DNA from: a virus
Lineage: Duplodnaviria; Heunggongvirae; Uroviricota; Caudoviricetes
Virus record (IMG/VR): IMGVR_UViG_2675903278_000006
Length of the DNA: 7,446 nt
Direction: 5' to 3' (one strand)
Shown here: positions 1-7,446 of the stretch, piece by piece
Layout: every line of letters begins with the position of its first letter
Numbering within the stretch: the first letter of the stretch is position 1
Program-made: the position numbers and the translations under genes
The notes under the pieces: generated by a model
Databases searched by the model: none
What the model was told of the DNA's origin: nothing
Seen by the model: the letters and a program-made list of their open reading frames with translations, nothing else

Positions 1-240
1 AATCGTGTTGAGGCCAACGCCCATAATGCGGGCAGTTGCCCGGCATCCAACGCCATTCATGGCCATATCAATGATTTTCTGGTGCGTACCGGGTTGAGAA
101 GCGGTGTAAGTGAACTGCAGTTGCCATGTTTTACGGCAGTGAGAGCAGAGATAGCGCTGATGTCCGGCGGTGCTTTTGCCGTTACGCACCACCCCGTCAG
201 TAGCTGAACAGGAGGGACAGCTGATAGAAACAGAAGCCAC
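1..240 (-). CDS. insA: IS1 InsA, N-terminal 80 codons (3' end outside window); GTG start at 238-240
   Basis: Manual - strand translation from 240 down to 1 gives [80 protein letters not shown]. This matches the InsA sequence as I recall it, including the C-x2-C...C-x2-C zinc finger and the helix-turn-helix segment. It is absent from the ORF track because the frame has no stop inside the window. Confidence 0.88.
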
Positions 241-272
241 TGGAGCACCTCAAAAACACCATCATACACTAA

Positions 273-295
273 ATCAGTAAGTTGGCAGCATCACC
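273..295. repeat. IS1 terminal inverted repeat (IRL); outermost IS1 base at 295
   Basis: The + strand 273-295 is ATCAGTAAGTTGGCAGCATCACC, the reverse complement of the IS1 end GGTGATGCTGCCAACTTACTGAT. Prophage-type sequence begins at 296. Confidence 0.8.
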
Positions 296-776
296 TAAAA
301 CGTCTACTCCTGCTGTTCCAGAATAACTTCATAAAATGGGAGTATTTTTCGGTGACGAGATAATAAGAACAGTTTGCGCTATCACTCTGATGTTGAATGA
401 TGCCCTTCCGTTCTAATTTTTTCATAACCGGGTTACGGCAAGGAGAAGTGATAATAAGATTTCCTGTTTTAAGGAAATCTTTAAATACAGCGATTTCTTT
501 CTCAGATAAACGAAGCAATACTCGTTGCTCTGGTAGTAATGAATAATGCTTTTGAATATGTGCTCGCAATCTTGAGAAGGAAATGGCGACCACGAAAGAA
601 AAGGCAAAAACGATAATCTGAAAGAGCCAAGGCATTTCAGTATAAGCATTGAATGCGACAGTAAACTCTTTCGGTATCAGCCAGAGAGTGAGACCAAAAA
701 TGATAATCGTATACATAAGTCTTTCGAGTGGCTCGTTAGCAAAAAGTTTCAACAATGGAGTAAATACATCCAACAT
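291..776 (-). CDS. sieB: SieB superinfection-exclusion protein (161 codons); last codon and stop codon contributed by the IS1 terminus
   Basis: The - strand frame from ATG (rc of 774-776) reads MLDVFTPLLKLFANEPLERLMYTIIIFGLTLWLIPKEF...WLFQIIVFAFSFVVAISF..., with two hydrophobic segments typical of SieB. A weak SD-like GAGAG lies about 10 nt upstream. The stop TGA (rc of 291-293) is inside the IS1 end and the final Arg codon (294-296) spans the junction. An in-frame open extension up to GTG at 1086-1088 exists but is not favoured. Confidence 0.6.
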   Translation of the reverse strand: MLDVFTPLLKLFANEPLERLMYTIIIFGLTLWLIPKEFTVAFNAYTEMPWLFQIIVFAFSFVVAISFSRLRAHIQKHYSLLPEQRVLLRLSEKEIAVFKDFLKTGNLIITSPCRNPVMKKLERKGIIQHQSDSANCSYYLVTEKYSHFMKLFWNSRSRRFR

Positions 777-1216
777 ATCAATAACTCTCAACTGTAAGGG
801 TATTGAAATGTTAACACAAGCTCTCGCTGTAGGGGTATAGCCGAGACCACCGAAGCCCGGAGGTGGTGAAATAAAACCGGGCACAACACGAAGGCGCATT
901 TCCGATATCCATAAAGAGTCGGTCTTGTCTGTTAAATTTAAATGGTGGAGTGCGCCTCCGGTTGTAAATAACGACATTGCTGTGTGTAGTCCTGGCGGCA
1001 TCAGTTTTTTTCTTGAAGTTCGGCTGATGTCCGCCCTTTTTAAAGTGAATTTTGTGATGCGGTGAATGCGGCTAAGCGCACGTGGCACAGTTAAAAGTCA
1101 TGTTAGTCCTTATTGGTTTGGGTGGGAAAGCCGACTGTAATTGTTAACTGGTTGCAGTCACCTGGAGGCACCAGGCACCGCATCAACAAAGTTCATTTGT
1201 AAAAATGGAGATAATT
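777..1216. promoter_or_regulatory. Divergent sieB / kilR intergenic control region (promoters not resolved)
   Basis: A 440-bp gap separates the divergent sieB and kilR starts. One candidate sigma70-like pair on + is TTGGTT (1113-1118), 17 bp, TGTAAT (1136-1141). A tandem heptamer AGGCACCAGGCACC sits at 1166-1179. None of this is verifiable from sequence alone. Confidence 0.3.
994..1041 (+). terminator. Candidate intrinsic terminator upstream of kilR (GC-rich stem, large loop, T5 tract)
   Basis: GGCGGCATCAG (994-1004) pairs with CTGATGTCCGCC (1024-1035), giving an 11-bp stem with a 1-nt bulge and a 19-nt loop, followed immediately by CTTTTT (1036-1041). The large loop lowers confidence. Confidence 0.3.
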
Positions 1217-1438
1217 ATGATTGCACATCACTTCGGAACTGATGAAATACCACGTCAGTGTGTGACTCCTGGCGATTATGTTCTTCATGAAGGCCGGACA
1301 TATATTGCCTCGGCAAACAATATTAAAAAGCGAAAACTATATATTCGTAACCTGACCACAAAAACATGCATTACTGACCGCATGATTAAAGTCTTCCTCG
1401 GTCGTGATGGTTTACCTGTAAAGGCGGAGTCATGGTGA
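1217..1438 (+). CDS. kilR: KilR, prophage killing protein reported to inhibit cell division (73 aa)
   Basis: Translation [73 protein letters not shown] matches KilR as I recall it. GGAG at 1206-1209 lies 7 nt before ATG 1217. The ORF-track start at 1205 has no SD. Confidence 0.85.
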
Positions 1439-1608
1439 TGACTAAGAAAATAAAATGTGCTTACCACCTTTGCAAAAAAGACGTTGAAGAAAGCAAAGCT
1501 ATTGAAAGAATGCTTCACTTCATGCACGGGATTTTATCAAAAGACGAACCGAGAAAATATTGCAGTGAAGCTTGTGCCGAAAAAGACCAGATGGCACATG
1601 AACTTTAA
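1438..1608 (+). CDS. ydaE: YdaE, small 4-Cys zinc-ribbon-like protein (56 aa), function unknown
   Basis: Not in the ORF track. ATG 1438-1440 overlaps the kilR stop (TGATG). Translation is [56 protein letters not shown] with stop TAA at 1606-1608, and Cys pairs C-x4-C and C-x3-C. An in-frame ATG at 1432 is an alternative start. Confidence 0.75.
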   Translation: MTKKIKCAYHLCKKDVEESKAIERMLHFMHGILSKDEPRKYCSEACAEKDQMAHEL

Positions 1609-1682
1609 TTAATTGACTATTCGAAACTGAATTTATGCCAGAAATGGCAGGTATTCGCTCAACCTTAATTAAGGAGAAAAAC

Positions 1683-1958
1683 ATGATTACCAATTATGAA
1701 GCCACTGTTGTAACTACCGATGACATTGTTCACGAGGTGAATCTGGAAGGAAAGCGCATTGGCTACGTAATTAAAACAGAAAATAAAGAAACCCCATTCA
1801 CTGTGGTTGATATCGATGGTCCATCAGGCAACGTAAAAACACTTGATGAAGGTGTCAAAAAAATGTGCCTGGTGCATATCGGAAAGAATCTGCCCGCAGA
1901 AAAAAAAGCCGAATTTCTGGCAACTCTAATTGCAATGAAATTAAAAGGTGAAATCTGA
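1683..1958 (+). CDS. racC: RacC (91 aa), function unknown
   Basis: Translation MITNYEATVVTTDDIVHEVNLEGKRIGYVIKTENKETPFTVVDIDGPSGNVKTLDEGVKKMCLVHIGKNLPAEKKAEFLATLIAMKLKGEI. A strong SD AAGGAG (1671-1676) lies 6 nt before ATG 1683. The ORF-track start at 1635 lacks an SD. Confidence 0.85.
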   Translation: MITNYEATVVTTDDIVHEVNLEGKRIGYVIKTENKETPFTVVDIDGPSGNVKTLDEGVKKMCLVHIGKNLPAEKKAEFLATLIAMKLKGEI

Positions 1959-1963
1959 AAGAA

Positions 1964-1988
1964 ATAGCCTGCGTATGGCGCAGGCTAT
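1964..1988. repeat. 10-bp perfect inverted repeat (stem-loop) in the racC-recE spacer
   Basis: ATAGCCTGCG (1964-1973) and CGCAGGCTAT (1979-1988) are exact reverse complements with a 5-nt spacer TATGG. On the - strand the stem is followed by TTCTTTCAGATTT, which is terminator-like. On the + strand it is not followed by a T tract. Confidence 0.4.
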
Positions 1989-2059
1989 GAACAGTGTGTA
2001 TCCGGCAAGATCATTCACTGAACAAAACGAATTTTAATCTGAGTTGAGGTTAAAAAACA

Positions 2060-4660
2060 ATGAGCACAAAACCACTCTTCCTGTTACGGAAAGCGAAAAA
2101 ATCATCCGGTGAACCTGACGTCGTCCTGTGGGCAAGCAACGATTTTGAATCGACCTGTGCCACTCTGGACTACCTGATCGTTAAGTCAGGTAAAAAACTG
2201 AGCAGCTATTTTAAAGCTGTTGCCACGAATTTTCCTGTCGTTAATGACCTGCCCGCTGAAGGTGAGATCGATTTTACCTGGAGTGAACGCTATCAACTCA
2301 GCAAAGACTCCATGACATGGGAACTAAAACCGGGAGCAGCACCAGACAACGCTCACTATCAAGGCAATACCAACGTCAACGGCGAAGACATGACTGAGAT
2401 TGAGGAGAATATGCTACTCCCAATTTCTGGCCAGGAACTGCCCATTCGTTGGCTTGCTCAACACGGCAGCGAAAAACCGGTAACGCACGTTTCACGCGAC
2501 GGACTCCAGGCATTACACATTGCTCGGGCTGAAGAACTACCGGCTGTTACTGCCCTGGCTGTTTCCCACAAAACCAGCCTGCTCGACCCGCTGGAAATTC
2601 GCGAACTCCACAAACTGGTTCGTGACACTGACAAAGTTTTCCCTAATCCTGGTAATTCAAACCTGGGACTGATAACTGCTTTTTTCGAAGCATACCTGAA
2701 CGCTGACTACACCGATCGAGGACTGCTGACAAAAGAGTGGATGAAGGGTAATCGTGTTTCACACATCACTCGCACGGCTTCCGGTGCTAATGCTGGCGGC
2801 GGAAACCTCACCGATCGCGGCGAAGGTTTCGTACACGATCTGACGTCACTGGCGCGCGACGTAGCCACTGGCGTACTGGCCCGTTCAATGGATCTGGACA
2901 TCTATAACCTTCATCCGGCACACGCTAAACGCATTGAGGAAATTATCGCTGAAAATAAACCGCCCTTTTCTGTTTTCCGCGACAAATTCATCACCATGCC
3001 TGGCGGGCTGGATTATTCCCGCGCCATCGTGGTTGCGTCCGTAAAAGAAGCACCAATTGGGATCGAGGTCATCCCCGCGCACGTCACTGAATATCTGAAC
3101 AAAGTACTGACTGAAACCGATCATGCCAACCCTGATCCGGAAATCGTGGATATTGCCTGCGGTCGCTCCTCTGCCCCGATGCCGCAGCGAGTAACAGAAG
3201 AAGGAAAACAGGATGATGAAGAAAAACCGCAACCATCTGGAACAACGGCAGTTGAACAGGGAGAGGCTGAAACAATGGAACCGGACGCAACTGAACATCA
3301 TCAGGACACGCAGCCGCTGGATGCTCAGTCACAGGTAAATTCTGTTGATGCGAAATATCAGGAACTGCGGGCAGAACTCCATGAAGCCCGGAAAAACATT
3401 CCATCAAAAAATCCTGTCGATGCCGATAAATTGCTTGCTGCATCACGTGGTGAATTTGTTGACGGAATTAGCGACCCGAACGATCCGAAATGGGTAAAGG
3501 GGATCCAGACTCGCGATTGTGTGTACCAGAACCAGCCAGAAACGGAAAAAACCAGCCCAGATATGAATCAACCTGAGCCAGTAGTGCAACAGGAACCGGA
3601 AATAGCCTGCAATGCCTGCGGCCAGACTGGCGGGGATAACTGCCCTGACTGTGGTGCGGTGATGGGCGACGCAACATACCAGGAAACATTCGCTGAAGAG
3701 AGTCAGGTTGAAGCTAAGGAAAATGATCCGGAGGAAATGGAAGGCGCTGAACATCCGCACAATGAGAATGCTGGCAGCGATCCGCATCGCGATTGCAGTG
3801 ATGAAACTGGCGAAGTCGCAGATCCCGTAATCGTAGAAGACATAGAGCCAGGTATTTATTACGGAATTTCGAATGAGAATTACCACGCGGGTCCCGGTAT
3901 CAGTAAGTCTCAGCTCGATGACATTGCTGATACTCCGGCACTATATTTGTGGCGTAAAAATGCCCCCGTGGACACCACAAAGACAAAAACGCTCGATTTA
4001 GGAACTGCTTTCCACTGCCGGGTACTTGAACCGGAAGAATTCAGTAACCGCTTTATCGTAGCACCTGAATTTAACCGCCGTACAAACGCCGGAAAAGAAG
4101 AAGAGAAAGCGTTTCTGATGGAATGCGCAAGCACAGGAAAAACGGTTATCACTGCGGAAGAAGGCCGGAAACTTGAACTCATGTATCAAAGCGTTATGGC
4201 TTTGCCGCTGGGGCAATGGCTTGTTGAAAGCGCCGGACACGCTGAATCATCAATTTACTGGGAAGATCCTGAAACAGGAATTTTGTGTCGGTGCCGTCCG
4301 GACAAAATTATCCCTGAATTTCACTGGATCATGGACGTGAAAACTACGGCGGATATTCAACGATTCAAAACCGCTTATTACGACTACCGCTATCACGTTC
4401 AGGATGCATTCTACAGTGACGGTTATGAAGCACAGTTTGGAGTGCAGCCAACTTTCGTTTTTCTGGTTGCCAGCACAACTATTGAATGCGGACGTTATCC
4501 GGTTGAAATTTTCATGATGGGCGAAGAAGCAAAACTGGCAGGTCAACAGGAATATCACCGCAATCTGCGAACCCTGTCTGACTGCCTGAATACCGATGAA
4601 TGGCCAGCTATTAAGACATTATCACTGCCCCGCTGGGCTAAGGAATATGCAAATGACTAA
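2060..4660 (+). CDS. recE: RecE, exonuclease VIII (866 aa), 5'-3' dsDNA exonuclease with a C-terminal PD-(D/E)XK nuclease domain
   Basis: An 866-codon ORF with SD GAGG about 10 nt upstream. The C-terminal segment [18 protein letters not shown] places Asp at codon 748 (4301-4303), Asp at 759 (4334-4336) and Lys at 761 (4340-4342), matching the RecE catalytic triad as I recall it. The stop TAA (4658-4660) overlaps the recT start. Confidence 0.95.
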
Positions 4661-5462
4661 GCAACCACCAATCGCAAAAGCCGATCTGCAAAAAACTCAG
4701 GGAAACCGTGCACCAGCAGCAGTTAAAAATAGCGACGTGATTAGTTTTATTAACCAGCCATCAATGAAAGAGCAACTGGCAGCAGCTCTTCCACGCCATA
4801 TGACGGCTGAACGTATGATCCGTATCGCCACCACAGAAATTCGTAAAGTTCCGGCGTTAGGAAACTGTGACACTATGAGTTTTGTCAGTGCGATCGTACA
4901 GTGTTCACAGCTCGGACTTGAGCCAGGTAGCGCCCTCGGTCATGCATATTTACTGCCTTTTGGTAATAAAAACGAAAAGAGCGGTAAAAAGAACGTTCAG
5001 CTAATCATTGGCTATCGCGGCATGATTGATCTGGCTCGCCGTTCTGGTCAAATCGCCAGCCTGTCAGCCCGTGTTGTCCGTGAAGGTGACGAGTTTAGCT
5101 TCGAATTTGGCCTTGATGAAAAGTTAATACACCGCCCGGGAGAAAACGAAGATGCCCCGGTTACCCACGTCTATGCTGTCGCAAGACTGAAAGACGGAGG
5201 TACTCAGTTTGAAGTTATGACGCGCAAACAGATTGAGCTGGTGCGCAGCCTGAGTAAAGCTGGTAATAACGGGCCGTGGGTAACTCACTGGGAAGAAATG
5301 GCAAAGAAAACGGCTATTCGTCGCCTGTTCAAATATTTGCCCGTATCAATTGAGATCCAGCGTGCAGTATCAATGGATGAAAAGGAACCACTGACAATCG
5401 ATCCTGCAGATTCCTCTGTATTAACCGGGGAATACAGTGTAATCGATAATTCAGAGGAATAA
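4653..5462 (+). CDS. recT: RecT, single-strand annealing protein (RecT/Red-beta family, 269 aa)
   Basis: Translation from ATG 4653 is [35 protein letters not shown]...[17 protein letters not shown] (4640-4644) lies 8 nt upstream. ATGACTAA gives an 8-nt overlap with recE. The ORF-track start at 4596 is an in-frame extension inside recE. Confidence 0.95.
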
Positions 5463-5469
5463 TTCAGCC

Positions 5470-5506
5470 TGGCGGTGTAATGCACCGCCAACTTGAAATA
5501 TTTTTT
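5470..5506 (+). terminator. Weak terminator/attenuator candidate between recT and ralR
   Basis: TGGCGGTG (5470-5477) pairs with CACCGCCA (5483-5490) around a 5-nt loop. A T6 run (5501-5506) follows, but only after a 10-nt spacer, so this is atypical for an intrinsic terminator. Confidence 0.25.
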
Positions 5507-5518
5507 ATGAGAAAAATT

Positions 5519-5713
5519 ATGAGATATGACAATGTTAAACCATGTCCATTTTGTGGTTGTCCATCAGTAACGGTGAAAGCCATTTCAGGATATTACCGAG
5601 CGAAGTGTAACGGATGCGAATCCCGAACCGGTTATGGTGGAAGTGAAAAAGAAGCACTCGAAAGATGGAATAAACGAACCACTGGAAATAATAATGGAGG
5701 TGTTCATGTATAA
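5519..5713 (+). CDS. ralR: RalR (Lar) restriction-alleviation protein, also reported as a DNase toxin (64 aa)
   Basis: Translation MRYDNVKPCPFCGCPSVTVKAISGYYRAKCNGCESRTGYGGSEKEALERWNKRTTGNNNGGVHV has two C-x2-C pairs. The start was chosen to give the 64-aa protein I recall. The SD is weak, and in-frame ATGs at 5507 and 5480 are alternatives. Confidence 0.8.
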   Translation: MRYDNVKPCPFCGCPSVTVKAISGYYRAKCNGCESRTGYGGSEKEALERWNKRTTGNNNGGVHV

Positions 5714-5915
5714 AATTACCGCCACTATTGAAAAGGAAGGTGGCACTCCTACTAACTGGACAAGATATTCAAAATCTAAACTAACGAAATCAGAATGCGA
5801 AAAAATGCTCTCAGGTAAAAAAGAAGCAGGCGTTTCCAGAGAGCAGAAAGTAAAACTGATAAATTTTAATTGCGAGAAACTTCAGTCCTCGAGAATTGCA
5901 TTGTATTCAAATTAA
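5706..5915 (+). CDS. ydaC: YdaC (69 aa), function unknown
   Basis: Translation MYKITATIEKEGGTPTNWTRYSKSKLTKSECEKMLSGKKEAGVSREQKVKLINFNCEKLQSSRIALYSN. GGAGG (5696-5700) lies 5 nt before ATG 5706. The gene overlaps the ralR 3' end by 8 nt. The ORF-track start at 5634 is an extension. Confidence 0.7.
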   Translation: MYKITATIEKEGGTPTNWTRYSKSKLTKSECEKMLSGKKEAGVSREQKVKLINFNCEKLQSSRIALYSN

Positions 5916-5926
5916 AACTTCATAGC

Positions 5927-5942
5927 TGATTATTAATAATCA
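5927..5942. promoter_or_regulatory. 16-bp perfect AT-rich palindrome TGATTATTAATAATCA upstream of xisR-intR
   Basis: The sequence at 5927-5942 equals its own reverse complement. It lies in the 78-bp ydaC-xisR spacer, about 50 bp before the xisR start. Confidence 0.3.
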
Positions 5943-5993
5943 ACATCGGGCGTCAATTTCAGTCTAACATTGGCGCCTGCCAGAGGTGATGCG

Positions 5994-6209
5994 ATGGCAC
6001 AAGTAATCTTTAATGAAGAGTGGATGGTTGAATACGGCCTGATGCTTCGCACTGGTCTGGGGGCCAGACAAATTGAAGCATACCGCCAGAACTGTTGGGT
6101 GGAGGGCTTCCACTTCAAACGAGTATCTCCTTTAGGTAAGCCAGACAGCAAACGAGGGATTATCTGGTACAACTATCCAAAGATAAATCAGTTTATCAAA
6201 GACTCATGA
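5994..6209 (+). CDS. xisR: XisR (YdaQ), putative excisionase (71 aa)
   Basis: Translation [79 protein letters not shown] (5983-5988) lies 5 nt before ATG 5994. The ORF-track start at 5970 is TTG. The gene sits immediately upstream of the integrase. Confidence 0.8.
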
Positions 6210-6210
6210 T

Positions 6211-7446
6211 ATGTCTAAATTACCAACAGGTGTCGAGATTAGAGGTAGATACATTCGCATCTGGTTCATGTTTCGAGGAAAACGATGTCGGGAAACATTA
6301 AAAGGCTGGGAGATTACAAACAGTAATATTAAAAAGGCCGGAAATTTAAGAGCGCTGATAGTTCATGAAATAAACTCCGGTGAATTTGAGTATTTAAGAC
6401 GTTTTCCCCAGTCCAGCACTGGGGCAAAAATGGTGACAACGAGAGTCATAAAAACGTTCGGAGAGCTTTGTGATATCTGGACAAAAATTAAAGAGACAGA
6501 GTTAACAACAAACACAATGAAGAAAACGAAATCACAATTAAAAACACTCAGAATAATAATTTGTGAAAGTACCCCGATATCACATATTCGTTATAGCGAT
6601 ATCTTAAACTACCGGAATGAACTGCTGCATGGAGAAACGCTTTACCTGGATAATCCAAGATCCAACAAAAAAGGAAGAACCGTGCGCACAGTTGATAACT
6701 ATATCGCCCTGCTCTGTTCGCTGTTGCGTTTTGCGTATCAGTCGGGATTTATATCAACCAAACCATTTGAAGGAGTAAAAAAATTACAGCGAAACAGAAT
6801 AAAGCCTGATCCGTTATCTAAAACAGAATTCAATGCATTAATGGAAAGTGAAAAAGGACAGAGCCAGAACTTGTGGAAATTTGCCGTTTACTCAGGACTT
6901 CGTCACGGGGAACTGGCAGCTCTGGCGTGGGAGGATGTGGATCTCGAAAAGGGAATAGTGAATGTCAGAAGAAACCTGACGATACTTGATATGTTCGGTC
7001 CCCCAAAAACAAATGCCGGGATCCGAACAGTAACACTACTGCAGCCTGCTCTTGAAGCACTGAAGGAGCAATACAAACTGACCGGGCATCATCGCAAAAG
7101 CGAAATCACCTTTTATCATCGGGAGTACGGCAGAACCGAAAAGCAAAAACTGCATTTTGTTTTCATGCCCAGGATGTGTAACGGAAAACAAAAACCTTAT
7201 TACTCGGTAAGCAGTTTGGGGGCAAGGTGGAATGCAGCAGTAAAACGTGCTGGTATTCGCCGCCGTAATCCGTACCATACGCGGCATACTTTTGCCTGCT
7301 GGCTGTTGACGGCAGGAGCGAACCCGGCATTTATAGCCAGCCAAATGGGGCATGAAACTGCGCAGATGGTGTATGAAATTTACGGTATGTGGATTGATGA
7401 CATGAACGACGAACAGATAGCCATGTTGAATGCGCGGTTATCGTAG
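6211..7446 (+). CDS. intR: IntR, tyrosine recombinase / phage integrase (411 aa)
   Basis: A 411-codon ORF whose start is 1 nt after the xisR stop (TGATATG). The C-terminal region carries tyrosine-recombinase hallmarks (RHGELAALAWEDVD, then HTRHTFACWLL, then VYEIYGMW with the presumptive catalytic Tyr). The window ends at its TAG stop. Confidence 0.93.
   Translation: MSKLPTGVEIRGRYIRIWFMFRGKRCRETLKGWEITNSNIKKAGNLRALIVHEINSGEFEYLRRFPQSSTGAKMVTTRVIKTFGELCDIWTKIKETELTTNTMKKTKSQLKTLRIIICESTPISHIRYSDILNYRNELLHGETLYLDNPRSNKKGRTVRTVDNYIALLCSLLRFAYQSGFISTKPFEGVKKLQRNRIKPDPLSKTEFNALMESEKGQSQNLWKFAVYSGLRHGELAALAWEDVDLEKGIVNVRRNLTILDMFGPPKTNAGIRTVTLLQPALEALKEQYKLTGHHRKSEITFYHREYGRTEKQKLHFVFMPRMCNGKQKPYYSVSSLGARWNAAVKRAGIRRRNPYHTRHTFACWLLTAGANPAFIASQMGHETAQMVYEIYGMWIDDMNDEQIAMLNARLS

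Follow-up and report, generated by a model that had tools for sequence, protein, structure and literature searches.

When an insertion element comes to lie at the very end of a prophage gene, the question arises of whether the gene is broken and by what event the element arrived there. This question is posed at the left end of the stretch of DNA analysed here (7446 nucleotides, referred to below as the window), where sieB, a gene of the Rac prophage of E. coli, meets one terminus of IS1. In lambda and P22, sieB is the gene for superinfection exclusion B, and IS1 is a 768-bp element that is classically polar. Both IS1 and Rac sieB are textbook entities, and the novelty is limited to the particular site at which they are joined. 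The features of the junction and the IS1 sites of related genomes are listed in Table 1.

Table 1. Features at the IS1–sieB junction and positions of IS1 in related Rac prophages, in window coordinates.
Feature	Position	Strand	Basis or remark
IS1 nt 1–295 (left part)	1–295	minus	Identity to MG1655 IS1A and to the FACU 2024 copy
insA codons 1–80 of 91; GTG start at 240–238, cut by the window edge	1–240	minus	Translation and Pfam/NCBIfam
Promoter-like site CTGCCA-16-TATGAT	261–288	minus	Consensus scan; position is that of the weak insA promoter overlapping the IRL
IRL GGTGATGCTGCCAACTTACTGAT (minus-strand reading)	273–295	minus	Direct sequence reading; equals the IS1A terminus
sieB stop codon TGA, equal to IS1 nt 3–5 (from GGTGATGC)	291–293	minus	Sequence reading
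sieB, IS1-capped allele, 161 codons plus TGA stop	291–776	minus	Pfam PF14163; start matches RefSeq in relatives
Junction codon AGG (Arg161)	294–296	minus	First base from sieB, last two are IS1 nt 1–2
Presumptive target TAAAACGTC (9 bp) or TAAAACGT (8 bp)	296–304	.	Inference only
IS1 in relatives	371–379		Inside sieB, strain 573
IS1 in relatives	1200–1207		Upstream of kilR, FACU 2024 and JX21CE35
IS1 in relatives	1292–1300		In kilR, H7
IS1 in relatives	1616–1624 and 7054–7062		JX21CE35
IS1 in relatives	5407–5414 and 5952–5960		2017.13.01CC

The original prediction had read the first 295 positions as the reverse complement of the IS1 left end, including the IRL and the N-terminus of InsA, and alignment to reference copies bore this out. 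The reverse complement is identical to MG1655 IS1A (NC_000913.3 19796–20563) at 294 of 295 positions, the sole mismatch being at IS1 nt 262, and to an IS1 copy of E. coli FACU 2024 at all 295 (BLAST, E 5.6e-160). The fragment covers the IRL, the presumed insA promoter and InsA residues 1–80. The terminal inverted repeat GGTGATGCTGCCAACTTACTGAT is present at the very end of the element, as at the IS1A left end, and is followed ≈55 nt further in by the start of the insA ORF, which encodes a zinc ribbon and a helix-turn-helix. These 80 residues match the Pfam families Zn_ribbon_InsA (PF03811, 1.3e-21) and HTH_Tnp_IS1 (PF12759, 2e-24) and the NCBIfam IS1 family transposase model (1e-22). The window copy thus shares with MG1655 IS1A the IRL, the insA start and InsA residues 1–80; it differs in the substitution at nt 262, in its chromosomal location and in being visible for only the first 295 of 768 bp. 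The window opens at IS1 nt 295, with the A6C frameshift site, insB′ (the DDE catalytic domain) and the IRR beyond its left edge. The CTGCCA-16-TATGAT site, which the consensus scan also found in the FACU 2024 copy, we take to be the insA promoter, an assignment drawn from the 2025 study of IS1 transposition and from the general background on IS1. The IRL of IS1 and a promoter overlapping it are described there (PMC12428005).

From position 296 onwards, the window consists of the Rac left arm, with sieB on the minus strand and kilR, ydaE, racC, recE, recT, ralR, rcbA, xisR and intR on the plus strand, in the same order as in the Rac prophages of MG1655 and S171-1. Positions 296–4899 are colinear with MG1655 Rac (99.85% identity), and the 7151 bases of 296–7446 are 100% identical to the IS-free S171-1, EC20-72C-1, BL12, GS04 and BHD6, all of them complete E. 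coli genomes. The last three nucleotides of the window (7444–7446) are the intR stop codon, and the window comprises the Rac left arm from sieB to intR without the host flank (ttcA in relatives). Within this arm, the RalA antitoxin sRNA is found at 5712–5890 on the minus strand (Rfam RF02694, 225 bits), antisense to the ralR/rcbA region, and the RalR-RalA type I toxin-antitoxin pair is intact. Positions 945–1042 (plus strand), between sieB and kilR, are the counterpart of the kilS small RNA annotated in MG1655 (b4833); they matched no Rfam family.

In the IS-free MG1655 and S171-1 prophages, the sequence across the end of sieB reads ...AGCTAACGAT followed by TAAAACGTCTACTCC, whereas the window has ...GGCAGCATCACC followed by the same TAAAACGTCTACTCC. 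The window is colinear with the MG1655 sieB from 296, and because the base before the break differs (T vs. C), the junction can be placed exactly between 295 and 296, at the outermost nucleotide of IS1, which is where the chemistry of transposition would put it. On the kilR side, the gene is colinear with its orthologues in MG1655 and S171-1, and on the ydaF side the sequence is replaced by IS1. In IS-free genomes, sieB and ydaF are convergent and their stop codons overlap. The native 3′ end of sieB is AGA CGT TTT AAT CGT TAG (R R F N R stop), yielding a protein of 162 aa that ends in ...NSRSRRFNR, and that in the window is AGA CGT TTT AGG TGA (R R F R stop), yielding 161 aa that end in ...NSRSRRFR. 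The IS1 terminus GGTGA, joined after the first base of codon 161, completes the AGG codon and supplies the TGA. That the AGG codon straddles the junction and that the TGA comes from the IS1 end had both been predicted, and both hold to the base; the predicted alteration of the SieB C-terminus by “a residue or two” corresponds to the exchange of Asn161-Arg162 for a single Arg161. This 3′ end and stop codon are not shared by the IS-free alleles, which use the native TAG, 8 nt further on. All three reading frames into the IS1 left end close soon, with stops within 0, 6 or 8 codons, and the immediate stop is therefore unremarkable. A 265-aa ORF at 291–1088 is an unsupported upstream extension of the same frame, as the RefSeq start of sieB is the ATG at 776.

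The SieB protein encoded in the window matches PF14163 with 107.3 bits (cut-off 26) over residues 21–153, compared to 109.4 bits over residues 21–160 for native K-12 SieB. Residues 1–160 are identical to those of S171-1 SieB (WP_053294904.1), and only I48M separates them from the Rac SieB of MG1655 (b1353). Met48 (codon 633–635, minus strand) is common to S171-1 and the other closest relatives, while K-12 has Ile48. The tail differs from that of the native protein of MG1655 and S171-1: 162 aa with an FNR end and a TAG that overlaps the ydaF stop, against 161 aa with an FR end and a TGA supplied by IS1. A diverged E. coli SieB allele, 37% identical, has a longer, unrelated tail after a conserved FW...R(F/W)N stretch. 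SieB with the RRFR end is probably still functional, judging from its sequence, since it retains the hydrophobic part predicted at the N-terminus, almost the whole Pfam match and a tail that is still basic (SRSRRFR in place of SRSRRFNR), and since the tail of the 37% identical protein differs and is longer. The C-terminal change is not proven neutral, because Asn161 is also present in this diverged allele (one diverged homologue aligned). Among phage records (tblastn, 1e-5), SieB was found in only three Rac-like phages, all ending in FNR. In these phages, vB_EcoS-666R9, -673R7 and -613R10 (ON470614.1, ON470616.1 and ON470590.1), SieB is 99–100% identical to Rac SieB, and Rac-like phages carrying sieB are therefore still circulating. 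The sieB genes of lambda and P22 belong to the same Pfam family, PF14163, and are found at roughly the corresponding place on the map of a lambdoid prophage, in its early-left region; they are too diverged from Rac sieB for tblastn at 1e-5, and have no IS there.

The IS1–sieB junction had no contiguous match in 5426 complete E. coli genomes (megablast of positions 1–900); eight complete E. coli genomes covered at least 80% of this query, all with IS1 at other positions. It was likewise missing from the plasmid and phage collections (megablast of positions 150–600) and from viral, metagenome and species-representative contigs (exact 32-mer and 24-mer scans). No protein record matched exactly the 161-aa SieB or its 141- and 265-aa alternative-start versions, and no report of IS1 in sieB was found in the literature. 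The absence of the junction from the collections searched indicates that it is private to an unsampled strain, which fits a young event. As there is no second sequence with the junction, the observation rests on a single assembly.

Relatives with an identical Rac arm carry IS1 at 27 to at least 40 places per genome. At least seven further sites within the same 7 kb are occupied by IS1 in these relatives, all of them with a duplication of 8 or 9 bp (loci L001, L005, L006, L008 and L009), and the Rac left arm in the E. coli lineage of the window is a recurrent IS1 target. Strains 573, ECZP248 and H1 resemble the window in having IS1 in the sieB gene of Rac in the same orientation, where the 9-bp duplication AGTTTGCGC identifies a simple insertion. 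In this case, the element lies ≈75 bp deeper in sieB (371–379) and the gene is annotated in RefSeq as two pseudogene fragments, while in the window the last two residues are changed. In NT1F31, W444 and LCP22S3_I2, an IS1 end within 17 bp of the window junction adjoins a full-length sieB. Unlike in the window, however, the element is in the opposite orientation, with the IRR facing sieB, the junction is inside the 3′ end of ydaF, and the native FNR-TAG end is kept. This single IS1 sits between perfect 296-bp direct repeats (L007 2984–3279 and 4048–4343) that span from the ydaF 3′ end to the equivalent of window position 574 in sieB, leaving one partial and one complete sieB. Such an arrangement suggests that two IS1 insertions, of which one was 17 bp from the window site, recombined with each other. 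AF3, MSB1_4I and SCU-172 (L004) have an IS1 in the same orientation upstream of a ydaG-like gene, with no duplication and with non-Rac DNA beyond it. In ET846 (L013 4132–5020), sieB through xisR are deleted and IS1 directly connects a truncated ydaF with the sequence upstream of intR, so that here an IS1-bounded deletion has clearly removed the entire Rac left arm. In total, of 11 IS1 copies in or beside the Rac prophages of relatives, eight have 8–9 bp duplications, two border deletions or rearrangements, and one is inside the 296-bp duplication.

The likeliest reading of the window junction is a simple insertion with an 8–9 bp duplication: a copy of IS1 would have transposed into the last codons of Rac sieB, in the same transcriptional direction as the gene. 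IS1 makes target duplications of 8 or 9 bp (PMC12428005), and the duplication here could be 8 rather than 9 bp, since three of the eight duplications in relatives are 8 bp. The target region has a GC content of 37–41%, vs. 55% inside IS1, and IS1 is known for its many insertions, which are strain-specific and over-represented in AT-rich DNA of horizontal origin and in genomic islands, with ≈160 IS1 sites mapped in 95 ST131 genomes (PMC8764528). A simple insertion predicts that, in the window orientation, the far IS1 end reads ...GGTAATGAC and comes after ...AGCTAACGATTAAAACGT(C) and an intact ydaF. The target is located 4 nt outside the ydaF stop, and a simple insertion would therefore leave ydaF intact beyond the element. 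Neither the predicted second junction (ydaF, TAAAACGTC and the IRR, with a 9-bp duplication) nor a synthetic IS1 insertion in the opposite orientation at the same site had a contiguous match among the complete E. coli genomes. The neighbours expected beyond sieB are ydaF and the ydaG-like gene. At the position of racR, the closest relatives have a gene for a protein of 139 aa (WP_000362155.1; L003 5022–5441, also in L001 and L006–L009) that has neither a Pfam match nor detectable similarity to K-12 RacR. The immunity module of these relatives is a different allele from the K-12 racR-ydaS-ydaT, and since no RacR homologue occupies the racR position in them, a search for racR beyond the IS1 could mislead.

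A simple insertion has to be weighed against two other accounts of the same join. IS1 could instead have mediated an adjacent deletion or an inversion, or have recombined with another IS1, so that ydaF, the ydaG-like gene and the immunity module were deleted or moved and no duplication was formed. The window stops inside IS1, where nothing contradicts such an event, and the same region provides examples in AF3, MSB1_4I and SCU-172, in ET846 and in NT1F31. On the other hand, the clean 8–9 bp duplications of eight of the 11 copies in relatives speak against it. These counts are the reason why we rate a simple insertion as fairly probable and a deletion or rearrangement as unlikely. The distinction matters only for the DNA beyond the window, as the junction on the sieB side is the same under both models. 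The other account is that the join is an artefact of assembly at a contig end, where an IS1 repeat was misjoined to sieB. Consistent with this, none of the collections searched contains another copy of the junction, and the window edge, a place where repeats give rise to misjoins, is 295 bases away. However, the break falls exactly at the first nucleotide of IS1, for which a random misjoin would have a chance of ≈1 in 768, and with its AT-rich prophage DNA the flank is a typical IS1 target (PMC8764528). The precision at the IS1 terminus thus favours transposition over misassembly, and we consider an artefact very improbable.

A further alternative is that the insertion was adaptive, with the IS1 end acting as an outward promoter for kilR-racC-recE-recT in the manner of an sbcA mutation. 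The outward −35 box of IS1, TTGGCA (282–287), can form hybrid promoters (PMC8764528), and recET lie downstream on the plus strand. At a distance of 16–18 bp past this −35 box, however, the flank reads CTACTC, TACTCC or ACTCCT, with at most two of six matches to TATAAT, and ≈900 bp, including the antisense sieB, separate the junction from kilR. A hybrid outward promoter at the junction was also rejected by the promoter scan, which found no plus-strand site there but did find a 10/12 site at the FACU 2024 junction. We regard an adaptive origin of this kind as scarcely credible. In FACU 2024 itself (L001 5667–5696; the same site is found in JX21CE35, L009), the IS1 end and its flank form TTGGCA-18-GATAAT, a 10/12 match at the equivalent of window positions 1200–1215. 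The GATAAT (1210–1215) ends 1 nt before the kilR ATG (1217–1219), and because this −10 adjoins the ATG, a transcript would probably start inside kilR and continue into ydaE-racC-recET. In the window, the IS1 would separate the immunity-side genes from kilR-recET-xis-int without creating an outward promoter. Separation from upstream transcription through IS1 polarity is a likelier effect than activation of kilR-recET by a promoter.

Few prophage genes are expected to be active in a lysogen, and sieB is among them. In the window, 2 nt separate the sieB stop codon from the −35-like hexamer of the CTGCCA-16-TATGAT site, and a sequence scan found no terminator-like site between sieB and insA. Co-transcription is possible because the IS1 is located head-to-tail behind sieB with no terminator detected between them: sieB transcripts would run into the IRL and insA, and read-through is plausible. 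According to the 2025 study of IS1 transposition, read-through from upstream stimulates IS1, since chromosomal transposition of IS1 drops when transcription from upstream is blocked (PMC12428005). Machida et al. is also among the references of that study. The direction of any read-through effect on the window IS1 is uncertain. A copy co-transcribed with sieB might be a transcriptionally boosted donor, tying IS1 activity to prophage expression, and could feed the IS1 expansion of the lineage, a scenario that we consider improbable.

Taken together, we consider, with a probability of about 80%, that the IS1 in sieB is an insertion polymorphism of recent date, specific to its strain and probably near-neutral, in a lineage of E. 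coli that is rich in IS1. For annotation, the value of the finding is that the window sieB is a complete ORF with a stop codon derived from IS1 and not a pseudogene. The insertion itself is ordinary biology, probably with little effect. Should the immunity module turn out to be deleted on the far side of the element, what remains would be an orphaned kilR-recET arm, which would bear on how the prophage decays.

Follow-up and report, generated by a model that had tools for sequence, protein, structure and literature searches.

Introduction

IS1 polarity is known from classical genetics to be Rho-dependent in either orientation of the element, and the classical polar IS1 insertions in the gal and lac operons are relieved by rho mutations. 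Silencing that depends on Rho and NusG has reportedly also been described by Cardinale in 2008 for kil of the Rac prophage in E. coli K-12. In this strain, transcription starting at the racR promoter runs on into kil unless Rho/NusG stop it at t_rac, a site located inside racR, and failure of t_rac is lethal owing to kil (PMC4150792). OxyS lowers NusG, which leads to read-through into kilR (PMC5793797), while recET is completely repressed in MG1655 (PMC3945230). The 5' UTR of kilR was furthermore found to harbor KilS, a northern-verified sRNA with a transcription start site (TSS) mapped at its 5' end (Bar et al. 2021, PMC8175672). A related arrangement is described for the Qin prophage, where the major promoter dicBp, located upstream of ydfA, is repressed by DicA via lambda-like operators (PMC10448788).

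Herein, we analyze a Rac arm that carries an IS1 element to the left of kilR and recET. According to the original prediction, which had been made from the nucleotide sequence, this IS1 probably insulates the kilR-recET genes from upstream transcription and, together with a terminator-like hairpin, may account for a silent recET and a non-toxic kilR in this strain. Our analysis instead points with moderate probability to a private and near-neutral IS1 insertion in the Rac early-left operon, which would contribute at most a redundant extra block on read-through.

Results

The stretch of DNA under study, called the window in the following, comprises 7,446 nucleotides and equals bases 1–7446 of contig CXXV01000040.1 from the draft assembly GCA_001268345.1 (identity verified), with the contig start lying inside IS1. 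Window positions 296–7446 represent one arm of a Rac-type cryptic prophage in the order sieB / kilR-ydaE-racC-recE-recT-ralR-rcbA-xisR-intR, with ttcA following intR on the source contig. NCBIfam assignments and 99.97 % identity to annotated Rac arms identify this gene order as that of the Rac early-left arm, and all features are compiled in Table 1. Comparison with the closest complete genome, strain S171-1, revealed two differing positions across 296–7446, leading to the exchanges I705L in RecE, which is private relative to that genome and arises from the mismatch at window position 4172, and V322M in IntR. Relatives sharing the IntR variant of the window differ among each other in their repressors, and the immunity region of the source strain may be of a type other than that of K-12.

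Table 1. Coordinates of features in the window and of IS1 sites mapped in related loci (window numbering).
Feature	Position	Strand	Basis
IS1, left insA-proximal 295 bp	1–295	−	IS1A positions 295 to 1, 99.66 % identity; IS1A-family transposase annotation in relatives
IS1 left terminal inverted repeat (IRL), 23 bp	273–295	−	GGTGATGCTGCCAACTTACTGAT = reverse complement of 273–295, exact
sieB (superinfection exclusion), 161 aa	291–776	−	Translation; Pfam SieB; sieB annotation in relatives
Presumed target 9-mer TAAAACGTC, a putative single copy of the target-site duplication	296–304		IS-free sequence continuous here
Candidate extended −10 TGtTAAATT, KilS promoter	930–938	+	Sequence reading; −15 to −7 from the published TSS
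KilS sRNA (b4833 in K-12), DicF-like, kilR 5' leader	945–1041	+	K-12 annotation mapped by alignment
Intrinsic terminator hairpin with U-tract, KilS 3' end	994–1041	+	Fold; coincides with annotated KilS 3' end
kilR leader, structured, STnc100-like (RF02076)	1038–1224	+	Rfam 35.5 bits, below gathering score 47; E 2.6e-6, local search
kilR (FtsZ inhibitor), intact	1217–1438	+	NCBIfam NF008465, 161.5 bits; Pfam KilR
ydaE	1438–1608	+	NCBIfam NF041288, 86.1 bits
racC	1683–1958	+	NCBIfam NF007306, 206 bits; racC annotation in relatives
recE (exonuclease VIII), intact	2060–4660	+	NCBIfam NF007259, 1827.9 bits
recT, intact	4653–5462	+	NCBIfam NF007351, 464.5 bits
ralR, rcbA, xisR, intR	after recT	+	Annotation in relatives
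IS1 sites in relatives	−33, 370, 579, 574/279, 804, 1200, 1202, 1292, 1486, 1616		
IS1 sites in relatives, continued	5407, 5850, 5951, 6170, 6240, 7054		

The window contains 295 of the 768 bases of IS1, any remainder being expected beyond the contig end. Its assignment rests on the 23-bp terminal repeat at the end of the element and on insA, which encodes a zinc ribbon and a helix-turn-helix (HTH) and has its start about 55 bp inside IRL; 80 codons from its 5' end are in frame and intact on the − strand at 1–240, and the domains Zn_ribbon_InsA and HTH_Tnp_IS1 (PF12759, PF03811) were detected on the source contig. As IRL adjoins sieB and insA is encoded on the − strand, IS1 points away from kilR. 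A P_IRL-like promoter, CTGCCA-16-TATGAT, was found by promoter scan on the − strand at 288–261. IS-free relatives read ...agctaacgat/taaaacgtc... across the insertion point, so the junction at 295/296 is exact. Relative to their sequence, it is located 4 bp 3' of where the ydaF reading frame (+ strand) stops and within the final two codons of the convergent sieB. The predicted presence of IS1 at the left end, upstream of kilR-recET, is thus real, given the match to IS1A and the exact IRL. A simple insertion would place the IRR of IS1 on the far side, adjoining the reverse complement of GACGTTTTA...atcgttagct; the second copy of TAAAACGTC would fall beyond the contig end. A search of 5,426 complete E. 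coli genomes for the exact 295/296 junction gave no match, nor was it found in GTDB species representatives, plasmids or metagenome contigs. Because it is absent from all collections searched, the insertion looks recent and private.

The insertion also reaches into the coding sequence of sieB, where the C-terminus is altered from the native ...RRFNR (stop) to ...RRFR (stop), i.e. NR is replaced by R, with the new stop codon TGA (291–293) being supplied by IRL. We found no record of this IS1-altered SieB protein, probably because the gene caller chose a longer ORF of 228 aa. As sieB and insA are co-oriented, sieB transcripts run into IS1.

An early-left transcript that originates left of the window and runs rightward towards kilR, as had been assumed in the original prediction, is well supported by the read-through experiments in K-12, by homology to Qin dicBF and by operator repeats in relatives. 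Synteny shows the Qin layout to be dicA, ydfA (DUF1391), ydfB, ydfC, dicF and dicB, and YdfA and YdaF are 86 % identical. In IS-free relatives, TACCCATrGGTA, a repeat resembling an operator, is found at two places, namely in the spacer separating the divergently transcribed repressor and cro-like genes and immediately downstream of the repressor gene. The second place is located 480–520 bp to the left of the IS1 insertion site, as would be expected for a P_L. It is worth adding that ydaG and ydaF sit in the position of lambda N.

Rightward RNA crossing IS1, antisense to insAB, would contain C at a fraction of 0.30–0.36 versus G at 0.22–0.24 over approximately 350 nt, and its longest ORF would not exceed 98 aa; the native anti-sieB RNA is C-poor (C 0.17, G 0.20). 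An untranslated and C-rich IS1 RNA fits the classical Rho-dependent polarity, and we therefore consider it plausible, judging from the base composition, that read-through from upstream is lowered by the element. Strong intrinsic terminators inside IS1 were rejected, as only weak 5-bp terminator-like stems were found in the relevant orientation, and consequently the block would be expected to vanish under Rho inhibition. Since IS1 polarity requires the same factor whose failure exposes kilR, it would be largely redundant with t_rac. If the early-left transcript is antiterminated as in lambda, IS polarity would even be overridden. Literature searches returned nothing directly usable on IS1 polarity and nothing relevant on kilR in combination with IS1.

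The hairpin between sieB and kilR turned out to be a genuine terminator, as had been suspected, yet it belongs to KilS. On the + strand, 994–1035 together with the CUUUUU extending to 1041 folds with −19.5 kcal/mol (z = −2.5), and only 3 of 200 shuffled sequences fold as well. Pairwise alignment of the region to K-12 for mapping of KilS showed two differences over 351 bases. KilS itself equals the K-12 sequence except for one missing G, the hairpin is identical in K-12, and both published KilS northern probes match the window (964–993 and 1012–1034). As expected for KilS, the sequence lies between sieB and kilR on the strand of kilR, has the mapped ends and carries a GC-rich terminator hairpin with a U-tract behind it. 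The search against Rfam DicF (RF00039) gave a match at 981–1036 with 39.1 bits, which is under the gathering score of 48, and in an alignment to Qin dicF the 3' arm of the terminator, the U-tract and the following 9 nt are identical, while the 5' seed is different. Due to the different seed and the sub-threshold score, KilS should not be filed as DicF itself. The 994–1041 hairpin is conserved in all Rac arms and hence not specific to this strain. Because kil is toxic when Rho-dependent termination alone fails, the KilS terminator is presumably leaky.

The published TSS of KilS, K-12 position 1418502, corresponds to window position 945 and is thereby located about 650 bp downstream of IS1; the candidate promoter assigned to it was not picked up by a simple promoter scan. 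Transcription starting there is beyond any insulation by IS1, so that of the predicted insulation there remains an element probably lying in the path of the early-left transcript with a plausible polar effect, whereas the KilS start is out of its reach. The further claim that IS1 and the hairpin together are the reason for silent recET and non-toxic kilR in this strain has to be regarded as highly improbable. IS1 would separate the immunity region from kilR and the terminator is genuine, but MG1655 and hundreds of IS-free strains have the same arm with the same hairpin. MG1655 carries no IS1 between ydaF and sieB according to its annotation, and nevertheless its recET is already completely repressed and its kilR silent unless Rho/NusG fail. 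As the same genes are silent in IS-free Rac prophages, IS1 is not needed to explain the silence.

To place the insertion among others of its kind, IS1 copies were mapped in 20 related loci, which stem from closely related strains and were in part ascertained with this very region as query. Besides the copy of the window, at least 16 other independent IS1 sites are located in or at the edge of the arm, 14 of the 17 listed sites (own copy counted in) share the orientation of the window's copy, and recE is free of IS1 among them. GC content around the listed junctions is 0.407 compared to 0.451 for the arm, a value reached by only 33 of 20,000 random sets. NT1F31, which carries an IS1-associated duplication of 296 bp, was considered as a second case of the window's site and rejected, as its right junction is at 279 and its IS1 has the opposite orientation.

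These data also bear on the idea that IS1 marks the breakpoint of a rearrangement or deletion, by which the kilR-recET arm would have lost its physical connection to the immunity region of Rac and to the promoters there, an effect going beyond polarity. The contig indeed ends inside IS1, and in AF3 and MSB1_4I an IS1 located 33 bp upstream of a ydaG-like gene is followed by non-Rac DNA, while the truncated Rac remnants of CX21 and TW01221 are bordered by IS1. The duplication in NT1F31 and the about 30–40 or more IS1 copies in each of these related genomes point in the same direction. Around 14 of the 16 mapped arm sites are, however, simple insertions with target duplications of 8–10 bp and only about two are rearranged, which makes a breakpoint at the window's IS1 rather unlikely.

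The same sites could likewise reflect selection, if insertions located in kilR itself or separating it from the immunity region were recurrently favored and lowered the risk arising from toxic kilR. Among the matches listed when the whole arm was searched without bias, 15 events are independent; six of these lie in 296–1216, which makes up 13 % of the arm, and two more are located in kilR/ydaE. Two independent IS1 insertions even lie within 2–3 bp of each other, immediately ahead of the start codon of kilR, and the share of listed sites upstream of kilR amounts to 0.50 versus a share of 0.215 for AT-rich positions located there. We nonetheless judge such domestication by selection to be unlikely, as IS1 is also found at the recT end and in rcbA, xisR and intR, its sites follow AT-rich DNA, and the events, small in number, stem from closely related strains and were partly ascertained by this region. 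Furthermore, KilR can be of benefit to the host (PMC5793797). It appears quite improbable that IS1 was recurrently fixed in the ydaF-to-kilR interval as acquired insulators taming kilR, with the copy in the window as one case. Such acquired insulators lean on the hit pair spaced by 2–3 bp, the hits within kilR and sieB and the 14:3 orientation bias. The insertion pattern in the present data is mostly explained by the preference of IS1 for AT-rich DNA, and selection is not established.

Hybrid promoters created by IS1 are known, which raises the opposite scenario of a promoter, outward-facing or hybrid, that is formed where IRL meets the flank and drives transcription towards kilR. Although IRL offers a good outward-facing −35-like hexamer, TTGGCA at 282–287, the −10 options at 16–18 bp spacing are only ctactc, tactcc and actcct, and about 900 nt as well as the KilS terminator lie between the junction and kilR. 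We rejected a promoter at this junction as it has no −10 and the + strand promoter scan found none there; activation of kilR by IS1 is accordingly barely credible.

Discussion

The near-neutral insertion favored here would be placed in the middle of an operon consisting of a repressor-controlled promoter, ydaG, ydaF, the IS1 element, antisense sieB, KilS, kilR, ydaE, racC, recE, recT and the genes following them. If the unseen side is still composed of ydaF, ydaG and the repressor, transcripts from the immunity region would have to cross 768 nt of antisense IS1 RNA, and Rho-dependent IS1 polarity should then reduce read-through into KilS, kilR and recET. This block would form an extra and largely redundant layer over the repressor, t_rac and the presumably leaky KilS terminator, while the candidate KilS promoter downstream of IS1 would be left untouched. 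A regulatory effect of IS1 would consequently be expected to appear only after derepression of the prophage and with Rho being active. The insertion itself is most likely near-neutral, having occurred in an IS1-rich lineage and in AT-rich, dispensable prophage DNA.

Taken alone, a private IS1 allele in a well-studied cryptic prophage matters little, and its proposed effect duplicates silencing that is already documented. Of use are rather the corrections to how the locus is read, namely that the hairpin is the KilS terminator, that a start site is located downstream of IS1 and that the window begins at a contig break. Should the recurrent insertions prove to be selected, IS elements would here be seen to insulate a toxic prophage gene in nature, and a cryptic prophage operon would have been 'domesticated' by mobile elements with recET being spared.

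Comparison with Known Systems

The locus resembles the classical polar IS1 insertions in gal and lac in that IS1 would be situated between a promoter and distal genes and in that the RNA crossing it would be untranslated and C-rich. In contrast to those operons, the Rac operon belongs to a prophage, is under repression and is kept silent by other mechanisms already, the promoter-proximal side of IS1 lies outside the data, and polarity is here a prediction from RNA composition.

Closer in function is the silencing at t_rac (Shashni 2014, PMC4150792), which concerns the same genes, kilR and those downstream of it, acts on read-through in the same direction and relies on the same termination factor. 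While t_rac is native and located inside racR, the IS1 of the window is acquired and positioned about 1 kb further downstream.

With regard to operon architecture, Qin dicBF (dicBp-ydfABC-dicF-dicB) offers the nearest counterpart, sharing a repressor, a DUF1391 gene, a DicF-type sRNA with the same terminator and a cell-division inhibitor. In Rac, sieB on the opposite strand replaces ydfC, KilR stands in for DicB, and the sRNA KilS starts from a TSS of its own and differs in its 5' seed; Qin carries no IS1 at the corresponding position. The KilS of the window and that of K-12 show no substantive difference.

The other IS1 insertions in Rac arms (H7, ECZP248, 573, H1, JX21CE35, FACU 2024, APEC_AN-25 and others) finally share with the window's copy the element, the arm, mostly the orientation and the AT-rich targets. 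Unlike that copy, none of the listed relatives carries IS1 at 295/296, and several of their insertions disrupt kilR, sieB, ydaE, rcbA, xisR or intR.

Results and Discussion

Orientation of IS1 was counted across the Rac arm of relatives (comparison loci L001-L014 and L027-L032; window coordinates -33 to 7062), where insAB was found to run opposite to the direction of kilR-recET-intR in 14 of the 17 independent copies. If the arm is placed as in K-12, this majority orientation is co-directional with replication. None of the 17 copies lies in recE, which spans 2.6 kb.

Two independent IS1 insertions precede the ATG of kilR by 9-17 bp, spaced 2-3 bp from each other and both oriented like the IS1 of the window. 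The target duplicated in one of them is taaaaatg(g) and in the other aaaatggag; the two IS1 copies share only 95% identity. A different arrangement is present in NT1F31, in which the duplicated segment flanking IS1 corresponds to window 279-574, comprising the end of ydaF and the 3' part of sieB; this matches the product that recombination between two neighbouring IS1 insertions would be expected to yield.

At the junction in the window (291-295 and 240-295, - strand), the sieB stop codon lies inside the IRL and insA is co-oriented with sieB, so sieB transcripts should enter the transposase genes of IS1, a read-through that may affect IS1 activity. The source contig begins at window base 1, at an assembly break within IS1. 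At the other end the intR stop codon finishes at base 7446 and is followed on the contig by ttcA.

Features of the Rac arm and of comparison loci (L numbers) from related strains and prophages
Feature	Location	Strand	Remarks
Single IS1 between 296-bp direct duplication	L004 3501-4850		NT1F31; also W444, LCP22S3_I2
Two IS1 insertions upstream of kilR	window 1200-1210; L005 4413-5180, L010 4413-5180, L014 4912-5679		
Operator-like repeats, TACCCATrGGTA	L008 4946-5025 and 5479-5525		
kilR leader, STnc100-like (Rfam)	window 1038-1224	+	35.5 bits; gathering score 47
RalA antitoxin sRNA, full-length	window 5712-5890	-	RF02694, 225 bits
KilS	window 945-1041	+	compared with Qin DicF, L033 2340-2450
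dicB fragment, annotated	L034 2576-2907		mosaic prophage of FDAARGOS_1283

The operator-like repeats of L008, a locus from a relative, occur at the divergent promoter region and, as a second set, just 3' of a gene for a 139-aa repressor-like protein. As the downstream pair also folds into a 16-bp hairpin with a T-run, it is a candidate for a combined t_imm/O_L-P_L site. The immunity type of K-12 racR differs from that of L008.

Further RNA features include a sub-threshold STnc100 match in the kilR leader, 3' of KilS, which contains the hairpin CACCUGGAGGCACCAGGCACC, and the RalA sRNA, which is antisense to rcbA and adjoins ralR.

Judged by its sequence, KilS is a homologue of DicF: the 3' arm of the terminator, the U-tract and the following 9 nt are identical in KilS and Qin DicF, whereas their 5' seed regions differ. 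No prior statement of this homology, or of the synteny of the Rac and Qin operons, was found in the literature searched. Both early-left operons share the order repressor, DUF1391 gene, sRNA and cell-division inhibitor, and the dicB fragment annotated immediately 5' of a kil gene in FDAARGOS_1283 illustrates that Qin and Rac modules have been swapped at this point.

Follow-up and report, generated by a model that had tools for sequence, protein, structure and literature searches.

The perfect inverted repeat at positions 1964-1988, between racC and recE of the Rac prophage, is very probably an ordinary intrinsic terminator on the minus strand, ending a minus-strand antisense small RNA of a predicted 65 nt or so, from approximately 2025 to 1960. 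This reading is based on an in vivo RNA 3′ end at 1960 (-), on covariation of the stem that is strand-specific, and on the terminator of the Salmonella small RNA IsrB, which occupies the equivalent position in other prophages. Among the options offered by the original prediction, that of a terminator for antisense transcripts is the one borne out by these three lines of evidence. The hairpin, the U tract, the pairing as minus-strand RNA and the 3′ end were observed directly. What is new here is an abundant, unannotated RNA of E. coli K-12; IsrB in the equivalent Salmonella prophage position was already known.

The whole stretch of DNA analysed (7,446 nucleotides, termed the window) comes from the cryptic Rac prophage of E. 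coli K-12, of which it represents the early-left region. In megablast searches positions 1600-2400 were 100% identical to E. coli K-12 MG1655 and to many further strains, and the minus strand of the window corresponds to the plus strand of the genome NC_000913.3. In that record no feature is annotated on the opposite strand between recE and racC. Besides the genes listed here, the window holds the early-left genes kilR, ydaE and recT.

287-775, minus strand: sieB.
1683..1958, plus strand: racC, with its stop codon at 1956-1958; NC_000913.3 complement(1417488..1417763).
2060..4660, plus strand: recE, with its ATG from 2060; NC_000913.3 complement(1414786..1417386).

A number of other elements were seen in the window. 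The small RNA KilS occupies 944-1041 (+) in the sieB-kilR spacer (NC_000913.3 complement 1418405-1418502). Within it, Rfam gave a DicF-like match at 981-1036 (+) that stayed below the threshold (39.1 bits vs 48, E 6e-6); in the equivalent place of a related locus, L017, the DicF match is a full one of 72.6 bits. In the kilR 5′ leader, directly after KilS, a sub-threshold STnc100-like match (35.5 bits vs 47) was obtained at 1038-1224 (+), as it was in an E. ruysiae locus (L018). An imperfect 20-nt inverted repeat, 80% complementary, is found at 5458-5502, at the junction of the recT stop and the ralR start, with more repeats at 5409-5460.

The arms of the repeat under study, ATAGCCTGCG (1964-1973) and CGCAGGCTAT (1979-1988), are 100% complementary and enclose a 5-nt loop, so that the perfect 10-bp inverted repeat originally described is confirmed. 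The spacing was also correct, with 6 nt from the final base of the racC stop to the repeat and 71 nt from the repeat to the recE ATG. The repeat had been called the longest perfect GC-rich hairpin; two perfect repeats of at least 10 bp with loops of 3-8 nt occur in the window, and this is the only G+C-rich one. The second, at 456-481 within sieB, has the A+T-rich arms AAGATTTCCT and AGGAAATCTT and a 6-nt loop. In 1000 dinucleotide-preserving shuffles, 0.048 perfect repeats of at least 10 bp were expected per window (one or more in 4% of the shuffles), and 0.005 when at least 6 G-C pairs were present (0.4% of the shuffles). The repeat at 1964-1988 is thus a real feature and not one of chance, since far fewer than one such repeat per window is expected by chance. 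That it is an accidental palindrome, or one copy of a REP-type dispersed repeat, has next to no probability: all that speaks for it is that E. coli does have palindromic repeats, and against it stand the expectation for perfect 10-mers rich in G+C (0.005 per window) and the low copy number of the segment. A 49-nt segment carrying the hairpin was present in 1446 of 5426 complete E. coli genomes, with a median of 1 and a maximum of 2 copies per genome, and the median of 1 rules out a REP or other dispersed palindromic repeat. Among the eight matches listed for this segment, seven have a racC-type CDS annotated under the match.

As minus-strand RNA the repeat reads AUAGCCUGCG-CCAUA-CGCAGGCUAU, a stem of 10 bp with 6 G-C pairs and a loop of 5 nt. 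The RNA and the elements at its 3′ end are as follows.

1960..2025, minus strand: predicted antisense sRNA of ~64-66 nt, complementary to the racC-recE spacer; 3′ end mapped, 5′ end predicted.
1964..1988, minus strand: terminator hairpin of the antisense RNA, from the inverted repeat, its fold, strand-specific pairing across 28 alleles and RNAalifold.
1955..1963, minus strand: U-rich tract UUCUUUCAG that follows the stem, in which the RNA was mapped to end at the U of position 1960.

The T-rich tail had been placed on the minus strand and does lie there, as TTCTTTCAG (1963-1955); the plus strand after the stem reads GAACAGTGT. In a scan for terminators which called for at least 5 T in an 8-nt window, the minus-strand tail passed, and this site was the top terminator-like match of the whole window (10 pairs, 6 G-C, tail TTCTTTCAGA). 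The U tract is broken by a C, UAUUUCUUUC (UUCUUUC). On the plus strand no T or U tract follows the stem, by which a bidirectional terminator was ruled out. In a 56-nt context the minus-strand RNA folded at -17.6 kcal/mol (z -6.2), with none of 200 shuffles as good, and the plus-strand RNA of the K-12 allele folded at -18.8 kcal/mol (z -3.2). Because the K-12 hairpin is as stable in plus-strand as in minus-strand RNA, it may have a secondary role in the mRNA.

Strand-specific mapping of 3′ ends over 1955-1995, which had been suggested as a check of the repeat, is provided by published Term-seq data, and these contain an abundant minus-strand end at 1960 (Adams et al. 2021, eLife; PMC7815308). 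In the part of Supplementary file 1 covered here, a curated MG1655 3′ end is given at 1417486 (+), corresponding to window position 1960 (-). The RNA thus ends 4 nt beyond the 10-bp stem and 7 nt beyond its G-C core, with 2 nt to go before the racC stop codon. The coordinate was found three times in this three-sheet file, which has one sheet per growth condition, with average reads of 185,664 (LB, OD 0.4) and 146,140 in two of the sheets (PMC7815308). The 61-nt sequence given for the site is TCTTGCCGGATACACACTGTTCATAGCCTGCGCCATACGCAGGCTATTTCT followed by TTCAGATTTC, and the 3′ end is its base 51, as was checked on the sgrS row and on the distance to a second site in racR (PMC7815308). The mapping of the coordinate also agrees with the racC boundary in NC_000913.3. 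Only 6 of the ~85 Term-seq rows examined exceed this site in counts, and in the curated list as far as covered it is the sole 3′ end between 1411575 and 1419679 on either strand (PMC7815308). In file 2, as far as covered, the 1078 Rho termination regions defined with bicyclomycin hold no entry for racC or for coordinates beginning 14172 to 14175, an indirect test only, with windows of 800 nt (PMC7815308). Outside the window, in the racR region, the portion of the Term-seq data covered gives strong ends at NC_000913.3 1419679 (-) and 1420148 (-), each with ~40,000-190,000 reads; one of them is an orphan and one is internal to racR.

The pairing of the stem was compared among ~200 loci from genomes of E. 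coli, Shigella and E. ruysiae and from IMG/VR contigs, which yielded 28 distinct alleles and were aligned with MAFFT. Two main allele classes were found. Alleles of the K-12 type make up class A. Those of class B have AGGCCUGCAC-NNN-GUGCAGGCUU and then UCU6-7, and their U tract, TTTCTTTTTTT (U3CU7), is more canonical than that of K-12. When read as minus-strand RNA, the nine shared pairs are paired in all 252 cells of the 28 alleles. Compensatory changes occur at two pairs (U-A/A-U and G-C/A-U), and one-sided variants at three (G·U/A-U/G-C at the second pair, U·G for C-G, and G·U for A-U). The pairing or covariation score was matched in 0 of 500 shuffles, slid registers dropped to 15-52%, and RNAalifold independently predicted the identical helix. 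When the same alignment is read as plus-strand RNA, 224 of 252 cells are paired and all 28 failures are C·A, so that every one-sided change is tolerated only in minus-strand RNA. One or two stem pairs turn into C·A in 21 of the 28 alleles. On the comparison of alleles, selection for pairing is shown in minus-strand RNA only.

The loop is hypervariable, both in sequence (GUU, ACU, AGU, ACA, GUC, UCU, UGA; CCAUA/UCAUA/UAUGG) and in length (3-5 nt). The loop at 1974-1978 was also seen flipped among alleles (CCATA vs TATGG; ACT vs AGT; ACA; loci L037, L019, L005 and L002), a change that looks like palindrome-mediated template switching with the stem left as it was. The alignment further contains a sharp mosaic boundary: positions 1989-2030, the putative transcribed body, are about half diverged between classes A and B, and the 43 nt of 2033-2075, over the predicted antisense promoter and the recE ribosome-binding site, are invariant.

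A stem that varies with its pairing kept, together with a hypervariable and even inverted loop, indicates selection on structure and argues against a sequence-specific protein site. The repeat had been considered a possible protein-binding dyad, and its perfect dyad symmetry and intergenic place would suit an operator or recombination site for a dimeric DNA-binding protein. The arms, however, differ between the allele classes with compensating changes, the loop varies from 3 to 5 nt, and the Gifsy-type stem is wholly different, a pattern that fits RNA structure; such a site is highly improbable.

A role of the hairpin mainly in the plus-strand early-left mRNA, as a 3′ stabiliser, as a site for RNase III or for processing, or in limiting read-through into recE, is likewise improbable, if somewhat less so. 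The K-12 plus-strand RNA folds equally well, and the place just after the racC stop codon suits a protective 3′ hairpin. A 10-bp stem is, however, short for RNase III, the plus strand has no U tract, and the C·A mismatches arise in most alleles in stem pairs that all pair as minus-strand RNA. These observations disfavour the stabilising hairpin of a kilR-ydaE-racC message and the processing site, both of which had been proposed. In the Term-seq list, as far as covered, no plus-strand 3′ end is given at the repeat, though the operon was repressed under the conditions used (PMC7815308).

A promoter for the antisense RNA is predicted on the other strand of the recE start region, with the following elements.

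2036-2031, minus strand: predicted -10 TAAAAT, from the sequence; aligns with TAGAAT of Gifsy isrB.
2060-2055, minus strand: weak -35-like TTGTTT (3 of 6 matches, 18-nt spacer), overlapping the first base of the recE ATG.
2046-2049, plus strand: recE Shine-Dalgarno GAGG, inside the predicted antisense promoter, as is the recE ATG.
1992..2020, minus strand: predicted upstream stem-loop of the RNA, CAGUG...CACUG, from single-sequence folds.

The minus strands of Rac and Gifsy can be aligned from the recE start codon through the -10 (CTCATTGTTTTTTAACCTCAACTCAGATTAAAATTCG vs CTCATTGTTTTGTCCTCAATTCGTGTAGAATGGAGG), which puts TAAAAT at 2036-2031; the similarity of Rac and Gifsy DNA starts only at window position 2041. 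The 94-nt form of IsrB begins 6 nt downstream of TAGAAT (positions 1497-1492 of locus L008). From the position of the -10 and the analogy to IsrB we infer a 5′ end at ~2025-2023, and hence an RNA of 64-66 nt. TAAAAT is intact in 95 of 95 loci which were picked by the terminator pattern alone, and the divergence between the allele classes starts immediately downstream of it. This conservation could equally reflect the recE 5′ UTR. A predicted A+U-rich hairpin at 2034-2057 (+), in which UUUUAAUC pairs with GAGGUUAAAA, would sequester the recE Shine-Dalgarno and has no Gifsy counterpart.

Within the body of the RNA, class-B alleles have another predicted stem in the position of the upstream stem-loop, GAGUGA...UCACUC. 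MAFFT does not put the class-A and class-B stems in register, and because the two classes lack a consistent alignment here this stem-loop is regarded as a prediction only. A small minus-strand ORF, from a GTG at 2018 and running to 1941, was considered and rejected; it extends past the mapped 3′ end without a stop codon, and the predicted antisense RNA is therefore taken to be non-coding. In Rfam searches of the whole window and of 1930-2080, the hairpin gave only noise (Phe/Leu-leader-like, E 0.4-1.2). Hfq RIL-seq tables hold no racC/recE intergenic RNA, only KilS, and the antisense RNA is not prominent in them.

The 3′ end might instead belong to a long pervasive antisense transcript from inside recE or recT, which the hairpin ends or for which it is a processing stop, with no dedicated sRNA. 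The Term-seq data, as far as covered, give the 3′ end only, the predicted -35 is weak and below threshold, and a consensus promoter scan did not call the antisense promoter. Against such a transcript, the predicted -10 lies at the position matching the isrB promoter, whose 5′ ends were mapped, and is invariant in the 95 independently chosen loci; no better minus-strand promoter was seen within 300 nt upstream; and a stable small RNA would agree with the very high number of reads. A long untranslated antisense RNA in Rac is also expected to be shortened by Rho. The long transcript is hence considered unlikely, and the short antisense RNA with its own promoter is the preferred reading.

In the mechanism proposed for this short RNA, RNA polymerase would start at ~2025-2023 from a promoter lying over the recE ribosome-binding site and start codon, and would cross the racC-recE spacer until the G+C-rich hairpin forms and the RNA is freed in the U-rich stretch at 1960. 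The hairpin would afterwards serve as the protective 3′ end of the short antisense RNA. The terminator would also stop antisense transcription from entering racC-kilR and going on to sieB. The likeliest function of the RNA would be to dampen, in cis, the expression of recE(T) from leaky or early left-operon transcripts. Two routes can be pictured, alone or together: RNase III cleavage of a duplex that the RNA forms with the racC-recE spacer, and interference from the convergent promoter on the recE start. This function is itself inferred, and a cis-antisense role of the Rac RNA is put forward tentatively, as a possibility that falls short of being probable. A direct block of translation is unlikely, because the RNA is perfectly complementary to the spacer but not to the recE ribosome-binding site itself. 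Pairing in trans with the recE initiation region was not above that of shuffled RNAs for Rac class A, Rac class B or IsrB.

The original prediction had also connected the repeat with the long-known need for activating mutations before recE is expressed. As a cause this link found no support, and the hairpin does not explain the need for sbcA. The sbcA mutations reportedly relieve prophage repression or fuse recE to promoters well upstream (1980s genetics by Kaiser & Murray and by Fouts et al.). The antisense RNA could at most be a second silencing layer on recE, and it would be a testable layer of recET silence beyond repression by RacR. The sbcA literature covered makes only the general statement that sbcA activates recET.

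RacC is a retron-toxin blocker and RecE a retron trigger, the two genes thus forming a blocker/trigger pair for retron defence. An antisense RNA between the two genes is a plausible control point because the pair is such a blocker and trigger. A broader and rather doubtful proposal would place the Rac RNA and IsrB, though unrelated in sequence, in a single class of prophage antisense RNAs defined by position, with a promoter on the recE ribosome-binding site and a terminator abutting the upstream gene. The Rac RNA would cut or block the early transcript between racC and recE, and in this way keep RecET silent in lysogens and set the RacC:RecE ratio. If this is true, the RNA would regulate a counter-defence gene pair from the point where its two genes meet. 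No bacterial genome is better annotated than that of K-12, and naming the RNA would fill a gap in its annotation at one of the stronger Term-seq ends of the region.

The hairpin shares with canonical Rho-independent terminators a G+C-rich stem, a short loop, a 3′ U-rich tract, an A-rich 5′ flank which lengthens the stem by pairing with the first U's, and an RNA end 7 nt after the G-C core. It differs in the C that interrupts its U tract, and the class-B alleles are more canonical in this respect.

Two other phage RNAs can be compared. The OOP RNA of phage lambda (work of Krinke & Wulff) is said to be a 77-nt antisense RNA that ends at an intrinsic terminator and whose duplex with cII is cleaved by RNase III. 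As is predicted for the Rac RNA, this short phage RNA is made from a promoter of its own, ends in a strong terminator hairpin, runs against an early operon and is complementary over its full length to part of the mRNA. OOP, however, belongs to the right operon and lies opposite the cII 3′ end; the Rac RNA is located in the left (recombination) operon and faces an intercistronic spacer. RalA, the already known RalR antitoxin, is found in the window at 5712-5890 (-) with 225 bits (RF02694) and is likewise a minus-strand sRNA expressed from the silent Rac prophage. It differs in being a 179-nt type I antitoxin that overlaps its toxin gene; the Rac RNA overlaps no coding sequence.

The closest likeness in position is to IsrB, which was found through an orphan-terminator screen; northern blot and primer extension confirmed it as an RNA of 88/94 nt. 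It lies between sbcA (a recE homologue) and STM1010/STM2631, in the opposite orientation, and is named among the ProQ-associated prophage sRNAs. In the Gifsy-1, Gifsy-2, SPN3UB, Citrobacter and Raoultella loci, an unrelated minus-strand hairpin with a U tract follows right after the stop codon of the gene preceding recE, a gene itself unrelated to racC. The Rfam isrB model (RF01386) matches the Gifsy, Citrobacter and Raoultella loci with 50-99 bits (99, 96, 50), and this hairpin is the isrB 3′ end. The model (gathering threshold 35 bits) gave no match in the whole window (E<=5), in the 151 nt of 1930-2080 (E<=10), or in the Rac-type loci L003, L015, L018 and L019. Membership in Rfam isrB was ruled out by this result, and the Rac RNA is thus likened to IsrB by position. 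In position it agrees with isrB, being antisense and between recE/sbcA and the preceding small gene.

Both IsrB (isrB-1 and isrB-2 in Gifsy-2 and Gifsy-1) and the Rac RNA are accordingly placed between a recE homologue and an upstream small gene and oriented opposite to both. In both, the intrinsic terminator lies directly against the upstream gene's stop codon, ~21-24 bp separate the -10 (predicted for Rac) from the recE ATG of the opposite strand, and the RNA is short and structured (the body being a prediction for Rac). The two differ in that they have no detectable similarity by sequence or covariance model and that IsrB measures 88/94 nt, against ~65 nt predicted for the Rac RNA. IsrB has a central hairpin, GGUCCGG...CCGGAC, which the Rac RNA does not. 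Both ends of IsrB were mapped experimentally, the Rac RNA having its 3′ end mapped, and ProQ association is reported for IsrB. The Rac RNA would give IsrB an E. coli partner, one that can be studied in a locus relevant to recombineering.
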